Shown: piece by piece, positions 1 to 64,000 of the stretch
Layout of the letters: the number at the start of each line of letters is the position of its first letter
How positions within the stretch are numbered: the first letter of the stretch is position 1
Source of the DNA: Candidatus Kaiserbacteria bacterium
Lineage (GTDB): Bacteria > Patescibacteriota > Minisyncoccia > Phycocordibacterales > UBA918
Length of the DNA: 64,000 bases
Assembly: GCA_016699245.1 (NCBI GenBank)
Contig: CP064968.1
Coordinates: 835,042 to 899,041, forward strand
Reading direction: 5' to 3'
The notes under the pieces: model-generated
Told to the model about the DNA's origin: nothing
Databases searched by the model: none
Seen by the model: the letters and a program-made list of their open reading frames with translations, nothing else
Program-made: the position numbers and the translations under genes

Positions 1-274
1 CTCGTACGACATCACAAGTCCGACGTTTGTGATTATGAAGTCATATCCGATTCCTGCACATTCTTTTTTTAAAACACTCGTGCACATTGATGCATATCGC
101 ATTGAATCCGATGATGAAATGCGCGTTCTCGGGCTCGCGGAGATTTTGAGCGAGCCGACTAACCTCGTGTGTATCGAGTGGCCCGAGAAAATACAAGCAC
201 TCATTCCTAAAGACGCACACACTATCAACATTAGTCTCGTGGGTACTACCCGCACCATTACGTATGGCAACTAA
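1..274 (+). CDS. tsaE: tRNA threonylcarbamoyladenosine biosynthesis ATPase TsaE (YjeE), C-terminal fragment; 5' end lies outside the window
   Basis: C-terminal TsaE motifs (HIDAYRI...EILSEP...CIEWPEKI) in the frame running in from the window edge; overlaps the polA start by 11 nt. Confidence 0.6.
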   Translation, partial: SYDITSPTFVIMKSYPIPAHSFFKTLVHIDAYRIESDDEMRVLGLAEILSEPTNLVCIEWPEKIQALIPKDAHTINISLVGTTRTITYGN

Positions 275-2651
275 AAAGAAAAATACAGAAGATGTAGAGA
301 CACTCGTGCTTCTCGACGCGCACGCGATTCTTCATCGTGCATACCATGCGCTTCCAGATTTTACTTCTCCAAAGGGCGAACCCACTGGGGCGCTCTATGG
401 AGTGGTGAGTATGCTCCTCAAGATAGTGGAGGAGCTGAAACCCGACTACATAGTCGCGTGCTTTGACCTCCCTGAGCCCACCTATCGCCATGAGGTATAC
501 AAAGAATATAAAGCCGGACGTGCTAAAACAGAAGACGCACTCGTGGAGCAAATTATTCGCTCACGCGATATTTTTACCGCTTTTCACATACCCATGTATG
601 AACTCGCAGGCTTTGAGGCTGACGATATGCTTGGCACCATCGTTGAGCAGACAAAAAATAATGCGAACCTCCGTGTCATTATCGCCTCGGGAGATATGGA
701 TACCCTGCAACTCGTCGATAAAAAGAAAGTACTCGTGTATACCCTCAAGAAGGGAATCAACGATACCGTACTTTACGACGAAGATGGTGTGAAAGGACGT
801 TTCCAATTTGGCCCACTCCAAGTGCCCGACTACAAAGGTCTTCGTGGCGACCCTTCCGACAATATTCCGGGTATCAAAGGCATTGGTGAAAAAACTGCTA
901 CTGAACTCCTCATTCATTTTAAGACGGTTGAAGGAATATATAAGGCACTTAAAAAAGACGAAGGACTTCTTAAAAACGTGGGAATTAAAGAGCGTATGAT
1001 TACGTTGCTTCGCGAAAATGAGGAGGAGGCTCTCTTTTCAAAAATGCTTGCAACAATTCGCCGTGATGCACCGATACACTTCACACTCCCCGAGCACACG
1101 TGGCGTGACCGTCTTGAAGCGGAGCCAGTGCTTACGCTCTTTGCAGAGCTTGGTTTCCGAACACTCGCGACACGTGTGCAGGCGCTTTTCAATATGCCCA
1201 TCACCATGGAAGTATCAGTTCCAGAGGATGTCCCTTCTCTACGTATTCACGAAGTCTCGCTTGCGCTCTGGTTACTTTCTTCCGATACCACTAATCCCAC
1301 CTATGATGACATTATGCAGTATGGACGAGTGCATGACCTCACTACATTTACCGAAATCGAAGCGCATATTTTTGCATCGCTTAAAACAGAAAACCTTGAA
1401 AAGGTCTACCGTGAAATTGAACTCCCGCTTATGCCGGTGTTGCGCGACATGGAACGTATCGGTATTCGTATTGACGGAGCACATCTCGCGACACTCTCAA
1501 AAAAAATTCATGCTGAGATTGAAATTTTAGAAAAAAAGATGTACGCGCATGTGGGGATGGAATTTAACATAAATTCACCGAAGCAACTCGGTGAGATTCT
1601 CTACGACCACCTCGGGCTTAAGCCAAAGAATCAAAGGCACACTGCCACCGGACAGCGCTCGACGCGCGAGTCTGAACTCGAAAAGATGCAGGGAATGCAC
1701 CCTATTATCGAAGAGATTTTGCGCTATCGCGAAATTCAGAAATTAGTCTCGACATACATTGATACTATTCCCTCTATGGTAGGGGAGGACGGACGCCTCC
1801 ACACCACATTTCTGCAGGCGGGTACCACCACAGGGCGCATGTCTTCACAGAATCCCAATATTCAAAACATTCCCGTACGTACAGAAGAGGGACGACAAAT
1901 TAGGAAAGCGTTTATGGCCGACACAGGGTACACCCTCGTTTCTATCGACTATTCGCAAGTGGAATTGCGCATCGCAGCATTTCTTTCGGGTGATGCTAAA
2001 CTCATTGAGATTTTTAAAAACGGTGAGGACGTGCACCAAGGGGTAGCAGCGCGTGTTTTTAATGTGGAACTTAGAGAGGTAACACCCGACATGCGACGCC
2101 AAGCAAAGGTGATTAACTTCGGTATTCTCTATGGTATGGGAGTGAATGCTCTTCGAGCAAATTTAGGAAATGACACGACACGCGCAGCAGCACAAGAATT
2201 TTTCAATGCCTACTTCAATACCTTCACCCGTCTTGCAGAATATCTCGAAGAAACAAAAGCCTTCGCCCGTGCAAACGGCTACACACTTACGTATTTTGGC
2301 CGCCGCAGACATTTCCCCGGAATGAACTCGAGTGCGCCATTTATACGTGCGCAGGCAGAGCGTATGGCTATTAATGCCCCGGTGCAGGGAACCTCGGCTG
2401 ATATTATTCGTATTGCGATGGTGCAGATTCATGACTATCTCACAAAGGAAAAACTCACTGGCTCAGTACATATGATGCTTCAGGTACATGATGAACTTGT
2501 ATTTGAAATTAAGGAAGCCATAGTACAGATGGTGGTGCCGAAACTGAAAAGTATTATGGAAGGAGTGCTTCCACTTAGTGAGACAAAAGAGGTTCCTATT
2601 CAGGCCGAAGTGAAAGTGGGGAAGAGTTGGGACGGTATGGTAAAACTATAA
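264..2651 (+). CDS. polA: DNA polymerase I (5'-3' exonuclease plus polymerase domains)
   Basis: 795 aa. N-terminal FEN-like 5' nuclease (GIKGIGEKTA). Pol A family motifs DYSQVELRIAAFLSGD, RRQAKVINFGILYGMG and QVHDELVFE. Confidence 0.95.
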   Translation: MATKKKNTEDVETLVLLDAHAILHRAYHALPDFTSPKGEPTGALYGVVSMLLKIVEELKPDYIVACFDLPEPTYRHEVYKEYKAGRAKTEDALVEQIIRSRDIFTAFHIPMYELAGFEADDMLGTIVEQTKNNANLRVIIASGDMDTLQLVDKKKVLVYTLKKGINDTVLYDEDGVKGRFQFGPLQVPDYKGLRGDPSDNIPGIKGIGEKTATELLIHFKTVEGIYKALKKDEGLLKNVGIKERMITLLRENEEEALFSKMLATIRRDAPIHFTLPEHTWRDRLEAEPVLTLFAELGFRTLATRVQALFNMPITMEVSVPEDVPSLRIHEVSLALWLLSSDTTNPTYDDIMQYGRVHDLTTFTEIEAHIFASLKTENLEKVYREIELPLMPVLRDMERIGIRIDGAHLATLSKKIHAEIEILEKKMYAHVGMEFNINSPKQLGEILYDHLGLKPKNQRHTATGQRSTRESELEKMQGMHPIIEEILRYREIQKLVSTYIDTIPSMVGEDGRLHTTFLQAGTTTGRMSSQNPNIQNIPVRTEEGRQIRKAFMADTGYTLVSIDYSQVELRIAAFLSGDAKLIEIFKNGEDVHQGVAARVFNVELREVTPDMRRQAKVINFGILYGMGVNALRANLGNDTTRAAAQEFFNAYFNTFTRLAEYLEETKAFARANGYTLTYFGRRRHFPGMNSSAPFIRAQAERMAINAPVQGTSADIIRIAMVQIHDYLTKEKLTGSVHMMLQVHDELVFEIKEAIVQMVVPKLKSIMEGVLPLSETKEVPIQAEVKVGKSWDGMVKL

Positions 2652-3355
2652 ACATGCTCTACGTTTTTTTTGGAACCGATACTGAGGCAGTACGTACACG
2701 AGCGCGGGAGACAGTGGCTTCGCTTGGTGACACTGTGGGAGATCGCACACTCCGTATTTCCCCCGATACCTACGTGCCTGGTATGCTTGCTGATATTGCC
2801 GGAAGTGTCTCGCTCTTTGGAGATCCACAAGTTGTGGTGCTCGACATGTTTTCTGAAAATCAGGATGCGCTCACAGACGTGTGCGCACTTTTCCCCATAC
2901 TTGCTGCTTCCCTACATACGTTTGTACTTATTGAGGGCGTACTTCCTGTAGCGATACAAAAAGAGTGCAAAGCACATGCAAACGTTTTTGAAGAGATAAA
3001 AAAAGAGGCCGAGAAACTCGATGTGTTTGCACTTTGTGACGCGCTTATAGCACGCGATAAAAAACGCCTGTGGCTCCTCTTTATTTCACTCACACGCGAA
3101 GGGGTACGTGTGGAAGAAATCATTGGCATCCTTCTGTGGCAACTTAAGTTACTTCGCCTCGCGGAACGCACAGGAAGCTCGGAGGAAGCAGGGCAAAAAT
3201 CATATCCATATCAAAAAGCAAAACGCGCGCTCAGCGCTTTTAAAAAAGGAGAAGTGGACACATTTTCGCGCGCGCTCCTTATCATCTACCACGAAGGTCA
3301 TGCCGGAAAGCGCGACACCACACTCGCTCTTGAAGCGTGGATATTGGGTATTTAA
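2627..3355 (+). CDS. DNA polymerase III delta subunit-like protein (probable start at internal Met near 2654)
   Basis: Directly downstream of polA. C-terminal region resembles the HolA winged-helix domain (FALCDALIARDKKRLWLLFISL). Weak, composition-level similarity only. Confidence 0.4.
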   Translation: MGRYGKTINMLYVFFGTDTEAVRTRARETVASLGDTVGDRTLRISPDTYVPGMLADIAGSVSLFGDPQVVVLDMFSENQDALTDVCALFPILAASLHTFVLIEGVLPVAIQKECKAHANVFEEIKKEAEKLDVFALCDALIARDKKRLWLLFISLTREGVRVEEIIGILLWQLKLLRLAERTGSSEEAGQKSYPYQKAKRALSAFKKGEVDTFSRALLIIYHEGHAGKRDTTLALEAWILGI

Positions 3356-3364
3356 AAAGAAATC

Positions 3365-4819
3365 TTAATAGCTGCTTATTCCAGTAAACTCTCCAAAACG
3401 ATAGAGAATCTTCTTTTTCATTTCTGTATCACGGTACGTCTCATAGTCTGTGGTGTATGTGCGCCCATTTTCATTGCTCCACTCCATCTCAAAAAATGAT
3501 TCTATCTCTGAAAAAAGTGGCTCAGGAGTCGTGCCACGCACGAGTACATCAGCTTCAAGATTAAAGTTGTCTATGTTGCGGCGAGTGAGATTGGCTGAGC
3601 CCTGTACTACGACACGCGCATCGCCTTTTTTGAATATGAGTAGTTTTGTGTGACATTGCTCACCATGAGTGTCGCACCAGCGAATACTCGTATTTCCCTT
3701 TGAGTGCAAGAGAAGTTCATGGGCCACTTGCCTGTTAGGCACACCACCCTTTTGACGTCCAAAGGCATCTTTGTTGGGGTCGAGGATGAGGCGAATATGC
3801 ACTCCCCGCGCATCAGCCTCTTTGAGTGCGTCTATAATGTCGCGGTCAGAAAAGTAGAACATAGCCATATCAAATGAGTCTCCTGCGTTTAGTTCTTTCA
3901 ACTCATAGAGAATCGCCACTTTAATACTTTTTTCAGTTAAAAGTTGCGCCCCAAGATTTGCGTTTGATACTTCAGAATCGGTAATAGATGTTGGCGGGGT
4001 AAAAGTATGTCCAGAAAAAATAACAACAGCTTTTTCACTTTCTATTACATCACGCCACATTCCTCTATCAACGCGGAGTGCGGTGTTGGTATGGGCACTC
4101 GAGCCGTCGTGAGGATTTGCGGAGGTGAGGAGTACATTCATGCCCCGAGAGCCATCTGGGCGGAGGTAATCTGTCGCAATTACTTTGCGATGATTTGCTT
4201 TGAAATTGAGCATGGTGAGATATGCATGAATGCCAACATCCTCTTTACGTGCATCAAGGAGGTTGGGGAGAACGTCGCCCACAACGCCGAAGGGTATCCA
4301 CCACAAAATACTTCTCCAGAGTGCACTGTAGAGGGGGTTGCTGTCGCGGAGTGTAGTGAGTTTTGTTTCAGTGACGATGATACCTGCATCTTTGAGAGTT
4401 TGTAATTGTTTCGAATCATACTCCCCGTAGAGTGAATTGAGTGGGTCGGTTATGACTTGGATGACGGTGTTGGGGTCTTCGCTTTTTTTAGCAACAAGCG
4501 TGTCAATGAGTTCTCCTGAAAGTCCGCGATAGGAAGAGGTGGCGGTGCCAAGAAAATCATTAAAAAGAAACATATCAATGAGCACGTACGAGTCTGCATC
4601 CCGCACCATACGAAATATTTCATCAAATATTTCTTGTTCAGAATGACGTGTGCCCGCAGCGTCCACATAGGTGGTGTCGGTGAAGAAGTGTACGTCTTCT
4701 CTCGTAACAGGATATTCGGTACCGCGCATGTTGACGTTGTGGGGAAGGGGTTTGTAGACGTTATAGAATCCTATAACGCACACGAGGACACAAAGACCGA
4801 GTATGATTTTCTTTCGCAT
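3365..4819 (-). CDS. Phospholipase D / cardiolipin synthase family protein, membrane anchored
   Basis: Two HKD motifs (NHRKVIATDY...; HTKLLIFKKGDARVVVQGSANLTRRN) and an N-terminal transmembrane helix. Confidence 0.8.
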   Translation of the reverse strand: MRKKIILGLCVLVCVIGFYNVYKPLPHNVNMRGTEYPVTREDVHFFTDTTYVDAAGTRHSEQEIFDEIFRMVRDADSYVLIDMFLFNDFLGTATSSYRGLSGELIDTLVAKKSEDPNTVIQVITDPLNSLYGEYDSKQLQTLKDAGIIVTETKLTTLRDSNPLYSALWRSILWWIPFGVVGDVLPNLLDARKEDVGIHAYLTMLNFKANHRKVIATDYLRPDGSRGMNVLLTSANPHDGSSAHTNTALRVDRGMWRDVIESEKAVVIFSGHTFTPPTSITDSEVSNANLGAQLLTEKSIKVAILYELKELNAGDSFDMAMFYFSDRDIIDALKEADARGVHIRLILDPNKDAFGRQKGGVPNRQVAHELLLHSKGNTSIRWCDTHGEQCHTKLLIFKKGDARVVVQGSANLTRRNIDNFNLEADVLVRGTTPEPLFSEIESFFEMEWSNENGRTYTTDYETYRDTEMKKKILYRFGEFTGISSY

Positions 4820-4892
4820 ACACTATTGTACCAGTATTGGTTGGGGTGTTTTGGTTTGTAATTGGTCGTCATAAGTCTCTAAGTATTTTTTT

Positions 4893-4995
4893 TCATTGCG
4901 CATCACCAGGGAATCGGTCATTACATGACCAGTAAATCTTACAGATTCCGTTTAGGTTGTAGGAAATTTTGACAAATTTCGACAACCTTCAAAAA
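4893..4995 (-). repeat. Degenerate tRNA T-arm/acceptor-like fragment plus one copy of the nested-hairpin repeat family (other copies at 30527-30620 and 31713-31835)
   Basis: 'caccagggaatcggtcattacatg' resembles the tRNA-Arg/Lys 3' region. It is followed by 'aatcttacagattccgtttaggttgtagg...tcgacaacctt', shared with the 31.7 kb and 30.5 kb copies. Confidence 0.5.
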
Positions 4996-5304
4996 CGAAT
5001 CGTTTTTGCCTTGTGGGTATTTTGCTTCGTTATCACTCGCAAAATCCCTCGCAAGGTCTTCGATCCCTGGCCGCGAGCAAAACAAATTGCTCGCTTGGGC
5101 GGACTAATTTAAAAAACCACACGTGACTTCTGTTAAAGGGATTCTGTGTCTTCACAGATTACTAACTATAATTATTCACTTCGTTCTAATTCTAGTAAGT
5201 ATCTGCGAACCCGCCTCGCGGTTTTTCTTTTTTGAAAAAGAAAAACATCGCTGCGGCTCGGACAACTAAAAAACAGTGCGCAGGCACTGTTTTTCTTTAC
5301 GTTG

Positions 5305-5377
5305 TCCGCCCACCAGGGATCGAACCTGGGACCTTCTCCTTAAAAGGGAGCTGCTCTACCGGCTGAGCTATGGGCGG
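5305..5377 (-). tRNA. tRNA-Lys (anticodon TTT)
   Basis: Hand-folded cloverleaf. Acceptor CCGCCCA/TGGGCGG (C1:G72), D-stem GCTC/GAGC, anticodon loop CTTTTAA, T-arm CCAGG-TTCGATC-CCTGG, discriminator A. No encoded CCA. Confidence 0.75.
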
Positions 5378-5563
5378 AAAAGTGTGGGACACTTTTCCGG
5401 ACCTTTAGTGGAATTTTCGACCAAAGGGAGAAAATACCCTAAAGGTGTACAGCGCCTGTGTGGCGTTCTTGCGAACGATAAGGCGGATGGTTCTTACGGC
5501 TACTGAAATGAAAACGCGCATTTCTGCGCACAAAAACTATACCACAATCAGGAACCTTGTCTA

Positions 5564-5962
5564 TTAGATAGGCAGATCAAAAGCAAAGAGACCGGCGCCG
5601 GTAATGAGGAGGGAGAGCGAAATAAAAAAGAGTAAAACATAGGTAAGTCGAGAAGGGATGAGTGGATGGGTAAAACGTTTGTGCATCATAATAAACTTCA
5701 GTGAAAGTACCATACTGAGTATGGCTGCTAATTGAGTGAGAAAGCCCACCAAAAATAGTGTTCCTATAATTATTTCCACTATACCGAGATACCACGCAAA
5801 GAAAAGTCCATACGGGAAAATGCCAGAGGATAAGGTGTCTTTGAGTGCATGGCGGTTCCGAATATGAATAATCCCGAGACGTATGAGTATAAAACCTACA
5901 CTGACACGCAAAAGAAGGTAGGCAAACGGTGCGAGAAATTGAATAGGAAAGAGATTGAGCAT
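5564..5962 (-). CDS. DoxX-family membrane protein
   Basis: 132 aa, four predicted transmembrane segments, DoxX-like N-terminus (LLRVSVGFILIRLG). Confidence 0.55.
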   Translation of the reverse strand: MLNLFPIQFLAPFAYLLLRVSVGFILIRLGIIHIRNRHALKDTLSSGIFPYGLFFAWYLGIVEIIIGTLFLVGFLTQLAAILSMVLSLKFIMMHKRFTHPLIPSRLTYVLLFFISLSLLITGAGLFAFDLPI

Positions 5963-5992
5963 GTGTACATTTAGTGTATCATTCTTCTATCT

Positions 5993-6466
5993 ATGTCTAC
6001 GTTTGTTATTCTTCACAATATACGAAGCGCCCATAATGTGGGATCGGTCTTTCGAAGTGCAGATGGAGCAGGGGTGTCTAAAATATTTCTCACGGGGTAC
6101 ACACCTGCTCCCGTCGATCGCTTTGGCAGGGAGCGCGAAGAGATTTTGAAAACTTCTCTTGGTGCTACCCACACCGTGCCGTACGAAGTTGTTTCTGATA
6201 TCCAAACACTCATTACTCAGCTTGGGGAAGAAGGGGTGACACTTGTAGCGGTAGAGCAAACTTCGCATGCGATTCCCTATACCTCCTATGCTCCACAAGG
6301 AGATATCGCATATATTTTTGGGAATGAAATAACTGGCGTGGAACCCGAAGTACTTGCATATGCACCCGTACATATTCAGATTCCTATGAGTGGTTTGAAG
6401 GAATCGCTTAATGTCTCGGTGTGTGCTGGGGTAATTCTTTTTCATGTACGAGATATACGTGCATGA
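5993..6466 (+). CDS. SpoU/TrmH-family (SPOUT) RNA 2'-O-methyltransferase
   Basis: 157 aa. SPOUT motifs NVGSVFRSADGAGV, AYIFGNEITG and IPMSGLKESLNVSVCAGVILF. Confidence 0.8.
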   Translation: MSTFVILHNIRSAHNVGSVFRSADGAGVSKIFLTGYTPAPVDRFGREREEILKTSLGATHTVPYEVVSDIQTLITQLGEEGVTLVAVEQTSHAIPYTSYAPQGDIAYIFGNEITGVEPEVLAYAPVHIQIPMSGLKESLNVSVCAGVILFHVRDIRA

Positions 6467-7558
6467 GTGATTGCGTACCGCAACGCTAGGTGTACGATAA
6501 GAGAAAGTATTTATTCACTAGCACTATGTTGTATGGATTTTCTCAATAAGTTTAATCTCACGAATGCTCAAATTTTAAAATTTGCTGGACTTGCTCTACT
6601 TGGGTTTATTGGTCTCACTATTTTTATAAATGTGTTTTCAAACGGGCTTGGTATGAGCGGAAATACAATAAGTATGCCGCAGGGTACACCGTATGCTTCA
6701 CCTGATATGTATTATGGAGAGGCAAAACAGTCCAATCTTTCCATACGCAATGTTACGGGAGGAATGGAGCCTCAAGTGGAGGACAGTTACACATCTGGAG
6801 ATGATGGTGAAGCATATGAGGTAAAGGAATATGGCGCCACCATAGAAACGAGAAATCATGAAATAGAGTGCGCGGCAGTACATGCACTCAAAGCACGTAC
6901 TGATGTCATTTTCCAGAATGCAAATGAGTACGATAGGGGATGTTCCTACGTCTTCAAGGTGAAAAAAGAAAGTGTTGAGGAAATTCTCGGTATCGTGAAA
7001 GAACTTAATCCAAAGGAACTCACTGAAGCAAGTTATACGATACAGAAGGAAGTTGAAGACTACACGAGTGAAATTCAAATACTTCAAAACAAACTCGCAT
7101 CACTCGATAAGACGCTTGCCGATGCAATTCTTTCATATGAAAACATCACTGCGCTTGCGACGAATGCGGGAAACGTCGATAGTTTGGCAAAGATTATTGA
7201 AAGCAAACTCACCATCATTGAACGTCTTACCTCAGCACGTATTGAAACGAGTAACTCTCTCGAGCGCATGAATCGCTCGAAGGCAGAAGCACTCGATAGA
7301 CTCTTGTACACGTATTTCACGGTTTCAGTATATGAAAACAAGTTTGTCGACGGGGAAGAAATAACAAACTCATGGAAGGTTGCCGTACAACAATTTGTAC
7401 GCGATACAAACAATGCGGTGCAGGACATCAGTATTGGACTCGTGTACTTCATGCTCATGATTGTGAAGATAGGACTCTACTTTGTCATAGGACTCTTCGC
7501 AGTCCGCTTTGCATGGATGTTCGCTAAGCGCATCTGGAAAAGTGGAGAGGGGGCGTAG
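6467..7558 (+). CDS. Hypothetical membrane protein with central coiled-coil (start probably at an internal Met)
   Basis: N-terminal and C-terminal transmembrane segments around a long heptad-like region. No recognisable catalytic motif. Confidence 0.5.
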   Translation: MIAYRNARCTIRESIYSLALCCMDFLNKFNLTNAQILKFAGLALLGFIGLTIFINVFSNGLGMSGNTISMPQGTPYASPDMYYGEAKQSNLSIRNVTGGMEPQVEDSYTSGDDGEAYEVKEYGATIETRNHEIECAAVHALKARTDVIFQNANEYDRGCSYVFKVKKESVEEILGIVKELNPKELTEASYTIQKEVEDYTSEIQILQNKLASLDKTLADAILSYENITALATNAGNVDSLAKIIESKLTIIERLTSARIETSNSLERMNRSKAEALDRLLYTYFTVSVYENKFVDGEEITNSWKVAVQQFVRDTNNAVQDISIGLVYFMLMIVKIGLYFVIGLFAVRFAWMFAKRIWKSGEGA

Positions 7559-7578
7559 TACGGAAACCCTGAATAAAG

Positions 7579-7614
7579 AAAAGTCCCGCACGCCTTTGGC
7601 GTGCGGGACTTTTC
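7579..7614. terminator. Bidirectional rho-independent terminator between convergent genes
   Basis: aaaagtcccgcacgcctttggcgtgcgggacttttc: perfect GC-rich hairpin flanked by A and T runs. Confidence 0.75.
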
Positions 7615-7624
7615 TTATGGACTC

Positions 7625-8908
7625 CTATTCTTTTCCAAAAAGTGTATCCATCTCCTGTTGTACTACTTTCGCGTCACTCCAAGGTGTCTTGGTGTTGTGG
7701 GGGCCCATGATATAGGGGTCAGTGCCTTTCCCTGAGATAATCACCACACTCCCATCCGGCGCTTCCTCAAGTGCGGTATGAATCGCGGTCCGTCTATCCA
7801 TGATAATTTTGAGTTTTGATTCATCTTCAATACCCCGTACCATTTCATCAATAATTTTATTTGGGTCCTCATCATAAGGGTCCTCATTCGTAAGAATCAC
7901 ACGGTCACAATATTTCCCCGCAATACGACCCATTTCGGGACGTTTCCAAGTATCACGTCCGCCACCAGTGTTGCCGAGAATACAAATCTTCGTTTCTTTT
8001 TCGAACGCTTGATAGAGTTTCTCAAGTGAGTCGGGAGTGTGTGCATAGTCCACAACAGCAGTTATTTTACGCGACGCACCCTTGGGTGATTTAAATCTTT
8101 CTACGCGGCCTTTAATGGGTGCAAGTTTTGCAAGCGCCGCATGTATTGTTTTTATGGGTACCCCGAGCGCGCGGGTACAGGTGATAGCCGCGAGGGTGTT
8201 ATACACATTAAAAAGTCCAATGAGTGGCACCCGCAGTGTGGTGCCTTGCATTATAAGGCTAATATCATCCTTGTTGAGGGTGTGGAGTTCGGTATCAGAA
8301 AGTCCGTAGGGAAGAGAGTGTTCCACTTTTGCTTCAAGGAACCGCGCCCCTTGATCGTCATCCCTGTTTGCAATTATGTATCGCGGACGTTTTTGTGATT
8401 CTTCAAGTGCATGTGCTATTTCAAGTTTTGCAGCAATATACTTTTCGTATGAGCCATGTGACTCAATGTGTTCGGGAGAAATATTGGTAAAGACGAGTGC
8501 ATCGAGGTGAATGAACTTGTGTCGATACTGGAGGACTCCTTGTGAGGTCATCTCCACAATCGCAATATCACACCCCGCATTCACCGCGTCACGAAGAAAT
8601 CGGTGAATAAAGAAGCGTCCCGGCATGGTCATCTTATACATATTGCGCTCGCTCTTTTCTCCTATCTTAAACCGAATCGTGCCTGCTATCGCAGTACGTC
8701 TTCCATCGGCTTCAAAAATAGCATTGAGGAGCTCCACTACCGTGGACTTTCCCTTAGTGCCCGTCACCCCCACTACGGTAATTTCTTTTGAAGGGAAGCG
8801 GTAATATGCAGCGCCAATAAGTGCAAGGGCGTAGTGATAGAGTGGCTGCAAGAGTCTGAAAAGGTGTGTGGGAATAAGGCGCTTTATGTAATAGAGAAAT
8901 GTATCCAT
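7625..8908 (-). CDS. murE: UDP-N-acetylmuramoyl-tripeptide synthetase (MurE-like Mur ligase)
   Basis: P-loop VVGVTGTKGKST and the MurE-specific DYAHTPDSLEK motif. N-terminal domain is reduced. Confidence 0.7.
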   Translation of the reverse strand: MDTFLYYIKRLIPTHLFRLLQPLYHYALALIGAAYYRFPSKEITVVGVTGTKGKSTVVELLNAIFEADGRRTAIAGTIRFKIGEKSERNMYKMTMPGRFFIHRFLRDAVNAGCDIAIVEMTSQGVLQYRHKFIHLDALVFTNISPEHIESHGSYEKYIAAKLEIAHALEESQKRPRYIIANRDDDQGARFLEAKVEHSLPYGLSDTELHTLNKDDISLIMQGTTLRVPLIGLFNVYNTLAAITCTRALGVPIKTIHAALAKLAPIKGRVERFKSPKGASRKITAVVDYAHTPDSLEKLYQAFEKETKICILGNTGGGRDTWKRPEMGRIAGKYCDRVILTNEDPYDEDPNKIIDEMVRGIEDESKLKIIMDRRTAIHTALEEAPDGSVVIISGKGTDPYIMGPHNTKTPWSDAKVVQQEMDTLFGKE

Positions 8909-8961
8909 AGGTAATAATTTATATGCTCAGTATACCCATTTTGCTCTGGGTATCAAAAAGG

Positions 8962-9528
8962 CTATGCACTAATGGTTTTGAGAGCGTACTTTATACGCAT
9001 GTTGGTGTCGGTGATGTCGGTAGGGATTTTTTGGACTGCAGTGAGTGCGTCACGCTGCGAGTAGCCAAGTGTCATGAGTGCGTCGAGAATGTCAGAATCT
9101 TGCTGATTGCCCCGTGTCTCGCCACCAAAGATTTCATCACCAAAAACGTCGGTGAGCCCCATCACAATTTTCTCCGCACTTTTCTTTCCAATGCCCGACA
9201 TCTTTGAAAGATAGACAGGGTCGTTGGTCTGCACGGCTTTTTTAATCGTCGTGATATCTGCTTGCGAGAGAATTTGTATAGCGGTCTTGGGGCCTATTTT
9301 AGGAAGCTTAATAAGGTGCTCAAACATCGAAAGAGCGTCAGGAGCGGTAAAGCCATAGAGGTCTTGAGCATTTTCACGCACTGCAAGATGTGTATGAAGC
9401 GTTGCCTGTGTCCCGAGTGCAAAGCCACTGCTACTTGTTACTGACACACGATACCCAACCCCGCCTACCATAATCACAATATGTAATGGTTGTACTTCTA
9501 TTATCTCCCCCACAAGTCGTGCAATCAT
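8962..9528 (-). CDS. ruvA: Holliday junction DNA helicase subunit RuvA
   Basis: MIARLVGEIIEVQP...VGGVGYRV...GIGKKSAEKIV is collinear with RuvA domains I-III. Start placed at the ATG at 9526-9528 with an upstream AGGGAGG. The longer ORF-track extension to 10017 overlaps tRNA-Gly and is rejected. Confidence 0.85.
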   Translation of the reverse strand: MIARLVGEIIEVQPLHIVIMVGGVGYRVSVTSSSGFALGTQATLHTHLAVRENAQDLYGFTAPDALSMFEHLIKLPKIGPKTAIQILSQADITTIKKAVQTNDPVYLSKMSGIGKKSAEKIVMGLTDVFGDEIFGGETRGNQQDSDILDALMTLGYSQRDALTAVQKIPTDITDTNMRIKYALKTISA

Positions 9529-9598
9529 AATATGTATAGTATTGCATACCTCCCTCCCATTGCCAAAACCCCCTCCATACAGTATAGTAGCGCCCAAT

Positions 9599-9868
9599 AT
9601 GGCTATCACACGTAACGCAAAGAAAGCACACCGCGCAGCGCAAAATAAGCGCGTGTTTAACATCCGTACAAAGACTATCGTCCACGACGTCGTCAAAGAC
9701 TTCCGTACCAATGTAACCAAAGGAGCAGTAACAGAAGCAGAAGCATTACTCCCAAGCGTATTCAAAGCAATAGACAAAGCAGCAAAGCGTGGCGTCATCA
9801 AAGACAACACTGCAAGCAGGAAGAAGTCACGTCTTGTTGCGTCACTCAGGAAGGTAGTAGTGAAGTAG
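9599..9868 (+). CDS. rpsT: 30S ribosomal protein S20 (bS20)
   Basis: MAITRNAKKAHRAAQNKRVFNIRTKT... is a typical bS20 N-terminus; about 89 aa. Start placed at the internal Met of ORF 9542..9868. Confidence 0.85.
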   Translation: MAITRNAKKAHRAAQNKRVFNIRTKTIVHDVVKDFRTNVTKGAVTEAEALLPSVFKAIDKAAKRGVIKDNTASRKKSRLVASLRKVVVK

Positions 9869-9945
9869 ATATAATTCAAACCCCCGCGGCAAAGCCGCGG
9901 GGGTTTTGCGTATTCTTTTACCTGCGCTACTATAGTATTGCCTAT

Positions 9946-10016
9946 GCGGGTATCGTTCAGTGGCAGGATGATTGCTTCCCAAGCAATAAACGGGAGTTCG
10001 ATTCTCCCTACCCGCA
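9946..10016 (+). tRNA. tRNA-Gly (anticodon CCC)
   Basis: Acceptor GCGGGTA/TACCCGC, anticodon stem ATTGC/GCAAT, loop TTCCCAA, T-arm GGGAG-TTCGATT-CTCCC, discriminator A. Confidence 0.8.
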
Positions 10017-10066
10017 CTTATTCTTCAAAGCAAGCATCAGACGCGTGAGAAAGTGCAGTGCACTTT

Positions 10067-18086: not shown

Positions 18087-18653
18087 TTAGAATCCTAAAT
18101 ACTCCATGAGTTTGTGCGAGAAGGGTTCTTCAAGATGTTCTATCGGTAGCCTAGGACCCACAAGACGTTCTATATCATCGACATATTCTTCGGGAAGGGG
18201 AATGATAATGAGTGACATGAAAAGTTTTTTGGATTTAAAAATGACTTGTGGGCCTTGTGAATTATTTTCATCAACGCAATATGATTCGAGGGTGGTGTAT
18301 GGATAGAGTTCATCACCAACACGAATACCACGGGTGAGGATCTCAAAAGGAATAATGCGTGGTGGCTTGTTGCCATTAAGAAAAATTACCATCGCGGCAA
18401 GAAGAATCACTATGCCAAAAAGCGCGTTTCCAAAAATAATACTGGTAACTGAACCAGCAACGGCAATAATGCCAAGTGCCCAAAACCAATCATGAGATTT
18501 TTCAATGTGGGTGTGCTCAGGCGCTTCCCAATAGAGGGTTGATGTATTGTCATTCATGAGATAATTGTAGCATAGCATTTTTTGTGTTTGCATCTTATAC
18601 ACGTATAAAAAACACAGGCATGTGATGCATGCCTGTGGATTATTTTTTTGCAT
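18087..18653 (-). CDS. Hypothetical membrane protein (probable start at internal Met, MNDNTSTLYWEAPEH)
   Basis: Two central transmembrane helices; no known motif. Confidence 0.4.
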   Translation of the reverse strand: MQKNNPQACITCLCFLYVYKMQTQKMLCYNYLMNDNTSTLYWEAPEHTHIEKSHDWFWALGIIAVAGSVTSIIFGNALFGIVILLAAMVIFLNGNKPPRIIPFEILTRGIRVGDELYPYTTLESYCVDENNSQGPQVIFKSKKLFMSLIIIPLPEEYVDDIERLVGPRLPIEHLEEPFSHKLMEYLGF

Positions 18654-19721
18654 CTACGAAGCTGTTTCGTAATGTGAAACCTGGGTAAGTGGATGGTATT
18701 TCATTTTTGTGATATCAGTTATACCTACCAACGTGTCGAGAGACAGCTCGTCTGCAAAGGGTTCAAGTGCTTGTTTTGCTACTATGGCAAAGTATTTTGC
18801 TTTTGCAATTGCAACTCCTCGTTCTGCAGTGTCGACGTACGGAGCGGATATAAGGAGTAGCGCACCACCAGCCTTTAGAGCAGGGTTGCTTTTAAAATTG
18901 TTGAGCACAATCCTACCCGCAACTTCAACTGCCTCACGCCACGTACCGCCCGTATGTCCGTAGGGACCAATAATGAGCGCACGATTAGGGAGATGGAGCC
19001 AGTCAAAACCACGCCCCACACCGATAATGTTTTCGTTGTGGACGAGTTCAAGAACAGGGCGCCCCTCTTTTTTTATGCGTGCAACATGTTCACGATTGTT
19101 GAGTACAAGAGGGAGTAGGTCTCTAAGAATTTCCTCGGGTACCTCTGGGTAGAGTGTACGGAGCCGATGAGTCAACTCTGCATCTGAGAAATTGATACAG
19201 TCTGCAATGGAGAGTTCTTCACCGTTGTTTCCGCACAAAATGAGTGCATCTTCGTCGGTCTCCACACCCACTACAATCGCTGAGATGGCAGAATTATGCA
19301 TGCCAAAAATCTCATCAAACTCATGCTTGAGTGTAAATGCTCCTTCGCGTGATGCCGCAATATTGTACTTGTGTCCCGCACATCCCCGATGGTCGTTGTG
19401 TTCCTTTGAGAAGTGGAACGTGCAGAGTGCGAGTGAGGAATGTCCTTCGCGTGCGACACGCTCCACCGCATCAAGTACCAAACGACCAAGGTATGGGTCA
19501 CCCATGGTGAATATTCCACCAATGTTACGAAAAGGCTTTAAGATACCCATCGGTACACCCGTGATAAGCGGGAGATTAATTCGCCCATCCATGCATTTAA
19601 AGACAAGTATTTGTGTGGGATGCTTACCCGCATGACGAATACGGTCGTAGTACGCACCAGTGGTGTCGAATGCTCTATTGCGCTCTTCGTTGAGACTAAG
19701 AATTTCCGCTTTGAGACCCAT
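18654..19721 (-). CDS. Hypothetical protein with beta-carbonic-anhydrase-like N-terminal motifs
   Basis: CMDGRI...FRNIGG and HRGCAG resemble beta-CA CxDxR / HxxC zinc-ligand motifs. Start set at the ATG at 19719-19721, preceded by GAGAGGA. The upstream extension in the ORF track is judged spurious. Confidence 0.35.
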   Translation of the reverse strand: MGLKAEILSLNEERNRAFDTTGAYYDRIRHAGKHPTQILVFKCMDGRINLPLITGVPMGILKPFRNIGGIFTMGDPYLGRLVLDAVERVAREGHSSLALCTFHFSKEHNDHRGCAGHKYNIAASREGAFTLKHEFDEIFGMHNSAISAIVVGVETDEDALILCGNNGEELSIADCINFSDAELTHRLRTLYPEVPEEILRDLLPLVLNNREHVARIKKEGRPVLELVHNENIIGVGRGFDWLHLPNRALIIGPYGHTGGTWREAVEVAGRIVLNNFKSNPALKAGGALLLISAPYVDTAERGVAIAKAKYFAIVAKQALEPFADELSLDTLVGITDITKMKYHPLTQVSHYETAS

Positions 19722-19910
19722 GATTTTTTCCTCTCGTGTTATTAGATAATGAACTATGTAAAAAGAACTGAATCTCCGTTGAATGTGCAGTAAAACGGAA
19801 CATTCAACGGAGATAATACGTGTAGTTGTACTACAAAATATAAAAATTGTGAAGTACAACAAGATTCATTGTATTCAAGAAGTGATACGTAGAGTCAATC
19901 TTGCATCTTT

Positions 19911-20360
19911 TTGCTATACTCATCGCATATGAAACACTTCAATGTGCGGTGCAGGGGGATTATTCTTCATGAGGGGAAGATGCTTATGGTGCGGCATCCA
20001 CACCATCCTACTGATGTCGTCCTTCCGGGCGGACATTTGGAATTTGGTGAAGACCCTAAGGAATGTATACATAGAGAATTAGTGGAAGAACTCGGTGTGG
20101 TGCCGGTGATTGGGAGACTTCTCTACGTAAATACATTTATGGATAAGGAAGATAGGCAGCCAGTTGAGTTTTTCTTTGAGATTATGAATGGTGATGCGTA
20201 TCTTAACTGCCACCTTCTCACCCGGACCCACGCACACGAACTCGTGGACATTGTGTGGGTAGCACCGACTGACGATGTACATATTTTGCCAGAAGCATTG
20301 GGAGAAGATTTTAGGACACGTGGAGTTCTTGGTGACGAAGTGCGGTTTATGAAGGGGTAG
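19911..20360 (+). CDS. NUDIX hydrolase
   Basis: Nudix box GGHLEFGEDPKECIHRELVEELGV. Confidence 0.8.
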   Translation: MLYSSHMKHFNVRCRGIILHEGKMLMVRHPHHPTDVVLPGGHLEFGEDPKECIHRELVEELGVVPVIGRLLYVNTFMDKEDRQPVEFFFEIMNGDAYLNCHLLTRTHAHELVDIVWVAPTDDVHILPEALGEDFRTRGVLGDEVRFMKG

Positions 20361-20436
20361 TGAGGTACAGAGGAAGAGTAATGAAACACAAAAGGGTCGC
20401 GAGCGAAGCTCGCGACCCTTTTAATATTTGTAATAC

Positions 20437-21768
20437 CTACCATCCCAAATGCTTCATCGCATCCATGACGCGCACAAACCCACCAACATTTGCACCCTTC
20501 ACATAATCAACACGATCACCCTCTTTCCCATATTGGACACAGGTTGCATGAATGCGTTCCATAATGAGACGGAGTTCTGCATCTACTTCATCAGTAGTCC
20601 ACTGCGTGTGTCCTGCATTTTGGCTCATCTCTAGACCAGAGACCGCCACCCCACCCGCATTCACTGCTTTTGAAGGACCAAAAAGAATGCCAGCATGCTG
20701 GAATGTGTGGATTGCCTCAAGTGTGGAAGGCATGTTGGCACCTTCAGCAACAAGGAGTGCACCATTGGCGAGCATTGCTTTCGCATCAGCCTCATCAATT
20801 TCATTTTGTGTTGCTGCGGGCATGTATACCTCTGCAGCAACAGTCTGCCATGGCGTGCCCTCGTGATACTTTACCCCTTCCGGAAGCATGATGTCTTTCA
20901 GTGCCCCTTTGTTTTCCTTATGCTCTTTAACCATATCAATACATTCGCGTGTGAGTCCTTTATCACTATAGAGGTATCCTTCTCGGTCTGAGAGTGTGAG
21001 AGGAAATGCTCCTTCAGTAAGAAGTTTCTCAGCAATATGCGTGGCGACATTGCCAGAACCCGAAACAACAACACGCATATCTTTGAGGTTCTTGCCCGCA
21101 TAAGCGAGCATGTTCTTTACAAAATATACAGCGCCGTACCCCGTTGCTTCAGTACGAATGAATGATCCGCCATACCCCGTACCTTTTCCGGTAAGGGTAC
21201 CGTCGACGCGGTTTTGGAGTCTTTTATACGCGCCATAGAGATAGCCGATTTCACGACCTCCCACACCAATGTCGCCCGCAGGCACATCGGTGTTCGCACC
21301 AATGTACCGAGAAAGTTCAGTCATAAAGGCAACACAGAAACGACGCACCTCCGAGTCACTTTTCCCCTTGGGGTCAAAGTCGCTACCACCCTTACCACCA
21401 CCAAGCGGGAGGCCGGTGAGTGCGTTTTTGAATATTTGTTCAAAACCCAAGAATTTGAGTACGTCCTCATTGACTGAGGAGTCAAAGCGGAGCCCTCCCT
21501 TGTATGGACCCAGAGCAGAATTGAACTGTACACGATACCCAATGTTGGTACGTATTGCTCCGTCATCTCCTTCCCAGACAACTTTAAAGACAATCATACG
21601 TTCGGGGATAGTGAGACGTTCGAGACGAGCGTATATTTCTTCACTCGTGTTCTGTGCGGCGAGGTAGGGAATGACACTGTCAAGAAACTCGGTGAGTGCC
21701 GCACGAAAAAGTGGTTGGTGCGTGTACTTGTCGGTGATGGCGTGTATTGAGTGTTCCATGGTATTCAA
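20437..21768 (-). CDS. gdhA: NADP-specific glutamate dehydrogenase
   Basis: 443 aa with GGGKGGSDFDPKGKSDSEVRRFC and GNVA Rossmann motif; collinear with the Glu/Leu/Phe/Val dehydrogenase family. Confidence 0.95.
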   Translation of the reverse strand: MNTMEHSIHAITDKYTHQPLFRAALTEFLDSVIPYLAAQNTSEEIYARLERLTIPERMIVFKVVWEGDDGAIRTNIGYRVQFNSALGPYKGGLRFDSSVNEDVLKFLGFEQIFKNALTGLPLGGGKGGSDFDPKGKSDSEVRRFCVAFMTELSRYIGANTDVPAGDIGVGGREIGYLYGAYKRLQNRVDGTLTGKGTGYGGSFIRTEATGYGAVYFVKNMLAYAGKNLKDMRVVVSGSGNVATHIAEKLLTEGAFPLTLSDREGYLYSDKGLTRECIDMVKEHKENKGALKDIMLPEGVKYHEGTPWQTVAAEVYMPAATQNEIDEADAKAMLANGALLVAEGANMPSTLEAIHTFQHAGILFGPSKAVNAGGVAVSGLEMSQNAGHTQWTTDEVDAELRLIMERIHATCVQYGKEGDRVDYVKGANVGGFVRVMDAMKHLGW

Positions 21769-21901
21769 GAGTTACCGTTTAAGATATATATGGTATCACG
21801 AAATAGTATTGGGTTTGAAAATGAAAACAATTTCAAGTATGTATATTTGAAACTCATCCACAACATTTTCTAAATAATCATATTGATATCAGAGTTCGAG
21901 G

Positions 21902-21962
21902 TGTATACTACACGCAGACAGAACGCAAAAATCTCCTACGAATGTAGGAGATTTTTGTATTT
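21902..21962. repeat. 61-nt direct repeat, copy 1 (contains a perfect palindromic terminator-like hairpin)
   Basis: tgtatactacacgcagacagaacgcaaaaatctcctacGaatgtaggagatttttgtattt. Identical except for one nt to 25543-25603. Confidence 0.9.
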
Positions 21963-22067
21963 GGGTATTAAAGTAACCTTTTACTGCCATTTGCTCTTTT
22001 TTCTCAACTTCACTCTCTAGCATTTTGTTCGATTCAATATCGGCAGTCTGTTATAATTTTATAATCT

Positions 22068-22727
22068 ATGACAAATCTACATAGTGTTTCGAAATTTGAA
22101 AGGCCTCGTGAAAAATTGGCAAAATATGGTGTTGGAAAATTAACTAACACTGAACTCTTGGCGATATTGCTTCGAACTGGTACGAAAGAATTAAACGTAT
22201 TGAAGTTAGCTCAGGCAATTTTGCGCAAGTTCGAGGATACACAAATTGTTGATCTAACTATTGCAGATTTAAAATCAATTCACGGAATCGGTACGGTAAA
22301 AGCCTGTGAAATAATTGCTTGTTTTGAACTAGGGAAGAGAATGTTGAAAGATAAAAAGTCTACTTTGCTTTTAACCTCACAAGATGTTTGGGAACAAATG
22401 GCTGATATTCGTTCGAGTAAAAAAGAACATTTTGTGGTGTTCTATCTCGATACCAGAAATCAAGAAATCAAACGAGAAATTATTTCTGTAGGTACATTAA
22501 ACGAAAGCCTGGTACATCCTCGAGAAGTATTTGAGAGCGCTATTAAATACAATGCCGCCGCGATAATTGTGGCGCATAACCACCCATCGGGCAGTATTGA
22601 ACCGTCACAAGATGATATTGAAATCACAAAACGCCTGGTTCATGCGGGTAAAATACTCGATATCAGGGTTTTGAGTCATGTGATTGTGACAAATCAAATG
22701 CATGGTATTGTGGAGATAAATAACTAA
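22068..22727 (+). CDS. RadC-like JAB/MPN-domain protein (UPF0758)
   Basis: HhH N-terminus (LTNTELLAILLRTGTKE) and JAMM motif HNHPSGSIEPSQDD. Confidence 0.85.
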   Translation: MTNLHSVSKFERPREKLAKYGVGKLTNTELLAILLRTGTKELNVLKLAQAILRKFEDTQIVDLTIADLKSIHGIGTVKACEIIACFELGKRMLKDKKSTLLLTSQDVWEQMADIRSSKKEHFVVFYLDTRNQEIKREIISVGTLNESLVHPREVFESAIKYNAAAIIVAHNHPSGSIEPSQDDIEITKRLVHAGKILDIRVLSHVIVTNQMHGIVEINN

Positions 22728-22736
22728 CTTTAGTGT

Positions 22737-24182
22737 ATGGGGACCTATGAAACAAAAGAAAGTATTCTTGAACGAGCAGGTCTCGCTATTGATAAAAGCA
22801 TACGAGATTTTATTCCTGTCGAAGAATTGCCGATAATCGAAGCAAAGGTAGCAGAATTAAAAAACAAAGGCTATCTAGGTAACCTAGTAGAGTGGTTTGT
22901 GTTTGGTAAGAAAGCAGATTCACTCAGTCAAGCTGATTTCCATATTGCAGATATTGAGCTAAAAACTACGCCGATTAAGCATAGTACGAAGCATACGTAC
23001 GTTGCAAAAGAACGGCTCGTCTTTTCGATGATTGACTATCAAGCAATCCGATACGAAACTTGGGAGACAAGTTCATTTCTAAAAAAGAACAAGGTAATTT
23101 TACTGATGTTCTATTTATGGATGCAAAGCCAAACAGTTCTTGATTACAAATTCAAATTTGTGCATCTTCTCGATTTACTTGGCGATTTATCAGATGAGGA
23201 TGTTTTACAAATTCAGAAAGACTGGGAATTTATCGTCGCAAAAATTGGAAGGAATGAAGCGCATCTTTTATCTGAGGGTGATACGTATTATCTCGGTGCT
23301 TGTACAAAGGCGGCGAACAGCAGGGTAGTACGGGAGCAGTCGCCGGGTCATGTACCAGCAAAACCACGAGCATTTTCTCTAAAACAACAGTACATAAACT
23401 ACCTGATTCAAACAAAGTTATTACACCGAACTGTTGACGGTGATTCAATTTTCAAAAAGAGTAAAAAAGCCAAAACAGTTGAAGAAGCAGTAAACGCAAA
23501 GTTTGCTCCATATTTTGGTCAAACTGATACGGAGATTTTAAAGAAACTGGAAACAAATATCGGGAAAACCGCTAAGAGTTACAAACGTCTGGTTGTAAAT
23601 AAAATTCTTGGAGTTGATTCAGATAATATTCTGGAACTTGAAAAGGCTAATATAACTCTTCGCGTCATTACGCTTGAAAGCAATGGAACATTAAAGGAAT
23701 CAATTTCGTTTCCGGCTTTTGATTTTAAAGATTTGGTAACTCAGACATGGTATGACGATAAAGAAGAGGTAATGTCTGACTTTCATCTTCAGCTTGAAAC
23801 AAAGAAGTTTTTATTTGTTGTCTTCCAAAAGCAGGAAAATACTGATGATATAGTTTTAAGAAAAACAATGTTTTGGAATTTTCCAATGCAGGATATAGAT
23901 AAGGCTAAAGAAGTCTGGGAGATGACCATCACATTGATAAATGAAGGTAAAATTGTAAGAGAAATAAAGAAAAATAAGAGGGGTGAAGAAATAAGATATA
24001 CCCATTTCCCAGGCTCTTCATTTAACGGTGTTGCGCATGTAAGACCACACGGAAGTACACGAGAAGATATGATTGAATTGCCTGTTGCAGACGAGTTGAC
24101 GGGTATGAAAGAATACACAAAACAATGTTTTTGGTTGAATGCAAGTTATATACAACATGCAATTGAGAAAGATCAAGATTGA
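22737..24182 (+). CDS. Type II restriction endonuclease, Sau3AI/MutH-like (putative GATC specificity)
   Basis: 481 aa (R.Sau3AI is 489 aa). N-terminal MutH-like D...E-x-K motif ADFHIADIELKTTP and a second MutH-like half (DFHLQLETKKF). Immediately upstream of a C5 methyltransferase of M.Sau3AI-like size. Confidence 0.6.
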   Translation: MGTYETKESILERAGLAIDKSIRDFIPVEELPIIEAKVAELKNKGYLGNLVEWFVFGKKADSLSQADFHIADIELKTTPIKHSTKHTYVAKERLVFSMIDYQAIRYETWETSSFLKKNKVILLMFYLWMQSQTVLDYKFKFVHLLDLLGDLSDEDVLQIQKDWEFIVAKIGRNEAHLLSEGDTYYLGACTKAANSRVVREQSPGHVPAKPRAFSLKQQYINYLIQTKLLHRTVDGDSIFKKSKKAKTVEEAVNAKFAPYFGQTDTEILKKLETNIGKTAKSYKRLVVNKILGVDSDNILELEKANITLRVITLESNGTLKESISFPAFDFKDLVTQTWYDDKEEVMSDFHLQLETKKFLFVVFQKQENTDDIVLRKTMFWNFPMQDIDKAKEVWEMTITLINEGKIVREIKKNKRGEEIRYTHFPGSSFNGVAHVRPHGSTREDMIELPVADELTGMKEYTKQCFWLNASYIQHAIEKDQD

Positions 24183-24213
24183 TCATTCTTGTGTTGTTTG
24201 TTAAAATACCCCT

Positions 24214-25479
24214 ATGAAGAAAATTCGTGTTGTTGAGTTATTCGCTGGTGTTGGTGGTTTTCGTCTCGGCTTAGAGGGCTGTGAAGGCAATTCGAAACCG
24301 CATCATGATTTTTTTGAAACTGTCTGGTTTAATCAGTGGGAACCAGCTACTAAACGTCAGTATGCTCATGAAACCTACGTTTCTCGTTTTGGTGAAGCCA
24401 AACACAAACACGAATTCACTAATATCGATGTAGCGCAGGTTACTGATAAAGTCCCAGAGCACGATTTGCTTGTGGGAGGTTTTCCGTGTCAGGACTACTC
24501 GGTTGCAAAGAATCTATCAGCATCGAATGGTCTTGAAGGTAAAAAAGGAGTGCTGTGGTGGTCAATTTACGATATTTTGGTAAAGCAGGACGACAATGCC
24601 CCGCAGTATTTAATGTTAGAGAATGTTGATAGATTGATTAGCTCGCCAGCGAAGCAACGTGGACGTGATTTTGCAGTAATCCTCTCATGTTTAAATGGGC
24701 TCGGGTACACTGTGGAGTGGCGAATTGTAAATGCTGGGGAATATGGTTTTCCGCAACGCCGCCGCCGTATATTTATATTGGGGTATAAGAACGGTTCTGC
24801 TGTGCAAAAAAAGTTTGCCAAAGTTGGTAATGTGGAAAAATGGCTATGTGCATCAGGTCTTACACAAAAAGCTTTTCCAGGTACATCATTGACTGGATTC
24901 AAAACCTTTGAGATTAATCGTGACCCGGCTGAAGTATCAAAGTCATTTAATCTAGAAGACTCTAAAAATTCACCGTTTATGAATTCTGGTGTAGCAGATA
25001 ATTTTATTGTTACAACAATACGAATGTCTCCGATTTTTACGGGTAGGCAAATAGTTTTATCTGATATTCTTATTGATGAAAAGAAAGTGCCTGAAGAATA
25101 CTATATAGACAAAAAAGATTTGGAGAAATGGGTGTATTTGAAAGGTGGAAAAAACGAAAAGAGAAAAGCTAAAAATGGTTTTGAGTTTACGTATTCTGAA
25201 GGTCCGGTTGGTTTCCCTGATGCTCTTAATAAACCATCTCGTACAATTATTACAAGTGAAGGAGGCTCAACCCCATCCCGTTTTAAGCATGTTGTGAAAA
25301 CGAAAAGAGGTTTGCGGCGCCTAACCCCTATTGAACTAGAGAGACTTTGTATGTTTCCAGAAAATCATACCGAAGGAAATACTGATACTCGACGGGCTTT
25401 CTTCATGGGTAATGCGCTCGTAGTTGGTGTAATCGATAGATTAGGCGAAACGTTAATCAGGTTACATACTAAAAAGTAG
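24214..25479 (+). CDS. DNA (cytosine-5)-methyltransferase
   Basis: Motif I FAGVGGFRLGLE, motif IV GGFPCQDYSVAK, ENV motif, and a C-terminal target-recognition region. Confidence 0.9.
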   Translation: MKKIRVVELFAGVGGFRLGLEGCEGNSKPHHDFFETVWFNQWEPATKRQYAHETYVSRFGEAKHKHEFTNIDVAQVTDKVPEHDLLVGGFPCQDYSVAKNLSASNGLEGKKGVLWWSIYDILVKQDDNAPQYLMLENVDRLISSPAKQRGRDFAVILSCLNGLGYTVEWRIVNAGEYGFPQRRRRIFILGYKNGSAVQKKFAKVGNVEKWLCASGLTQKAFPGTSLTGFKTFEINRDPAEVSKSFNLEDSKNSPFMNSGVADNFIVTTIRMSPIFTGRQIVLSDILIDEKKVPEEYYIDKKDLEKWVYLKGGKNEKRKAKNGFEFTYSEGPVGFPDALNKPSRTIITSEGGSTPSRFKHVVKTKRGLRRLTPIELERLCMFPENHTEGNTDTRRAFFMGNALVVGVIDRLGETLIRLHTKK

Positions 25480-25542
25480 AACAAAATTTCATTTACCTGA
25501 TGATTTTCTTGAAATAAGATTCCTTAGGGAATATCTCTTAGA

Positions 25543-25603
25543 TGTATACTACACGCAGACAGAACGCAAAAATCTCCTACAAATGTAGGAGATTTTTGTA
25601 TTT
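25543..25603. repeat. 61-nt direct repeat, copy 2
   Basis: Same sequence as 21902-21962 with one substitution (A for G in the hairpin loop). Confidence 0.9.
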
Positions 25604-25616
25604 ATTCACTCGTTGT

Positions 25617-26321
25617 TTAAATATTTTTCAAAAATTTTTGTCTCTTGCTTTCTTCCATCCGTTCTATTGCGTAGCGTAAAGTAGTGCGAGGTAGGGAGTC
25701 GTAATATGAACGTAAAAACTCTTCGCACAACTGAGTATCTTTTTTCCACACTTCTCGGAGTGTCCAGCCGACAGCCTTCTGAGTCAGATCTTCTGTGTCA
25801 CTCAAAAGTCTCTGGGCAATTTTCAAAGAAGAGTCGAATTTTCCCTCTCGTATGAATGCCATAGTAGAAATAATAGCCACTCGGCGATACCACATATTCT
25901 CTGAGTCAGAGAGTTTGTCTAAGATACTTTCATCTATTATCCCGTTTAGAATTGCATGTCCTAAGATTTTGTACGTAGAGAGATCCACTAAGTCCCAGTT
26001 GTTTATCTGCGTTAGATTCCGGAGATAAAATTTGACTATCCTGAGACGATCCGTATTACTTTTTGCTCGTTCATATTGTGCGACCAAGATGAGGGCTCCC
26101 ACTAGCCTCTCCTCATGAATCGGTGAGTTCAATGCGTCTTGTACCTCAGACAAGGGTACATGTGCAAATTTTTTGACCACGGTACGTGCGTCGGGATTGC
26201 TGACCCCGATGAATTTGTCGCCCTCACCATACTGTCCCTTTCCCGTTTTGAAAAACCATTCATTCGTTTTCTTGCGCGAAGCACTCGCATATTTTTTCAG
26301 TTCTTTCAAAATGGCGCTCAT
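25617..26321 (-). CDS. DNA alkylation repair protein (AlkD-like HEAT-repeat glycosylase family)
   Basis: 234 aa all-helical protein with AlkD/AlkC family signature (WDLVD, WYRRVAIIS, QKAVGWTLRE). Confidence 0.7.
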   Translation of the reverse strand: MSAILKELKKYASASRKKTNEWFFKTGKGQYGEGDKFIGVSNPDARTVVKKFAHVPLSEVQDALNSPIHEERLVGALILVAQYERAKSNTDRLRIVKFYLRNLTQINNWDLVDLSTYKILGHAILNGIIDESILDKLSDSENMWYRRVAIISTMAFIREGKFDSSLKIAQRLLSDTEDLTQKAVGWTLREVWKKDTQLCEEFLRSYYDSLPRTTLRYAIERMEESKRQKFLKNI

Positions 26322-26701
26322 ATAGTTTTCTTTTCCTTTTTCTTCTTTTTCTTTGGCATAGGTAGGTGTGATGCAGTAATCTCTATGAGTTCAGAAAGCC
26401 ACTCTCTGTCATCTATATGGTCTTCATCAATTTTCATAGAGACTTTCGCACCGTTGTACGCATACCCCTCCTTATAATATTTCCCAACAAATTCTTTCCC
26501 CTCATCGGTAATTTTTACATACAGCGTATCATCACAGACTAAGCCAACAACTTTACCATCACAATACAACGCGTATTCCCCGAACATCTTTCGAGCAGAA
26601 ACATCCCCAGCCGAAGCCAGTTGATCTAAAATATAATCTATCGTTGCTTGTTTTGTTGCCATACGTATTTCGTTTACTCCAGTTATGTGCAAGAGGTCCA
26701 A
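26318..26701 (-). CDS. TfoX N-terminal domain protein
   Basis: MFGEYALYCDGKVVGLVCDDTLYVK matches the TfoX_N core. C-terminal poly-Lys tail. Confidence 0.65.
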   Translation of the reverse strand: MDLLHITGVNEIRMATKQATIDYILDQLASAGDVSARKMFGEYALYCDGKVVGLVCDDTLYVKITDEGKEFVGKYYKEGYAYNGAKVSMKIDEDHIDDREWLSELIEITASHLPMPKKKKKKEKKTI

Positions 26702-26829
26702 CCCTATCTTTATTATATATGGGATGTATACATAAAAACTTTGTTTTCACTCACTAGTTAATTGTATCAATTTCGAAGTGTACTTCCATACATCAAAAAC
26801 GAACGCCTAATTAGGCGTTCGTTTACCGG

Positions 26830-26916
26830 CGGAGGGAGAGAGATTCGAACTCTCGGTCCGGTTTCCCGGACTCTTGTTTTCAAGACAAGTGCGATCGACC
26901 ACTCCGCCATCCCTCC
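26830..26916 (-). tRNA. tRNA-Ser (anticodon TGA)
   Basis: Acceptor GGAGGGA/TCCCTCC, anticodon stem CTTGT/ACAAG, loop CTTGAAA, long variable arm, T-loop TTCGAAT, discriminator G. Confidence 0.8.
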
Positions 26917-26997
26917 GTATATATTCAATTTTCTGCCTCACGATAGTACCAGAAAATTCTAGTAAATCAAAATCCTTTTGCATGGTATGCTATTCCC

Positions 26998-27387
26998 ATG
27001 AAATTGATGGGAATAGATTATGGGACGAAGCGGGTGGGTATTGCGCTCACCGATGACAAGGGCATGATGGCGTTTCCGCGTGAGGTGCTCCCGAATGACG
27101 CATCCTTAATGAAGGGAATTGAGCGTATTGTTGCCGAGGAAAAGGTGGGGGTCATCGTGGTCGGGCATTCCCTTGGTCGCGACGGTGCTCCGAATAAAGT
27201 ACACGCGGCAGTGGAGGATTTTATTCAGGACCTCACTTTGCATATTGGGCTACCCGTAGAACTTGAGCCAGAGCACTATACGACGCAAGAAGCGATACGC
27301 TTTCAGGGAAGGAATGAAATGACTGATGCGAGTGCTGCGAGCGTTATTCTTAATAGTTACCTGTTAAAAATAGAAAATAGAAAATAG
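26998..27387 (+). CDS. Putative pre-16S rRNA nuclease / Holliday junction resolvase-like YqgF (RuvX)
   Basis: MKLMGIDYGTKRVGIALTD is the YqgF signature. The last six codons (KIENRK) and the stop lie inside the AAAATAG microsatellite. Confidence 0.85.
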   Translation: MKLMGIDYGTKRVGIALTDDKGMMAFPREVLPNDASLMKGIERIVAEEKVGVIVVGHSLGRDGAPNKVHAAVEDFIQDLTLHIGLPVELEPEHYTTQEAIRFQGRNEMTDASAASVILNSYLLKIENRK

Positions 27388-27415
27388 AAAATAGAAAATA
27401 GAAAATAGAAAATAT
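27367..27415. repeat. Heptanucleotide microsatellite (AAAATAG) x6 plus one degenerate unit
   Basis: Read directly from the sequence. It overlaps the 3' end and stop codon of the YqgF-like gene. The same heptamer array occurs at 61788-61825. Confidence 0.95.
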
Positions 27416-27464
27416 GGAATATATACGATACACACGATCTGTTACTAGTTATAAATAATGCACT

Positions 27465-27809
27465 ATGATTAATTACGATGATTTTGCAAAGGTAGAAATA
27501 CGGATTGGTGAAGTGGTTTCTGTGGAACTTATAGAGGGTGCAGACAAACTTCTCAAGTGTATGGTGGACGTAGGGGACGTAGACGCAGAAGGAAATAAAG
27601 TGCTACGCCAAATCCTTTCGGGTATCCGAGAGTACTTTGAAGACCCGCAGATCCTTGTGGGGAAGAAGTTTCCGTATGTGGTCAACCTCGAGCCACGCAC
27701 GATTCGTGGGTGTGAAAGTCATGGCATGATACTCGCTGCGAGCAATGAAGGTGTGCTTGCGCTTCTAGAACCCACTGCAGATATTCCGGCAGGTACAAAA
27801 ATAAAATAG
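27465..27809 (+). CDS. tRNA-binding domain protein (CsaA/Trbp111-like OB fold)
   Basis: FAKVEIRIGEVVSVE...KKFPYVVNLEPRTIRGCESHGMIL matches the MetRS C-terminal / EMAP-like tRNA-binding domain. Confidence 0.75.
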   Translation: MINYDDFAKVEIRIGEVVSVELIEGADKLLKCMVDVGDVDAEGNKVLRQILSGIREYFEDPQILVGKKFPYVVNLEPRTIRGCESHGMILAASNEGVLALLEPTADIPAGTKIK

Positions 27810-27874
27810 TCGTGTGTGTGGAATGTGTGCGTGATACGCACACCGCACGTGTATAATGAAGGTACATATTTTGT

Positions 27875-28969
27875 ATGACCGTTCTTTCTTCACTACAGCG
27901 GGTGTTCCCGCCACCTCATATTATGTCTTTCCCGTGCGTCGGGGTGGATGTTTCTGATACATCACTGAAGTATATTCAGTTTGAACGAGTGCACTCACAT
28001 GATGAATTTCTCAATTTGCGCCATTGGGGTGATATCGAGATTCCCTCTGGGATTGTTGAGCGTGGAAATGTGCATGATGGCGCCAAACTAGCTGCAGTGC
28101 TCAGTGAAATGAAGGCGCATACCAACGCGCGCTATGTGAATGTGTCGCTCCCCGAAGAACGGGCATACCTTTTTGAAACCACACTCCCTGAAAATACGGG
28201 ACGCAATGATATTCGTGGGCTCTTAGAATTTCGCCTTGAGGAAAACGTACCACTCTCACCACGTGATGCCTATTTTGATTACGCCGTTGTCGGGCATGAT
28301 ACCGAAAATCGCACCATGCGTGTTGCGGTGGCGGTGTACGCTCAATCGACTATCAATAGTTATTACGAAGCATGTATTCAAGCAGGACTTATTCCGCTCG
28401 CGTTTGAGATTGAGGCACAGGCGATTGCACGTGCCGCAGTGCCCAAAAGCAACCACGGTACGTATATGATTGTGGACTTTGGGAAAACGCGCATGGGTAT
28501 TGGTATCGTACACCGTGGTGCATTAATGTATGCCTCCACCATCGATGTCGCCGGAAGCCAAATGAGTGCCGATATGCGTGAGGCTCTGGGCAACCTTGCT
28601 GAATCAGAACTCACCACAATTAAAAATACACGTGGACTGGTCCGTACAAAAGAAAATGGTGTTGTGGCAAGTATTCTTGAAAAGTATGCAGATATAATCG
28701 TGGATGAACTCAGTATTCGTATGCACTACTGGAATACGCGCGATATTGATCGGGAAGCACGCGAAATAAAAAAACTCATTATCTGCGGTGGCAGTGCCAA
28801 TCTTCTTGGTCTTCCAGAATATCTTGCTGAAAAACTTGAAGTACCTTCAGAACGTGCCCAAGTATGGAGTAACGCTTTTCCACTCGACACCCTTATTCCA
28901 CCGATTACCCGCAGGTACTCATATGGATATGCCACAGCAATCGGTCTTGCGCTCCGTAATTTCTTATAA
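27875..28969 (+). CDS. pilM: Type IV pilus assembly protein PilM (actin-like ATPase fold)
   Basis: 364 aa, about 35 aa longer than typical PilM (~330 aa); followed by PilN/PilO-like single-pass proteins in operon order. Confidence 0.65.
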   Translation: MTVLSSLQRVFPPPHIMSFPCVGVDVSDTSLKYIQFERVHSHDEFLNLRHWGDIEIPSGIVERGNVHDGAKLAAVLSEMKAHTNARYVNVSLPEERAYLFETTLPENTGRNDIRGLLEFRLEENVPLSPRDAYFDYAVVGHDTENRTMRVAVAVYAQSTINSYYEACIQAGLIPLAFEIEAQAIARAAVPKSNHGTYMIVDFGKTRMGIGIVHRGALMYASTIDVAGSQMSADMREALGNLAESELTTIKNTRGLVRTKENGVVASILEKYADIIVDELSIRMHYWNTRDIDREAREIKKLIICGGSANLLGLPEYLAEKLEVPSERAQVWSNAFPLDTLIPPITRRYSYGYATAIGLALRNFL

Positions 28970-28971
28970 CT

Positions 28972-29514
28972 ATGATTAATCTTATTCCACCAGCAGGATA
29001 CAAAGTGCTCAAGCGCGAGTACTTACTGCGTATTGGCGCATCGTTTTCATTTTTGATGGCGGTAGTACTTTTTATCCTTACCGTCTCACTTGCGCCCACG
29101 TATATTCTCACGAGTGCACAGATTGCTGATTATGAAACCCGCATCAGTAGTGTGGAAGATGAAGCTGCAGTTTTTAAGGAGGCTGAGCGGCAGGTAACAG
29201 AAGCGCATATAGTACTTGCTCAGTTGCAGACTACAGGGAATACGGTCGTCACCTCAGATATTTTGCATGAGATTGAAAATGTCGCGCCAGAGGGTATTTC
29301 TTTTAAAACCTTTTCCATTTCTGCATCTGGACAAAATGCAACGCAGACAGTACAGGTACAGGGAGTTGCCCCCACACGGGAAGCGCTGGTTCAATTTAAG
29401 AATGCCCTTGAGAACACAACACTTTTCGATAAAGCCGAAGTACCGATTGCCGACCTTGCACGTGATGCAAATTTGCCATTTGCGATTACTATTTCCCTCC
29501 AAAAAGCACCATAA
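28972..29514 (+). CDS. PilN-like pilus assembly protein
   Basis: N-terminal transmembrane helix plus periplasmic coiled coil; position after pilM. Confidence 0.5.
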   Translation: MINLIPPAGYKVLKREYLLRIGASFSFLMAVVLFILTVSLAPTYILTSAQIADYETRISSVEDEAAVFKEAERQVTEAHIVLAQLQTTGNTVVTSDILHEIENVAPEGISFKTFSISASGQNATQTVQVQGVAPTREALVQFKNALENTTLFDKAEVPIADLARDANLPFAITISLQKAP

Positions 29515-29517
29515 CAT

Positions 29518-30051
29518 ATGAGAACTTCTTTTACTTACAAGAGCACGCACATCATTGCTATAATTGGCCACTCATTTTTTGTGGGAAGTGCGCTTTTGCT
29601 TTGGGTGTTCTTTACTCAGGTAGAACAGCATAAAATACATTTACGTGAATTGAGCGAAACGTATGCGCGTATAGAGCAAAATCGAGATATATTTGCATCA
29701 CTCGTGATACGTCTCGATGAGACACGCAGTGCGCGCGAGTCCCTGCAAAAACATATTTTGCCCCAGGATGGTGTTATTGACTTTCTCACGCTCATTGAGA
29801 ATATTGGAAGGGAACAACAGGTAGTCTTAAAAACAAATACTATCATCGTTCGTCCTTTAAATACTACCTTTGAAACAATGGTGGTAAACATCTCTGCAGA
29901 AGGCTCATACGCATCCCTGACAAATACATTGAAAATTTTTGAGCACTTGCCCTACCAAGTTTCAATTCGTAATGTGCAGTTTACAAACGAAGAGGACGAA
30001 ACTGATATGTGGTCGAGCACGTATGATATAGAAGTCACTCAATTTAATTAA
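29518..30051 (+). CDS. PilO-like pilus assembly protein
   Basis: N-terminal transmembrane helix; operon position. Confidence 0.45.
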   Translation: MRTSFTYKSTHIIAIIGHSFFVGSALLLWVFFTQVEQHKIHLRELSETYARIEQNRDIFASLVIRLDETRSARESLQKHILPQDGVIDFLTLIENIGREQQVVLKTNTIIVRPLNTTFETMVVNISAEGSYASLTNTLKIFEHLPYQVSIRNVQFTNEEDETDMWSSTYDIEVTQFN

Positions 30052-30052
30052 T

Positions 30053-30481
30053 ATGAAGTTTAATTTTAAAACACAACTGAAACAGCGAATTCGCTCGTTT
30101 GAAGAGGAGAAAGATTCTCACGAATATATGCATCCACAGAGGGATTGGATGTTAATTTTAGGAAGCGCTGTGTTTGTATTTTTAGGAGGTGTAACGTACA
30201 GCGCTTTTGATTTTTATACGCAGTTTGTGATGCCTCCTGAGCCGTCACTTGTTGAAGATAAAGTGGTTCGGTATCGTGATACCGCGATTCTTGAAGTTGC
30301 GAAATTATACGATGATAGAGAACAACTGTTTACAACACTCAGAGCCGATAAGCCACCCGTCTCCGTGCCCATTGAGGTGCCTGCCACCACTACTGCCGAA
30401 ATAAAGATTGAAGAGGCCCCACCACTTGCAGAGGAGGGTACTCCTCTGTACACTGAAACCGCTCCGACCCTGTCCCCATAG
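30053..30481 (+). CDS. Hypothetical membrane-anchored protein, possibly a PilP-like pilus component
   Basis: Transmembrane helix plus Pro/Thr-rich C-terminus; 1-nt gap from the previous gene. Confidence 0.35.
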   Translation: MKFNFKTQLKQRIRSFEEEKDSHEYMHPQRDWMLILGSAVFVFLGGVTYSAFDFYTQFVMPPEPSLVEDKVVRYRDTAILEVAKLYDDREQLFTTLRADKPPVSVPIEVPATTTAEIKIEEAPPLAEEGTPLYTETAPTLSP

Positions 30482-30483
30482 TT

Positions 30484-30526
30484 CAATGGATAGAACTGCG
30501 GACTTCTAAGCCGTTATTCGAGGCTA
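30484..30526 (+). pseudogene. Partial duplicate of tRNA-Arg(TCT): D-arm through 5' T-stem, no acceptor stem
   Basis: 'tagttcaatggatagaactgcggacttctaagccgttattcgagg' matches tRNA-Arg(TCT) at 30664-30707 (2 mismatches in the D-loop). The upstream sequence cannot pair as an acceptor stem. Confidence 0.7.
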
Positions 30527-30620
30527 AACAGTCTGGGAGACTGTTTAGGAGGTTGTCGACAGTTTCGACCAAAGGAAGAAACTGTCATACAACCTGAACA
30601 GTTCATGTAATGAAAGATTC
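30527..30620 (+). repeat. Nested-hairpin repeat family, copy in + orientation (AGGTTGT-C-GACAGTTTC...GAAACTGTC-AT-ACAACCT)
   Basis: Two concentric perfect inverted repeats read from the sequence. Related copies at 4930-4995 and 31713-31835 on the opposite strand. Confidence 0.7.
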
Positions 30621-30655
30621 CGTAAAGGAATAGAACATAGTACGATACAATATTG

Positions 30656-30728
30656 CCTCGGTAGTTAAATGGATATAACTGCGGACTTCTAAGCCGTTAT
30701 TCGAGGTTCGATTCCTCGCCGAGGCACA
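30656..30728 (+). tRNA. tRNA-Arg (anticodon TCT)
   Basis: Acceptor GCCTCGG/CCGAGGC, anticodon loop CTTCTAA (stem has one 31:39 mismatch), T-arm CGAGG-TTCGATT-CCTCG, discriminator A. Confidence 0.7.
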
Positions 30729-30770
30729 AAAACAGAGCGACGTCTTTGCATTTGATACAATAATATAACT

Positions 30771-31388
30771 ATGAACATGTCGATATTTTGGACAATACTC
30801 GGGGTCTTACTTCTGTGCATTCTTGCATATTTTCTCTTGCGAGATGATACACGTATTATTAATTATCCCCCGAAGGGGGGTCCCATTGTTGCATTTGGCG
30901 ATAGCCTGGTTCGTGGGGTTGGCTCTCCGGAGACAGAAGGCTTTGTGCTCACACTCGCATCAAAAATTGGTGAGCCAATTATTAACAAAGGAGTTCCCGG
31001 AGATACTACTACTGATGGTTTAGCACGCATTGATACTGTTCTTGAAAGTAACCCACGCATTGTATTAGTACTCCTCGGAGGGAATGATCGTCTGCGACAG
31101 ATACCCACCGAACAAACGCTCGCAAACTTACGAATGATTATCTCCAAGATACAAGAGAGTGGTGCAGTCGTTGTGCTCCTCGGTGTACGAGGGAATCTTT
31201 TGACTGGACGATTTGATGAAGAACTTGAGAAACTTGCTCACGAAATGGGGGCGGTATTTGTGTCCAACGTGCTTGATGGTATCTTCGGCAATCAACAGTT
31301 AATGTTTGATTCTGTGCACCCAAATAAGGATGGGTATGCGCTTATCTCTGAGAAGGTGTATGAGGTGATTGGAACTGTGTTACGGTAG
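30771..31388 (+). CDS. SGNH/GDSL-family hydrolase
   Basis: GDS(L) block IVAFGDSLVRG, LLGGNDRL, DSVHPNKDGYALI (catalytic D-x-x-H). Confidence 0.8.
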   Translation: MNMSIFWTILGVLLLCILAYFLLRDDTRIINYPPKGGPIVAFGDSLVRGVGSPETEGFVLTLASKIGEPIINKGVPGDTTTDGLARIDTVLESNPRIVLVLLGGNDRLRQIPTEQTLANLRMIISKIQESGAVVVLLGVRGNLLTGRFDEELEKLAHEMGAVFVSNVLDGIFGNQQLMFDSVHPNKDGYALISEKVYEVIGTVLR

Positions 31389-31712
31389 GGTTGGATTGTA
31401 AATATGGTTTCGTGGTCACAAGTTGCTAATTGATTTTTTTCGCTTCGGAACTTACACACAAATAGAATTTCTTGGTCTCCTTTTTCATTATGAAAGAAAA
31501 AGGAGACAGACTCAGAAAATATAGTCGCTACCGCTCGTTATTTTCTGGTCACCCCGCCTCGGCCATTTTTATTTCTACGAAGGAAATAAAAATATGCCTG
31601 CGACTCGCACAAAGGCACGAAAGCAAAGCAGTTTGCTTTCTAAATCAAATACCCACCCATTTTAAAATGGGTGGGTATTTGATTTACCTTTGTGCGCGAT
31701 AAGAGACTTGAA

Positions 31713-31835
31713 TCTTACAGATTCTGTTCAGGTTGCACCACAAGAGTATTTCATTTTTCTAATTCGTAAACTCATAAGAAAAATTGGTCATATGACACTT
31801 TCTTCCGTTGGTCGAAATTGTCGACAACCTTTTTA
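31713..31835 (-). repeat. Nested-hairpin repeat family copy (with a 55-nt internal insertion) at the left end of the integrative element
   Basis: Reverse complement reads aggttgtcgacaatttcgaccaacggaagaaagtgtcata...caacctgaacagaatctgtaag. About 90% identical to 30541-30605 outside the insertion. Confidence 0.7.
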
Positions 31836-32078
31836 AGTCTCTGGCTTAAAAACTAAATACCCCCAGAAAAAATCTGGGGGTATTTAGTTTTGTGCACCAA
31901 GTATCACCCCAATTGAACTTTTTGATTGTATTGTTGATGAGTATGATTTATTTGTTGCCTGGAACGTTGAAATGCGTAATTTCTTCGCCATTGAAAGAAT
32001 CGAGGAAGAGACATCGGTAACGTATTGAGCTTGTCTGATATGAATAAAATGGTCTTTTGATACATTAGGGTAATTCTA

Positions 32079-32300
32079 TTGAACTTTGGTACTATTATCA
32101 TAATGAAACCCGACAAGAAAAAAGACGCACTGACTGACGTTGTAGATATTGCAACTTCACCTGCAAGCAATAATTCGGACTCGAATTTGAGCGAAGGGCA
32201 AACAGTTGCTTCGTCAGGCGAGGTTATTACTTTAGGTTTTGAAAATCAGATTGATAAGTTGGCCCGTGATTTAGTAAGTAAAGCAAGAAAGAAGAAGTAA
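32079..32300 (+). CDS. Small hypothetical protein (element cargo)
   Basis: 73-aa ORF followed by a hairpin caccctt...aagggtg. No similarity recognised. Confidence 0.3.
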   Translation: MNFGTIIIMKPDKKKDALTDVVDIATSPASNNSDSNLSEGQTVASSGEVITLGFENQIDKLARDLVSKARKKK

Positions 32301-32368
32301 TTTTATATAAAAAAGCCACCCTTCCGCCGAAACGAAAGGGTGTACTTTCAGTTTCGTCGTGGGTGGCG

Positions 32369-32947
32369 TCAGCGTACGGGTGGATAGACCAGGACTCGGT
32401 CTTGCAATGAGACAGACCCAGCTGAAAGAACGAATCCCATCACGCCACGTTTGTTCTGTGCTTCACGAATGAATCTGGTCTTGAGCCCTTCAATGCCGTG
32501 ATGGGCTTCGAGCCGTTCACCCACAGTTCGACATGGACCATTTTCTTCCCAGACTGCCAGAATGGCTTGCGTGACGTTGCCGTCTGCCATATGTGCAGGG
32601 AAGACAAGTCGTGTGCCAGGTTCCAGCTTGGAAAAGTTGGGGATGCCCGAAATCGTGATGTTTTCGAGTAGGCAACCGAGAGGAATGTCGTGGCCAAGAG
32701 CTTGCTCAACCTCAGTCATTTCCTCCAAGGACAAGCCAGTCCAGCTTCGCCAATTGAACACCTGGGACCCTTTCATCAATCCCGAAGTTCTGATGTAGTC
32801 GCCGTCATGTCCGCTCAAACGGCGGTCGAAACCAGCGTGGTTGTCGCCGATTGGGCCGTCAAGTTCAAACTTGATATTCAGAACTCGTTCACCGTTGATT
32901 GCCAACGAGCTTACGAGTCCAGTAGCGATTGGATTGATATTTGGCAC
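32369..32947 (-). CDS. MOSC-domain protein (YiiM/YcbX-like)
   Basis: ENITISGIPNFSKLEPGTRLVF...GPCRTV matches the MOSC beta-barrel core including the conserved Cys. Confidence 0.65.
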   Translation of the reverse strand: MPNINPIATGLVSSLAINGERVLNIKFELDGPIGDNHAGFDRRLSGHDGDYIRTSGLMKGSQVFNWRSWTGLSLEEMTEVEQALGHDIPLGCLLENITISGIPNFSKLEPGTRLVFPAHMADGNVTQAILAVWEENGPCRTVGERLEAHHGIEGLKTRFIREAQNKRGVMGFVLSAGSVSLQDRVLVYPPVR

Positions 32948-32957
32948 GGGACACCTC

Positions 32958-33587
32958 CTATTGGCGTGCTGTCAGAAGAGCATTGTCTGCTACTTCTGCC
33001 ATGGTTTCGTAGAAAGGAAATTGCTTTCCTGTGGCTTCACTCAACTCGAACAGAATGACATCGAGTCCATGGAAACGACGGTCACCGCCGACCACAATGC
33101 GTGCGTCCATCATTTCGGCGTAAGCAGTGAATTTGCCAATCTCACGCCGAGTATCCATGGCATACGGTTCAGGCCCTGGATGTGGGTGTGTGGAGCTTTC
33201 AAGGCCGAGCCAGAAGATGACACAGCCAGGCACGTTCGCCTCAAGACCAGCTTGTTTGAGGTAGTGGCGTTCCCACACCAGTTGTCGATTATCTGCCTTC
33301 GAGAACGGCTGGTGGAAGTGTTTTGCCAACCGATGCTCGTCATTCCACCGCGATGGGCAAGCAATGAGAGCGGAAGGTTCACGACTGATGATGTGTTCGA
33401 CCATACTTGACTGCCAATCGTCACCACCGCGAATCGGTCCTGCCAAGAAAAGCAGGGGTGATTCATTCGTTGGTGAAAGTGGCACGATTTGTTTCGGTAC
33501 GTAAATGGTCATCGGTTCTTCTCCTATCAATGAGCTGTGAATGGGGGAACTTATAGGACTTTCAAGGTCCTGAAGCTGGTCGCACAA
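32958..33587 (-). CDS. Nucleoside 2-deoxyribosyltransferase-fold protein, DNPH1/Rcl-like (2'-deoxynucleoside 5'-phosphate N-hydrolase-like)
   Basis: PLLFLAGPIRGGDDW resembles the DNPH1 'YFCGSIRGG' nucleotide-binding loop. Acidic residues lie downstream. 11-nt gap to the MOSC gene on the same strand. Confidence 0.5.
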   Translation of the reverse strand: MCDQLQDLESPISSPIHSSLIGEEPMTIYVPKQIVPLSPTNESPLLFLAGPIRGGDDWQSSMVEHIISREPSALIACPSRWNDEHRLAKHFHQPFSKADNRQLVWERHYLKQAGLEANVPGCVIFWLGLESSTHPHPGPEPYAMDTRREIGKFTAYAEMMDARIVVGGDRRFHGLDVILFELSEATGKQFPFYETMAEVADNALLTARQ

Positions 33588-33614
33588 TATAATGAAAATG
33601 GCAGTTTGTAAAGT

Positions 33615-34907
33615 GTGGGACTCCTGTATAATACAGCTAATATGGCAAAAAACATTACAGGCGAATATGTTTCAAAAAATCTTTCAGCTAAAGAGGTTTA
33701 CGGCTATAAAGACGAACACAATGAGGTTTCAGTTGAAATTGTAAAAGAGGTATACAAAAAGAAACATCTCATCGTTCACTACCCGTACAATAAAACAAAT
33801 GGCAGTCCTGCTTATAAGTTTGTGCGTGGGATACATTACATCGGATTCTCTCCAGACGATATAAATGGTGTAAAAAAAGCAAAAAATAGAGGATATGGAT
33901 TTACCAAAGATACAAGCGCACTCATTTATTTTCTTGAACAGGATTATCCAACCATCAATCAAATCTGGATTACTAAAGATGGAGAATCCGAATATCAAAA
34001 ACAGAAAGGGATTCTGATACTCAATAAAGATGATTTTTACAATTTGTATCTTTCTATAAAACCAGAAAATGACCGACATTCCAAAGAGCGAAACAATCTC
34101 GCAAAAGATTTCTTGGCCAGCACGCTTCCAAAATTGTTTGATAAAAGTAAATATGAATATGTAAAAGGGGAACTCCATTCACTTCTCCAAAAAATAAAAA
34201 CTCACAATGGAAAATTGTCTGATTCTGACCTGAAGTCATTATCTTCGGCTATTGAAGAAGGGCTGTTTGACGTCAGTCAACGGGTGCTGATAGATACTAA
34301 AAAAGGCATCGATAAGATTTATATTGAAACAGTTTTGGAAGAATTTGATAAATTGTCTGGGCAGACAGGCGAAACAAAAACATTAGAGAAAAAATGGCAG
34401 GACTTTTTCAAGAAACATAGCTGGATATTCAGTTTTGTTTTTGCGCATCCAGTCGTATTTCTCCAAAAGGAGATGTATGTGGGTGGTATGAAAATGAGTG
34501 GCAAAGGTGCTACTTATGCAGATTTTGTATATAAGAACAAGCTTACAAAAAACACTGCCGTTGTAGAAATAAAAACACATGCATCCATACTTATGAGCGC
34601 ATCTCCTTACAGGAAAGGTGCTGACATCTATTCAATTCAAAGTGGTTTGTCAGGAGCAATTGTACAGGTTTCGGACCAAAAGGATAAGATATTGAAAAAT
34701 TACAGCCACCTTGGAGTTTCAGAACCCTTCAACCCCAAATGTATAGTTATTGCAGGTTCAACGACTGAATTCAAAGGTAAGGGAGCAAAACGTAAGATAG
34801 CAAGCTTTGAGCTTTTTCGAAGTTCGTTGAGTGGTGTTGAGATTGTGACTTTCGATGAAATAAAAGAAAAGATACTGCTTCTAAAAACACAGATTGAATT
34901 GAATTAG
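33615..34907 (+). CDS. Shedu-like (DUF4263) PD-(D/E)xK nuclease-domain protein; candidate anti-phage defence gene
   Basis: C-terminal region has the DUF4263 hallmarks: EKKWQDFFKKHSWIFSFVF, then D...E-x-K (ATYADFVY...TAVVEIKTH) and IVIAGSTTEF...VEIVTFDEI. About 430 aa, as for SduA. Confidence 0.6.
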   Translation: MGLLYNTANMAKNITGEYVSKNLSAKEVYGYKDEHNEVSVEIVKEVYKKKHLIVHYPYNKTNGSPAYKFVRGIHYIGFSPDDINGVKKAKNRGYGFTKDTSALIYFLEQDYPTINQIWITKDGESEYQKQKGILILNKDDFYNLYLSIKPENDRHSKERNNLAKDFLASTLPKLFDKSKYEYVKGELHSLLQKIKTHNGKLSDSDLKSLSSAIEEGLFDVSQRVLIDTKKGIDKIYIETVLEEFDKLSGQTGETKTLEKKWQDFFKKHSWIFSFVFAHPVVFLQKEMYVGGMKMSGKGATYADFVYKNKLTKNTAVVEIKTHASILMSASPYRKGADIYSIQSGLSGAIVQVSDQKDKILKNYSHLGVSEPFNPKCIVIAGSTTEFKGKGAKRKIASFELFRSSLSGVEIVTFDEIKEKILLLKTQIELN

Positions 34908-34911
34908 CTTA

Positions 34912-35079
34912 CTTGCTAACAAGTGATAACAAGGGTTCCTCGCTGGTATCAGCCGAGAACAGCCAAGAGTTTGCCTGAAAACAGGCAATAACAGGTGCTC
35001 GTTTCTTTTGTTGCTAACAACAAATAGCAACAAAACCCTTTTAGCTGAAATTCCTCACTATTAGTACTACAATGGGGTA
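34912..35079. promoter_or_regulatory. Iteron-like TAACAA-containing repeats upstream of the serine recombinase gene
   Basis: ttgctaacaagtgataacaagg, gcaataacagg, ttgctaacaacaaatagcaacaaaac: repeated and partly palindromic 'ttgctaacaa' units read from the sequence. Confidence 0.4.
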
Positions 35080-36714
35080 ATGCAAGAAATCAAGACAACG
35101 GCAGACCTGAAGAATGTCTTCAGTAGTAAGTTCAATAACGATAAGTCAGAAAATCAGGAAGAGTTTTACCGTTACGCAATTTACGTCCGCAAATCGACTG
35201 ATACTGAAGATAAGCAAGAGCGGTCCCTTGGTGACCAATTAGCTGATTGTGAAGAGTTGGTCCTTCGCCACTCACTTCGTGTCGTAAAAGTGATACAGGA
35301 GTCGATGTCAGCCAAGGAGCCAGATATTCGACCAAAGTATCGTGAGATGATGAACGACCTTCAGGCGGGTAAGTATGATGGCATCATTGCGTGGCACCCA
35401 AACCGACTGTCACGAAATATGCGTGAAGCGGGTGAAATTATCGACCTGCTCGATAAGAACATCATCAAGGACCTCAAATTTGTTTCTTACACGCACACAA
35501 ACGATGCCAGCGGTAAAATGTTGCTTGGTATTACTTTTGTAATGTCGAAGCAATTTTCGGACAATTTGAGCGACAGCGTTACGCGGGGTAACCGAAGAAG
35601 TATTGAAGAGGGAAAGTACATCAACAAAGCCAAGCATGGATATAAAAAAGACCGTAATGGCTATTTACGGCCAGATGGCAAAAATTTTACTTTAGTTACC
35701 GAAGCGTTCCAGTTGCGGTTGCAGGGTAAAACAATTGATGAGATTGCGACTTTCCTCAATAAAAATGGATACTCACGCCAAAACTCTATATCAGGGAAGA
35801 GTTACACGGCCCACATGCAAAAAGCTATGGCAGGGAAGTTTATGAGGGACCCTGTTTATACAGGTGTGATGGTGTATGGAGAGACAGTGGTGGACCTGAC
35901 AGAAGTATATGATTTTGTGCCAGCTGTCAGTGTTGAAGATTTCATGAAAATAAATCGTCTGGAAAAGAATTCAGACATAATAAAGTTAGCAAAATCATTC
36001 AAGCGAACTGGTGGGGTGAAAGCAGACCTGCTTCGAGGAAAGGTTTTGTGTGCAGGATGTGGCGAACAGCGCATGGCTGGTATTACTACCAAAGAATTGA
36101 AGAGTGAAGCGAAGAACTATTTTTATTACCGTTGTGATACTGAAGGGTGTCCGTTTGAGAATAAATCTACCCGTGCCAAAGTGATACTTGATTTTGTTAT
36201 GGATTACTTCAAGAAGAGGCCGTTCTCAAACGTAGATGCGTACCAGCACTATAAAGTGGAAATGGTTCGCGTGATGAATCAACGCCTCAAAGAGAAGCAG
36301 GACCTTCTTCGTGTGAAGAAATCAGAATTGGCAAAACTACAAAGTCGTATAGTCGACCTGAAGTCCGCGATGGTTTTAGAAAAGGATGAAGAGGTAAAAG
36401 GTTACCAAAAAGAAGATTTTCAGAAGACGACTGACAGGGTAGTGGTTGTAAATGCTGAATTTGAAAAGTTAGAGAAGCAAATCGAAGCAGTGAAGGGCAC
36501 CCCGATGACTTATCAGGAATTCCTTGAACTTTTTGATAATATGGCTTCAATACTGAAGAAAACTACTAAAATGAGTGATTTGGACACCTTACTGCAAAAG
36601 TTCTTCTTGAACTTTACTATAAACAAAAAATCCGTTGAGGAATATACCCTCAACGAACCTTTTGCTTCACTTGAATCTATTGAAACATCAAATGTTTCTC
36701 TTGGTGCGCGATAA
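35080..36714 (+). CDS. Large serine recombinase (resolvase/invertase N-terminal catalytic domain plus recombinase and zinc-ribbon domains)
   Basis: YAIYVRKSTDTEDKQERSLGDQ (catalytic Ser), ...DGIIAWHPNRLSRN..., a central recombinase domain, Cys cluster CAGCG...CDTEGC, and a C-terminal coiled coil. 544 aa. Confidence 0.85.
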   Translation: MQEIKTTADLKNVFSSKFNNDKSENQEEFYRYAIYVRKSTDTEDKQERSLGDQLADCEELVLRHSLRVVKVIQESMSAKEPDIRPKYREMMNDLQAGKYDGIIAWHPNRLSRNMREAGEIIDLLDKNIIKDLKFVSYTHTNDASGKMLLGITFVMSKQFSDNLSDSVTRGNRRSIEEGKYINKAKHGYKKDRNGYLRPDGKNFTLVTEAFQLRLQGKTIDEIATFLNKNGYSRQNSISGKSYTAHMQKAMAGKFMRDPVYTGVMVYGETVVDLTEVYDFVPAVSVEDFMKINRLEKNSDIIKLAKSFKRTGGVKADLLRGKVLCAGCGEQRMAGITTKELKSEAKNYFYYRCDTEGCPFENKSTRAKVILDFVMDYFKKRPFSNVDAYQHYKVEMVRVMNQRLKEKQDLLRVKKSELAKLQSRIVDLKSAMVLEKDEEVKGYQKEDFQKTTDRVVVVNAEFEKLEKQIEAVKGTPMTYQEFLELFDNMASILKKTTKMSDLDTLLQKFFLNFTINKKSVEEYTLNEPFASLESIETSNVSLGAR

Positions 36715-36787
36715 GAGACTTGAACTCCTGACCTTCTCGGTGTAAACGAGCTGCTCTACCAACTGAGCTAATCGCGCATGTGTTTAT
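36712..36787 (-). tRNA. tRNA-Val (anticodon TAC), encoded CCA
   Basis: Acceptor GCGCGAT/ATCGCGC, anticodon loop TTTACAC, T-loop TTCAAGT, discriminator A, CCA present. Its 3' end is the right-hand att repeat. Confidence 0.8.
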
Positions 36788-36811
36788 TCAGTAAGCCAAA
36801 GTATATCGAAA

Positions 36812-37132
36812 ATGTGGCATTATGCAACATGCTTCGCATTATGCGGTATACTCATGACTATGTTTTCAGAAATTCATTGTATGGTGAGTGGAAAAGTGCA
36901 GCGCGTGGGATATCGTGATTGTATTGAAGGATATGCAAAAGAACACGGACTCTATGGTTGGATTAAAAATCATGAGAACGGTGCAGTGGAGATTGTGCTC
37001 CAAGGAACACCTGATGAACTGAAAGCGTGCATCGAGATACTCAACCAAGGGTCGTCACTTTCACGTGTGGAGAATATGGCAATTGATTGGCGTTCTCCAG
37101 AAATGACTTTTGATGAGTTTAAAGTGCTCTAG
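36812..37132 (+). CDS. Acylphosphatase
   Basis: VSGKVQRVGYRDCIEGYAKEHGLYGWIKNHENGAVEIVLQG matches the acylphosphatase signature. Confidence 0.85.
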   Translation: MWHYATCFALCGILMTMFSEIHCMVSGKVQRVGYRDCIEGYAKEHGLYGWIKNHENGAVEIVLQGTPDELKACIEILNQGSSLSRVENMAIDWRSPEMTFDEFKVL

Positions 37133-37177
37133 CAATTCAACTAGTAATTATTAAGAACAAAAGTGAGATTGATGTAG

Positions 37178-37879
37178 TTGTATGTATATATGAACGAAGA
37201 AAAAATACCACAGTGTGTCGGGTTTATTATGGACGGGAACCGTCGCTGGGCAAAAGCGCAGGGTCTTTCGACTCTTGAAGGACATGCCCGCGGGTACGAA
37301 CAGATGAAACGTATCACTGACTCTGTATACAGTGCCCATATACCACACATGGTGTGTTACGCGTTCTCAACGGAGAACTGGAAACGCACCGAAGAAGAGG
37401 TGGGTTACTTGATGCGCCTTCTTGAAAAGGCGATACACGAATTTCCCGATTTGCTTAAGCAAGAAGGGAAGCAGGCAAATATCCGTGTCATAGGTGAGCG
37501 TTCACACCTTTCACAGGGCCTCCAAAACGCTATTTTTAAAATGGAAGCGAGGAATGTGAAGTCTCCACAGCTTACTGTTTGGATTGCACTTTCATACGGA
37601 GCACGTGCCGAGATAGTGGACGCGGTGAATCGTGCGCTTCTTATAGGTACCCCGGTGACCGAAGAATCCTTTGGAGACCTTTTGTGGACTAAGGGCATGC
37701 CCGACCCCGATCTCATTATCCGCACAGGTGGGGAAAAACGTTTGTCCAATTTTCTCGCATGGCAATCAACATACAGTGAATTCTTTTTTGTCGACACACT
37801 ATGGCCGGACTTTGGAGAATCTGAGTTTCAGAGTATTCTAGAACAATATGCTAAACGAAAACGCCGTCACGGTGCCTGA
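37178..37879 (+). CDS. uppS: Undecaprenyl diphosphate synthase
   Basis: GFIMDGNRRWAKAQG and the cis-prenyltransferase C-terminal region. Confidence 0.9.
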   Translation: MYVYMNEEKIPQCVGFIMDGNRRWAKAQGLSTLEGHARGYEQMKRITDSVYSAHIPHMVCYAFSTENWKRTEEEVGYLMRLLEKAIHEFPDLLKQEGKQANIRVIGERSHLSQGLQNAIFKMEARNVKSPQLTVWIALSYGARAEIVDAVNRALLIGTPVTEESFGDLLWTKGMPDPDLIIRTGGEKRLSNFLAWQSTYSEFFFVDTLWPDFGESEFQSILEQYAKRKRRHGA

Positions 37880-38603
37880 TATTGAAGTCCTCTATGAGGA
37901 TGACGATTGCGTGGTGATACATAAGCCATCAGGCCTTGTAGTGCACGAGGATGGGAGGAGTGGAGAGCCGACGGTGGTGGATTGGCTTCTTGCCCGCACG
38001 CCACAGGCGCGCGGAGTGGGGGAACCTGGTCTTGCACAAGACGGCACTCCTCTCAAGCGCTCGGGCGTAGTACATCGCTTGGACAGAGATACTTCTGGAG
38101 TACTTATTCTTGCAAAAACACAAGAAGCATTTCTTTTTCTTAAAGAGCAGTTTCATGACAGACACGCACAGAAGGAGTATCGTGCATTTGTATACGGAAC
38201 GATGAAAGAAAAGTGGGGTACTGTTGATCGCTTTATCGGGAGGAGCAACAAGGATTTTCGTTTACGCTCAGCAGAGCGTGGTGCGCGTGGTACGCTCAGA
38301 GAAGCAAGGACAGACTGGGAACTCATTGGCCAAAATAGCACCCATGCGTATCTTAAAATTACCCCAAAGACCGGCCGTACACACCAGATTCGTGTCCACT
38401 TACGCTCGATTGGGAGACCGATTGTGGCCGATACGCTCTATGCAACAGAAGATACGCGGGGGAAAAGTAACCTTGGCTTCAAAAGACTCGCTCTCCACGC
38501 TCACCGTATTACCCTTACACTTCCCACCGCCGGCGAACGCACTTTTATAGCGCCATTACCCCCCGATTTTATCGAGGCGGCCGACGGTATTGCGACCGCA
38601 TGA
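37848..38603 (+). CDS. RluA-family pseudouridine synthase
   Basis: VVHRLDRDTSGVLILAKT catalytic Asp motif. Confidence 0.85.
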   Translation: MLNENAVTVPDIEVLYEDDDCVVIHKPSGLVVHEDGRSGEPTVVDWLLARTPQARGVGEPGLAQDGTPLKRSGVVHRLDRDTSGVLILAKTQEAFLFLKEQFHDRHAQKEYRAFVYGTMKEKWGTVDRFIGRSNKDFRLRSAERGARGTLREARTDWELIGQNSTHAYLKITPKTGRTHQIRVHLRSIGRPIVADTLYATEDTRGKSNLGFKRLALHAHRITLTLPTAGERTFIAPLPPDFIEAADGIATA

Positions 38604-38684
38604 TTCCTGTGTTAAAGTACAGCACGTTTTAAAATCTAGTATTAGAAACGCGGATTTAGAGTAGTAACCAGTATTAATCGTATT

Positions 38685-39314
38685 ATGAATACAGCAATAG
38701 CAGGAATCACAATTTCTTCCGTCAACATGGAAGATCGCAAGAACCTTGATATCAAGGCGGGGGACATCGTGCGTGTTCACCAGAAGATTGAAGATAAGGG
38801 CAAGACACGTATCCAGATTTTTGAGGGACTCGTACTTGCGCGCAAGCATGGTGCTGAGGCAGGTGCCACCTTTACCGTACGAAAGGTTGTTGATGGAATT
38901 GGTGTAGAAAAAATCTTCCCACTCTACTCTCCACGTATTGATAAGATTGAGATTGTACGTCGCAGTACAGTCCGTCGTGCAAAACTCTACTACATCCGCG
39001 AGAAGGTTGCGCGTGAGGTTAAGCGCCAGATGCGTCGCATGCGCCTCATGAATGTGTCTTCAGAGTCTGAAATTGAAGTGAAGGCAGATCGCGACCGAAA
39101 GGCTGCAGAGGAAGCAGCAGCAAAGGCAGCTGAGGAGGCTCGCCTCGCAGAGGAGGCAAAGGTACAGGCTGAAGCCGAGGCCGCACTCAAGGCAGCAGCA
39201 GAAGCAAAGGCCGCTGCAGAAGCCGAAGCAACACCCGCTCCTGAAGTGGTAGCAGAAGTAGTTGCAACTCCCGAAGTAACAGCAGAAACTGTAACCCAGG
39301 AGGAGACTAAATAA
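38685..39314 (+). CDS. rplS: 50S ribosomal protein L19 (bL19) with a roughly 90-aa Ala/Glu/Lys-rich C-terminal extension
   Basis: N-terminal 115 aa collinear with bL19 (GDIVRVHQKIEDKGKTRIQIFEGLVLARK...). The tail is EAAAKAAEEARLAEEAKVQAEAEAALKAAAEAKAAAEAEA... Confidence 0.85.
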   Translation: MNTAIAGITISSVNMEDRKNLDIKAGDIVRVHQKIEDKGKTRIQIFEGLVLARKHGAEAGATFTVRKVVDGIGVEKIFPLYSPRIDKIEIVRRSTVRRAKLYYIREKVAREVKRQMRRMRLMNVSSESEIEVKADRDRKAAEEAAAKAAEEARLAEEAKVQAEAEAALKAAAEAKAAAEAEATPAPEVVAEVVATPEVTAETVTQEETK

Positions 39315-39344
39315 GTATTTGGAATTGGAATGAAAAACGCGCGC

Positions 39345-39376
39345 CCCTACGGGGCGCGCGTTTTCTATTTTCATTG
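39345..39376 (+). terminator. Rho-independent terminator after rplS
   Basis: aaaaacgcgcgcccctacggggcgcgcgttttc. Confidence 0.8.
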
Positions 39377-39439
39377 ATTGATCAAAAGTGCATACATTAA
39401 TTGGTAGACGCTATATACTTGAGATAAAATTATACTGAT

Positions 39440-40108
39440 ATGGGATTACGAGGCCCAAAACCAAAAGGAAAAGTACACATCGAGTGATCATCCGATTTTG
39501 CGTATGCAATAGGCTTGCTGGTATCTGATGGAAATTTATCACCAGATGGACGCCATATTATTTTTACATCTAAGGATATTGAACTCATTATTCTTTTCCA
39601 AAAAGCACTCGACATTGAGGGGAATATCGGAAGGAAATCAAGTGGAACGATGAAGGAGAAAAAGTATTTTGTGGTGCAGTTTAGCGACGTGCTCTTCTAT
39701 ACGTTTCTAGTGAGTATTGGACTAATGTCCAATAAATCAAAAGTTATAGGTGAAATAGCCATCCCAGAAAAATATTTTTTTAACTTCTTGCTCGGCTCAT
39801 TTGATGGCGATGGTTGCACGTACTCATATTTTGACCCTCGATGGAAGTCTAGTTTTATGTTCTACACCGTGTTTGTTTCTGCAAGCAAAGAACACATACT
39901 TTGGATTCAAAGAGAAGTTTTCAGTCGCTTAGGTATTAAAGGTCATATTACAGGTGGCACTAAAAAACAGTGTTTCCAACTTAAATATGCGAAAGCAGAT
40001 TCGTTATTGTTGTTGAGAGCAATGTATACAAGTATTGATACCCCTTGTCTTATGCGAAAACGCTTGAAAATAGAAGAAATGTTGAGTACAATTGCCGAAC
40101 GTCTTTAG
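39440..40108 (+). pseudogene. LAGLIDADG homing endonuclease (two-motif, single-chain) interrupted by an in-frame TGA at 39485-39487
   Basis: Motif 1 DFAYAIGLLVSDGNL and motif 2 FLLGSFDGDGC are in one frame with ATG 39440 (MGLRGPKPKGKVHIE-TGA-SSDFAYAIG...). The ORF track restarts at TTG 39515. Confidence 0.65.
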
Positions 40109-40139
40109 TAGCGTATTTACGTTCTCTTGACAAAGTGTC

Positions 40140-40221
40140 GCCCAGGTGGAGAAATTGGCAGACTCACTACCTTGAGGTGGTAGCGCCGCAAGGCATGCAG
40201 GTTCAAGTCCTGTCCTGGGCA
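40140..40221 (+). tRNA. tRNA-Leu (anticodon GAG)
   Basis: Acceptor GCCCAGG/CCTGGGC, anticodon stem CTACC/GGTAG, loop TTGAGGT, long variable arm, T-loop TTCAAGT, discriminator A. Confidence 0.8.
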
Positions 40222-40243
40222 CAAAAGCGATAAAAACGACCAG

Positions 40244-40271
40244 ATTAGTTTCTGGTCGTTTCGCTTTTGTA
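40244..40271 (+). terminator. Rho-independent terminator after tRNA-Leu
   Basis: aaacgaccagattagtttctggtcgttt. Confidence 0.6.
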
Positions 40272-40322
40272 ACCCATCGCTCGATTATCTCCTCAGCACA
40301 ATATGCTACTATTTATATACAT

Positions 40323-41585
40323 ATGCATGAGAAAAAAAATGTGATTCTTCAGACTATTATTGCAGTGGCAATAATAGGGGTTGTTATCGCTATTGCGATG
40401 ACGTTTATGTCCAGTAATAAAAAAGTTAAAACACCACCCACAGAACAAAGCACTGAAACAAAAGAGCCAACACAAAATACCAATGATATTGTTGCAGGTG
40501 TATACAAAGACAGTATTCTGCGTAGCACTGATAGTGGTTTAAATTTTGAAAACTATTTCAAAATTGCAACAACGACAAATGCAAAGATTGGTATTGCAGA
40601 CGTGCTTAGTATTGCCTTTCATCCTGACACCGAAAACCGCATTGTGGTTTCTACCTATGATGATGGCCTGTTTTTAAATAATGAACCAGTGAATAGTTGG
40701 AAGCAGATTAGTTTCCCTCCGAAACAAATCTATAGTTTTATTCTCGATAAAAAAGACCCCGATAATCGAGCATTCGCTTCAGGAGTTGTTTCGGGAAATG
40801 GACGTATATTTAGAACTGATACCCAAGGTCAAGCGTGGCGCGCAGTATACGCGGAGCCTGGTGTAGACACCTACATTTCTGCACTTGTGCAGAATCCACA
40901 AAATGCAGATGTGGTGCTTGCTGGTTCAAGTGTGGGTACGGTGGTGCGCAGTGTAGATGGAGGAGATACCTGGAAAAATATTGGTCAGAATATTAAAGGA
41001 TACATCAGTGATTTCACCTTTGATAGTTCGCGTGCCTCATTTGTATATATGCTTGTGAGCAAAGGGAAAATATACCACTCTACTGACGGGGGGCTTACCT
41101 GGCTCAATTGGGAAGAGGAAAAAACAAAAGAGGTAAAGCGAATAAATGAGGAAGCTTCTGCACTTACACGAGCAGGAAATAAAGAGGGTGGAAAAAAAGT
41201 AAAAGCATCGGCCACAGCACTCCTTGAACGCAATAAAACAGAGAAGGCACCATCAGGACCAATTTTCATTATTGCAGATCCAAATACTTCTGGAACGGTG
41301 TACCTCAGTGCATCTGCTGGTATATATCGCAGTACTGATTATGGAAAGTTTTGGAAGCCAGTAAATATTATTGAAAGTGCATTGAAGTTCTCGATACCTT
41401 CTATAGCAATCAATCCAAATGATTCAAATGAGATTTCATTCGTGGCAGGCAAGACATTCTACCGTTCCATAAACGGGGGAGCGACGTGGGCAATTACCCC
41501 GCTCGATAACAGTCGTAATGCATCATTTGTGGCATATGACCCTTACGATCCCACCATTATCTACATTGGTACGAGTGCAAAGTAA
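40323..41585 (+). CDS. Membrane-anchored BNR/Asp-box repeat beta-propeller protein
   Basis: N-terminal transmembrane helix. Repeated S-x-D-x-G-x-T-W boxes: STDSGLNF, SVDGGDTW, STDGGLTW, STDYGKFW, SINGGATW. Confidence 0.75.
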   Translation: MHEKKNVILQTIIAVAIIGVVIAIAMTFMSSNKKVKTPPTEQSTETKEPTQNTNDIVAGVYKDSILRSTDSGLNFENYFKIATTTNAKIGIADVLSIAFHPDTENRIVVSTYDDGLFLNNEPVNSWKQISFPPKQIYSFILDKKDPDNRAFASGVVSGNGRIFRTDTQGQAWRAVYAEPGVDTYISALVQNPQNADVVLAGSSVGTVVRSVDGGDTWKNIGQNIKGYISDFTFDSSRASFVYMLVSKGKIYHSTDGGLTWLNWEEEKTKEVKRINEEASALTRAGNKEGGKKVKASATALLERNKTEKAPSGPIFIIADPNTSGTVYLSASAGIYRSTDYGKFWKPVNIIESALKFSIPSIAINPNDSNEISFVAGKTFYRSINGGATWAITPLDNSRNASFVAYDPYDPTIIYIGTSAK

Positions 41586-41683
41586 TACATAAAGAAAATT
41601 GAGGTGTACATAATGCAGCATAGGTTTTTATTTTTATGTCTCGACATTTTGTCTAAAAACCGCTATAACTATGCGTACCACAT

Positions 41684-41755
41684 GGCGGCTATAGTTTAGT
41701 GGTAGAACTCCGGTTTGTGGAGCCGGCCGTCCGGGTTCGATTCCCGGTAGCCGCC
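41684..41755 (+). tRNA. tRNA-His (anticodon GTG) with genome-encoded G-1
   Basis: G-1 then GCGGCTA...TAGCCGC with discriminator C; anticodon loop TTGTGGA; T-arm CCGGG-TTCGATT-CCCGG. Confidence 0.8.
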
Positions 41756-41797
41756 CAGACATCTAAAAAACTCCTTCGGGAGTTTTTTAGATGTCTG
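41756..41797 (+). terminator. 42-nt perfect palindrome (terminator) directly after tRNA-His
   Basis: cagacatctaaaaaactccttcgggagttttttagatgtctg. Confidence 0.75.
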
Positions 41798-42028
41798 GGC
41801 GGCTAAGGAAGCAAAAGGCTTTGCTTCCGTCCGGGAATCGAAGAGTCTGAATATATCGCAATGAGCCCTCTGGGCGAAATGAGATATGAAGACTGTACCG
41901 TTCATGTAATGAAAGATTACCCCGGTAGCCGCCCTAAAGAGAAAAGAATCAAATCATCTACGTTGGGTCTTGCAGAGTGGAAAAAACCAATGTATTATAA
42001 TAAAGTATTAAAAAGTAATACTAATTTT

Positions 42029-42241
42029 ATGACTACAATCTCTGTGCCACTTAATGCTGAAGCTGAAAAAGCGCTTAAAGAGCTTACCGAAATTACTGGT
42101 GTAAACCGTGTTGCGGTAATCAGGAAGGCAATCAAACATTATCGTGAGGAGGAGGCAATCAATGCGGTACTCAGAGCCGAACAGGAAGTGTCTGAAGGGA
42201 AGTTGCTTCGTGGTGCTCCACGAAAAATTTTGCTTTCATAG
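42029..42241 (+). CDS. Ribbon-helix-helix-type antitoxin (type II toxin-antitoxin)
   Basis: About 70 aa (MTTISVPLNAEAEKALKELTEITGVNRVAVIRKAIKHY...). Start taken at an internal Met of ORF 41861..42241. Its stop overlaps the start of the RelE-like gene. Confidence 0.55.
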   Translation: MTTISVPLNAEAEKALKELTEITGVNRVAVIRKAIKHYREEEAINAVLRAEQEVSEGKLLRGAPRKILLS

Positions 42242-42504
42242 TGTATATGAATATTGCATATACACCGCAGTTTGTAAGAATGTTTCGAAGACTTGAGCAT
42301 GCCCTCAAAGAAGAGGCTATTGAAAAAATTGAACTGTTTACAGAAGATCCTACACATTCGCAACTCAAGGCACATAAGCTCAAAGGAAAATTAAAGAACC
42401 GATACAGCTTCTCAGTGAACTACCAGATTCGAATTATTTATACGCCTATTTCAAAAAACGAGGTCGCGCTTCTTGCAATCGGTGATCACGATGTATATAA
42501 ATAG
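42241..42504 (+). CDS. RelE/ParE-family toxin
   Basis: KAHKLKGKLKNRYSFSVNYQIRIIYTPISKNEVALLAIGDHD matches the RelE/ParE fold. Confidence 0.7.
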   Translation: MYMNIAYTPQFVRMFRRLEHALKEEAIEKIELFTEDPTHSQLKAHKLKGKLKNRYSFSVNYQIRIIYTPISKNEVALLAIGDHDVYK

Positions 42505-42807
42505 TGAACAGTAGGGTGGGGTAATTCACGCAAGCTCCACCTGAAACTCTGGAATATAGATACTCGTATCGCCCAATCTCTCAAACACAGTTCTTACCAC
42601 AAGAGTATTTCCGAAATTATAGTCGAGTAAGACTCTCCTTAATTTCTAGGTCAACATCTCTATACAGAGACTGTTCAGGCGTTCGAAATGCCCCCAGCAT
42701 TTCTCACCTCCAACGAGTTGGCAACCTCTTGCAGAACGGGTCCCATCCTATTTTTCACTCTACGACGTCTCAGCATACTAAATGCCTTATAAGACGTTGG
42801 GCTTTAA

Positions 42808-43356
42808 CTACGACAGACTGCTAATGTCAGATATTTTTTTATATAAGATACACTTCATTCCCAGTTGACTGGCAGCGTCTATATTAATATCACTATCATC
42901 GATAAAAGTTACTTGATTTGCCTCTACCCCCAGTAGACTGAGTGTATGTCTAAAAATATCATTATTAGGTTTAACCATTCCAACCTCTCCAGAAATTACG
43001 ATTACATCAAAGAGAGATTCTAATTGGTTCTCTTTCAAGATGGGACGAATTAAATCTGAGGGGGCATTAGAACAAAGTGCAACAGGGTTCAAACTTTTCA
43101 ATCTTTTAATCACTGTAATGACTTCTTGGTCAATGATCGCCATTTCTCTCCATTGCTTTGTGGTTACTTCACTACTTTGATTTGTTATTTTTGCGAGTTC
43201 ATCGATTAAAACACTGAATGGAATCTTGCCAAGATCAACATCATGTATGTAGTTATTTCGTAATTCTGTAATATCATAATTTGGCAAATGTTTAGTGAAC
43301 CACGGATTAGCAACATTACTTGAAATTACTCCAAAAAAATCAAAAATATACGTCAT
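42808..43356 (-). CDS. HAD-superfamily hydrolase
   Basis: DxD motif I MTYIFDFFGVIS and motif IV FIDDSDIN. Confidence 0.8.
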   Translation of the reverse strand: MTYIFDFFGVISSNVANPWFTKHLPNYDITELRNNYIHDVDLGKIPFSVLIDELAKITNQSSEVTTKQWREMAIIDQEVITVIKRLKSLNPVALCSNAPSDLIRPILKENQLESLFDVIVISGEVGMVKPNNDIFRHTLSLLGVEANQVTFIDDSDINIDAASQLGMKCILYKKISDISSLS

Positions 43357-43502
43357 CTGTAAATTATATCATTTCAAAGTTCGGAATATTAATACTCGCA
43401 TCACCCAAACCCTCAAGCCTCGGTCGTACAACAGAGCTGATACGGGGCAGGCACAGTTCAAACATATTGACATAAATAATACTAAAATATATACTTTGGT
43501 AT

Positions 43503-43784
43503 ATGAATACGCATACTATTTTAAATATAAAAACAGATAAAAAGCTTAAAGCGGACGCACAAAAAGTGGCAAGCGAACTGGGTGTTCCCCTCAGTACAGT
43601 CATGAATGCTTTTTTGAAGCAGTTTGTTCGTGATAAGGAAATCACTCTTTCAGCTAATCAATATCGTCCAACACCGTACCTCGAAAGTATTCTCGAACAA
43701 GCACAAAAAGAATATGAAGCAGGTGATTTTATTGGGCCATTTAAAACAGGAGAAGAATTTATAGCCCATCTAAAGTCTCTCTAG
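43503..43784 (+). CDS. RelB/DinJ-family antitoxin
   Basis: ILNIKTDKKLKADAQKVASELGVPLSTVMNAFLKQFV matches the DinJ N-terminal RHH domain. Confidence 0.75.
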   Translation: MNTHTILNIKTDKKLKADAQKVASELGVPLSTVMNAFLKQFVRDKEITLSANQYRPTPYLESILEQAQKEYEAGDFIGPFKTGEEFIAHLKSL

Positions 43785-43785
43785 T

Positions 43786-44046
43786 ATGCAATACATTCTT
43801 TCGAAACAGTTTGAGAAAGATTTCTCAAAACTTCCGAATGCCACTAAAAAGAAAACTGTTGTTACTCTGGAAAAATTTACAGTGAACCCTCAGAATCCAA
43901 CCCTTCGCAACCATGGACTATTAGGGAAATGGAAAGACCACTTTAGTATCAACGTGACCGGCGATACAAGAGCCATATATTTTGTGATTGAAAAAGATGT
44001 TGTGAGATTTGTAGCGATTGGTTCACATAGTGAGTTGTATGAGTAA
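43786..44046 (+). CDS. YafQ/RelE-family toxin (mRNA interferase)
   Basis: 86 aa; PTLRNHGLLGKWKDHFSINVTGDTRAIYFVIEKDVVRFVAIGSH; 1-nt gap from the antitoxin. Confidence 0.75.
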   Translation: MQYILSKQFEKDFSKLPNATKKKTVVTLEKFTVNPQNPTLRNHGLLGKWKDHFSINVTGDTRAIYFVIEKDVVRFVAIGSHSELYE

Positions 44047-44210
44047 CTGCATGAGATAGGAGACGAGAAGGCTGGGTAGATTTAATATACTTTTGAGATG
44101 AAAAACTGCACCACCTACAACTTATTTTGTCTCTGTACAATATAATAAAACGAAAATTGTGACTGTGAACCTTGCCCCTTAACATAGACACGAGCGAAAT
44201 ACTCAAATCT

Positions 44211-45383
44211 TTAGTGCTTGTGGTTGGTGTGTTTAAGTGCTTCTGTTTCCTCAGAGAGAGTGTGTGCGCTCACTTCCTTTTCTGGTTTCTTAACGAGCAT
44301 GAGAACGGAAACAAACGTCGTGATAGGTACCGCAAGTACAAGTCCAATACTCCCAATCATAATTCGTACTATCTCTGTAGCGAAGATTTCAGTATTGATG
44401 ATACGACCTAATGTTCCACTTGAGGTCTGATAAAACAAAAGAAGGAGGGGAAGTGAAGCCCCCACATAGGCAATAGCAAGTGTATTCACGAGTGCTCCAA
44501 TATGCTCTCGTCCGATACGAAGTGCACGCTGGTAGATAGTCTTTCTCGGCACATGGGGAGCTATGCGAGTGAGTTCTTCCACTGAGACGGATTGACCAAT
44601 TGCTGCGTCATACAGTACACCGAGGAGTCCAATAATGATTCCTCCTAAGAGAAGTCCGATAACATCAATCGAACCACCAGCATTAAGGTTTAAGTACACA
44701 ATCTCTTCTGATCCAAAACCGCTCAGTCGTGTCATACGAACCGCCCAATATGCAAAAAGCCCTGTGAGTGTAACGGTAAAAATCATTCCGAGTACCGCTG
44801 CAGATGTAGTGCGAGTAAATCCGTGGGTAATATAGGAGCCAAGAATGATTATGAGCGAAGATACTGCAACCGTGATCAAAAGAGGAGAATACCCATGCAT
44901 GATGCCGGGAAGGAGTACATAGAAGATAAAAAGGAAACTCCCCACAAGACTTGCGAGTCCTCGCATACCCTGTTTTCCTCCAAAAATAAATACGATAAAT
45001 ACAAAAAGCCCCACAAGAAAAAATAACTGGGGCAGACGATAGGGGTCGTTTACCATGTAGAAATCGAGACCACTGTATTGATCTACGGTATGCATCAAGT
45101 AAAAAGTCTCACCTTCATCGAGATTAAAATAATCATTTTCTACAGTAATAACTTTCCCTTTTTCTTCGCCGTCCAAAATTTTCACCCTAATTGTTTGGAA
45201 CGAATGTGTGGCACCAGTCCCTTCAACGGGTCTTGCTTCTTCTTTTTCAATCGCCATAACGCGAGCCTTCATGAGTGTCACGGTATCGGACATCAATTCA
45301 GCTTGTGCAAATGAAGCATGCACAGGGAAGAGAAGGGTTACCATTGCCACAGATACGAATATAAAAAATTGTCGCATACGCAC
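44211..45383 (-). CDS. YibE/F-family membrane protein
   Basis: Signal/transmembrane N-terminus, extracytoplasmic domain, then about 7 transmembrane helices with YibE/F-like Gly-rich segments. Confidence 0.65.
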   Translation of the reverse strand: MRMRQFFIFVSVAMVTLLFPVHASFAQAELMSDTVTLMKARVMAIEKEEARPVEGTGATHSFQTIRVKILDGEEKGKVITVENDYFNLDEGETFYLMHTVDQYSGLDFYMVNDPYRLPQLFFLVGLFVFIVFIFGGKQGMRGLASLVGSFLFIFYVLLPGIMHGYSPLLITVAVSSLIIILGSYITHGFTRTTSAAVLGMIFTVTLTGLFAYWAVRMTRLSGFGSEEIVYLNLNAGGSIDVIGLLLGGIIIGLLGVLYDAAIGQSVSVEELTRIAPHVPRKTIYQRALRIGREHIGALVNTLAIAYVGASLPLLLLFYQTSSGTLGRIINTEIFATEIVRIMIGSIGLVLAVPITTFVSVLMLVKKPEKEVSAHTLSEETEALKHTNHKH

Positions 45384-45432
45384 TAGTATACACGCAGGGC
45401 GGTGGGGATACTATTGCGAATGACTTGCATTA

Positions 45433-45873
45433 GTGTATAATCAAAAAATGACACATTCACTTCCACAACTCTTGCAAGAAAAAGGGTTTCGAGTCACCAA
45501 AGGACGGGTGGCACTCTTGAAACTTCTTGAGACTGCGAGTCAGCCTCTCTCTGTACATGATATTTTGACAGAGTGGAAAGGAAAAGCCCCCGATCAAGCA
45601 ACACTCTATCGATCACTCGCTGATTTGAGTGATGCAGGAATTGTCCATCGGATTAATTTTCATTCAGGAACGGCGTATTTTGAATACGCTCCCGATCGAC
45701 CTCATCATCATCATATCGTCTGCAGCGAGTGTGGGGTCATTGAAGAAATAGAGGAGTGTTCAGTAGGGACACTTCAGAAGAAATTGATGCGCGAATCAAC
45801 ACAGTTTATAAAAATTAATGCCCACATCCTTGAGTTCTTTGGTGAATGCAAGAAATGTGTGGCAACTACATAA
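45433..45873 (+). CDS. Fur-family metalloregulator (Zur-like)
   Basis: Winged-helix N-terminus, HHHHIVCSECG...CKKC metal sites; adjacent to a ZIP transporter gene. Confidence 0.8.
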   Translation: MYNQKMTHSLPQLLQEKGFRVTKGRVALLKLLETASQPLSVHDILTEWKGKAPDQATLYRSLADLSDAGIVHRINFHSGTAYFEYAPDRPHHHHIVCSECGVIEEIEECSVGTLQKKLMRESTQFIKINAHILEFFGECKKCVATT

Positions 45874-45879
45874 TGTAAT

Positions 45880-46623
45880 ATGATTCCAGTCTATATACTT
45901 ATAAGTGTCCTGATTATCAGCCTCATATCATTTGTGGGTGCACTCACGTTGGTGCTTAAAAGAGATTTGCTCAATAAGAGTGTGTTTCTTCTGGTGAGTT
46001 TAGCGGTAGGAGCGCTTCTCGGGGATGTGTTTGTTCATATAATTCCTGAAGCGTATGAAGAGTTACCTGATCCGACAATAATTTCTGTTTTAATTATTGG
46101 AGGTATTCTTATTTTCTTTATTCTTGAAAAGGTTTTGCACTGGCATCATCATACGCAGGAACATGCAGAAGAACATACTCATGCAGTCGGGAAGATGGTG
46201 CTCCTCGGGGATGGAGTACACAATTTCATTGATGGACTCTTGGTTGCCGCGAGTTACATGGTATCAATTGAAGTTGGTATTGCTACGACGATAGCCGTTA
46301 TCCTTCACGAGATTCCTCAAGAGATGGGTAATTTCGGCGTACTCATTCATGCGGGATATGGGAAAGCGAAAGCACTTTGGTACAACTTTGTGTCGGCGTT
46401 CACAGCAGTGGTAGGTGCGCTCGTGGCGCTTATGCTCGGAAGCGTGACTGACCAATTTGCACTCTGGCTCCTCCCACTCACCGCAGGAGGTTTCATATAT
46501 ATTGCACTTTCTGACTTGATACCAGAACTCCATAAAGATAGTCGTATCGGCCACGGTATTGCACAGGTGATTGCAATAATTATTGGTGTTGTATCTATGA
46601 TAGCGTTGCTTGCGTTGGAGTAG
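45880..46623 (+). CDS. ZIP-family zinc transporter (ZupT-like)
   Basis: His-rich loop HWHHHTQEH; HNFIDGLLVAASY and HEIPQEMGNFGVL ZIP signatures. Confidence 0.85.
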   Translation: MIPVYILISVLIISLISFVGALTLVLKRDLLNKSVFLLVSLAVGALLGDVFVHIIPEAYEELPDPTIISVLIIGGILIFFILEKVLHWHHHTQEHAEEHTHAVGKMVLLGDGVHNFIDGLLVAASYMVSIEVGIATTIAVILHEIPQEMGNFGVLIHAGYGKAKALWYNFVSAFTAVVGALVALMLGSVTDQFALWLLPLTAGGFIYIALSDLIPELHKDSRIGHGIAQVIAIIIGVVSMIALLALE

Positions 46624-46710
46624 GAGGACAAACAGAGAAGTTGGGACTGACACGCTATTTCCTTGGGGTTTGTGACAGGGAAGTTGATGGTGAAATGATA
46701 GTATAGGTAA

Positions 46711-47028
46711 ATGAAAATAAAAAATACACTAACAATTTTTATTGCTGCTGCTACAGCAAGTTATGCAACGGTTTTTCTACCACCAAGTAACGGTATCACC
46801 ATTGGAATTTTTTCTGATAGACAAACAAACACAACTGAGTTTGTGAGAGAAGTCTTCGCATCAGGGTTTCCGATAAAATTTTATTTTCCTGGTGGGTACG
46901 ATTACGGATCACACTTCATGAGTGAGGCTTTTTGGGTTAATACTACGATTATTTTTTCCGTCTTCATTTTTGCATATATCATATATAGAAAAGAAACAAA
47001 AATTGTTCATGAGGGCGTTCTGGAGTAA
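46711..47028 (+). CDS. Small hypothetical membrane protein
   Basis: Signal peptide plus a C-terminal transmembrane helix. Confidence 0.35.
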   Translation: MKIKNTLTIFIAAATASYATVFLPPSNGITIGIFSDRQTNTTEFVREVFASGFPIKFYFPGGYDYGSHFMSEAFWVNTTIIFSVFIFAYIIYRKETKIVHEGVLE

Positions 47029-47040
47029 TATTAGTGGTAT

Positions 47041-48819
47041 ATGAAGTTTTTTAAAAATACTCTTGTTTTATTATTATCAGTAGCCGTAGTGATTCCTTTT
47101 TCAGTTAGGGGAAGTGAACGAGACGACCGAGGCGCAGTTTCGACCGAGCGATTGGAAGGAATGGAAGCGCGAGTAGACGAGCGTCTACGAGGACTAGAAA
47201 AGCGTTTTAGTAGTTTTCGAGACGATGAAGTGGTGGTTAAGTTTGCAAATGATGATGTGCCTCGGTTAATCAGGTCAAAGGGAATATCTGTCGAAACGTT
47301 ACTTTCTGACTACTCACAAAGGAATGATGTTGAGTATGTCGAACCAAATTACATTGCTTCTGCATTTTTGGTTCCCAACGACCCACAATATCAAAACCAG
47401 TGGAATTTTGATAATCCGATAAACAATGGCATTGGTGCCGAAGAGGCATGGAATGTGAGTACCGGTTCGGGAGTGGTCGTGGCAATAATTGACACTGGCG
47501 TGGCATACGAGAATTATCAGCAAGGAAGTTGGTTCTTCGACCGAATTAATTATTATCGAGCTCCTGACTTGGCGGGAACCACTTTTGTCCCTGGTTACGA
47601 TTTCGTAAATGACGATACTCATCCTAATGATGATGAGGGGCATGGTACGCACGTGGCGGGCACTATTGCCGGCACAACCAACAACAGCGAAGGTGTGAGT
47701 GGTCTCGCGTATGGAGCAAAAATCATGCCCATTAAAGTTCTGGACGCAAATGGGAGTGGCACGTACTTTGACATTACAGAAGGCATCAGATTTGCCGCTG
47801 ACAACGGAGCAAAAGTAATCAACCTGTCTCTCGGGGGTTCTTCCGGAGCCACATATCTTGAAGACGCGTTGCGATACGCATACGAAAAGGGTGTAACTAT
47901 TGTGGCTGCTTCTGGCAACAATAGCGCCGGCTCGGTGTCGTATCCAGCTGCCTATGACAATTACGTAATCGCGGTAGGTGCTACTCGTTTTGACAAGTCT
48001 AAAGCGAGTTATGCTAATTATGGTAGTTCACTTGATATTGTTGCGCCCGGTGGAGATACCAGCGTTGATCAGAATGGTGATGGCTATGGCGACGGCATTC
48101 TCCAGCAAACTTTTGGCAGTGCTCTAAACAGTTTTGGCTACTACTTTTATCAAGGTACCTCCATGGCAACACCTCACGTAGCGGCCGCCGCCGCCATGGT
48201 TATCGCTCAGGGCACTCATTCACCTTCGTTAGTTCGGAGTATTTTAGAAGGAACAGCTGATGACCTTGGTGTCTCAGGTCGTGATGATGTGTATGGTCAC
48301 GGACTTCTCAATGTAGCGACCGCTCTTGGTGTTAAAAACACACCCCCTCCAGAACCAGAACCATCAACTGAAATTAACGTCCATGGTGAAAGCTTTGAAA
48401 GTGGTCTTGGAAGCTGGAGCCAGGATAGTCAAAATGATTGGCTTTCTTCGACTCAGAGAAAGATCACAGGACAACGTTCAGCTGAAGTTGATGGTCGTGC
48501 CACCAATGCCTTATTATCATCTCCTGGTATAAATTTGAGTGGCAAAACTAACGCCAGAGTTTCTTTTTCTTGGTTAATAGAAAACGACTTTGACAGTGGT
48601 GAATACATAGCATTTGATGTGTCGACGAATGGTGGTACTTCATGGAATGAATATGTGAGACTTCGTGGTAATGTTGACGCTGAAAACGTTTGGCACAACT
48701 ATACTCTGAACTTAAACGATCTGAATACTTCTGCCACCCTTAAACTTCGTTTTCGCGCCACAGTGTCTGGGAGCAGTGAAGATGGGAATGTCGATAACGT
48801 AACAGTGATTGCCTATTAG
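47041..48819 (+). CDS. Secreted subtilisin-like (S8) serine protease with a C-terminal beta-rich extension
   Basis: Signal peptide; catalytic triad blocks VVAIIDTGV, HGTHVAGTIAG and GTSMATPHVAAAAA. Confidence 0.9.
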   Translation: MKFFKNTLVLLLSVAVVIPFSVRGSERDDRGAVSTERLEGMEARVDERLRGLEKRFSSFRDDEVVVKFANDDVPRLIRSKGISVETLLSDYSQRNDVEYVEPNYIASAFLVPNDPQYQNQWNFDNPINNGIGAEEAWNVSTGSGVVVAIIDTGVAYENYQQGSWFFDRINYYRAPDLAGTTFVPGYDFVNDDTHPNDDEGHGTHVAGTIAGTTNNSEGVSGLAYGAKIMPIKVLDANGSGTYFDITEGIRFAADNGAKVINLSLGGSSGATYLEDALRYAYEKGVTIVAASGNNSAGSVSYPAAYDNYVIAVGATRFDKSKASYANYGSSLDIVAPGGDTSVDQNGDGYGDGILQQTFGSALNSFGYYFYQGTSMATPHVAAAAAMVIAQGTHSPSLVRSILEGTADDLGVSGRDDVYGHGLLNVATALGVKNTPPPEPEPSTEINVHGESFESGLGSWSQDSQNDWLSSTQRKITGQRSAEVDGRATNALLSSPGINLSGKTNARVSFSWLIENDFDSGEYIAFDVSTNGGTSWNEYVRLRGNVDAENVWHNYTLNLNDLNTSATLKLRFRATVSGSSEDGNVDNVTVIAY

Positions 48820-48982
48820 AGTCCTCATTTGATAATAGACATCGGAGGTTGTCCTTGTTTATTATTATATACTCACATACAAAATTGGTCGGCATACCAT
48901 AGAGAAGTGCAGTACCCATGCTGACAATATCTGTATTGGTCTGTTATACTTTCAGTATAATTAGTACCTAGCAAAAGAATAT

Positions 48983-49432
48983 ATGGAACAAGCAACTCTT
49001 CGCCATACCATCATTGATTTTTTAAACAATCATCGTAAAGCAGTCTTTGCTATTTCTGATGAAGATGGTTTGCCTACCACCTCACTCATGCTCTACATCA
49101 TTGATGATGAGTTGAATGTGTTCTTTGGTACCCGCAAGGCATTTTCAAAATATCAACACATTATTGATCAGCCTGTCGTCTCTCTTTCAGTTATTGAAGA
49201 AGCAGTCGACCCACTTAGAGTAGTGGATATTCGTGGCACGGTAGAAGAACTCGCTCCGCATGATCAAGAAAATGTGCATCGGTGGTTCAAAGAAAAGAAT
49301 CGTTCCAAATATTACGTGGAAGGAGCAGAAGATTTTGTCATGTTTAAACTCACTCCTAATTTCGTGCGCTGGCTTAATGCCGAAAGTGGCGAACTTTGTA
49401 TTGTGGACCTTACACAGATTCGTTCTTGGTAG
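48983..49432 (+). CDS. Pyridoxamine 5'-phosphate oxidase-like FMN-binding split-barrel protein
   Basis: General-stress-protein-26-like N-terminus (AVFAISDEDGLPTTSLMLYIIDD). Confidence 0.6.
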   Translation: MEQATLRHTIIDFLNNHRKAVFAISDEDGLPTTSLMLYIIDDELNVFFGTRKAFSKYQHIIDQPVVSLSVIEEAVDPLRVVDIRGTVEELAPHDQENVHRWFKEKNRSKYYVEGAEDFVMFKLTPNFVRWLNAESGELCIVDLTQIRSW

Positions 49433-49440
49433 TGATATTA

Positions 49441-49473
49441 AAAACGCCGGCCCACTCGTGGGCCGGCGTTTTT
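49441..49473 (+). terminator. Rho-independent terminator
   Basis: aaaacgccggcccactcgtgggccggcgttttt. Confidence 0.85.
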
Positions 49474-49525
49474 ATATTGGGTGATAGTGAGCGGAGAGTG
49501 TATCGCGCATAATATCACTTTATGA

Positions 49526-50191
49526 GTGATTGTTGGTTTTGTTTGGTATACTGCACTCATGAATATCTACTATGTTTTTATAGGAATCATTGTACTCATT
49601 GTATTGTGGACACTTGGAAGTTATCTTGTTGTCCGTACTATTGAAAAACCTGCTTATACAATAATTGAAAATAGGGATGGATATGAGGTGCGTGAATACA
49701 AGCCTTATATAGTGGCTGAGACCAAGGTGTCGGGAAACAGGCAAGAAGCAGTCACTAGTGGTTTCCAAATTATTGCTGATTATATTTTTGGGAATAATGT
49801 GAGCAAAAAGGGAATCGCAATGACAGCGCCGGTTTTAGAAAGTCAGGTGTCTGAAAAAATTTCAATGACGTCCCCTGTGCTGAGTACAGAAGGTGCAACA
49901 GGTGAGAGAGTAATCGCTTTTGTATTACCATCCACATATACACTTGAGACGTTGCCAATCCCAAACAACACCGCAGTCACGCTCCGCGAAGTCCCCGCAC
50001 ACACCGTGGCAGCCCTCACATTTACCTGGTACCCAACTCCAACGCGCATAGAAAAGAAAAAAGAAGAACTCATTTCTTTACTCGAAAGAGACAAAGTGTC
50101 CCCGATTGGCGACATACAAGTCGCGCAATACAATCCACCACTCTCCATGCCGCTTATGCTCCGTAACGAAATTATTATCCCGATAGAATAG
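49526..50191 (+). CDS. SOUL/HBP heme-binding family protein, membrane anchored
   Basis: N-terminal transmembrane helix followed by the SOUL fold (YEVREYKPYIVAET...GIAMTAPV...PAHTVAALTF). Confidence 0.7.
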   Translation: MIVGFVWYTALMNIYYVFIGIIVLIVLWTLGSYLVVRTIEKPAYTIIENRDGYEVREYKPYIVAETKVSGNRQEAVTSGFQIIADYIFGNNVSKKGIAMTAPVLESQVSEKISMTSPVLSTEGATGERVIAFVLPSTYTLETLPIPNNTAVTLREVPAHTVAALTFTWYPTPTRIEKKKEELISLLERDKVSPIGDIQVAQYNPPLSMPLMLRNEIIIPIE

Positions 50192-50284
50192 AAGTGTTTG
50201 GGGTGTATGATGTTCAACTCTTTAAAAAACATCCCGAAATTCTTATTAAAGAATTTCGGGAAGTAAATTGATCGCTGTCTGTTG

Positions 50285-51145
50285 CTAATGTGCGTTCATG
50301 AGTGCGTGGAGTACATCTTTTCCGTACTGAGGAATTCGGAGTAGTTGGTAGTCCGGCATTATATCTAGTCTATGCTCGATAATATATTGAAGTGCCACAT
50401 CTCCTTTGAGCGTAAGTGCCGGTGAAACAATATCAACACCACATGTATCAATATACCAGGAGCGGAGACTACTATGTTGTTTTGAAAGCATCATATCTCC
50501 ACTGTCTCGTTCCCATACATAGTCTGCAACTGTCGAACTTGGCGGAACGTATAACCGTTCAAAGTATCGGATGATACCGTTTTTGATTATTTGAGCCGCA
50601 AGGTCGGGTGCGCTGATAGTATCTGCCGCATGAAGCCAACTCTGCTTTTCTTTGGCAAGACGTACAAAGAGGAGATATTTCCCCAACTCTCTTGAAATAA
50701 GGGAAGCCAACTCCTCTCGCGTCGTCGGAGCATCTGTGAATGTTAAGAGCAATTCTCCCACGAGACCAAGTTTTTTGCTGAAATCCTTATCATCTTCGAT
50801 TCTTTCTCGAAAATCCTCGATGCACCTCGGTGTTTTGTACAGTGCATCCATATTGAAATAGATAGCAGATTCTTTTTCCCAAAACACGACCTTCGTATAC
50901 ATACCCTCGAGAGAGTATGTATCGAGTCCGTCTGGAAGACCGAATTTAACCGTTGGTGTTATGCGAAGCGGAGGGCAGAAGGGAATAGTCAGTGGTGAAA
51001 TTGGGTAGCAAAATCCTCCACACTCGTGAGTCTCAACAACTTCTTTGAGTAAGGTTCGGATGAACCTCATATCTCGTACACGTTCTATCTCACGCTCACG
51101 TTCGAGTTGTAAACGATATAACTTGTCTTGTCTTGATTCAGCCAT
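50285..51145 (-). CDS. Hypothetical protein
   Basis: 286-aa ORF with good coding signal; no motif recognised. Confidence 0.4.
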   Translation of the reverse strand: MAESRQDKLYRLQLEREREIERVRDMRFIRTLLKEVVETHECGGFCYPISPLTIPFCPPLRITPTVKFGLPDGLDTYSLEGMYTKVVFWEKESAIYFNMDALYKTPRCIEDFRERIEDDKDFSKKLGLVGELLLTFTDAPTTREELASLISRELGKYLLFVRLAKEKQSWLHAADTISAPDLAAQIIKNGIIRYFERLYVPPSSTVADYVWERDSGDMMLSKQHSSLRSWYIDTCGVDIVSPALTLKGDVALQYIIEHRLDIMPDYQLLRIPQYGKDVLHALMNAH

Positions 51146-51355
51146 GGCAACCTCCTTGGAAATGGTTGAGTATATGCAACTTCTATAAAAAATTTTACGT
51201 CTGTTTTATTAGTTTGTCAAATTTTTATTCAAGTTTTAGCCTGATTCTCTTGTGACCAAAGCATCCCTAGTCCCACCCAGAATTGACGGATGGACAATAC
51301 CCCATCCCCTCTGAACCGACTCCCAAAAAATGGACAATGTCGATTGATTTATTCT

Positions 51356-51883
51356 TTAACGATTTTCTTTTTCGATAGCACTCGGAACAGTTAGGTAACT
51401 GTCAAAATAGATGGCGTGGCACGTGTAGCCACTTGGATTTTTTTGTAGATAATCCTGATGAAAGTCTTCGGCTGGCCAAAAACGTGTGAGTGGCTCAAGT
51501 GTAGTTACGACAGGATCATCCCATCGACCCGATTCATTCACTACTGCAATCATTTCCTCTGCCGTATTCTTTTCTTCTTCGGTCGCAAAAAAAATTGCTG
51601 AACGATATGAAGTTCCTCTATCATTTCCTTGCTGATTGAGTGTCGTTGGATTATGGATTTGAAAAAAGAAGTCAAGGATATTTTTGTAGGTAGTAACTGT
51701 GGGGTCGTAAGTAATTTCAACTGCTTCGGCATGACCAGGGTGAGATTCGTAGGTCGGATTATCATTTTTTCCGCCCGTATAACCTGTCTCGGTATCAACA
51801 ATACCAGGCTGTGCTCGGAGCAAGTCTTCTAACCCCCAAAAACAACCCCCCGCCAACACTGCTTTTTTGTAATTTTGTGACAT
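51356..51883 (-). CDS. msrA: Peptide methionine sulfoxide reductase MsrA
   Basis: [11 protein letters not shown] active site. Confidence 0.9.
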
Positions 51884-52026
51884 ATATTATTTATTATGCA
51901 TTTCAAGCGAAATGCCGTTGATACAGTATCGGTCGTGACGACCTAAATCACTTTCTTCACCATAAGTTATTTTTGTTCATCAGGGAAGATGTGTCAGTGT
52001 GTAAAGATAACTTTACACACGAGTAG

Positions 52027-52260
52027 ATGCTGTATAGAATAACCAGTATGCATACATGCATACAAAACAGTGTATCCGAATACCGCATGCATCGTGAAGT
52101 TACTCAGGAGGAACTTGCGTGTGCTGTGGGGGTGAGCCGTCAAACAATTATTGCCCTTGAGAAAGGTAATTATACACCCTCCGTTTTATTGGCCCTCAAG
52201 ATAGCAGGTTTTTTTAACGTGCCTGTTGAAAAATTATTTACTATATCGTATGAAAAATAA
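52027..52260 (+). CDS. XRE-family helix-turn-helix transcriptional regulator
   Basis: [38 protein letters not shown] is an HTH_XRE motif. Confidence 0.8.
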
Positions 52261-52612
52261 TCTTATAGAAGTCGGCACGATGTTGTGTCTCATAATCATT
52301 GCAATTCTTTTGCTCAATCCGTTTGACTTTTGGATGCCCGACATGATGGTAATGGGAATGCTGGGACTTGCACTCATTTTATTCGGAGTTTTTGCAACGT
52401 TTCTCCTCCGAGAAAAAACGGTGGATGAGCGCGATGCCGTGCACGAAACACTTGCGGGACGGAATGCGTTTTTGGTTGGTTCAGCAGTCTTGATACTCGG
52501 GATTGTCGTGGAGGGGTATACCCACACGGTTGATCCGTGGCTCGTGAGCACCCTTGTTTTCATGAGTGTGGCAAAGATTGCTACGCGCATATGGAGTGAT
52601 AAGAATCAGTAG
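52226..52612 (+). CDS. Hypothetical membrane protein co-transcribed with the XRE regulator
   Basis: Four transmembrane helices; overlaps the XRE gene end by 35 nt. Confidence 0.45.
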
Positions 52613-52662
52613 TCAGTTATCCCCTATGCATAATGTAAAGTAGCCTTTACATTTGAGTTTTA

Positions 52663-54288
52663 TTGTATACAATAGTAAATATGATAAAAAAGATTATTAT
52701 TGTCGCTCTGGGGTTAGTGGTACTCGGTTTTTTGTTTTACGCATTTTCTCCAATATTCAAAACTGTCCATCTGACTGAAGATGCACCGATGACCAACAGT
52801 AGTGCATCAAGTACCCTCATGTCATCGGAGATTCAGGAGTATCCGATAGTTGGCACCGAGGGGCATCCCGCAGAAGGTGTTGTGAAGCTTATTGATTCCC
52901 CAGAAGGAATGATTGTTCGGTACGAGAATTTCAAGACCATCAATGGTCCGGATTTGTTTGTGTATCTGAGTAAAGATCTTGAAGGAAAAGAGTTTGTAAA
53001 TCTTGGAGAAATACGCGGGACAGAAGGAAATATAAATTACACTATTCCCAGCGAAGTAGATATTTTAGAGTATCGATACGTGCTGACGTGGTGTAAACAG
53101 TTTGGAGTTCTCTTTAACTACGCAGATTTCGGTACACAGATAATGACCGATGAAGTACAAGTACCGGAAGTTGTAATAGAGAAAACAGATACTATAAGTC
53201 AATCAGCAGAAGTTCAGGCAGAGCGTACTATTCTGCAAGAGAGTGCAGTCGTAGAAAAAACTGCGCTATTAGCAAACGGATGTTTTTGGTGCGTTGAGCA
53301 TGATCTCGAAAAAGTTAATGGTGTCATTGATGTAGTCTCAGGGTATGCAGGTGGGGAAGCGGAGAGTCCAACTTATAAAAATTACGCTGAAAGTGGACAT
53401 CGTGAAGTGGTGCAGGTGACCTACAACTCGAATACGGTGTCGTATGGCAATCTCGTGGAGCATATTATAAAGCACGGTGACCCCACAGATGACAAAGGGT
53501 CCTTTGGAGATCGTGGACAACAATACGCTCCGGCAATTTACTATGAAAGTGAGGGAGAAAAGGAAGAGGCGTACCGAGTAATTAAAGCAATCGATGCACT
53601 CCGTGTTTTTCCCGAGCCACTCCCACTTTTGGTAACTCCTCGCGTCACGTTTTGGCCGGCTGAGGAATATCATCAAAATTATTCAGAGAAAAATCCAATT
53701 CGCTATACCTATTACAGGTCGGCATCGGGAAGGGATACATTCATTAAAAAGTATTGGGGCAATGATGCACACCTTTTTATAGTCTCTAATAACGAAAAAA
53801 ATAATATGAAAAAAGAAAATTCAGTTTCAAAAGAGGGTTCGTGGGATTCCTTTGTAAAGCCCACGAAGGAGGAACTAAAAAGACTTCTCACTTCAATCCA
53901 GTTTGAAGTAACCCAAGAGGAAGGTACTGAGCGTCCGTTCACCAATGAGTATGACAAAAATTACGAGGAAGGCGTGTATGTCGATGTGGTGTCGGGTGAG
54001 CCACTGTTTCTCTCAAATGATAAGTTTGACTCCGGAACTGGGTGGCCTTCGTTTGTAAAGCCAATTTCACCTGAAATGGTAGTACTCCATGAAGATAATA
54101 CTTTTTTCTCGAAGCGAACAGAAGTACGTTCTCGCTACGCCGACTCACATTTGGGACATGTGTTTGACGATGGACCGAAGGACCGTGGCGGTAAACGGTA
54201 CTGTATGAATTCCGCATCACTTCGTTTTATTCCACGAGTTGATATGGAGAAAGAAGGATATGCATATCTCGTTACGTACATGAAATAA
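52663..54288 (+). CDS. Membrane-anchored DM13-MsrA-MsrB tri-domain methionine sulfoxide reductase
   Basis: N-terminal transmembrane helix; DM13-like beta domain (residues about 60-160); Msr[11 protein letters not shown]; MsrB (SelR) CxxC...[11 protein letters not shown]. Confidence 0.8.
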
Positions 54289-54294
54289 ATAATT

Positions 54295-54666
54295 ATGATA
54301 AAAATTAAAGAAATAATTTCAATTAGTAGTATCCCCATTGTCCTTGCATCACTGTGTTGTCTTTCACCTGTTGTTCTCGTGTTGCTTGGTGTGTCGACGG
54401 TGAGTTTTGCTTCGTCACTTTCTGATACGCTGTACGGAGAGTACAAGTGGGTATTTCGTGGTGTTGGATTACTCGCCCTCCTTGGCTCACTCGCATACTA
54501 CCTGCGGAGAAAGAAAGGAGTGTGCACCATAGATGATATGAAGCGGAGACGCAATGAAATTATAAATTATATTGCGCTCACGCTTGTTGCGGGTATTCTC
54601 GGGTATCTCTTTTTCCTCTACGTCGTCGTGCATTATATTGGGGTAGGGCTCTCCCTCTGGGATTAG
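54295..54666 (+). CDS. Small membrane protein with a transmembrane Cys pair (CCLSP); possible redox or metal partner of the Msr fusion
   Basis: Two transmembrane segments; 7-nt gap after the Msr fusion gene. Confidence 0.35.
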   Translation: MIKIKEIISISSIPIVLASLCCLSPVVLVLLGVSTVSFASSLSDTLYGEYKWVFRGVGLLALLGSLAYYLRRKKGVCTIDDMKRRRNEIINYIALTLVAGILGYLFFLYVVVHYIGVGLSLWD

Positions 54667-54747
54667 GTTCTTGAATTCTGTGTTGTATGCAGTCACCGTT
54701 GTATCCATAATGGTACAATTAAGTATTACTTATTTAAATCTATAAAT

Positions 54748-55155
54748 ATGTCAATTCTTCAATATGTATATTTGTACCTGCTCACCGTCCCGGTATTTTT
54801 TGCTATAGATATGCTGTGGCTTGGTGTTGTTGCAAAAGGTTTTTACCAAGAAAAGTTGGTGAATTTCCTTGGCCCTGTGAATTGGACTGCGGCGATTGTA
54901 TTCTACCTCATATTTATTGTGGGGATTCTCATATTTGCGGTTATACCTGCGCTCCAAGAGCAGTCACTCATGAAAGCGGTGGTGCTTGGAGCACTGTTTG
55001 GATTTTTTACATACGCTACATACGACCTCACTAACTTAGCAACACTCAAAGATTGGCCAATCCTTATTGTCTTCGTGGATATTCTTTGGGGAGCAGTGCT
55101 TTCGGGGTCCGTCGCAACAGCGAGTTACCTAATTGGTAAAAACCTTTTCTTTTAG
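54748..55155 (+). CDS. DUF2177-like small membrane protein
   Basis: Four transmembrane helices. Confidence 0.35.
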   Translation: MSILQYVYLYLLTVPVFFAIDMLWLGVVAKGFYQEKLVNFLGPVNWTAAIVFYLIFIVGILIFAVIPALQEQSLMKAVVLGALFGFFTYATYDLTNLATLKDWPILIVFVDILWGAVLSGSVATASYLIGKNLFF

Positions 55156-55158
55156 AGT

Positions 55159-55935
55159 ATGTTACTTTACGAATTAGCAGTCATAGCAGCAGTTATTTTT
55201 TCTTTCGTGACAACGTTGTACGTGATTTCGCTCATCATTAAACGAAATGATATTGCGGATTCTGCATGGGGCGTTGGTATTCTGATCGTGGCAATGATGA
55301 GTTACTTTTTGAGTGCTGAGAAAGGAGTACTCATGCAGGTGCTTCTCTTGCTCGCAACATTGTGGGGTGTGCGTCTGTCCGTACGCATTTTCCTCCGTAA
55401 TATACATAAAGAGGAAGACTATCGATATAAAAAGTGGCGTGACGAATGGGGCGCTTGGTTTTATGTGCGGAGTTATTTTCAGGTATATCTACTCCAGGGA
55501 TTTTTAATGATTGTGGTGGGATATTCCTTCGTTCATGCAAGTGTGTATGGAAGTACTGCACCCATAGGGGTAGTATCGGTATTGGGGATTCTGATGTGGA
55601 GTGTTGGTTATTTCTTTGAAGTCGTTGGTGATTGGCAACTCGACCAGTTTATTAAAAGTAAGCCGGCGCAAGGAGCAATCCTTAAGACGGGATTATGGAA
55701 GTACACCCGCCATCCTAATTACTTTGGTGAAGTCATTATGTGGTGGGGTGTGTGGCTACTCGTAGCCACGTTGCCTATGGGATATGTAGCACTCGTCAGT
55801 CCACTCATGATTACCTTTCTCATTTTAAAGGTTTCGGGTATACCAATGCTTGAAAAGCGATTTGAAGGAAATGCCAATTTTGAAGAGTATAAGCGAAAGA
55901 CGAATGCTTTTTTCCCAGGGAAATCAAGAGTATAG
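55159..55935 (+). CDS. ICMT/DUF1295-family membrane methyltransferase-like protein
   Basis: C-terminal RHPNYFGEVIMWWGVWLL (R-H-P-x-Y-x-G-E signature). Confidence 0.65.
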   Translation: MLLYELAVIAAVIFSFVTTLYVISLIIKRNDIADSAWGVGILIVAMMSYFLSAEKGVLMQVLLLLATLWGVRLSVRIFLRNIHKEEDYRYKKWRDEWGAWFYVRSYFQVYLLQGFLMIVVGYSFVHASVYGSTAPIGVVSVLGILMWSVGYFFEVVGDWQLDQFIKSKPAQGAILKTGLWKYTRHPNYFGEVIMWWGVWLLVATLPMGYVALVSPLMITFLILKVSGIPMLEKRFEGNANFEEYKRKTNAFFPGKSRV

Positions 55936-55990
55936 ATTTGGTGTTTAAGAGTTATATATCAAGATTGGCACTGCATTTTTCTGGCCTATC

Positions 55991-56332
55991 TTGCCCTTTC
56001 ATGAATATTTGAGACAATGGAAAGATATGAATATTGAATCAATGAACGCTCCACAGAGCGATGAAGAAGTACCAATGACTCGTGAGGAGATAGTAGATGC
56101 AATCAAAACAACGGTAGCACGTATCGAAGAACTTAAGGCACTGAGTGCAGAAGTGGGAGAGAATATTGATGTTGAACTTGGTTCGGAAGAGTATATTGAT
56201 TTTGGTCACCTGGCGCAGGCTCGGGAACTCGAAGAAGAACTTGAAGGTCTTAATGCAGACCTTATTATGTTTGACGACAAAGTAGCTCTCGAGACAATGA
56301 CTGATGCTGCACAGCGAAAACTTGATTTATAA
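55991..56332 (+). CDS. Hypothetical acidic protein
   Basis: 113-aa ORF followed by a terminator. Confidence 0.35.
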   Translation: MPFHEYLRQWKDMNIESMNAPQSDEEVPMTREEIVDAIKTTVARIEELKALSAEVGENIDVELGSEEYIDFGHLAQARELEEELEGLNADLIMFDDKVALETMTDAAQRKLDL

Positions 56333-56340
56333 AGGAATGT

Positions 56341-56375
56341 GAAAATCACCGCCCGCGAAGCGGGCGGTGATTTTC
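56341..56375 (+). terminator. Rho-independent terminator
   Basis: gaaaatcaccgcccgcgaagcgggcggtgattttc. Confidence 0.85.
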
Positions 56376-56394
56376 TTACGATATAGTTTTCTGT

Positions 56395-57393
56395 ATGAAA
56401 TCAATCACGCAACACTTTTTCTTTCGGCCAATTATTGTTTCGGTGATAGCACTCTTGCTCGTGTGGTACAAGGCGGGAGCATCTGCATTTTTGCTCGTCA
56501 CCGTGCTTGCGATACTGGAAACAACACTTTCTTTTGATAATGCTGTGGTGAACGCGAAAGTACTTGAGCGAATGAGCCCACTCTGGCAGCGTCGTTTTCT
56601 CACGTGGGGTATTCTCATTGCGGTCGTGGGGACACGTTTTGTACTTCCTATACTCATTGTGAGTACTGCGCTTTGGATGTCGCCATGGTACATCACGACA
56701 CTCGCGATACAAGACCCTGCGGCATACGGACATCTGCTTGAAAGTGTTCATGGGACCATTACCGCATTTGGCGGCATGTTTCTTCTTATGGTCTCACTCA
56801 AATATTTTTTCAATAAGACGAAGGATGTGCATTGGATACACAGAGTAGAGGCGCACCTAGTGAAGTGGGGACGAATCGAGGCTATCGAAATAGCACTTGC
56901 GCTCACACTCCTTGCAATCCTAGCATCGGTCACGCACTTTAGCCCCGTATCGGTACTTATTGCAGGCATTGTGGGTATTGTCCTTTTTATCATTATGGAA
57001 GGAGTGGCCGGCTCACTCTCACTTGAGGCAGGAGAGGTGGCACAGAGTGGCGCGACACTCTTTGTGTATCTCAACATACTCGACTCAGCCTTTTCACTCG
57101 ATGGTGTGGTAGGAGCATTTGCACTCACAACGAACCTACTCATTATTGTGGTGGGTTTGGGTATTGGTGCGTACTTCGTCCGTGCGCTCACACTCTATAT
57201 GGTGGAACAGAAGACGCTCACCCAACTTGTATATCTCGAACACGGCGCTCATTGGGCAATATTGGGGCTCGCTATTGCAATGCTCGCTAATCTTATTATT
57301 CATGCTCCCGAGGTGGTGACGGGGCTTATCGGACTTGTTTTTGTAACGCTTGCATACCGATCATCAATACGAGAGAGCAAAATGAAAGCATAG
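56395..57393 (+). CDS. TerC/DUF475-family integral membrane protein
   Basis: LSFDNAVVNA and a second SLDGVVGAFA repeat motif; about 8 transmembrane helices. Confidence 0.7.
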   Translation: MKSITQHFFFRPIIVSVIALLLVWYKAGASAFLLVTVLAILETTLSFDNAVVNAKVLERMSPLWQRRFLTWGILIAVVGTRFVLPILIVSTALWMSPWYITTLAIQDPAAYGHLLESVHGTITAFGGMFLLMVSLKYFFNKTKDVHWIHRVEAHLVKWGRIEAIEIALALTLLAILASVTHFSPVSVLIAGIVGIVLFIIMEGVAGSLSLEAGEVAQSGATLFVYLNILDSAFSLDGVVGAFALTTNLLIIVVGLGIGAYFVRALTLYMVEQKTLTQLVYLEHGAHWAILGLAIAMLANLIIHAPEVVTGLIGLVFVTLAYRSSIRESKMKA

Positions 57394-57396
57394 AAT

Positions 57397-57901
57397 ATGA
57401 AAAAAGTCGTCGTGAATGACAAAATGCAAGACGGATATACCTACATGTGCACTGAGCCCATGGGGGAACACTTTCATCCTGGTTTTAAACCACACCTCAC
57501 CCCCAAAAGAAATGCTCGAACTCGGTGTTTTCGGTGGTCTCTACATGACAGATTGCAGAAAAGAATTTCCCAAATCTTGGTTTACGCATGCCAAGCTCTC
57601 GCTTGATGGGAAGCGACACAAGGAACTTAATTATTTTAAAGTAAATGCAAGTCAGTCGTTGACTGTTTGGAAAGAAAAAGGATGGATACATGAGGACGAC
57701 CCACGAGGCTGGTTTCAGTGGTGTTGTAGGTACTATAGCGGTAGACGGCATGAAGACGACGAAAGGCAAATAAAACGATGGCGTAATTTTGCGCGCCATG
57801 CCCATCAGGTAGCACACAACTGCATGCCAGGGGATCTCACGTGTCGCCCGCGCCAACGACAGGCACTCCTCCACTTTGCCTACGACAGTAGAAATATCTG
57901 A
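57397..57901 (+). pseudogene. Hypothetical protein split by a frameshift in a C5A4 homopolymer run (ORFs 57397.. and 57416.. are one gene if one A is removed)
   Basis: ...GFKPHLTPK | EMLELGVFGGLYMTDC... become contiguous with a 1-nt deletion at 'acccccaaaag' near 57505-57515. Confidence 0.45.
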
Positions 57902-58117
57902 TACACTAGTGCTATATGGAAGGAGCTGAATTAGCAGGAGTAGTCATTATCACGTTTGTGATTGCAACTGGTATGGGTTACTACGTCATGCGTCTCATTT
58001 TGGGTGTGTAAGTATACTAGACATTGGCACAATACTGCATTCTGGACGAACGAGTGGAGCCACGTGTATACTTATTGAAGGTAGATTTCGAGGTTTTAGT
58101 TACTACATATAAATACT

Positions 58118-58510
58118 ATGAAAAGATTTCTAGAGGATTTTAAAGCGTTTGCCATGAAGGGAAATGTGATGGATCTCGCTGTTGCGGTGGTTATAGGAGG
58201 GGCGTTCGGGAAGATTGTGTCCTCACTCGTGGACACCATTATTATGCCGACCGTGGGGCTTTTGCTTGGTGGCGTCGACTTTACCGGATGGGGCTTCAAA
58301 GTTGGGGACTCAATCATTGCATATGGAAAATTTGTACAAGCGACAGCGGACTTCGTAATTATCGCGTTCGTGATTTTTGTCGTAATGCATTTTCTACACT
58401 CGTTTGAAAAGAAAAAGGAACTAGAGATTAAAGTAGAGCCTGAGCCAAAGCCTGATGAAACAGTAATCTTGCTTCAGGAGATACGTGACCTGTTAAAAGA
58501 GAGGGAATAA
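58118..58510 (+). CDS. mscL: Large-conductance mechanosensitive channel
   Basis: FKAFAMKGNVMDLAVAVVIGGAFGKIV is the MscL signature. Confidence 0.95.
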   Translation: MKRFLEDFKAFAMKGNVMDLAVAVVIGGAFGKIVSSLVDTIIMPTVGLLLGGVDFTGWGFKVGDSIIAYGKFVQATADFVIIAFVIFVVMHFLHSFEKKKELEIKVEPEPKPDETVILLQEIRDLLKERE

Positions 58511-58514
58511 GAGG

Positions 58515-58552
58515 AAAAAAGCCCCGGATACCAAAGGTATCCGGGGCTTTTT
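58515..58552 (+). terminator. Rho-independent terminator
   Basis: aaaaaagccccggataccaaaggtatccggggcttttt. Confidence 0.85.
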
Positions 58553-58767
58553 CGATACTCCAGAACACACTCACTCATCACGCAAGTCTTGCGCGGCACA
58601 ACATCCTGTTGCTATCCACAGGGTAGGGAAAGGTCCTTACTCAAAAACCCTAGACTTTGCATACAGAGTACGATTATAAGCCACAGTTTGTATTTTTTTG
58701 ACGCGTGGTATCATTCATATAACACACGCACTTGCTCTTCGTGTGATGGCAGACACCTTCATCGTAA

Positions 58768-58783
58768 CCACAATGTACTGTGG
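58768..58783. promoter_or_regulatory. 16-bp palindrome resembling an NrdR box, upstream of nrdA
   Basis: ccacaatgtactgtgg, a perfect inverted repeat about 85 nt upstream of the nrdA start. Confidence 0.3.
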
Positions 58784-58868
58784 CCTGTTTAGGAGCCCTC
58801 TATACATTCGCGTACCGAGAGAAATTTACTTCACCAACCTTACACATAACTAACTGCATTACTGCGCT

Positions 58869-61778
58869 ATGATCACCACAATTACCAAGCGAAACGGCAT
58901 GGTTGTTCCATTTGACCCGACGAAGATTGTTATCGTTATGAAGAAAGCATTTGCTGCAGAGCAAGTTTCCGTAGATGACGCAGCGCTCGAGCAAATGACT
59001 CAGCGAGTCCTGGCTAGTCTCGGGACACTCTGTGAAGGGAAAGAACACTGCCCCACGGTAGAACAGGTGCAGGACTTGGTAGAGAACACCCTCATGGAGC
59101 GCGGATACTTTGGTGTGGCAAAGTCGTATATTCTCTATCGTTTCAAACAAAGTGAAGAGCGCAAGCAGGAGGTGGTCAAAGAAATCGAAGAGCAACGCCT
59201 TACTATCGAGCGTACGGACGGCAGTGTCGAGCAGTTTTCTCGCGAAAAGATGCATGCGTACTTGAGTGAATTTATGGAAGGGTACACCAATGAGGTCAAT
59301 CTCGAAGAGATTGTGTCTCAGGTAGAGCGCGAAGTGTATGACGGTATCAAAACTTCCGAAATGGCAAAGTTGGTCACACTGGTACTTCGCTCACGTATTG
59401 AGGAAGACCCTGCGTACTCAGTTGTTGCTGCGCGTCAATTGGCACGCCGTATTGCTGATGAAGCGGTGGGTAATTTTAATACAGTTCCGAAAGCGGAGCG
59501 TGTGAGTGCATACAAGAATGCCTTTGTTCGAAATATCAAGCGCGGTGTTGAAGCAAAAAAATATGATACGACACTTCTTGGGTACAACCTTGAGGCACTT
59601 GCTCTTGCATTGAAGCCAGAGCGAGACGACCTTTTCAAGTATCTCGGTATTGAGACACTCAACGACCGCTACTTCGTGCGTGTGGAAGGCAAACTTCTCG
59701 AAACCGCACAGATTATGTGGATGCGTATCGCGATGGGCCTTGCGCTTAATGAAAAGGATAAAGAAGCACGAGCGATTGAATTTTATAACATTATGTCGCT
59801 CATGCGTTTTGTGCCTTCAACGCCAACGCTCTTCCATGCAGGCACACCACATCCACAACTTTCTTCTTGTTACCTCAATGTGGTGGAAGACGACTTGAAA
59901 CACATATTTAAGGTGTATGGCGACAATGCCATGCTCGCCAAGTGGGCAGGAGGTATTGGTACTGCGTGGAGCAAACTGCGTGGCATGGGAGCAGAGATCA
60001 AGGCTGCTGGTATCACCTCACAAGGAGTGATTCCATTCCTTAAGATTGCGAACGACGTGACGGTTGCTATCAATCGCTCAGGGCGTCGTCGTGGGGCCTC
60101 TTGCGTGTATATGGAAAACTGGCATGTCGACTTTGAGGACTTTCTCGAGTTGCGCAAGAATACTGGTGATGAGCGTCGCCGCACCCACGACATGAATACT
60201 GCCGCGTGGGTATCCGACCTCTTCATGAAGCGTGTTAAGGAGGATGGGCAGTGGACACTCTTTTCTCCTGATGAGGCCATCGACCTTACCGAGACTTATG
60301 GTAAGAAATTTGAAGAATTGTATGTGAAGTACGAAGAAATGGCTGACCGTGGTGAAATTAAGACCTTCAAGCACGTGCGCGCAAAAGATATGTGGAAGAA
60401 AATGCTTGGCATGCTCTTTGAGACTGGTCACCCATGGATTACCTTTAAGGACCCATCAAACCTCCGCTCACCACAAGACCATGCAGGCGTGGTACATAGT
60501 TCAAATCTCTGTACCGAAATTACCCTCAACACATCAGCAGAGGAGACTGCAGTGTGTAATCTAGGCTCAATCAATTATCCAAAGCACATCATTAACGGTG
60601 TCTTTGACAAAAGTATGGTAAAGGAAACCATCACTACCGCGATGCGCATGCTCGACAATGTGATTGATCTCAACTTCTATCCTACCGTGGAAGCGCGTAC
60701 TTCAAATATACGCCATCGCCCCGTCGGTCTGGGTATCATGGGCTTTCAGGATGCTCTGTACCTCCTCAATATTCCTTTTGGTTCAGACGAGTGTGTGACT
60801 TTTTCGGATACCTCTATGGAGATAATTGCGTATAACGCGATTCTTGCATCGACCGACCTCGCGCGCGAACGTGGTGCGTACCAGAGTTTCAAGGGCTCAA
60901 AGTGGGATCGTGGCATTTTCCCGATTGACACTATCGCACTCCTTGAGGCAGATCGCGGTATGTCGACTGGTATCGACCGCACCGAGCGTCTCGACTGGAG
61001 TGTTGTCCGCGAAGCGGTAAAGCAGTACGGTATGAGAAACAGTAACACCATGGCAGTCGCGCCAACCGCAACGATTGCCAATATTGCTGGTTCTATTCCG
61101 GGCAACGAACCAATCTACAAAAACATCTATGTAAAGGCCAATATCTCAGGGGACTTTGTGGTGGTGAATCCGTACCTTGTCGATGATCTTAAGAAAATTG
61201 GACTCTGGGATGCAGAAATGCTCGGAGCGATAAAGTACAACGACGGCAGTCTTGCCAATATCCCGAGTGTCCCTATGGAACTCAAGATAAAGTACAAGGA
61301 GACTTTTGAAATCGATATGCGTTGGCTGGTAAAGGCGGCTGCATATCGCGGTAAATGGATTGACCAATCACAGTCACTCAACATCTTCTTTAATGGTACC
61401 TCAGGAAAAGAAATTTCAGATCTCTATATGTACGCATGGGAGATTGGGCTCAAGACTACCTATTACCTCAGGTCACTCGCTGCAACACAGGTAGAAAAGT
61501 CTACTGTTGGTACTGCAGGGACACACCTTCGTAAGGATGCAGATTCAGGAGTACAACAAGACGTCACCTTTGGCGCAGCACCCACAGCGGGGGAAGTGGC
61601 AACACCGGTAGGGAGCAGAATGGCAGCAGTGGTGGTAGAGAAAGTGGCACCAGTTGCGGTTGCCACCCCATCTCCATTTGTCGCAGTAGTAGAAGAGACT
61701 ACGATAGTAGTAGCAACACCAAAGACACCTATCAGACTCCATATTGCCGAGGAAGCACTCTGCGAGTCATGTCAATAG
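58869..61778 (+). CDS. nrdA: Class I ribonucleoside-diphosphate reductase alpha subunit with N-terminal ATP-cone and extended C-terminal tail
   Basis: ATP cone (ITKRNGMVVPFDPTKI); catalytic NLCTEI; C-terminal CESC redox pair; 969 aa. Confidence 0.9.
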   Translation: MITTITKRNGMVVPFDPTKIVIVMKKAFAAEQVSVDDAALEQMTQRVLASLGTLCEGKEHCPTVEQVQDLVENTLMERGYFGVAKSYILYRFKQSEERKQEVVKEIEEQRLTIERTDGSVEQFSREKMHAYLSEFMEGYTNEVNLEEIVSQVEREVYDGIKTSEMAKLVTLVLRSRIEEDPAYSVVAARQLARRIADEAVGNFNTVPKAERVSAYKNAFVRNIKRGVEAKKYDTTLLGYNLEALALALKPERDDLFKYLGIETLNDRYFVRVEGKLLETAQIMWMRIAMGLALNEKDKEARAIEFYNIMSLMRFVPSTPTLFHAGTPHPQLSSCYLNVVEDDLKHIFKVYGDNAMLAKWAGGIGTAWSKLRGMGAEIKAAGITSQGVIPFLKIANDVTVAINRSGRRRGASCVYMENWHVDFEDFLELRKNTGDERRRTHDMNTAAWVSDLFMKRVKEDGQWTLFSPDEAIDLTETYGKKFEELYVKYEEMADRGEIKTFKHVRAKDMWKKMLGMLFETGHPWITFKDPSNLRSPQDHAGVVHSSNLCTEITLNTSAEETAVCNLGSINYPKHIINGVFDKSMVKETITTAMRMLDNVIDLNFYPTVEARTSNIRHRPVGLGIMGFQDALYLLNIPFGSDECVTFSDTSMEIIAYNAILASTDLARERGAYQSFKGSKWDRGIFPIDTIALLEADRGMSTGIDRTERLDWSVVREAVKQYGMRNSNTMAVAPTATIANIAGSIPGNEPIYKNIYVKANISGDFVVVNPYLVDDLKKIGLWDAEMLGAIKYNDGSLANIPSVPMELKIKYKETFEIDMRWLVKAAAYRGKWIDQSQSLNIFFNGTSGKEISDLYMYAWEIGLKTTYYLRSLAATQVEKSTVGTAGTHLRKDADSGVQQDVTFGAAPTAGEVATPVGSRMAAVVVEKVAPVAVATPSPFVAVVEETTIVVATPKTPIRLHIAEEALCESCQ

Positions 61779-61787
61779 GACAATAAA

Positions 61788-61825
61788 TAATAGAAAATAG
61801 AAAATAGAAAATAGAATAGAAAATA
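61788..61825. repeat. (TAGAAAA)n heptamer microsatellite, the same unit as at 27367-27415
   Basis: tagaaaatagaaaatagaaaatagaatagaaaa, starting 10 nt after the nrdA stop. Confidence 0.9.
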
Positions 61826-61936
61826 TCATTATTACACCACGTGTAATGGGCTTGTAATCTACAGTTAGGTGTGGATTAAGTGGTAGAATAGTTTTCCCAT
61901 TCAATATTATATATTTTAATAGTTTATTTTTTCAGC

Positions 61937-62971
61937 ATGGCTATAACCAAGAATGCACCACCAGTCGATATCAACAAGCGCCGCGCGATAAATGGCGAGG
62001 ATGCTGATGTGATTCAACTCTATCCTATGCAACATAAGTGGGCATGGGAGTACTACAACGCCGCAAATGCCAATCACTGGCTTCCGACAGAGATTTCGAT
62101 GCAACTCGATATCGAGCAATGGAAGTCAAAGACTGCGCTCACACAAGATGAGCGACATGCATTCGAGACCGTGCTTGGTTTTTTCACGACTGCAGACTCC
62201 ATTGCAGCCAACAACATTACGATTGCAAACTACCGCCACATCACGTCGCCAGAGATTCGTATGTATCTCCTCCGTCAGGCATACGAAGAGGCTATCCATA
62301 CACATGCGTATCAGTACATTGTGGAATCACTCGCTATGGATGAGGCAAAGATTTTTAACATGTATCGCGAGCGCGATGCTATCTACAACAAAGCAAGTTT
62401 CATTCTCTCATTCAACGAAGGTATTTTTGATCCGACGTTTAAGACCGGCACCTTCGAGAACGACCAAAAGTATCTCGAAAACCTCTGCGTCTTCTCACTT
62501 ATTCTAGAGGGTATCTTCTTCTACTCATCGTTTGCGGTGATGTTTGGTTTCCAGCGCCAGCATAAACTCACGGGAAGTGCAGAGCAGATTCAGTACATCA
62601 TGCGTGATGAATCGATGCATCTTAACTTTGGTTGCCAACTCATCAATACCATCCGCGAAGAACAGCCCGAACTATGGACACAGGAATTTCAAGATAAAAT
62701 TGTGGGCTACGTGAGGGAAGCAGCACGCCTCGAGTACACCTACGCACAGGAGGTATTTCCATCTGGAATCTTTGGCATGAATGCCGCAGGTTTCCGTCAG
62801 TACATCGAGCATATTGCCGATCGTCGTCTTGAACGCGTAGGTCTTCCTGTACAATTTGGTGTCGCAAACCCATTCCCCTGGATGAGTGAGGCCATTGATC
62901 TTCCAAAGGAAAAAAACTTCTTCGAAACCCGAGTTACTGAGTATAAGACTGGCGGTGCGTTGAACTGGTGA
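61937..62971 (+). CDS. nrdB: Class I ribonucleoside-diphosphate reductase beta subunit
   Basis: Di-iron ligand motifs EEAIHTHAYQYI and DESMHLNFG; conserved radical-site Tyr region. Confidence 0.9.
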   Translation: MAITKNAPPVDINKRRAINGEDADVIQLYPMQHKWAWEYYNAANANHWLPTEISMQLDIEQWKSKTALTQDERHAFETVLGFFTTADSIAANNITIANYRHITSPEIRMYLLRQAYEEAIHTHAYQYIVESLAMDEAKIFNMYRERDAIYNKASFILSFNEGIFDPTFKTGTFENDQKYLENLCVFSLILEGIFFYSSFAVMFGFQRQHKLTGSAEQIQYIMRDESMHLNFGCQLINTIREEQPELWTQEFQDKIVGYVREAARLEYTYAQEVFPSGIFGMNAAGFRQYIEHIADRRLERVGLPVQFGVANPFPWMSEAIDLPKEKNFFETRVTEYKTGGALNW

Positions 62972-63352
62972 CCGAAAAATAACGGGCAGAGCCCGTATAT
63001 TTTTCGAGTGGCCAAAAATTAAGAAGCGCAAGCGACTATAATTTCTGAGCCTGTGGCCTAGAAGTCACAGAGCGCAGCGGCAATGACTTCTGGTCTGTCA
63101 TAATTTTGTATTCATAATCAAAATTATGACCAAGGTTTTTCTCTCACAATGAAAAAGTAGACCAAGGAGTTTTTTCTTCCCCCCGGAAGAAAAAACGAGG
63201 CCGCAAGACCCTGTAGCGAATCCATAAGCAGACCCCCTATATCTCATCGTATATTAAATACGCCTCGACTTATTTTATTCGCACGCCTCGCACCTGAGGG
63301 CTTTTAGCGCGTTTGGTTTACGATGTCGCACATTTATAAAATTTCCTTCAAT

Positions 63353-63382
63353 AAAAAATCCCCCGGACATAGTCGCGGGGGG
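63353..63382 (-). terminator. Hairpin terminator 3' of the minus-strand gene ending at 63404
   Basis: aaaaaatcccccggacatagtcgcgggggg. Confidence 0.55.
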
Positions 63383-63403
63383 TGAGGAGGAGGTCTTGTC
63401 ACG

Positions 63404-63712
63404 TTAGTGCGAAAGAGTGCTTTTGGCTTCGCTTGCGCATGCCTTCTGAATACTTTCCAGTATTTCTGGAGGATACTGGCGTGCAAAGCGAATTGCACAC
63501 AACTTATGGATTACTTTCGCTGCTTCATCGATAGTGCAGACGCAAGACGTGACGAGCTCTTCTTCGAGTTTTTTGAGCCCCTCGACTGTTCGCACGCCGA
63601 GCGCAGAGAGGTCGTCTTCAAGTTTCTCGAAGACTCCATCCGCACCAGATTTGGCGAAATTTAATGCAATGGCAACTACGGAGTTGCGTGCGTTAGTAAG
63701 AACATCAGACAT
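63404..63712 (-). CDS. Small helical hypothetical protein (phasin-like composition)
   Basis: ATG at 63710-63712 preceded by AGGAGA. The upstream extension in the ORF track is judged spurious. Confidence 0.4.
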   Translation of the reverse strand: MSDVLTNARNSVVAIALNFAKSGADGVFEKLEDDLSALGVRTVEGLKKLEEELVTSCVCTIDEAAKVIHKLCAIRFARQYPPEILESIQKACASEAKSTLSH

Positions 63713-64000
63713 GTTTTTCTCCTGTTGTGTAGTCAAAACTGACTTTGGTACTATGACACAATTTATTATAAATAGCAACACACTATCAAACACTGAAATT
63801 TTTTGGTGGGGTGGGTGTATATAGAAGTAATACACAATCATTTTGATATACTTAACCCCATGCGACTTCCGATATTGCTACTGATACTTATTGCCACGCT
63901 CTTTGGGAGCGGTTTTTGGTATCAATATATCGATACGACCTGCCGCACTCCAGTGTATTACCATGTAGGTAGTGTAGACGAACGTTTCGGTGCATCAAAA

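Follow-up and report, generated by a model that had tools for sequence, protein, structure and literature searches.

A radC-headed Sau3AI-family restriction-modification operon between terminator-bearing direct repeats in a Candidatus Kaiserbacteria genome

A self-contained Sau3AI-family type II restriction-modification (RM) operon, with radC as its first gene, lies between two near-identical copies of a terminator sequence in the 1.05-Mb genome of a Candidatus Kaiserbacteria, a candidate-phyla-radiation (CPR) bacterium. In the window, by which we mean the whole 64-kb stretch of DNA that was analysed, the insert between the repeat copies occupies positions 21963–25539 (3577 bp), and its GC content is 37.6% compared with 44.0% in the rest of the window. 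The best overall explanation, which we consider reasonably probable, is that the unit of radC, the restriction endonuclease gene R and the methyltransferase gene M (the trio) was inserted at gdhA/alkD by long target duplication. The restriction system and the insertion mode are both already known, and the new point is possibly the conserved three-gene architecture in dozens of related bacteria. A full-text search of RadC-related literature found no mention of radC being linked to Sau3AI.

Genes of the insert and their predicted regulation

The features of the region were the following, with T_L and T_R denoting the left and right repeat copies.

20437–21768, minus strand: gdhA, NADP-glutamate dehydrogenase; left flank, outside the cassette, its start facing T_L
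21899–21962, plus strand: T_L, 64 nt, consisting of a 28-nt 5' part and a bidirectional terminator hairpin (21926–21957)
21963–22043, plus strand: left inner non-coding flank, 81 nt, not common to most other trio copies; only L174 aligns, from 22027 (blastn)
22044–22057, plus strand: putative extended -10 promoter (TGtTATAAT) of the radC-R transcript, conserved CTGTTATAATTTTA; left edge of the conserved module
22068–22727, plus strand: radC, 219 aa; UPF0758/HhH domain at the N-terminus, followed by a RadC-type JAB domain
22737–24182, plus strand: R, Sau3AI-family type II restriction endonuclease, 481 aa; N-terminal domain MutH-like and catalytic, C-terminal domain an effector domain
24171–24207, plus strand: putative M promoter from a promoter scan, TTGATC (24179–24184), 17-nt spacer, TAAAAT (24202–24207)
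24214–25479, plus strand: M, C5 cytosine DNA methyltransferase, 421 aa, complete
25519–25539, plus strand: right inner non-coding flank, 21 nt, without counterpart in other trio copies (blastn)
25540–25603, plus strand: T_R, 64 nt, hairpin at 25566–25599
25617–26321, minus strand: alkD; right flank, outside the cassette
26318–26701, minus strand: tfoX_N; right flank, outside the cassette
26828–26916, minus strand: tRNA-Ser(tga); right flank, outside the cassette

The first-pass annotation had described exactly three genes between the repeats, namely a RadC-like JAB protein, a 481-aa MutH-like endonuclease with the size and architecture of R.Sau3AI, and a 421-aa C5 methyltransferase of the size of M.Sau3AI. 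This description held, with radC, R and M the only genes given between the repeats by the list of open reading frames (ORFs). RadC was found to be a canonical member of its family with both HhH and JAB domains, matching Pfam PF20582 (2e-23) and PF04002 (3.2e-40), NCBIfam NF000642 (231 bits, cutoff 180) and PDB 2qlc (E=1.3e-27). Its JAB metal-binding motif HNHPSG..PS..D is intact and at least 95% conserved in 41 RadC proteins of the trios. R, which starts 9 nt past the radC stop, matched the equivalog model NF040973 at 446.6 bits (cutoff 300) over model positions 1–474 of 475, and PDB 4pxg over residues 3–477 (E=1.6e-53); its C-terminal domain alone matched 2reu/7xm0 at about 1e-17, and PADLOC assigned the protein to REase_II. 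The catalytic motif D-x6-E-x-K corresponds to D67, E74 and K76, which were invariant in an alignment of 20 homologues and align with the active-site segment of Sau3AI/MutH. A lack of MutH/Sau3AI similarity in the 481-aa protein had been named in the first-pass annotation as grounds for refutation, and R clearly has that similarity. In the translation of M we could read motifs I (FAGVGG), IV (GGFPCQ), VI (LENV), VIII (PQRRRR) and X (MGNA), and M matched PF00145 (2.4e-57, residues 4–415), TIGR00675 (210 bits) and, over its full length, PADLOC MTase_II (518 bits).

The closest plasmid homologues of M were 43–47% identical over the full length. In the two closest ones inspected the partner is a Sau3AI-family or BglII/BstYI-family enzyme, both of which cut GATC-core sites. 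From family membership, R would cleave GATC specifically at unmethylated sites, and M would protect the host DNA as GAT(m5)C. A count of GATC against expectation had been named beforehand as a check, and the site was depleted as predicted, with 90 occurrences in the window against about 198–254 expected (254 ± 15 in one estimate). Of the 256 tetramers, none was more strongly depleted in the window than GATC (ratio 0.45); the insert has 3 sites where 13 are expected, and outside it the ratio was 0.47. The depletion outside the insert shows a long exposure of the lineage to such systems and not a new arrival.

The sequence CTGTTATAATTTTA at 22044–22057 is common to L085 and L174, and the homology between the trios begins there. 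It is a candidate promoter from which radC and R would be transcribed together. M would have a promoter of its own, with TTGATC as the -35 hexamer. Two GATC sites 10 nt apart (24171 and 24181), two of only three in the insert, overlap the last codons and the stop of R, and a GATC was present in the -35 region of the M promoter at 64 of 67 homologous loci. With this hexamer, the expression of M is probably governed by the methylation state of its own recognition site or by its occupancy by M. Transcription of the trio would stop at the hairpin of T_R.

Recurrence of the trio and the place of RadC

The trio was found again, 76–89% identical at the DNA level, in no fewer than five further contexts (L084/85, L179, L174, L175/177 and L176). 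In blastn comparisons the homology with other contexts begins 1–41 nt before the radC ATG, and it extends 2 and 39 nt beyond the M stop (L085 and L175/176; two contigs continuing past M at high identity). In these alignments the trio is the conserved unit. Its neighbours are diverse: no flanking gene family was present in more than 5 of the 85 loci, except for Vsr, which adjoins M in 13.

RadC is regularly part of this unit. Among 65 metagenome loci that were informative, 46 have radC upstream of R and on its strand; in six contexts radC forms the left edge of the conserved module, and it is inside the target duplications both in the window and in L107 (described below). The pairwise divergence of RadC correlated with that of R (r = 0.78), as did that of M (r = 0.76). 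We tentatively propose, while holding it to be rather doubtful, that RadC functions as the third member of a Sau3AI-type restriction-modification system, in a radC-R-M variant widespread among CPR bacteria. Possible roles would be to process or repair GATC breaks or nicks, to temper self-restriction, or to couple restriction to DNA uptake. If RadC were such a component, the long-orphan RadC family would gain its first defined genetic partner.

The repeats and a proposed route of insertion

The repeats had earlier been described as 61 nt long with one mismatch, each carrying a palindrome with a 13-bp stem. They are real, and form the core (21902–21962 and 25543–25603) of a longer direct repeat of 64 nt (T), the copies of which are identical at 62 of 64 nt (97%) and start 3641 nt apart. 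The palindrome is also present, with a stem that measured 14–15 bp in each copy, in the arrangement A5-TCTCCTAC-loop-GTAGGAGA-T5. The folding energy of the hairpin was -23 to -26 kcal/mol (z = -5.4 to -6.0 compared to shuffled sequence), and it had a terminator score on both strands. T_L is located between the divergent gdhA and radC and terminates nothing there; T_R, between the convergent M and alkD, probably terminates both genes. An independent assembly of the same sample (Logan SRR11674051, L002) recovered both inner junctions with the copy-specific variant bases, and the duplication is therefore not an assembly artefact.

T was absent from all other trio copies compared. L091 carries a single 88%-identical copy immediately right of gdhA, without the trio, and T_L has the same base as this copy at both variable positions. 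The absence from other trios and the single copy without a trio indicate that T is resident target DNA and not cassette DNA. The proposal that a cassette carrying its terminator had been inserted between gdhA and alkD is supported indirectly as to the insertion, by the trio's changes of context, the low GC and the lack of integrase or transposase genes among the annotated ORFs within about 10 kb, and falls for the terminator as cargo. A genome with one repeat copy and no cassette had also been named as a check. L091 provides the single copy beside gdhA, but its locus is rearranged, with gdhA inverted relative to the window and alkD/tfoX and nudix absent. Among the relatives no clean empty site (gdhA-T-alkD) was recovered, the contigs of the closest ones, L083 and L090, ending at or before the junction.

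Related genomes differ among themselves between the tRNA-Arg(gcg) block and tRNA-Ser(tga). We propose that the unit entered this variable region adjoining tRNA-Ser(tga), between gdhA and alkD, by the 'insertion with long target duplication' known for RM systems and without a recombinase of its own. In the process the 64-bp intergenic terminator resident between alkD and gdhA would have been duplicated, leaving one copy on each side of the trio; an equivalent route would be that a circle with a copy of the target integrated by a single crossover. Recombination between the T copies would remove the trio precisely. To our knowledge, the mechanism by which long target duplications originate has been established in no organism. 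Repeats comparable to those of the window occur at two or three further loci of the family: in L107 the trio lies within a 44-nt repeat formed by duplication of the 5' end of a PIF1-like helicase gene, in L154 R-M lies within an 85-nt repeat of apparently coding DNA (by eye, a galactokinase 5' end), and L167 has a weaker 32-nt repeat.

We consider it unlikely that the trio has long resided in the tRNA-Ser(tga) hotspot by vertical inheritance and that its flanks have moved instead, either nudix-gdhA on the left or alkD-tfoX with the terminator on the right. Such a history is suggested by L174, in which a related trio directly adjoins tRNA-Ser(tga)-ruvX-pilMNO, the same macro-locus, without a repeat. 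The amino acid identities of this trio with that of the window (RadC 82%, R 82%, M 67%) resemble those of the flanking core genes (74–86%), so the trio could be old at the locus. The inversion of gdhA and the lack of nudix in L091, the presence of alkD-tfoX in other contexts in L083, L088 and L089, and the depletion of GATC beyond the insert, which implies age, point the same way. However, moving flanks would require that the 64-nt sequence arrived twice independently, or that it was duplicated and by chance came to bracket the trio exactly. Moreover, the T copies are 97% identical, whereas the trio differs from that of L174 by about 24% of its DNA, and the duplication must therefore be much younger than that split. 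The trio also changes context elsewhere, and in L107 it lies between the copies of a different long target duplication. The GATC depletion and the L174 trio at the same tRNA-Ser/ruvX hotspot indicate that the lineage has long been acquainted with such systems, and in the preferred reading of a long target duplication the arrival may have been a re-insertion or replacement rather than a first contact.

It is improbable that T is a dispersed intergenic repeat, terminator or REP/MITE-like, with the RM unit placed between two of its members or captured by homologous recombination, a situation corresponding to the class named 'chance insertion between repeated sequences'. In keeping with dispersal, T has diverged less between the window and L091 (88% identity) than has the neighbouring gdhA DNA (75%), other short palindromic repeat families are present in these genomes, and the L083 contig stops where T has its outer edge. 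In the sequences searched, however, T is not a ubiquitous intergenic terminator, which the first-pass annotation had named as grounds for refutation: there were two copies in the 64-kb window and none in shuffled sequence, about 2 Mb of related loci gave a single one, and the JGI and viral collections gave no exact match. The L091 copy occupies the equivalent position, immediately beside gdhA on its right, and this points to orthology and not to dispersal. A Pfam scan of the insert and the annotated neighbouring ORFs within about 10 kb gave no integrase, transposase or phage genes. An integrase-mediated island at the tRNA gene was rejected, there being no integrase among these ORFs, no similarity of the repeat to tRNA-Ser, and only one occurrence of the tRNA 3'-end motif, in the tRNA itself. 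A unit borne by an insertion sequence (IS) or composite transposon was likewise rejected, as the window has no IS and no terminal inverted repeats. That the repeats are attL and attR of a recombinase encoded elsewhere or lost, or that an IS delivered the unit, we regard as very improbable. The region does adjoin tRNA-Ser, L091 has tRNA-Ser-3'-like fragments typical of serial integration, and in another genome (L084-L086) an IS1595-family element lies 60–200 nt left of the trio. Against both stand the lack of integrase and transposase genes among the ORFs scanned, the difference of the repeat from any tRNA fragment and the lack of terminal inverted repeats in the insert. The IS of L085, moreover, is bounded by 28-bp inverted repeats and does not include the trio, the element being beside and not around it in L084-L086.

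Comparison with known systems

The operon resembles the Sau3AI system of Staphylococcus aureus 3A (PDB 4pxg/2reu/7xm0) in having a full-length R with both MutH-like domains and D-x6-E-x-K, a partner C5 methyltransferase of about 420 aa and, as predicted from sequence, GATC as the target. It differs in that R is only about 30–40% identical to R.Sau3AI in a gapped alignment, that radC stands in front of R and M in a colinear radC-R-M order, and that the host is a CPR bacterium. We know of no radC in the S. aureus Sau3AI system.

Long-target-duplication insertions were defined by Furuta, Abe and Kobayashi (2010, PMC2853133) as having R and M inside, an insert below 20 kb, a repeat above 30 bp and no other mobile element, and were described in Helicobacter pylori, Haemophilus influenzae and others, mostly naturally competent species. 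Here R and M are inside a 3577-bp insert, the 64-bp repeat is identical at 62 of 64 positions, and there was no mobility gene among the ORFs scanned. The short insert (3.6 kb), the near-identical repeat of resident DNA and the GC below that of the surroundings are shared features. In contrast to those insertions, the window's has a third gene, radC, its duplicated target is a whole bidirectional terminator, and the comparison with a single-copy locus is partial, L091 being rearranged.

Control of the M promoter through its own recognition site has been reported for CfrBI and LlaDII (reviewed in PMC3874152). The own recognition sequence, GATC, is similarly within the predicted M promoter here, in the -35 hexamer, and is conserved across the family. 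Unlike in those systems, the predicted promoter runs through the final codons and stop of R, the gene before M, instead of lying in a divergent intergenic region; there are usually two sites 10 nt apart, and the regulation is inferred from sequence. According to PMC10059834, the immigration control region of Listeria monocytogenes is a chromosomal hotspot with alternative RM cassettes, some of them Sau3AI-like. It may be a parallel case, a fixed hotspot with Sau3AI-like cassettes in a different organism and between different flanks.

RadC is also known from antirestriction modules of mobile elements, as RadC/ArdB and RadC-ArdC fusions (PMC3239186, PMC5512222, PMC12458937). Both cases show genetic linkage of a RadC-type JAB domain with the conflict between restriction and anti-restriction. 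The protein found here is, in contrast, the long chromosomal form of RadC with the HhH N-terminal domain, and it heads an RM operon, on the side of restriction, rather than accompanying ArdB or ArdC in an invading element.

A repeat-bracketed radC-R-M module

Two 64-nt direct repeats (T), 62/64 identical (97%) and lying 3641 nt apart, were found to bracket radC, a restriction endonuclease gene (R) and a methyltransferase gene (M). The first-pass annotation had described a 61-nt repeat core with one mismatch, which is contained within the 64-nt copies, and exactly three genes between the repeats; radC, R and M are indeed the only ORFs enclosed. The locus has the following layout.

Left of T_L, minus strand: gdhA
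21899-21962, plus strand: T_L, left copy of the 64-nt direct repeat
22068-22727, plus strand: radC, ORF between the T copies
22737-24182, plus strand: R, ORF between the T copies
24214-25479, plus strand: M, ORF between the T copies
25540-25603, plus strand: T_R, right copy of the 64-nt direct repeat
Right of T_R, minus strand: alkD, tfoX_N and tRNA-Ser(tga)

Over its full length R scored 446.6 bits (cutoff 300) with the NCBIfam equivalog "Sau3AI family type II restriction endonuclease", and its residues 3-477 aligned with the R.Sau3AI crystal-structure chain 4pxg (E=1.6e-53), with the C-terminal effector domain (2reu, 7xm0) included. The MutH-type residues D67, E74 and K76 were invariant in 20 homologues. 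M is a complete C5 methyltransferase (PF00145, TIGR00675; PADLOC MTase_II, 518 bits over the full length), and all canonical motifs of these enzymes could be read in its sequence. The nearest plasmid homologues of M were 43-47% identical over the full length, and the two that were inspected adjoin a Sau3AI-family or BglII/BstYI-family enzyme; both families cut GATC-core sites. RadC is of the canonical long type, in which a UPF0758/HhH domain at the N-terminus precedes a JAB domain (231 bits on NF000642; match to PDB 2qlc), and none of the PADLOC models matched it. Based on these profile and structure-chain matches, the earlier assignments to a RadC-like JAB protein, a Sau3AI/MutH-like endonuclease and a C5 methyltransferase were correct. 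Searching viral contigs with the R-family profile returned no relatives and thus gave no indication that the unit is carried by phages.

Each T copy ends in a palindrome, A5-TCTCCTAC-(4 nt)-GTAGGAGA-T5, with a predicted folding energy of -23 to -26 kcal/mol (z = -5.4 to -6.0 vs shuffles) and a positive intrinsic terminator score on both strands. No third copy was present in the 64-kb window, and shuffles yielded none. An exact search with T gave no match in JGI metagenomes or in viral contigs, and comparison with Rfam gave sub-threshold chance matches only. Both inner junctions, each with its copy-specific variant base, were also found in an independent Logan assembly (contig L002, run SRR11674051), which shows that the T-trio-T structure is no misassembly. 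The end overlap of L002 does not count as evidence of a circular form, since a de Bruijn graph gives such an overlap at a repeat. The insert's GC content was 37.6% compared to 44.0% in the rest of the window. Neither an integrase nor a transposase was detected, either inside the insert or in the annotated ORFs up to about 10 kb away, and no tRNA-Ser 3' fragment was found flanking the cassette.

Two further features were observed in the window. A tandem 7-nt repeat (AAAATAG, about 7 copies) at 27367-27421 overlaps the ruvX stop codon. A 402-aa ORF at 18654-19862, conserved in the related contig L091, had a weak match to the catalytic domain of CsoSCA (E=1.5e-5), a carboxysome-shell carbonic anhydrase that is unexpected in a bacterium of the candidate phyla radiation (CPR).

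Origin of the repeat and history of the locus

The related contig L091 carries a single T-like copy of 59 nt (2482-2540), 88% identical and sharing both its 5' part and its hairpin with the window's copies. It lies 24 nt past the stop codon of gdhA and, like T_L in the window, to the right of this gene, and is followed by tRNA-Ser(tga) and then ruvX; the trio is absent. The gdhA protein of L091 is 84% identical to that of the window, and the adjacent gdhA DNA only about 75%. At both positions that differ between T_L and T_R, T_L agrees with L091. Because L091 has a single T without the trio, T is resident DNA of the locus that was duplicated, and was not brought by the cassette. The non-hairpin 5' part of T (GTATACT.CACGCAGAC.GAACGC), conserved between the window and L091, had no Rfam match.

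Based on exact-protein look-ups and blastn, the trio was located in five further contexts.

Foreign contexts of the trio (identity of DNA to the window)
L084/L085/L086: 87%; adjoins an IS1595-family element; transposase fragments, KilA-N and type I hsdR downstream
L179: 85%; preceded by an uncharacterised 145-aa ORF
L175/L177: 78%; HATPase_c gene downstream
L176: 78%; 566-aa ORF upstream; right flank off the contig
L174: 76%; adjoins tRNA-Ser(tga); upstream genes differ

In every context the left edge of homology was found 1-41 nt 5' of the radC ATG. The right edge was 2 and 39 nt past the M stop (L085, L175/176), as seen in two contigs continuing past M at high identity. The 64-nt T sequence was absent from all five contexts. 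Comparable duplications were detected around other family members: a 44-nt direct repeat, a duplication of the initial codons of a PIF1-like helicase gene, encloses the whole trio in L107, an 85-nt repeat of apparently coding DNA (galactokinase 5' end, read by eye) encloses an R-M pair in L154, and L167 has a weaker repeat of 32 nt. Insertion as a cassette is the best-supported explanation of the T-bracketed trio. The first-pass annotation had proposed a cassette carrying a duplicated terminator; the cassette is retained, and the terminator is, as L091 indicates, duplicated target DNA instead of cargo. That homologous trios often lie on contigs of 3.3-3.75 kb was weighed as evidence of mobility and dropped as too weak.

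A clean empty allele (gdhA-T-alkD) was not found among the related contigs examined. L091 differs from the window in that gdhA is inverted and nudix, alkD and tfoX are absent; of the nearest relatives, the contig of L083 (alkD 92%) breaks off at T's outer edge and that of L090 (gdhA 94%) stops 86 nt upstream of gdhA. Exact matches to the alkD and R proteins were found only on short Logan contigs breaking inside T. A gdhA search of the genome contig collection gave only matches of at most 58% identity from unrelated phyla and no close relatives.

In L174 a related trio directly adjoins tRNA-Ser(tga)-ruvX-tRNA_bind-pilMNO, the same macro-locus as in the window, with no repeat. This trio (RadC 82%, R 82%, M 67% aa) has diverged about as far as the core genes on its flanks (74-86% aa). 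As the related genomes differ between the tRNA-Arg(gcg) block and tRNA-Ser(tga), the L174 trio included, this interval has been a variable hotspot for a long time. Before the present duplication the trio may already have occupied the hotspot, and the 97% identity of the T copies dates only that duplication as recent. The tfoX_N (26318-26701) and alkD (25617-26321) genes overlap by 4 nt and are kept together in L083, L088 and L089 despite differing surroundings, which indicates a second small travelling gene pair at the hotspot.

Several other structures were observed around the trio and its relatives. The IS1595-family element (28-bp terminal inverted repeats; L084 6928-7889, L085 324-1286, also L086) lies 60-200 nt left of the trio in the nearest foreign copy (R 94% identical). 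Long inverted repeats bracket the trio in L098 (3418-3554 / 7293-7429; 137 nt, 99%) and, at the contig ends, in L100 (1-123 / 5619-5741; 123 nt, 100%); they may have arisen in assembly or may mark a transposon-like version of the unit. Three palindromic units, each of about 100 nt, lie between T and tRNA-Ser(tga) in L091 (2541-3000); their ends mimic the tRNA-Ser 3' end, and ARAGORN did not call them as tRNAs. Their 50-nt core occurs twice in the window (30550-30599, 31791-31833), and they may represent a MITE-like family or old attachment-site remnants. Identities of M and R to the window were discordant: M of L175 was 91% identical (aa) though R only 81%, and M of L174 67% with R at 82%. Such a mosaic module points to recombination inside it.

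GATC depletion and the predicted M promoter

As suggested in the first-pass annotation, GATC sites were counted in the window, and 90 were found vs 254 +/- 15 from dinucleotide shuffles. With a second-order Markov model 198 were expected, and GATC was the most depleted of the 256 tetramers (ratio 0.45). The ratio was 0.47 outside the insert, and depletion was stronger inside it, with 3 sites vs 13 expected. The depletion fits GATC as the target, and implies that the GATC pressure on the lineage is old. The second most depleted tetramer was AGCT, nearly as strongly as GATC (80 observed, 159 expected, ratio 0.50), followed by CTAG, GGCC and CCGG. The AGCT count may reflect a further restriction pressure on the lineage, of AluI type.

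The gap between radC and R is 9 nt. Just 5' of radC lies CTGTTATAATTTTA, common to other module copies (L085, L174), which looks like an extended -10 element. A promoter scan 5' of M gave TTGATC-17-TAAAAT at 24179-24207. This predicted promoter has a GATC inside its -35 hexamer and a second GATC 10 nt further upstream; besides this pair the insert has just one GATC site. When the 90 nt 5' of the M start were aligned from 67 homologous loci (R identity 44-100%), GATC was found at the corresponding -35 position in 64/67, and the GATC-N6-GATC pair in about half. In the CfrBI and LlaDII systems the M promoter responds to whether the recognition site of the system itself is methylated (PMC3874152). 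The trio resembles them in having its own presumed recognition site within the predicted M promoter, and by analogy we infer that this promoter would be controlled by the methylation state of its GATC. The GATC-bearing -35 hexamer of M is a simple candidate for a self-regulation circuit.

Linkage of radC and comparison with known systems

A profile made from 20 R homologues detected 80 loci in JGI metagenomes, giving 84 together with L084-L087, and radC linkage was counted in the 65 whose sequence extended 800 nt or more upstream of R. radC was directly upstream of R on the same strand (gap 5-170 nt) in 39/65, and upstream with other genes between in 7/65. The remaining 19/65 had no radC upstream of R, and in most of these R was below 56% identity. 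The wedged genes were themselves of defence or nuclease type (PDC-S53, an OLD-family nuclease, AbiU/AIPR, PDC-M43A/B, a small nuclease resembling NOV_C/Hjc), and the radC-R junction may be a mini hotspot for defence genes; the wedge loci include L093, L104, L108, L110, L111 and L119. No flanking gene family occurred in more than 5 loci, except Vsr, which adjoined M in 13. Vsr-type very-short-patch repair endonucleases are the usual companions of m5C methylases; they were recognised by eye from sequence beside R-M (e.g. L121 2843-3304, L135 6392-6799), and no Vsr gene was found in the window.

In pairwise comparisons of 27 complete trios, RadC identity followed R identity (r = 0.78) as well as M identity did (r = 0.76), and none of 2000 permutations in a Mantel test reached the observed value. 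The JAB motif was at least 95% conserved in 41 trio RadCs. These sequence comparisons show a stable radC-R linkage and purifying selection. Co-divergence would be seen for any co-inherited genes, and so does not establish a role of RadC in restriction.

To our knowledge, members of the RadC family occur in nearly all bacteria, and no function has been established for them. RadC has been described as functionally unassigned, with a predicted role in nucleic-acid processing, and has been linked to antirestriction modules on mobile elements (PMC3239186, PMC5512222, PMC12458937). No report of a radC-Sau3AI operon was found in the RadC-related full-text literature searched. Its conserved position at the head of a restriction operon, seen in dozens of independent loci, gives radC a concrete, testable genetic context, and the radC-R-M variant deserves modest follow-up.

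[quoted passage not shown] Sau3AI-type systems are well known, and restriction-modification units bracketed by long target-DNA duplications have reportedly been described since 2000. Both the system and its mode of insertion are of known kinds; as far as we have checked, neither the conserved radC-R-M architecture nor the predicted M promoter with its GATC has been described.

Follow-up and report, generated by a model that had tools for sequence, protein, structure and literature searches.

REP/BIME sequences with their RAYT partners and the palindrome elements derived from IS200/IS605 are recognised as a folded single strand in which a hairpin stands beside bases that pair with the target, and their non-autonomous copies far exceed the single enzyme gene. 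IS200/IS605 insertion leaves no target duplication and its paired stretch measures 4-5 nt. Bacteria of the Candidate Phyla Radiation (CPR) have tiny genomes of about 1 Mb. In IS110/IS1111 elements, which use bridge or seek RNAs, guide modules can stand apart from the recombinase gene, as does for instance ssr9 of ISPpu9 (PMC12288879; also PMC12045711). Tandem islands with serine recombinases have been described at ssrA of Dehalococcoides (PMC3146451). Here we compare a family of structured repeats from a CPR genome with these systems, in order to establish what the unit consists of, where it inserts and which kind of element it resembles.

The window, i.e. the whole 64-kb stretch analysed here from a Candidatus Kaiserbacteria genome of 1.05 Mb, had earlier been annotated as holding three copies of a nested-hairpin repeat. 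These were found at 30541-30605, 31713-31835 (reverse strand) and 4930-4995 (reverse strand) by matches to a 20-mer and to the tail. The 20-mer AGGTTGTCGACAGTTTCGAC of the 5' arm occurs at 30550-30569 (+) and 31811-31830 (-), and the tail 22-mer ACAACCTGAACAG..TGTAA at 30589-30610 (+), 31715-31736 (-) and 4939-4960 (-); neither gave a match in 100 shuffles. Copy 1 (30550-30614) has concentric inverted repeats of 7 bp and 9 bp, both perfect as had been claimed, and its fold reaches z = -7.3 against shuffles. The insertion of about 55 nt in copy 2 was likewise found upon alignment. The count of three was too low, since short-word BLAST, motif scans and a covariance model together identified nine related loci in the window, one of which (4897-5104) consists of two nested modules.

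The unit is described on the strand where the adjacent tRNA piece reads sense. It runs from an optional P0 hairpin or inverted tRNA piece through P2, a joiner and P3 to the target; the non-coding module measures about 65-130 nt and the whole unit up to 220 nt. P0 has the form GGTGA-stem-YGGGR loop-stem-GCAAG, and its alternative is the T-loop and T-stem of the tRNA copied in inverted orientation, which forms the 5' strand of a helix named P1. P2, the nested hairpin of the earlier note, has an outer stem of 6-7 bp, a small internal loop (1-2 nt), an inner stem rich in A/T and an apex that varies but often reads GA-CC-RAA-GG-RA. The joiner is GAAC or GTAC followed by WG, and P3 is a stem of 5-6 bp with a GTA loop. 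P2 of subfamily alpha has the outer stem AGGTTG..CAACCT and goes with joiner GAAC, P2 of subfamily beta has ACCTTG..CAAGGT and goes with GTAC, and the two outer stems are mutually compensatory; in subfamily gamma P2 is a 17-bp inverted repeat, CACCACAAGAGTACTTC.

Two geometries are distinguished by the position of the flanking repeats. Class D copies lie downstream of an intact tRNA, in the order tRNA 3' part, terminator, inverted tRNA piece, P2, P3 and tRNA 3' part again, with the second repeat beginning 2-6 nt within the P3 3' strand. In class U the first repeat abuts P0, and P3 is followed by a linker of 9-107 nt and then by the start of the intact gene; the targets include tRNA positions 1-11, 1-24, 9-46 and 1-53, and also 5' ends of protein genes. 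The nine loci of the window, with the neighbouring features that the text refers to, are as follows.

30472..30525, plus strand: orphan 5' part of tRNA-Arg(TCT), positions 1-53, with acceptor strand GTCCCCA, abutting copy 1; positions 8-54 are repeated; weak tRNA match (22 bits).
30524..30614, plus strand: copy 1, alpha type (covariance model 74.2 bits; fold), with P0 at 30524-30548, the P2 nested hairpin at 30550-30595, joiner GAACAG at 30596-30601 and P3 (TTCAT-GTA-ATGAA) at 30602-30614.
30655..30727, plus strand: intact tRNA-Arg(TCT) with another acceptor stem (GCCTCGG), 40 nt 3' of copy 1.
31692..31842, minus strand: copy 2, a class D mini-element of tRNA-Val (covariance model 26.9 + 23.8 bits), with the inverted T-loop piece AGAGACTT at 31835-31842, P2 at 31730-31830 including the gamma-type insertion of about 55 nt, joiner at 31725-31729, P3 at 31710-31724 and a tRNA-Val 3' fragment at 31692-31712.
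31892..31929, minus strand: distal junction of the serine-recombinase island (ACAATCAAAAAGTTCAAT and a degenerate tRNA 3' end), from alignment with relatives L001 and L004.
35080..36714, plus strand: large serine recombinase of the island, outside the repeat family (Pfam Resolvase, Recombinase and Zn_ribbon_recom).
4897..5104, minus strand: copy 3 locus, where the joiner of a tRNA-Lys beta class D element holds a nested alpha module (covariance model 60.3 bits; DNA fold z = -6.0), with an inverted acceptor at 5096-5104, a small hairpin, an inverted T-arm at 5058-5070, P2-beta at 5009-5057, the inserted hairpin and P2-alpha at 4948-4988, P3a at 4935-4947, P3b at 4916-4930 and a Lys-like 3' fragment at 4897-4915.
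5378..5465, plus strand: module abutting the 5' end of tRNA-Lys (5304-5377, minus), on the opposite strand to it (covariance model 19.1 bits), with P0, P2 (ACCTTTAG..CTAAAGGT, apex GACCAAAGGGAG) at 5401-5446, joiner GTACAG and P3 with a GTG loop at 5453-5465.
10045..10234, plus strand: tRNA-Gly element (motif scans, fold, covariance model), with P0 at 10045-10069, the gamma-type inverted repeat CACCACAAGAGTACTTC in place of P2 at 10067-10083 / 10172-10188, a joiner ending in GTACAG, P3 at 10201-10213 and a tRNA-Gly-like 3' fragment at 10214-10234.
13792..13889, minus strand: beta class D module (three-way junction fold z = -4.1; covariance model 25.0 bits), with the inverted T-arm GGGATCGAAG, P2 (ACCTTGCC..GACAAGG), joiner TGTACT, P3 at 13810-13824 and a tRNA-Arg(GCG) 3' fragment.
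13613..13711, minus strand: second module of a tandem pair, 179 nt from the preceding one (covariance model 24.6 bits), of the same architecture with different stems, with P3 at 13631-13645 and a tRNA-Arg(GCG) 3' fragment.
13963..13985, minus strand: orphan tRNA 3' fragment GGTTCGATTCCTACTGGGGGCAC (Arg(TCT)-like) and terminator, heading the tandem array.
41757..41934, plus strand: tRNA-His class D mini-element (DNA fold z = -14.3), with a terminator palindrome, inverted acceptor at 41796-41805, small hairpin at 41806-41828, inverted T-arm at 41829-41843, P2 at 41844-41894, joiner GTACCG, P3 at 41901-41913 and a tRNA-His 3' fragment at 41914-41934.
42656..42709, minus strand: truncated module that lacks P2 (covariance model 20.4 bits), with P0, GCCTGAACAG and P3 (TCTCT-GTA-TAGAGA).

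The arrangement of the module at 5378..5465 recurs in L242, L139 and L206. The tRNA-Arg genes of relatives begin with GTCCCCA, as does the orphan piece at 30472..30525, and the orphan fragment at 13963..13985 is comparable with the downstream flank of tRNA-Arg in relative L128.

Beyond the window, public metagenomes were scanned with the alpha outer-stem pattern, which yielded at least 120 loci; at least 75 among the matches listed are canonical modules, 71 of these 75 with the GTA loop, and the remainder are chance matches inside ORFs. A scan of genome contigs with an apex 19-mer retrieved for the most part a different inverted-repeat element, unrelated to the module and very widespread in other phyla, along with a single true homolog, L057, a MAG labelled as Saccharibacteria in which tandem units follow tRNA-Val(GAC); its P2 is about 90% identical to that of copy 1 and the changes in the inner stem are compensatory. 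Viral contigs of IMG/VR gave six chance matches inside ORFs and no true module, hence the module is not phage-borne. Since literature searches by exact sequence, keyword and topic found no description of it, the family is apparently undescribed, and it belongs to bacteria of the CPR (Patescibacteria).

Conservation of structure was evaluated on 62 aligned copies. The inner stem of P2 is paired in 94.5% of cases, with five pairs changed on both sides, and its covariation score is 0.343, where shuffles give 0.096 and slid controls 0.09 or less. Copies had entered the alignment on account of their P3 pairing, and the search pattern prescribed the alpha outer stem, so that the unbiased evidence for covariation comes from the inner stem of P2 and the comparison of alpha with beta. 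G:T mismatches are more numerous than A:C mismatches (13 vs 7), a difference that is indecisive as to the folding strand, and because mismatch types do not point to either strand the data fit a DNA hairpin as well as an RNA. Covariation in a conserved structured RNA had been named in the earlier note as what would speak against an att arm or a MITE; the covariation is there in the P2 inner stem, and it is equally that of folded DNA or RNA. For the tRNA-Arg(GCG) copies the prediction is a three-way junction in which the inverted T-arm pairs with the fragment's T-loop and so closes the fold, and the whole unit of the T-loop class can fold as a three- or four-way junction. By-eye comparison of the three-way junction with the cores of hammerhead and other small ribozymes showed joiners that do not fit. 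Neither P2 nor P3 has the form of an intrinsic terminator, as both run into joiner or tRNA sequence with no T run; separate terminator hairpins adjoin.

The copies are tightly linked to tRNA genes. All window copies but a truncated one adjoin a tRNA gene or tRNA fragment, and 32 of the 75 metagenome copies (43%; among the matches listed) lie within 500 nt of a tRNA, usually 50-110 nt off, where the density of tRNAs in these loci would lead one to expect about 17%. The tRNA-adjacent copies share the strand of the tRNA in 25 of 32 cases. This bears out the dispersed, tRNA-linked family that had been proposed from the window, though the neighbour of copy 1 (30472-30525) is the 5' part of tRNA-Arg(TCT), positions 1-53, and not a 3' piece. 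At least 19 tRNA species are flanked by the module. The sites used are loops and edges of tRNA genes, most commonly the T-loop, and also the D-arm, the boundary of the anticodon arm and the variable region, with occasional 5' ends of protein genes.

Direct repeats above shuffles, 14-97 nt long and in the two geometries, flank 28 of the 69 copies tested, and the other 41 have none above control. A tRNA 3'-end repeat within 200 nt was found in 18 of 38 cases with a module, against 8 of 92. Direct repeats of tRNA 3' ends in the window involve tRNA-Val, where the 21-nt repeat adjoining copy 2 (31692-31712) is identical (21/21) to 36704-36724, as well as tRNA-Arg(GCG) (22-nt), tRNA-His and tRNA-Gly. 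In the cases that were read base by base the target duplication covers the stretch between the insertion point and the gene end, so that one copy of the gene stays intact and the orphan copy is what the earlier note saw as a tRNA fragment. In the T-loop class the unit carries T-loop and T-stem in inverted form (P1), and the target starts with the bases that end the P3 3' strand; from this inverted piece and this overlap it follows that the element has bases complementary to the first 10-15 nt of its target. In 13 of 66 copies the 16 nt 5' of P2 are complementary to the 3' flank over 7 nt or more (P1), against 1.2 for shuffled partners. Since only 11 of 130 native tRNA terminators contain an inverted copy of the tRNA end, this copy belongs with the element.

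The distribution among relatives is patchy. Four syntenic relatives, covering 80 kb and 11 tRNA genes that include the same tRNA-Arg, tRNA-Val and tRNA-Leu, were searched with filters off and contain no copy, against nine loci in the window. A fifth, L128, gave four matches in the model search, and it alone has an insertion of about 215 nt in the tRNA-Val leader, at the orthologous site upstream of the intact gene; this insertion consists of tRNA positions 1-11, P0-P2-P3 and tRNA positions 27-41. Pseudo-tRNAs broken by one or two modules are found directly upstream of intact copies. Modules also occur in tandem arrays and nested, as in the tRNA-Lys element of copy 3, where an alpha module sits in the joiner of a beta unit. 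Near-identical genomes provided no pair of filled and empty sites. The duplications could stem from staggered cuts, from a target piece carried by the element or from template switching.

With moderate confidence, we read the family as a non-autonomous insertion module that depends on its structure and has tRNA loops as targets. Its mechanism would involve recognition of a folded single-stranded intermediate, either DNA or RNA; the target would be chosen by pairing of the P3 and P1 5' strands with the first 10-15 target bases, and the chemistry would be performed by an enzyme that acts in trans from elsewhere in the genome. A stronger form of this reading, which we consider unlikely, would make the module a programmable scaffold for insertion guided by base pairs, with the 5' strands of P3 and P1 as guides, an unlinked enzyme and a folded ssDNA or RNA intermediate; this would amount to a guided recombinase or HUH-type system of a new kind, or to a SINE-like retroposon in bacteria. 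Insertion chemistry would then itself create the long target duplications, and in the retroposon variant the 3' hairpin of the element would anneal to nicked target.

A functional RNA would likewise be consistent with the strongly conserved fold, joiner and loop and with the orientation shared with tRNAs. Such an RNA, transcribed with or beside tRNA genes, would act in cis or in trans on tRNA expression, through precursor processing, termination or insulation, or serve another RNA function, and its functional fold would be P0/P1-P2-P3, of cloverleaf-like topology with an acceptor-like helix in some copies. The covarying inner stem of P2, the invariant joiner and loop and the strand shared by the 25 tRNA-adjacent copies agree with this, as do copies placed between promoter and tRNA or just past the tRNA terminator; the inverted tRNA piece, which can pair with the tRNA 3' end or the downstream fragment, has the logic of alternative pairing. 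In class D, however, the terminator stands between tRNA and module, and a function in tRNA expression is hard to reconcile with four syntenic relatives that have the same tRNAs and no copy, with genomes that have many copies, some nested and some truncated, and with copies within dead pseudo-tRNAs and at 5' ends of protein genes. Upon screening of the window and related loci against Rfam 15 at gathering and permissive thresholds, only tRNAs passed, with terminator-like chance matches at the permissive setting, and thus the module has no match there. A functional RNA seems doubtful to us.

The earlier note proposed an att arm or a MITE-like sequence from elements that target tRNAs, most copies then being decayed. 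In the att-arm form, short copies would be CIME-like remnants left by deletion of tRNA-targeting integrase islands, possibly mobilisable in trans by the large serine recombinases that such genomes often carry. The window does contain such an island, of about 4.8 kb (~31.9-36.7 kb), in the T-loop of tRNA-Val (36702-36777, minus), with a Shedu gene, a MOSC gene and a serine recombinase identical to a protein on a 1.05-Mb contig of Candidatus Kaiserbacteria; in relatives a recombinase of the same family (72-99% identity) occupies the same tRNA-Val with different defence cargo. Direct repeats of tRNA 3' ends that reach the end of the gene are the classic signature of an integrase. Mini-elements stand in tandem with serine-recombinase islands at tRNA-Val (window, L128) and beside one at tRNA-Pro (L253), and the repeat pairs of tRNA-Gly and tRNA-Arg(TCT) differ like alleles rather than by random decay. 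The distal junction of the island (31892-31929), though, has homologues in the junctions of the module-free relatives L001 and L004, and copy 2 ends at 31842, about 50 nt before the junction start at 31892 and outside the island. Because it starts beyond the junction, copy 2 is a separate mini-element between the degenerate and the perfect tRNA-Val 3' ends. Judged from these alignments, the neighbouring serine-recombinase island does not have the module as its att arm.

The surroundings of modules were searched for a linked enzyme. No recurrent neighbour protein emerged when the 343 ORFs within 4 kb of modules were clustered, and a phmmer search with the serine recombinase likewise showed no recombinase as a recurrent neighbour. 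Pfam assigned the 20 ORFs nearest to modules to housekeeping genes, except for a short serine recombinase about 800 nt from a module in L161, which would suit an att arm. No Y1/HUH transposase was seen in the 64-kb window (translations read; Pfam on selected ORFs) or near the 83 metagenome loci, near which IS and DEDD/Nop-domain proteins were also lacking, and none of the loci examined is a parent element that bears a recombinase with homologous ends. At least 19 tRNA species and several positions within tRNAs are incompatible with a single sequence-specific recombinase. Viral contigs have no module, and the units, which are compact, keep one architecture and have no recombinase close by, are unlike heterogeneous deletion remnants, which also argues against most copies being decayed islands. 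We therefore regard derivation from integrase islands as quite improbable. Template-switch palindromes and duplications at tRNA terminators, with shared sequence due to common descent or hairpin convergence and no mobility at all, would resemble fold-back synthesis in the forward-reverse-forward order of tRNA end, terminator, inverted tRNA end, module and tRNA end and in the ~40-bp tRNA-His palindrome, but are hardly credible given near-identical P2 outer stems, joiner and loop at unrelated loci in many metagenomes, compensatory changes between subfamilies, nested modules and insertion polymorphism.

Nine copies of one structured repeat thus occur in 64 kb of a CPR genome, and many other CPR metagenome contigs have it likewise at tRNA genes. 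If the family is the mobile insertion module that we favour, it has so far gone unnoticed as a cause of rearrangement, and of the accretion of islands, at the tRNA genes of a large share of the bacterial tree. It would then also account for tRNA fragments that island-finding software would take for integrase scars. The pairing of element and target suggests a rule of target choice that can be read from sequence, which makes the search for the enzyme concrete, and this enzyme could be a new guided recombinase. If the module acts as RNA instead, it represents a new class of tRNA-linked RNA. There is perhaps a small chance that it is a base-pair-guided insertion element or retroposon-like element new to bacteria.

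The module resembles MITE-like repeats, REP and IS200/IS605 palindromes, IS110 guides and integrase-less att elements, but some defining features of MITEs, and those of IS110 that were tested, are absent from it. Like Correia/NEMIS, RUP, BOX, ERIC and the Rickettsia palindromic elements it is small, non-coding, multi-copy, hairpin-forming and gene-less, with patchy distribution and nested or tandem copies; the figures are 65-220 nt, nine loci in 64 kb and at least 75 canonical metagenome modules. The MITE-like part of the earlier proposal therefore holds for the behaviour of a small non-autonomous mobile element, seen in the patchiness among syntenic relatives, the tRNA-Val insertion polymorphism of L128 and the nesting; a classical MITE would in addition have terminal inverted repeats and a fixed-length target-site duplication, neither of which the module has. 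The ends of the unit (start of P0, end of P3) are not inverted copies of each other, the inverted repeats are internal, and the flanking repeats of 14-97 nt come in two geometries with no fixed length. In contrast to the MITE-like repeats, which share terminal inverted repeats and a target-site duplication of fixed length, the module targets tRNA genes, has long and variable target duplications and keeps its internal hairpins conserved as structure.

The pairing stretch of 10-15 nt is longer than in REP/RAYT and IS200/IS605 systems, whose Y1/HUH enzymes have no counterpart in the 64 kb or near the 83 loci, and since target repeats are present simple membership of IS200/IS605 is argued against. 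With the bridge and seek RNAs of IS110/IS1111 the module shares a structured non-coding nature and segments complementary to the adjacent target; bridge RNAs, by contrast, have their guides in internal loops and no target duplication of 14-97 nt, and the module has no DEDD recombinase and is known as DNA sequence only. The stem array of TIGR-Tas was also considered and rejected, as its large loops hold dual spacers and a tas gene lies next to it (PMC12045711), against an internal loop of 1-2 nt in P2 and no such protein near the 83 loci. CIMEs, pseudo-SCC elements and the ssrA islands of Dehalococcoides provide a parallel in direct repeats of t(m)RNA 3' ends, which flank the tRNAs of the window and the class D copies of the metagenomes, in tandem accretion by a recombinase island and in possible mobilisation in trans; the module differs in not being homologous to island ends, in using many tRNA species and positions and in its constant size (130-220 nt) and architecture. 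Integron attC sites, the attP of CTX phage and the ITRs of parvoviruses come with an integron integrase, Xer context or Rep protein that the module lacks, and its outer arm is host tRNA sequence. What it has in common with them is the A-B-B'-C-C'-A' topology, here an inverted target, two small hairpins and the direct target, and a P3 that is conserved in structure and not in sequence.

A large serine recombinase island is inserted in the T-loop of tRNA-Val and was compared with related loci (L001, L004, L006, L127 and L128); a small conserved ORF spans its distal junction:

31892-36777, large serine recombinase island
31897-32028 (+), small conserved ORF, also found at L001 3537-3662

The relatives' island recombinase is 72-99% identical and located at the same tRNA-Val site, while the cargo has been exchanged: the window carries Shedu, L128 CBASS (SMODS and S_4TM), L004 an Mrr-like gene and L006 a methylase plus HATPase. 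The recombinase gene restores the tRNA-Val 3' end, which overlaps the 3' end of that gene. At a further locus, a 52%-identical recombinase (L253 11640-12010) still has the tRNA-Val 3' end GTTCAAGTCTCTCAGCGCGCACCA beside its stop codon and the tRNA-Val 5' part is absent; its neighbours are tRNA-Pro and a class D module, the hairpin repeat placed between an intact tRNA and a second copy of the tRNA 3' part.

The window and L001 versions of the junction-spanning ORF share 49% amino-acid identity (..ELFDCIV.E.DL.V.WN..VTY), the L001 start codon lying in the flank. The ORF might encode an excision factor; alternatively, circularisation may put this gene together.

Three sequences of tRNA-Arg(TCT) type lie in the window:

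13963-13985 (-), Arg(TCT)-like 3' fragment
30472-30525 (+), orphan 5' part
30655-30727 (+), intact tRNA-Arg(TCT)

The orphan 5' part has acceptor strand GTCCCCA, as in relatives; the acceptor stem of the intact gene is self-consistent but differs from the GTCCCCA type. The Arg(TCT)-like 3' fragment, whose downstream flank also matches, is on the opposite strand, 16.5 kb from the orphan, and all relatives have the tRNA-Arg orientation reversed with respect to the window. This arrangement suggests an inversion or replacement with its breakpoint in the T-loop.

Other gene segments lie near tRNAs and modules:

13990-17938, 4-kb segment between tRNA-Arg(GCG) and tRNA-Arg(GCG) 3' fragments
22068-26701, low-GC segment downstream of tRNA-Ser
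39515-40108 (+), free-standing LAGLIDADG-type ORF (Pfam LAGLIDADG_3, 23 bits)
41861-42504 and 43503-44046, YafQ/RelE-type toxin-antitoxin pairs after the tRNA-His mini-element

The first encodes a GNAT acetyltransferase, a C39 peptidase, an arginase-family protein and a ThiF-like protein, and lacks an integrase. RadC, a MutH/Sau3AI-like endonuclease, a C5 cytosine methylase, a DNA alkylation repair protein and TfoX_N occupy the low-GC segment, for which no tRNA-Ser repeat was found. The LAGLIDADG-type ORF is directly 5' of tRNA-Leu(GAG), and a truncated module (42656-42709) separates the toxin-antitoxin pairs.

A second repeat, gamma (CACCACAAGAGTACTTC), replaces or splits the module's nested hairpin P2 in a subset of units, and the L182 copy lies within the anticodon loop of a pseudo-tRNA-Gln:

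10067-10083, 10172-10188, 31737-31753 and 42596-42611, gamma repeat, also in L182

The genome contig scan (L007-L126) showed that the apex 19-mer TTTCGACCRAMGGRAGAAA forms the centre of an inverted-repeat element with a very wide distribution, GTCATTTCGACCGAAGGGAGAAATC...GATTTCTC..TCGAAATGAC (e.g. L035 1985-2076, L107 2649-3695), present in Flavobacterium, Desulfobacterales, Ignavibacteria, Riflebacteria, Anaerolineae and others, in some cases as arrays. Rfam has no family for this element; CCGAAGG is similar to a GAA mini-hairpin expected to be very stable.

Follow-up and report, generated by a model that had tools for sequence, protein, structure and literature searches.

In serine integrases, the att sites share a very short common core and the recombinase gene lies at one end of the element. 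CIMEs, which are gene-less, att-flanked remnants of ICEs, are associated with site-specific accretion. The mycobacteriophages BPs and Brujita, as Broussard et al. reportedly described in 2013, carry attP inside a coding sequence, and integration alters the C-terminus of the protein and with it stability or activity. SSV1 targets a tRNA gene. The "suicidal" integrases of archaeal viruses and plasmids, of the SSV1, pTN3 and pT26-2 type, have the att site inside their own gene, which integration partitions, and belong to a compact, all-in-one module; a 2021 review states that no recombinases of this self-disrupting kind are known outside Archaea (PMC8371274). A survey of large serine recombinases (LSRs) makes no mention of tRNA (PMC10083194). 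The tycheposons of Prochlorococcus, small elements with defence-rich cargo at tRNA genes, have an LSR in place of the tyrosine recombinase in 27 of 937 cases (bioRxiv 10.1101/2020.12.28.424599).

We analysed a 64,000-nucleotide stretch of Candidatus Kaiserbacteria DNA (the window). An earlier note on this DNA had proposed a compact, LSR-driven integrative element with a Shedu gene at the 3' end of a tRNA-Val, bounded by a 21-bp direct repeat. Our analysis supports such an element and relocates its ends: positions 31892-36707 (4.8 kb) are, with high probability, an integrative element inserted by its own LSR at the extreme 3' end of tRNA-Val(TAC). The features of the locus, in window positions, are as follows.

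31692-31712, minus strand: left repeat copy, a 21-nt duplicate of the tRNA-Val 3' end (positions 74-54), outside the region shared with L001
31713-31848, no strand: gene-less module (TCTTACAG...) with homologous copies elsewhere
31849-31891, no strand: terminator-like hairpin with 19-nt arms followed by TTTT; host-side B arm of attL
31892-31895, plus strand: attL core GTGC, the only sequence common to attR at the real junction; L001 homology begins here
31896-32028, plus strand: orphan 3' exon of the recombinase (P' arm), 43 codons PSITPIELFDCIVDEYDLFVAWNVEMRNFFAIERIEEETSVTY and TGA
32103-32300, plus strand: small ORF, 65 aa, KKDALTD...GEVITLG, 95% nucleotide identity in L001
32317-32342, no strand: G+C-rich, terminator-like hairpin between the convergent small ORF and MOSC gene
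32369-32947, minus strand: MOSC-domain protein, 192 aa, cargo, by domain match
32958-33587, minus strand: cargo protein, 209-aa ORF, probably about 184 aa from its ATG, 97% nucleotide identity with L001
33615-34907, plus strand: Shedu SduA, 430 aa, cargo, Pfam PF14082 at 2e-24 (C-terminal DUF4263 nuclease domain)
35080-36714, plus strand: LSR in its integrated, truncated form, 544 aa, ending ...SLGAR*
36702-36777, minus strand: tRNA-Val(TAC), the intact target gene (ARAGORN; Rfam 66.5 bits)
36704-36707, plus strand: attR core GTGC (tRNA positions 74-71), with the crossover within or beside it

HMM typing of the recombinase, a check suggested in the earlier note, identified Resolvase (PF00239, 1e-22), Recombinase (PF07508, 3e-07) and Zn_ribbon_recom (PF13408, 1e-05) domains, all above gathering scores, and the ORF matched PHROG 95 "integrase" at 1e-59; its closest solved relatives were weak matches (E about 1e-6). 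The same Resolvase/Recombinase/Zn ribbon architecture and catalytic R-x-S are found in the phage and ICE serine integrases phiC31, Bxb1, TP901-1, SprA and CcrAB. Both the ORF and the catalytic motif, Y35-x-R37-K38-S39, are intact in the window, and Y35, R37, S39, R109 and R112 are invariant across 16 diverse family members. As had been claimed, the gene terminates inside the tRNA: its TAA stop lies at 36712-36714, the last codons are read from tRNA-Val antisense, and the integrated ORF ends after two such codons. The window has only two exact copies of the repeat, GTGCGCGATAAGAGACTTGAA, one at 31692-31712 and one at 36704-36724 (0 expected in shuffles), and the match lengthened to 30 nt at 90% once mismatches were allowed. 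Its right copy corresponds to nucleotides 74-54 of tRNA-Val, at the 3' end, and the two perfect copies and the intact tRNA-Val(TAC) are thus as originally described. The last nucleotides of the tRNA 3' end (...GC-A-CCA) now come from the right end of the element and the tRNA stays intact. Domain searches of all ORFs between the repeats found no tyrosine recombinase domain, and the locus is not a tRNA island of the tyrosine type.

Comparison with related loci placed the ends of the element. The LSR of L001 is 99% identical to that of the window while the host flanks are only 76-83% identical, and the DNA common to the two loci, 95-98% identical, runs from exactly GTGCACCAAG (31892) into the tRNA. 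The true left junction, GTGC at 31892-31895, is accordingly 200 bp inward of the 21-bp repeat. The motif GTGCACCAAGTATCACCC is common to the window, L001 and L002 (84% LSR identity), and in L002 it is preceded by a hairpin and T-run. On the right, attL and attR mismatch at 36703, and although the LSR genes of the window and L001 are 98% identical, their tRNAs show host-type polymorphisms from 36713 onwards; together these differences bracket the crossover to 36704-36712. The window has an att core of 4 bp; over 32 loci the core ranges from 4 to 10 bp. A short core of 4 bp in attP and attB is in keeping with usual LSR behaviour, and the phage and ICE serine integrases likewise combine a very short core with a recombinase gene at one element end. 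The proposals that the 21-bp repeat forms the ends of the element, and that the LSR uses a long core as tyrosine integrases do, did not hold: the element shared with L001 and L002 begins 200 bp inside the left repeat, and the common core is 4 bp with attL at 31892-31895.

The hairpins reported in the left arm are real. One, at 31641-31686, has 23-nt perfect arms; the other, with 19-nt arms (31849-31891), abuts the attL core. All 9 of the related elements have a hairpin and T-run abutting the core, and a matching hairpin and T-run directly abut the tRNA 3' end at the LSR-free sites L090, L091 and L088. The hairpin at 31849-31891 corresponds to the tRNA 3' flank from before insertion of the LSR element. 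The idea that the two AAATACCC...GGGTATTT palindromes are sites for the recombinase or accessory factors found no support; they resemble terminator-type hairpins of tRNA 3' flanks, and the second would simply be the host-side (B) arm beside the true attL.

When the two element ends were joined at the core, the LSR ORF gained 43 conserved codons, growing from 544 to 586 aa. Because the joined ends lengthen the LSR frame in this way, attP lies inside the recombinase gene, with the excised form encoding 586 aa and the integrated form 544 aa; integration leaves the final 43 codons at the left end, 4.8 kb from the rest of the gene. Hand checks of 9 loci found the join in frame in all 9 (LSR identity 41-100%; tRNA-Val, Leu, Pro or Gly), adding 30-45 aa with the motif (L/I)ELF(D/E)...WN...(V/I)T(Y/L/F)*. 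An automatic version of the test was in frame at 26 of 32 loci; five of the six out-of-frame cases were wrong core picks for which an in-frame core was shown by hand, and the sixth, L037, has the automatic pick only. An exon HMM matched the window once (E = 7e-20) and matched 45 related Patescibacteria loci (E<1e-3) with one copy each, always on the LSR strand and with 2.6-9.3 kb between exon start and LSR stop; it had no matches elsewhere in the searched loci. The exon dN/dS was 0.19-0.30 for the closest pairs, indicating purifying selection. Uninterrupted forms exist as well: P0106, with an uninterrupted LSR ORF, lies on a probably circular 4929-bp contig that has a 30-bp end overlap and no tRNA, P0122 carries a further uninterrupted full-length ORF, and P0024 has a related junction form.

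This arrangement, in which the last ~43 residues of an integrase are swapped on insertion, is one for which the 2021 review has archaeal tyrosine cases only. As in the SSV-type "suicidal" integrases, the recombination site lies inside the element's own recombinase gene. However, SSV-type enzymes are tyrosine recombinases (PF16795, Phage_integr_3) of archaeal hosts, whereas the family described here has serine domains only and resides in Patescibacteria; and where SSV-type integration yields N- and C-terminal halves that are presumed inactive, the LSR in the window is shortened by only ~43 of 586 residues, at its C-terminus, and retains every recognised domain. Integration-dependent immunity in BPs and Brujita likewise involves an attP in a coding sequence, although there a repressor is split and the integrase is of the tyrosine type, while here the serine recombinase itself is split. 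Phage and ICE serine integrases differ in that the attP of our element lies inside the recombinase ORF, with the C-terminus set by integration state. Characterised LSRs mostly target protein-coding genes, whereas this one targets the last few nucleotides of a tRNA. The tycheposons, whose comparison here is one of element type and not of recombinase kinship, belong to a different phylum, and the passages cited above leave a split recombinase gene unmentioned (bioRxiv 10.1101/2020.12.28.424599).

We then asked how widely these features extend. The LSR stop lies within 60 nt of a convergent (antisense) tRNA 3' end in 58 of 83 distinct family loci, and in 56 of those 58 the gene overlaps the tRNA by 11-58 nt. 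These 58 loci cover nine amino-acid specificities and fourteen tRNA genes, and the hosts are Patescibacteria. The LSR ORF is the truncated, integrated form in 45 of the 83 loci examined; the true boundaries of those 45 elements can be found with the orphan-exon profile, which is of practical use for annotation. The clade is large, uncharacterised and aimed at the last nucleotides of tRNA genes, and the loci compared show that the gene split is conserved across it, together with the targeting of tRNA 3' ends and a small KDxLTD...TLG gene. In the window this small gene is the 65-aa ORF, which comes next after the full-length recombinase ORF when the element is a circle; in 32 of 44 loci the KKDALTD...GEVITLG motif occurs no more than about 100 nt past the orphan exon. 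The product had no family match in Pfam, PADLOC or PHROGs, and its position and conservation lead us to guess that it may be an accessory factor, such as a cofactor or RDF.

The cargo varies. The product of 33615-34907, earlier called Shedu-like, is predicted to be a Shedu anti-phage defence nuclease, the Pfam match (2e-24) being joined by a PADLOC match to SduA at 2e-61 over residues 85-425. From the suggested DNPH1-like/MOSC pair only the MOSC domain was recovered; the 32958-33587(-) product had no match in Pfam, NCBIfam, PADLOC, PHROGs or PDB sequences, and its FLAGPIRGG-type motif was recognised by eye only. In L001, two unrelated small genes take the place of the MOSC gene and an unrelated 303-aa gene that of Shedu, and relatives at the same target site have likewise swapped cargo. 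Family members differ in cargo, and defence genes are frequent in it (Shedu, CBASS-like, retron/DRT, Druantia parts), and these very small genomes swap defence genes on 3-9-kb cassettes. The near-identical element backbone of the window and L001 sits in divergent hosts. The earlier note had suggested looking for empty sites and a circular attP. LSR-free tRNA-Val sites were found in L091 (tRNA 76/76 identical) and L090 (same or near-identical allele), as was a circular-looking relative, L092, whose LSR is only 47% identical to that of the window; no attP/attB junction or isogenic empty site was recovered for the window's element or species.

We considered whether the element instead runs from 31692 to 36724, with the repeat as an attL/attR core made by an LSR acting like a tyrosine integrase. 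The perfect repeat does bracket the recombinase and its cargo, eight of 33 family loci have tRNA 3' fragments of 18-22 nt left of the LSR, and the homology of L002 to the LSR-free L088 stops where the 21-bp fragment ends. However, L001 has the same element (95-98%) without the fragment, its homology starting 200 bp further in, and the fragment is absent from 25 of the 33 loci. Because the right copy past 36712 has host-type polymorphisms, that part is host tRNA and not element DNA; the conserved in-frame exon sets a different junction, with a 4-10-bp core; and a homologous fragment and module occur at a tRNA-Gly in the same window without an LSR. This reading is largely refuted, and we give it very little credence. 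The repeat is unrelated to the recombinase crossover, one half of what the earlier note had named as refuting its proposal; the element itself is nonetheless real. We favour instead a reading in which the 21-nt fragment and about 180 bp are a separate gene-less module, independent of the LSR, whose earlier insertion duplicated the tRNA 3' end and left the repeat; the left copy adjoins the LSR element and is no part of it. The module holds an inverted T-loop fragment, TTTAAGTCTCT (31832-31842), and has homologues at 30550-30610 (inverted, 89-92%), at 10162-10234 at the tRNA-Gly (78%), in L089 (tandem) and in L002 (two copies). It appears to predate the LSR element and resembles a CIME remnant or miniature insertion. 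Like a CIME, it lies beside a complete element at the same target, but no recombinase acting on it was identified. Against our reading, the L002/L088 break, taken alone, would fit a composite insertion of module and element too.

Such a composite, in which 31692-31891 and the LSR element move as one unit through accretion (as in ICE-CIME pairs) or with the 21-bp repeats as substrates of a different recombinase, would explain why the module directly abuts the element in both the window and L002, why its 3' part is 84% identical between them, matching the conservation of the element itself, and why the repeats in the window are perfect. We judge it improbable, as the domain search of all ORFs between the repeats found no tyrosine recombinase or other candidate gene, L001 lacks the module, and modules are found by themselves (at tRNA-Gly, in L091 and in L088) and as tandem copies (L089). 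That the element is a fixed, immobile relic, its "exon" a decayed piece of an old recombinase or a conserved noncoding DNA-binding site, seems to us the most improbable reading of all. It would account for the lack of junction reads for the window's element, for an exon whose earliest in-frame start codon is the ATG within the "EMR" codons, close to where it stops, and for the resemblance of the exon's ELFD motif to the LSR-internal FLELFDN motif. By contrast, each element has one exon, which always continues the LSR reading frame through the tRNA core; the dN/dS is below 1 over 43 codons, too long a stretch to be put down to a binding site of roughly 25 bp; independent contigs, one of which looks circular, carry the ORF unbroken; a near-identical element is present in a divergent host; and the LSR ORF and catalytic motif are intact.

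For the mobile element that we favour, full-length enzyme made from the circle would perform attP x attB integration, presumably by the usual serine mechanism, with Ser39, 2-bp staggered cuts and subunit rotation. The C-terminal swap could then alter enzyme activity, stability or directionality and provide a built-in record of integration state. More tentatively, and with our doubts outweighing our confidence, we propose two isoforms, a full-length form from the circle and a form without the ~43-residue tail from the integrated element, whose exchange would act as a directionality or commitment switch with or instead of a classical RDF, a bacterial serine counterpart of the archaeal "suicidal" integrases operating across Patescibacteria at the CCA end of many tRNAs. 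If true, the self-splitting arrangement extends to bacteria and to the serine recombinase superfamily, and a C-terminus tied to integration state offers a testable idea for directionality encoded without or beside an RDF. Targets at tRNA ends are short, conserved and predictable, and are of interest for integrase tools and Patescibacteria genetics. The reconstructed attP reads CATCAAATGTTTCTCTTGGTGCACCAAGTATCACCCCAATTGAAC. A family-wide scan of att half-sites for dyad symmetry gave a signal no better than noise; in the closest clade only, the predicted attP contains a 14-bp perfect palindrome, CTTGGT-GC-ACCAAG.

The earlier note placed a compact element at 31692-36787, bounded by a 21-bp perfect direct repeat that it read as the tRNA duplication made by a large serine recombinase (LSR). 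The observation stood and the element is real; its left boundary and the meaning given to the repeat were misread. The 21-mer GTGCGCGATAAGAGACTTGAA occurs in exactly two copies in the window (31692-31712 and 36704-36724), where shuffled sequences are expected to hold none, and the recombinase gene does end inside an intact tRNA-Val(TAC).

Genes of the element and its target
32103-32300: conserved small ORF, the first gene after the recombinase in the circular topology
32369-32947, minus strand: MOSC-domain ORF
33615-34907: Shedu SduA ORF
35080-36714: recombinase ORF with Resolvase, Recombinase and Zn_ribbon_recom domains, ending at a TAA stop within the tRNA
36702-36777, minus strand: intact tRNA-Val(TAC); the right copy of the 21-mer is its 3' end

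Shedu SduA and the MOSC domain were recovered as cargo, and the label "DNPH1-like" for a 209-aa ORF (32958-33587, minus strand) found no support in any family library searched. The MOSC and 209-aa genes (32250-33500) have a G+C content of ~52%, compared to 36-44% in the remaining element and flanks, consistent with foreign cargo. The 170-bp spacer 5' of the recombinase start carries a direct repeat (TTGCTAACAAGTGATAACAA at 34913-34932 and TTGCTAACAACAAATAGCAA at 35011-35030, 98 nt apart), possibly a pair of operator sites; the right copy lies within a segment common to the related locus L001 and the left copy outside it. A promoter scan of the element returned fewer sites than were present in shuffles.

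The true ends of the element emerged from relatives at the same site. The L001 recombinase is 99% identical to that of the window while its flanking genes are just 76-83% identical at the nucleotide level, and the common element segments are 95-98% identical with the MOSC and Shedu genes swapped for unrelated ones. This comparison provides evidence for recent horizontal transfer with modular exchange of cargo. L001 lacks a second copy of the tRNA fragment, and its homology to the window starts at 31888-31892, at GTGCACCAAGTATCACCCC, right behind a hairpin plus T-run, indicating that the boundary does not lie at the 21-bp repeat; in locus L002, the GTGCACCAAGTATCACCCC motif is likewise preceded by a hairpin plus T-run. 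On the right, position 36703 already distinguishes attL from attR, and host-type differences between the window and L001 tRNAs, including a compensatory T-stem pair, begin at 36713, up to which the recombinase genes are 98% identical. Crossover therefore occurred within 36704-36712. As judged from these alignments, the core shared by attL and attR is GTGC, from which we reconstructed a predicted attP (CATCAAATGTTTCTCTTGGTGCACCAAGTATCACCCCAATTGAACTTTTTG) and attB (AAATCTGGGGGTATTTAGTTTTGTGCGCGATAAGAGACTTGAACTCCTGACC). The joined element ends read CTTGGT-GC-ACCAAG. This perfect 14-bp palindrome occurs in the closest clade alone: a search for perfectly palindromic attL sites in 51 loci returned just the three closest relatives and chance-level matches, and the palindrome is therefore no family-wide rule. 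When attP and attB sites reconstructed for eight loci were scanned for dyad symmetry, the signal was no better than noise. In the integrated tRNA, the terminal GCACCA is supplied by the element. The reconstructed pre-integration site (31866-31895 joined to 36708 onward) encodes only ...GCAC followed by AAAA, and integration therefore also adds an encoded CCA. The element end replaces the tRNA terminator with recombinase-gene antisense, and convergent transcription may result.

Continuing the recombinase ORF across the core into the DNA right of 31895 added 43 further open codons (PSITPIELFDCIVDEYDLFVAWNVEMRNFFAIERIEEETSVTY*), giving a protein of 586 aa compared to 544 in the integrated form. 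An in-frame extension of 30-45 aa with the motif (L/I)ELF(D/E)...WN...(V/I)T(Y/L/F)* was present in 9/9 loci checked by hand, whose recombinases are 41-100% identical and which use four different tRNA targets. A first, motif-based search for this exon was dropped because shifted-frame controls matched equally often, and an HMM of the extension was searched instead against the six frames of all loci (cut-off E<1e-3). It yielded one match per locus in 45 loci, all on the recombinase strand, and none elsewhere; the sole match in the window is at 31897-32025 (E = 7e-20). From exon start to LSR stop, the distance in these 45 loci is 2.6-9.3 kb (median ~5 kb). An automatic test in 32 loci, which took the longest core shared beside the exon, found 26 in frame. 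Of the six that were not, five were traced to a longer, unrelated match chosen by the script, with the correct in-frame core seen by hand; the sixth, L037, is outside the hand-checked set. Cores are 4-10 bp and lie at tRNA positions 71-76. The exon evolves under purifying selection: its dN/dS ratios, whose median is 0.47, fall to 0.19-0.30 in the closest pairs. The window exon has no in-frame start codon until an ATG near its end, and expression on its own is therefore unlikely. An initial reading of the ELFD-like stretch at 31912 as a relic of an older recombinase copy was rejected in view of the in-frame joins and contiguous natural ORFs.

Such uninterrupted ORFs were sought among the 120 best database homologues of the recombinase. 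P0106 (577 aa) contains the extension within one ORF, on a 4929-bp Logan contig that carries an AAA_15/AAA_21 ATPase as cargo, has no tRNA gene and ends in a 30-bp terminal overlap, which would be the k-1 overlap expected for a circular sequence. P0122 is a second uninterrupted ORF, on another contig, and P0024, on L093, is a related junction form, uninterrupted and with a different left-end motif, GTGCACCATGTGGGACGACGTTAGAAC. From these assembled contigs, the excised form appears to exist in nature. Copies of the GTGCACCATGTGGGACGACGTTAGAAC type (reading ..CAPCGTTLELL) were also observed at 2722-2777 and 3516-3563 of L002 and at 821-865 of L088 (reverse complement), as well as in L093; they mark what is left of a further element from this family at that tRNA-Val.

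A protein of a Candidatus Kaiserbacteria genome is identical to the recombinase, whose relatives number in the hundreds, nearly all from Patescibacteria. In alignment, their C-termini (..GAR, ..GDG, ..RTRTPNPL..) are the antisense translation of tRNA 3' ends. In 58 of 83 distinct loci, the recombinase stop is at most 60 nt from the 3' end of a tRNA gene, which is always convergent, indicating that tRNA targeting is a property of the whole family; in 56 of the 83, the two genes overlap by 11-58 nt. In all, 14 tRNA genes are targeted, with specificities for Val, Leu, Pro, Met, Asp, Gly, Gln, Glu and Arg. Many database entries of the family (P0019, P0034, P0057, P0084, P0090 and others) read far into tRNA antisense (..GTRTPNPL.., ..YRTRTCDL..), which makes the C-termini annotated for them artefacts of integration. 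Directly 3' of the exon, a small ORF with (K/R)KD(N/A)LTD...G(E/D)(I/V)(I/V)TLG is present in 32/44 loci; the window copy (32103-32300) had no family match in the libraries searched. Six loci (L002-L007) with an 84% identical recombinase occupy the same tRNA-Val/acylphosphatase site and carry SMODS plus S_4TM, an S24 peptidase and other cargo. Among 137 cargo ORFs from the 45 elements, defence-type cargo included Shedu, two SMODS cyclases plus S_4TM, two retron/DRT-type reverse transcriptases, DruA, SNase, caspase and RelA_SpoT; permeases, an ABC ATPase, an rRNA adenine methylase and a cyclodipeptide synthase were also found. Cargo is therefore diverse and often, not exclusively, defensive.

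The recombinase is a bona fide LSR with a short core. With the junctions, the split ORF and its conservation across the family, and the restored tRNA established, the following mechanism can be proposed. Catalysis would be of the serine type, at Ser39 (motif in the alignment). The change of isoform would matter: full-length enzyme made from the circle would carry out integration, and the truncated enzyme from the integrated copy would be inactive, stabilised, or competent for excision with a cofactor. Selection continues to act on the exon, which is silent in the integrated state, and this argues for frequent passage through the circular state. Unlike known LSRs, these enzymes have attP inside their own gene; a 2021 review (PMC8371274) describes recombinases that disrupt themselves as known from Archaea alone. 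Their target class, tRNA ends, also differs from that of the LSRs in a survey that does not mention tRNA at all (PMC10083194), and provirus statistics tie RNA targets and long cores to tyrosine integrases (PMC13626063). Tycheposons of Prochlorococcus carry an LSR in a small minority of cases (bioRxiv 10.1101/2020.12.28.424599). The literature searched contained no account of serine recombinases of this self-splitting, tRNA-targeting kind, or of any LSR in Patescibacteria. What underlies the original claim, a serine integrase family that is specific for tRNA ends and whose genes span attP, is of greater interest than that claim.

LSR-free sites were found, none of them isogenic to the window's host. 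In L091, a tRNA-Val identical to that of the window at 76/76 positions is abutted at its 3' end by a hairpin plus T-run, with no recombinase within the 2.7 kb of sequence present; L090 is arranged similarly, and in L088 sequence matching the L002 left flank runs directly into the tRNA. Exact-sequence look-ups with the flanking acylphosphatase and SGNH hydrolase gave no match and no isogenic empty site. The exact 21-mer was present in only four loci among metagenome contigs, none an isogenic empty site or attP junction of the window's element, and a degenerate 21-mer was absent from viral contigs.

A tRNA fragment of at least 12 nt lies within 450 nt of the exon in only 8/33 family loci, at a distance of 143-224 nt, about one module length. 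In the window, 31692-31891 has three parts: the tRNA-Val fragment, a module that starts with TCTTACAG and includes a T-loop fragment in inverted orientation, and a hairpin plus T-run. A homologous unit (78%), comprising a tRNA-Gly 3' fragment, TCTTACAG module and hairpin, lies downstream of tRNA-Gly (9946-10017) at ~10018-10234, in mirror orientation and with no recombinase nearby. Such units are present without a recombinase in L091 and L088, and tandem module copies occur in L089, from a relative of the window's host. These findings argue against the 21-bp repeat as a footprint of the recombinase, and the sequences indicate that the genome holds a family of gene-less ~150-250 bp units that duplicate tRNA 3' ends. 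The simplest reading of the repeat is two successive insertions: a gene-less module would have inserted, duplicating the tRNA 3' end, to be followed by the LSR element at the regenerated end of the tRNA, where the module hairpin became its B arm. By analogy, the modules resemble CIME-like remnants of tyrosine-integrase elements. The 18-22-nt tRNA 3' fragments were also considered as retroelement primer-binding sites, a reading rejected because no RT gene lies nearby and the fragments end at tRNA positions 54-57, not 58/59.

Further tRNA-derived sequences surround these sites. A 24-bp perfect repeat (30500-30523 and 30683-30706) is part of a truncated tRNA-Arg(TCT) copy, positions 1-52 (window 30470-30727), whose acceptor stem differs (GTCCCCA vs GCCTCGG). 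Next come a hairpin, a partial inverted module (30550-30610) and the intact tRNA-Arg. L001 and L002 have tRNA-Arg on the other strand, which suggests that ~30550-31830 may have been inverted or rearranged in the window's genome. Sense-oriented copies of tRNA 3' ends, from T-loop to discriminator, were seen at 2690-2745 of L091, 1437-1490 of L088 (reverse complement) and 5560-5600 of L016; split by a ~24-nt hairpin and located just past the terminator of the real, opposite tRNA, they form with it large inverted repeats around the terminator. Finally, displaced left tRNA fragments in five loci from different hosts and tRNAs (L016, L039, L061, L091 and L088) end in the T-loop and continue with the same GTCAC (GACTYG|GTCAC), which hints at the sequence-specific end of another mobile unit.

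Follow-up and report, generated by a model that had tools for sequence, protein, structure and literature searches.

A free-standing LAGLIDADG homing endonuclease gene with an in-frame stop codon, probably at its first step of decay, beside tRNA-Leu(GAG) in Candidatus Kaiserbacteria

The free-standing endonucleases of T-even phages, namely SegF, SegG and, in the tRNA gene cluster of T4, SegB, exemplify what has been called 'intronless homing' (PMC3984707). For I-TevII, 'endonuclease-gene invasion' has been described, the sequences flanking the ORF being similar to the target of the enzyme (PMC3984707). In CPR/Patescibacteria, LAGLIDADG genes are found in rRNA insertion sequences and in group I introns (PMC11270868). 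Group I introns also occupy tRNA genes of Patescibacteria; the survey of tRNA introns lists none in tRNA-Leu(GAG), none from Patescibacteria that encodes a LAGLIDADG protein and none inserted at 37/38 (PMC13011429). The fate of such selfish genes is described by a cyclical model in which they invade, degenerate and are lost (Goddard and Burt 1999; Gogarten and Hilario 2006, as cited in PMC3984707).

The locus analysed here, an endonuclease cassette between rplS and tRNA-Leu(GAG) of which a literature search found no description, resembles the Seg systems, and SegB in particular, in that the endonuclease gene lies outside any intron or intein, with a (predicted) promoter of its own, between conserved genes and beside a tRNA gene. 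Relatives also differ in whether the site is filled or empty, and the presumed target is in a conserved neighbour of the alleles that lack the gene. However, the Seg proteins are GIY-YIG or HNH enzymes of phage genomes, whereas a predicted single-chain LAGLIDADG enzyme is encoded here in Patescibacteria chromosomes. To our knowledge, no Seg endonuclease gene contains the promoter of a neighbouring tRNA in its coding sequence or is preceded by a tRNA-like element. With the elements described in PMC11270868 and PMC13011429 the locus shares the phylum, the enzyme superfamily and highly conserved RNA genes as (here putative) targets, but those elements interrupt rRNA or tRNA genes and are taken out of the RNA, while here no ribozyme was detected and the tRNA is whole. 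Three features of the family look new, namely the position adjacent to tRNA-Leu(GAG), a 27-nt tRNA-like element and an embedded promoter of the sigma-70 type.

The interrupted reading frame and its neighbours

In the window (the whole 64-kb stretch of DNA that was analysed, on a 1,054,716-bp contig of Candidatus Kaiserbacteria bacterium), a LAGLIDADG homing endonuclease gene of 222 codons spans 39440..40108 of the forward strand and is broken at codon 16, a Trp codon, by an in-frame TGA (39485..39487) that is one G-to-A transition away from TGG. Translation of 39440-40108 yields MGLRGPKPKGKVHIE*SSDFAYAIGLLVSDGNLS...FDGDGCTY...AERL*, with TAG at 40106-40108 as the true stop. Retranslation agrees with the initial annotation that both LAGLIDADG motifs (AIGLLVSDG, with D30, and LLGSFDGDG, with D124) are intact and in frame with the ATG at 39440, and that codon 16 is TGA; the end of the gene, which had been placed at 40221, had to be moved to 40108, the former position belonging to the tRNA. 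In GenBank only a truncated, TTG-started ORF of 197 aa (39515..40108, forward strand, also present in the ORF list) is annotated, as the hypothetical protein QQR64778.1 (IPH92_04450). Since it starts at residue 26, within the first LAGLIDADG helix, its product is unlikely to fold.

The full-length frame is not a chance one, as it has 3841 database homologues, the top one with E = 9e-143. Pfam PF14528 (LAGLIDADG_3) matches the protein with 28 bits, above the curated threshold of 22.5, and an NCBIfam search returned no matching model. The AlphaFold2 model (pLDDT 90.2, pTM 0.87) places the LAGLIDADG helices at residues 18-30 and 110-123 and predicts the pseudo-dimeric alpha-beta-beta-alpha-beta-beta-alpha fold of single-chain LAGLIDADG enzymes. 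Foldseek gave 128 PDB matches at E <= 0.001, and those listed are all LAGLIDADG proteins (endonucleases, an intein endonuclease domain, a maturase and WhiA). The intein endonuclease domain, I-AniI and I-DmoI are among the best of them, and I-Tsp061I (2DCH), the top match of the model (E = 7.7e-12), is also the best match by sequence (E = 0.0023). As in I-Tsp061I and I-DmoI, about 200 residues comprise two LAGLIDADG helices and both catalytic acidic residues (D30 and D124); unlike these archaeal enzymes, which are encoded inside rRNA introns and share only 14-20% identity with it, the present protein belongs to a free-standing gene beside a tRNA gene. Among 103 aligned homologues, D30, G31, D122, G123, D124 and G125 are invariant, and the predicted endonuclease activity would consist of site-specific double-strand cleavage of a long target. 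In the window, however, no uninterrupted frame encodes such an enzyme, the TGA interrupting codon 16 and the lone open alternative beginning inside helix 1.

On its left the insertion site has a conserved neighbour, rplS (38685..39314, forward strand), which was identified from the ORF list and by tblastn synteny and encodes ribosomal protein L19, the C-terminal tail of which is long and rich in Ala and Glu; the syntenic genes of the relatives match Pfam Ribosomal_L19. As the initial annotation had stated, rplS ends with its own intrinsic terminator (39334..39364, forward strand), a 14-bp stem with 10 G-C pairs followed by a T-run, and filled as well as empty relatives have an equivalent hairpin. 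On its left the cassette is bounded just 3' of this terminator. On the other side, tRNA-Leu(GAG) (40140..40222, forward strand), the invariant neighbour of the cassette on the right, is intact according to both ARAGORN and Rfam (tRNA, 47.9 bits), in line with its earlier description as uninterrupted, and begins in the window 31 nt past the endonuclease stop codon. Its position +1 and the rplS terminator bracket the cassette boundaries, and a terminator-like hairpin (40234..40261, forward strand) marks the end of the endonuclease/tRNA-Leu transcription unit. The endonuclease gene occurs just before tRNA-Leu(GAG) in many Patescibacteria. Among the filled loci that have sequence in this region, nearly all have the tRNA 0-56 nt downstream of the endonuclease gene, even where rplS is not found at the left, an exception being L039 with 709 nt.

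The initial annotation described the gene as free-standing, without an intron or intein host, and suggested a search for a group I intron in the flanks. Such a search, on 38600-40400 with E up to 10, gave no match to the intron families, including Intron_gpI of Rfam, and the gene has a promoter-like site of its own. A group I intron or a split tRNA was rejected for lack of an Rfam intron match and of an acceptor stem in the tRNA-like element upstream of the ORF; only 5-56 nt separate the element from the ORF and the ORF from the tRNA. The downstream flank was compared with the 3' half of the tRNA (38 onwards) and does not resemble it, and a match of TAGTAGCG in the window to the tRNA was set aside as a coincidence. 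The description as free-standing was supported, with the refinement that the gene is not free of a tRNA context, given the tRNA-Leu-like 27-nt element that precedes it.

Predicted promoters and the tRNA-like element

This element (AATTGGTAGACGCTATATACTTGAG, 39399..39423, forward strand) copies the D-loop to anticodon-loop part of tRNA-Leu(GAG), positions about 14-38, with one extra base, and forms part of the cassette; in the family the element measures 27 nt and corresponds to tRNA positions 14-39. A single copy is found in the 64-kb window and in each of 75 of the 92 loci, no locus having two, and the 39 empty loci lack it save for two weak matches. Its consensus aligns to tRNA-Leu(GAG) with a median score of 14 (maximum, 20), to be compared with scores of at most 9 for non-Leu tRNAs and with 11 as the 99.9th percentile of shuffled sequences. 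Judged from these scores, the alignment is specific to tRNA-Leu(GAG). A general promoter motif was considered and rejected because the element is present at this locus alone. By taking into account its resemblance to tRNA positions 14-38, an ancestry in an intron or insertion is possible.

The element overlaps the -35 hexamer and the spacer of a promoter-like site, P1 (39401..39430, forward strand; TTGGTA, 18 nt, TAAAAT), the -35 hexamer of which is contained in it. The -10 hexamer ends 9 nt before the ATG, with no visible Shine-Dalgarno sequence, and in 45 of 74 distinct loci a -10 is placed 16-19 nt from the TTGGTA or TTGAGG of the element. P1 is predicted to act as the promoter of the endonuclease gene. 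I-TevI reportedly represses its own synthesis through an operator, and, as with I-TevI and I-TevII, a target-like sequence would accompany the endonuclease gene here, at its promoter or in its flank, the putative one being the 27-nt element over P1. Unlike I-TevII, only the upstream flank resembles the tRNA, while the downstream flank does not.

A second promoter of the sigma-70 type, P2, is predicted within codons 209-218 (40064..40092, forward strand; TTGAAA, 17 nt, TACAAT; 10 of 12 consensus matches) and likely drives the single downstream tRNA-Leu(GAG). A promoter with at least 9 of 12 matches was found within the 110 nt that precede the tRNA in 71 of 82 filled loci, and the same score was reached in only 16 of 246 control segments taken from within the ORF. 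The codon for Leu209 is TTG in 56 of 60 sequences, compared with 10-44% at other conserved Leu positions, and that for Ile217 is ATA in 38 of 41. The embedded promoter is held by constraint at synonymous sites, and it seems that the coding tail of the genes of this endonuclease family contains the promoter of an essential tRNA.

Occupancy of the site and mobility of the gene

In order to judge occupancy, relatives were sampled through rplS and not through the endonuclease. About 40 loci were found in which rplS is followed by tRNA-Leu(GAG) without the endonuclease, versus 10 with it (approx. 20% occupancy), so that the uninterrupted spacers for which the initial annotation had suggested looking do exist; one of the ten filled loci is badly decayed. 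Such polymorphism between occupied and empty alleles, and a history decoupled from that of the host, are both what is expected of a free-standing homing endonuclease gene. With respect to the latter, Spearman's rho is 0.23 between the similarities of the endonuclease and those of rluD and 0.10 between those of the endonuclease and rplS, against 0.61 between rplS and rluD. L010 and L011 are 95% identical in rluD and 64% in the endonuclease, the window and L073 are 92% identical in rplS and 55% in the endonuclease, and at equal host distance the endonuclease of the window is 86% identical to that of L002 and 55% to that of L073. On these comparative grounds the endonuclease gene is mobile and not a host gene, and homing would be the mode of its spread. 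In a comparison of L010 with L011 aimed at conversion tracts the flanks proved to be only 81% identical and the downstream regions non-syntenic. Immunity of filled alleles through a T-to-C change in the D-loop of their tRNA was rejected, as no consistent pattern between element and tRNA emerged. Spacers are also enlarged in L117, L129, L170 and L139, in none of which an endonuclease homologue was detected; an inositol-monophosphatase-like gene fills that of L117 and an ion-channel-like gene that of L129.

As in the cyclical model, empty, intact, single-hit (the window and L087), multi-hit (L110) and deleted (L141, L123 and L154) alleles are found at one site, which shows all stages of the life cycle of a homing endonuclease across Patescibacteria, in cellular bacteria. 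L087 and L088 share a 1-nt deletion at codon 12, the gene of L110 contains three stops, and in L141, L123 and L154 the endonuclease has been lost and the 3' tail alone is left before the tRNA. In contrast to the classical model, deletion is incomplete and the promoter-bearing 3' tail persists, which is not predicted by that model.

An early working idea was that of a domesticated host gene, i.e. a vertically inherited regulator or maturase the host function of which was lost with the TGA. The loci collected through the endonuclease do look universal, being 53-87% identical, almost always intact and always beside tRNA-Leu(GAG), but this sample is conditioned on the presence of the gene, and the idea was dropped when the rplS-anchored sample was found to contain approx. 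80% of related loci without it. Decayed and deleted copies, and an endonuclease similarity largely decoupled from that of the hosts, also speak against domestication, as do the catalytic Asp residues, which are kept, unlike in domesticated proteins of the WhiA type. WhiA itself is only a distant fold match, and neither the near-universal presence nor the loss of catalytic residues that would define such a protein is seen at approx. 20% occupancy and with invariant Asp. Domestication is, therefore, very improbable.

A more tentative proposal, plausible but short of probable, is that the selfish gene has made part of itself indispensable. Its insertion would displace the native promoter of tRNA-Leu(GAG), which the last ten codons of the endonuclease would replace, and hosts might then inactivate or delete the endonuclease but would have to keep its 3' tail. 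The 27-bp copy of tRNA positions 14-39 at its own promoter would be a binding site of the endonuclease, either as an operator for autoregulation through target mimicry or as the relic of a founding insertion at 37/38 of the anticodon loop, and would suggest that homing is directed at the tRNA-Leu gene. A promoter of an essential, probably single-copy tRNA inside the coding sequence of the endonuclease would represent a persistence trick and, if this is true, would account for the survival of such gene fragments in very small genomes. A natural LAGLIDADG enzyme with a candidate target in a tRNA gene would also be at hand, and ongoing DNA exchange and homologous repair would be implied among uncultured, reduced bacteria.

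The stop at codon 16

Each of the 85 relatives examined as DNA has TGG as the codon aligned to the TGA, the nearest ones (L089-L092, with 96% protein and 95.6% DNA identity) included, and W16 is invariant among 103 aligned proteins. The interruption is probably due to a recent TGG-to-TGA nonsense mutation in a free-standing, site-specific LAGLIDADG homing endonuclease gene, and would be the first step of its decay. Translation of the Kaiserbacteria copy would end after 15 residues, which makes the gene a young pseudogene with a presumed loss of protein function, at the opening of the usual selfish-gene cycle of invasion, decay and loss. The remainder of the cassette has stayed intact, and the host probably needs a portion of it. 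The TGA as such is routine, being that of a selfish gene one mutation into decay, mis-annotated as a hypothetical protein of 197 aa. The window branch also bears P18S, L91V, P97S and E111K. Position 97 is at least 90% conserved, and the change of this nearly invariant Pro suggests that constraint was already relaxed; counting the stop, there are about five non-synonymous changes to 6-8 synonymous ones, and the rise on this branch is mild and not significant.

An intact gene with TGG as its true codon, the stop being a sequencing or consensus error, is suggested by the one-base difference from every relative in an ORF that is otherwise perfect, and by the origin of the genome in what we take to be a long-read metagenome project. 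However, errors of long reads are mainly indels and not G-to-A substitutions, the lineage has other private non-synonymous changes in this gene, and the assembly of run SRR11674051 reproduces the TGA in a Logan contig (L001) that is 100% identical to the window over 1309 nt. The sense codon at this position by which, according to the initial annotation, an assembly error would be recognized was not found in this second assembly. An error is quite improbable, and the TGA is probably real. The source of L001 may be the same sample as that of the genome, which would allow for a systematic error or a minority allele.

A programmed recoding or an altered code, with UGA read as Trp, Gly or selenocysteine, was considered because the gene caller used for Logan rendered the ORF with UGA as Trp and because UGA has been reassigned in some other lineages of Patescibacteria. 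In the window, however, TGA, although the rarest stop, terminates 10 of 67 ORFs, including rluD (251 aa) and uppS, the lengths of which are conserved in relatives. Coding density under table 11 is 86%, no other ORF is interrupted, and none of the eight tRNAs encoded in these 64 kb of approx. 1.05 Mb has a UCA anticodon. No SECIS-like hairpin follows the TGA (fold z = 0.57), and homologues have Trp at position 16, never Cys or Sec. The standard genetic code is used in the window, in agreement with the earlier judgement that a code with UGA as Gly was unlikely, and for the window recoding is effectively refuted.

A leaky allele would be down-regulated rather than dead, with UGA read by near-cognate tRNA-Trp(CCA) to yield low amounts of full-length protein with Trp16. 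tRNA-Trp misreads UGA more often than any other stop, as is established in bacteria, and since the mutated codon is a Trp codon, readthrough would restore the exact wild-type residue, so that some full-length protein is possible. The remaining ORF, both catalytic Asp residues and both predicted promoters are intact, and TGA is the least used stop of the window. On the other hand, no stimulatory structure is found 3' of the stop, which is followed by U, in E. coli a context of comparatively efficient termination, other TGA-ended genes of the window are of normal length, Pro97 is changed as if constraint were relaxed, and no other relative has TGA at this position. On balance a leaky allele is unlikely. 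Of the three options offered initially, that of a recently decayed pseudogene is favoured by the lost invariant Trp, the changed Pro97 and the stages of decay in relatives, while sequencing error and readthrough or recoding are less favoured.

Exact look-ups of the window rplS and of the 197-aa ORF in the contig index gave no match. A 100%-identical, apparently intact protein with Trp at the position of the stop (P0001) was rejected as an artefact, since its DNA carries the TGA and the L001 locus does not yield P0001 under table 11, which shows that the Trp was introduced by the gene caller. In this way, a stop codon may be concealed when sequences of a public protein collection are translated under code 4.

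The interrupted frame and the codon replaced by TGA

Between rplS (38685-39314), with a strong hairpin terminator downstream (39334-39364), and tRNA-Leu(GAG) (40140-40222), which is complete and followed by a terminator of its own, an ORF of 222 codons extends from ATG 39440 to TAG 40106-40108 and carries an in-frame TGA at codon 16 (39485-39487), in exact agreement with the initial annotation, which had also described rplS as separately terminated and the tRNA gene as uninterrupted. Once the TGA codon is bridged, the protein gives a Pfam LAGLIDADG_3 match above threshold, and a database search returned 3841 homologues, the best 120 of which are nearly all of approximately 222 residues (63-87% identity), those with a named source being from Parcubacteria, Paceibacteria and Kaiserbacteria. 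The AlphaFold2 model, built from the family alignment and of high confidence (pLDDT 90.2, pTM 0.87), shows one chain folded as a LAGLIDADG protein, in which residues 18-30 and 110-123 form helices; its best counterparts in the PDB are I-Tsp061I, an intein endonuclease domain, I-AniI and I-DmoI. Motif, profile and fold all identify the protein as a LAGLIDADG homing endonuclease, of which the window copy lacks the intact ORF.

The codon aligned to codon 16 is TGG in all 85 related loci fetched, and when 103 family members are aligned, Trp16 is one of 41 columns that show no variation. The nearest relatives (L089-L092; 96% protein and 95.6% gene DNA identity, flanks 92% and 87%) have the same gene order and TGG at this position. 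Therefore, the window allele corresponds to one G-to-A transition in the third position of a Trp codon. Entry of the gene into the lineage would predate the split from the L089-L092 group, and, as its conservation exceeds that of the flanks, it would once have been under purifying selection; the transition would then have truncated translation after 15 residues. Among the options left by the initial annotation, that of a recently decayed pseudogene is favoured by the position of the stop at an invariant Trp, and the window gene is probably a pseudogene generated by this change, that is, a case of ordinary early pseudogenization of a selfish gene. Further downstream the sole start left open is TTG 39515, at residue 26 within the first LAGLIDADG helix, and no ribosome-binding site is visible before it, so that a functional truncated product would be unlikely. 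In GenBank the remnant starting there (39515-40108, 197 aa; QQR64778.1, 'hypothetical protein IPH92_04450') is entered as a hypothetical protein, with no pseudogene label, in a record of Candidatus Kaiserbacteria bacterium on a 1.05-Mb contig, as retrieved by a cluster look-up with the truncated ORF. With changes polarized by L092, and L002 and L087 as outgroups, the window branch shows approximately five non-synonymous (W16stop, P18S, L91V, P97S and E111K, P97 being conserved in at least 90% of the family) and 6-8 synonymous changes, which hint at relaxed constraint and are statistically not decisive.

A base-call error at the TGA is unlikely, as a second assembly, possibly of the same sample, supports the A at 39487. 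This contig (L001, the Logan assembly of run SRR11674051) is the only one listed for the best database match, P0001, which appeared intact and 100% identical, with Trp at the stop position. Over 1309 nt the contig matches the window without a difference, TGA included, and its translation under table 11 does not give P0001; therefore, the Trp derives from a code-4 gene call. A public protein collection thus holds a UGA-as-Trp translation from a short contig that gave a pseudogene the look of an intact, 100%-identical homologue.

In a greedy non-overlapping ORF set covering 86% of the window, TAG ends 30 ORFs, TAA 27 and TGA 10, including the neighbours uppS and rluD, the latter encoding 251 residues as in relatives. 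The window's eight tRNAs include none that reads UGA, and the fold of the 66 nt from the TGA is no better than that of shuffled sequence (z = 0.57). An altered code, judged unlikely from the start, was rejected for the window from its TGA-ended ORFs, and selenocysteine from the fold; by the same observations, recoding is extremely improbable. Leaky readthrough, with UGA misread by tRNA-Trp and some native protein restored, is a minority possibility of rather low probability. As a separate observation, 32 nt (37848-37879) are shared by uppS and the gene of the RluA-family pseudouridine synthase, an overlap that also occurs in relatives.

Distribution of the gene and its relation to the host

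In loci gathered via the endonuclease itself, tRNA-Leu(GAG) nearly always lies 0-56 nt downstream of the gene and rplS usually upstream, across many candidate phyla, and these constant neighbours suggested an ancient conserved gene. By taking into account the bias of such a sample, loci were gathered again via rplS in metagenome contigs. Among those with enough sequence, approximately 40 were empty (rplS followed by tRNA-Leu(GAG)) versus 10 with the endonuclease gene, so that the uninterrupted spacer sought in relatives does exist and an ancient host gene was rejected. Among the empty loci, L093, L096 and L098 have an rplS 87-95% identical to that of the window. Among the filled ones, L110 is heavily degraded and contains frameshifts as well as three stops. 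Endonuclease similarity hardly follows that of host markers (Spearman rho 0.23 for rluD, 0.10 for the rplS core); the value between rplS and rluD is 0.61. At equal host distance from the window, the endonuclease is 86% identical in L002 and 55% in L073. The occupancy pattern and this weak coupling make a domesticated gene very unlikely and, as read from sequence comparisons, are those of a homing endonuclease gene that is selfish, moves horizontally and inserts at a strictly defined site, in line with the free-standing selfish gene initially proposed. The tRNA neighbour is retained in nine loci without rplS upstream; thus, site specificity appears tied to the tRNA-Leu(GAG) side.

Within the window's clade, a second, independent N-terminal disruption is found in an 87%-identical relative (L087 365-445, and L088), where 1 nt is missing at codon 12, within AAG GGA AAG followed by TAA. 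A -1 ribosomal slip at the heptamer G_GGA_AAG would give back the exact consensus N-terminus. The deletion is probably mere decay, yet suppressible, like the UGA at a Trp codon. Genes other than the endonuclease also occur between rplS and the endonuclease gene or tRNA in some relatives, namely one for a 246-aa protein with predicted membrane segments (L073 3178-3918) and one for an inositol-monophosphatase-like protein (L010 2996-3889; L117 3737-4579), and therefore the spacer tolerates other insertions too. The rplS product (209 aa) has an Ala/Glu/Lys-rich C-terminal extension of approximately 90 residues (39030-39314), with similar, poorly conserved tails in relatives.

The tRNA-like element upstream of the gene

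Empty sites contain a promoter (TTTGCA-N17-TAGAAT in the closest loci, TTGAA(A/T)-N17-CATAAT in many others), a 7-44 nt leader and then the tRNA. Filled sites are without this promoter and leader. By comparison of filled with empty loci, the limits of the cassette fall between the terminator of rplS and position +1 of the tRNA. Directly upstream of the ORF lies an element with the consensus AATTGGTAkACGCTATnnCCTTGAGGT (39399-39423), present as a single copy in the 64-kb window and in each of 75 of 92 loci, never elsewhere, and lacking from practically all empty loci. The alignment is specific to tRNA-Leu(GAG), of which the element covers positions 14-39 (D-loop to anticodon loop) with one additional base (median score 14, maximum 20; at most 9 for non-Leu tRNAs, and 11 for the 99.9th percentile of shuffled sequence), the likeness stopping at about anticodon-loop position 37/38. 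The element contains a plausible -35 hexamer, TTGGTA or TTGAGG depending on the lineage, with a downstream -10 in 45 of 74 loci; in the window this promoter-like site (P1, 39401-39430) reads TTGGTA-N18-TAAAAT and ends 9 nt before the ATG. All 24-27 nt are conserved whichever hexamer is used, so that promoter function alone is insufficient to explain the conservation. Two ideas lead: the element may be a site bound by the endonuclease, as a target-like operator, or it may be left over from the founding insertion.

In the 96%-identical L092 (2870-3005), as in L089, L090 and L091, there is a second copy of the initial 33 nt of the ORF (ATGGGATTACGAGGCCCAAAACCAAAAGG, window-like), followed by a stop, a 109-nt insert and the real ORF start. 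The insert, which parts the ORF from P1, has no match in any fetched locus.

A putative promoter in the coding tail

Codons 209-218 of the window gene contain a second promoter-like site (P2, 40064-40092; TTGAAA-N17-TACAAT, 10/12 matches). Of 82 distinct filled loci, 71 have a promoter with at least 9/12 matches within the 110 nt that precede the tRNA, versus 16 of 246 control segments inside the ORF. Leu209 is encoded by TTG in 56/60 cases (10-44% at eleven other conserved Leu positions), Lys210 by AAA in 87% and Ile217 by ATA in 38/41, and the third base of codon 216 is T in the great majority, a codon usage by which the P2 hexamers are held through synonymous choices. No terminator was found between the ORF and the tRNA in the window. 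Three 'empty' loci, detected with a profile of the gene's 3' end (E = 3.4e-10, 1.5e-6 and 1.1e-4), retain just its last 50-60 nt, promoter included, directly before the tRNA, and the decayed L110 also retains the tail promoter. Most simply, tRNA-Leu(GAG) would be expressed from this promoter, and for that reason the tail could not be lost. The window locus would now be mainly an expression unit of this tRNA, transcribed from P2 and perhaps, by readthrough, from P1 as well.

In behaviour, the closest known parallel is with the free-standing endonucleases of T-even phages (intronless homing), especially SegB in the T4 tRNA cluster (PMC3984707), which belong to another enzyme family, the present one residing in cellular chromosomes. 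The tRNA introns surveyed in PMC13011429 include no tRNA-Leu(GAG) case and no insertion at position 37/38, and those of Patescibacteria include none encoding a LAGLIDADG protein. No description of the cassette was found in the literature searched, the coverage of which was incomplete. The biology of the family is a variant on a known theme, marked by insertion strictly at tRNA-Leu(GAG), by an upstream element that mimics the tRNA and by a putative tRNA promoter in the coding tail that outlives the gene, and merits modest follow-up.

In many cassettes TTGACAAA is conserved 5-7 nt upstream of tRNA position +1 (40128-40135 in the window), sometimes including the TGA stop of the ORF; it was not seen at this place in the inspected empty loci, and is too near the tRNA to be the -35 of its promoter. 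The tRNA itself was missed by the whole-window Rfam scan at gathering thresholds, which reported seven tRNAs, and reached 47.9 bits (threshold 29) in a search restricted to the region, seemingly an effect of speed filtering on a class II tRNA. Its last 22 nt (GTTCAAGTCCTGTCCTGGGCAC), single in the window, form two direct repeats in L092 (3762-3927), L089 and L090 that flank a 123-nt insert with a hairpin, an arrangement that looks like the scar of an element integrated at the tRNA 3' end.
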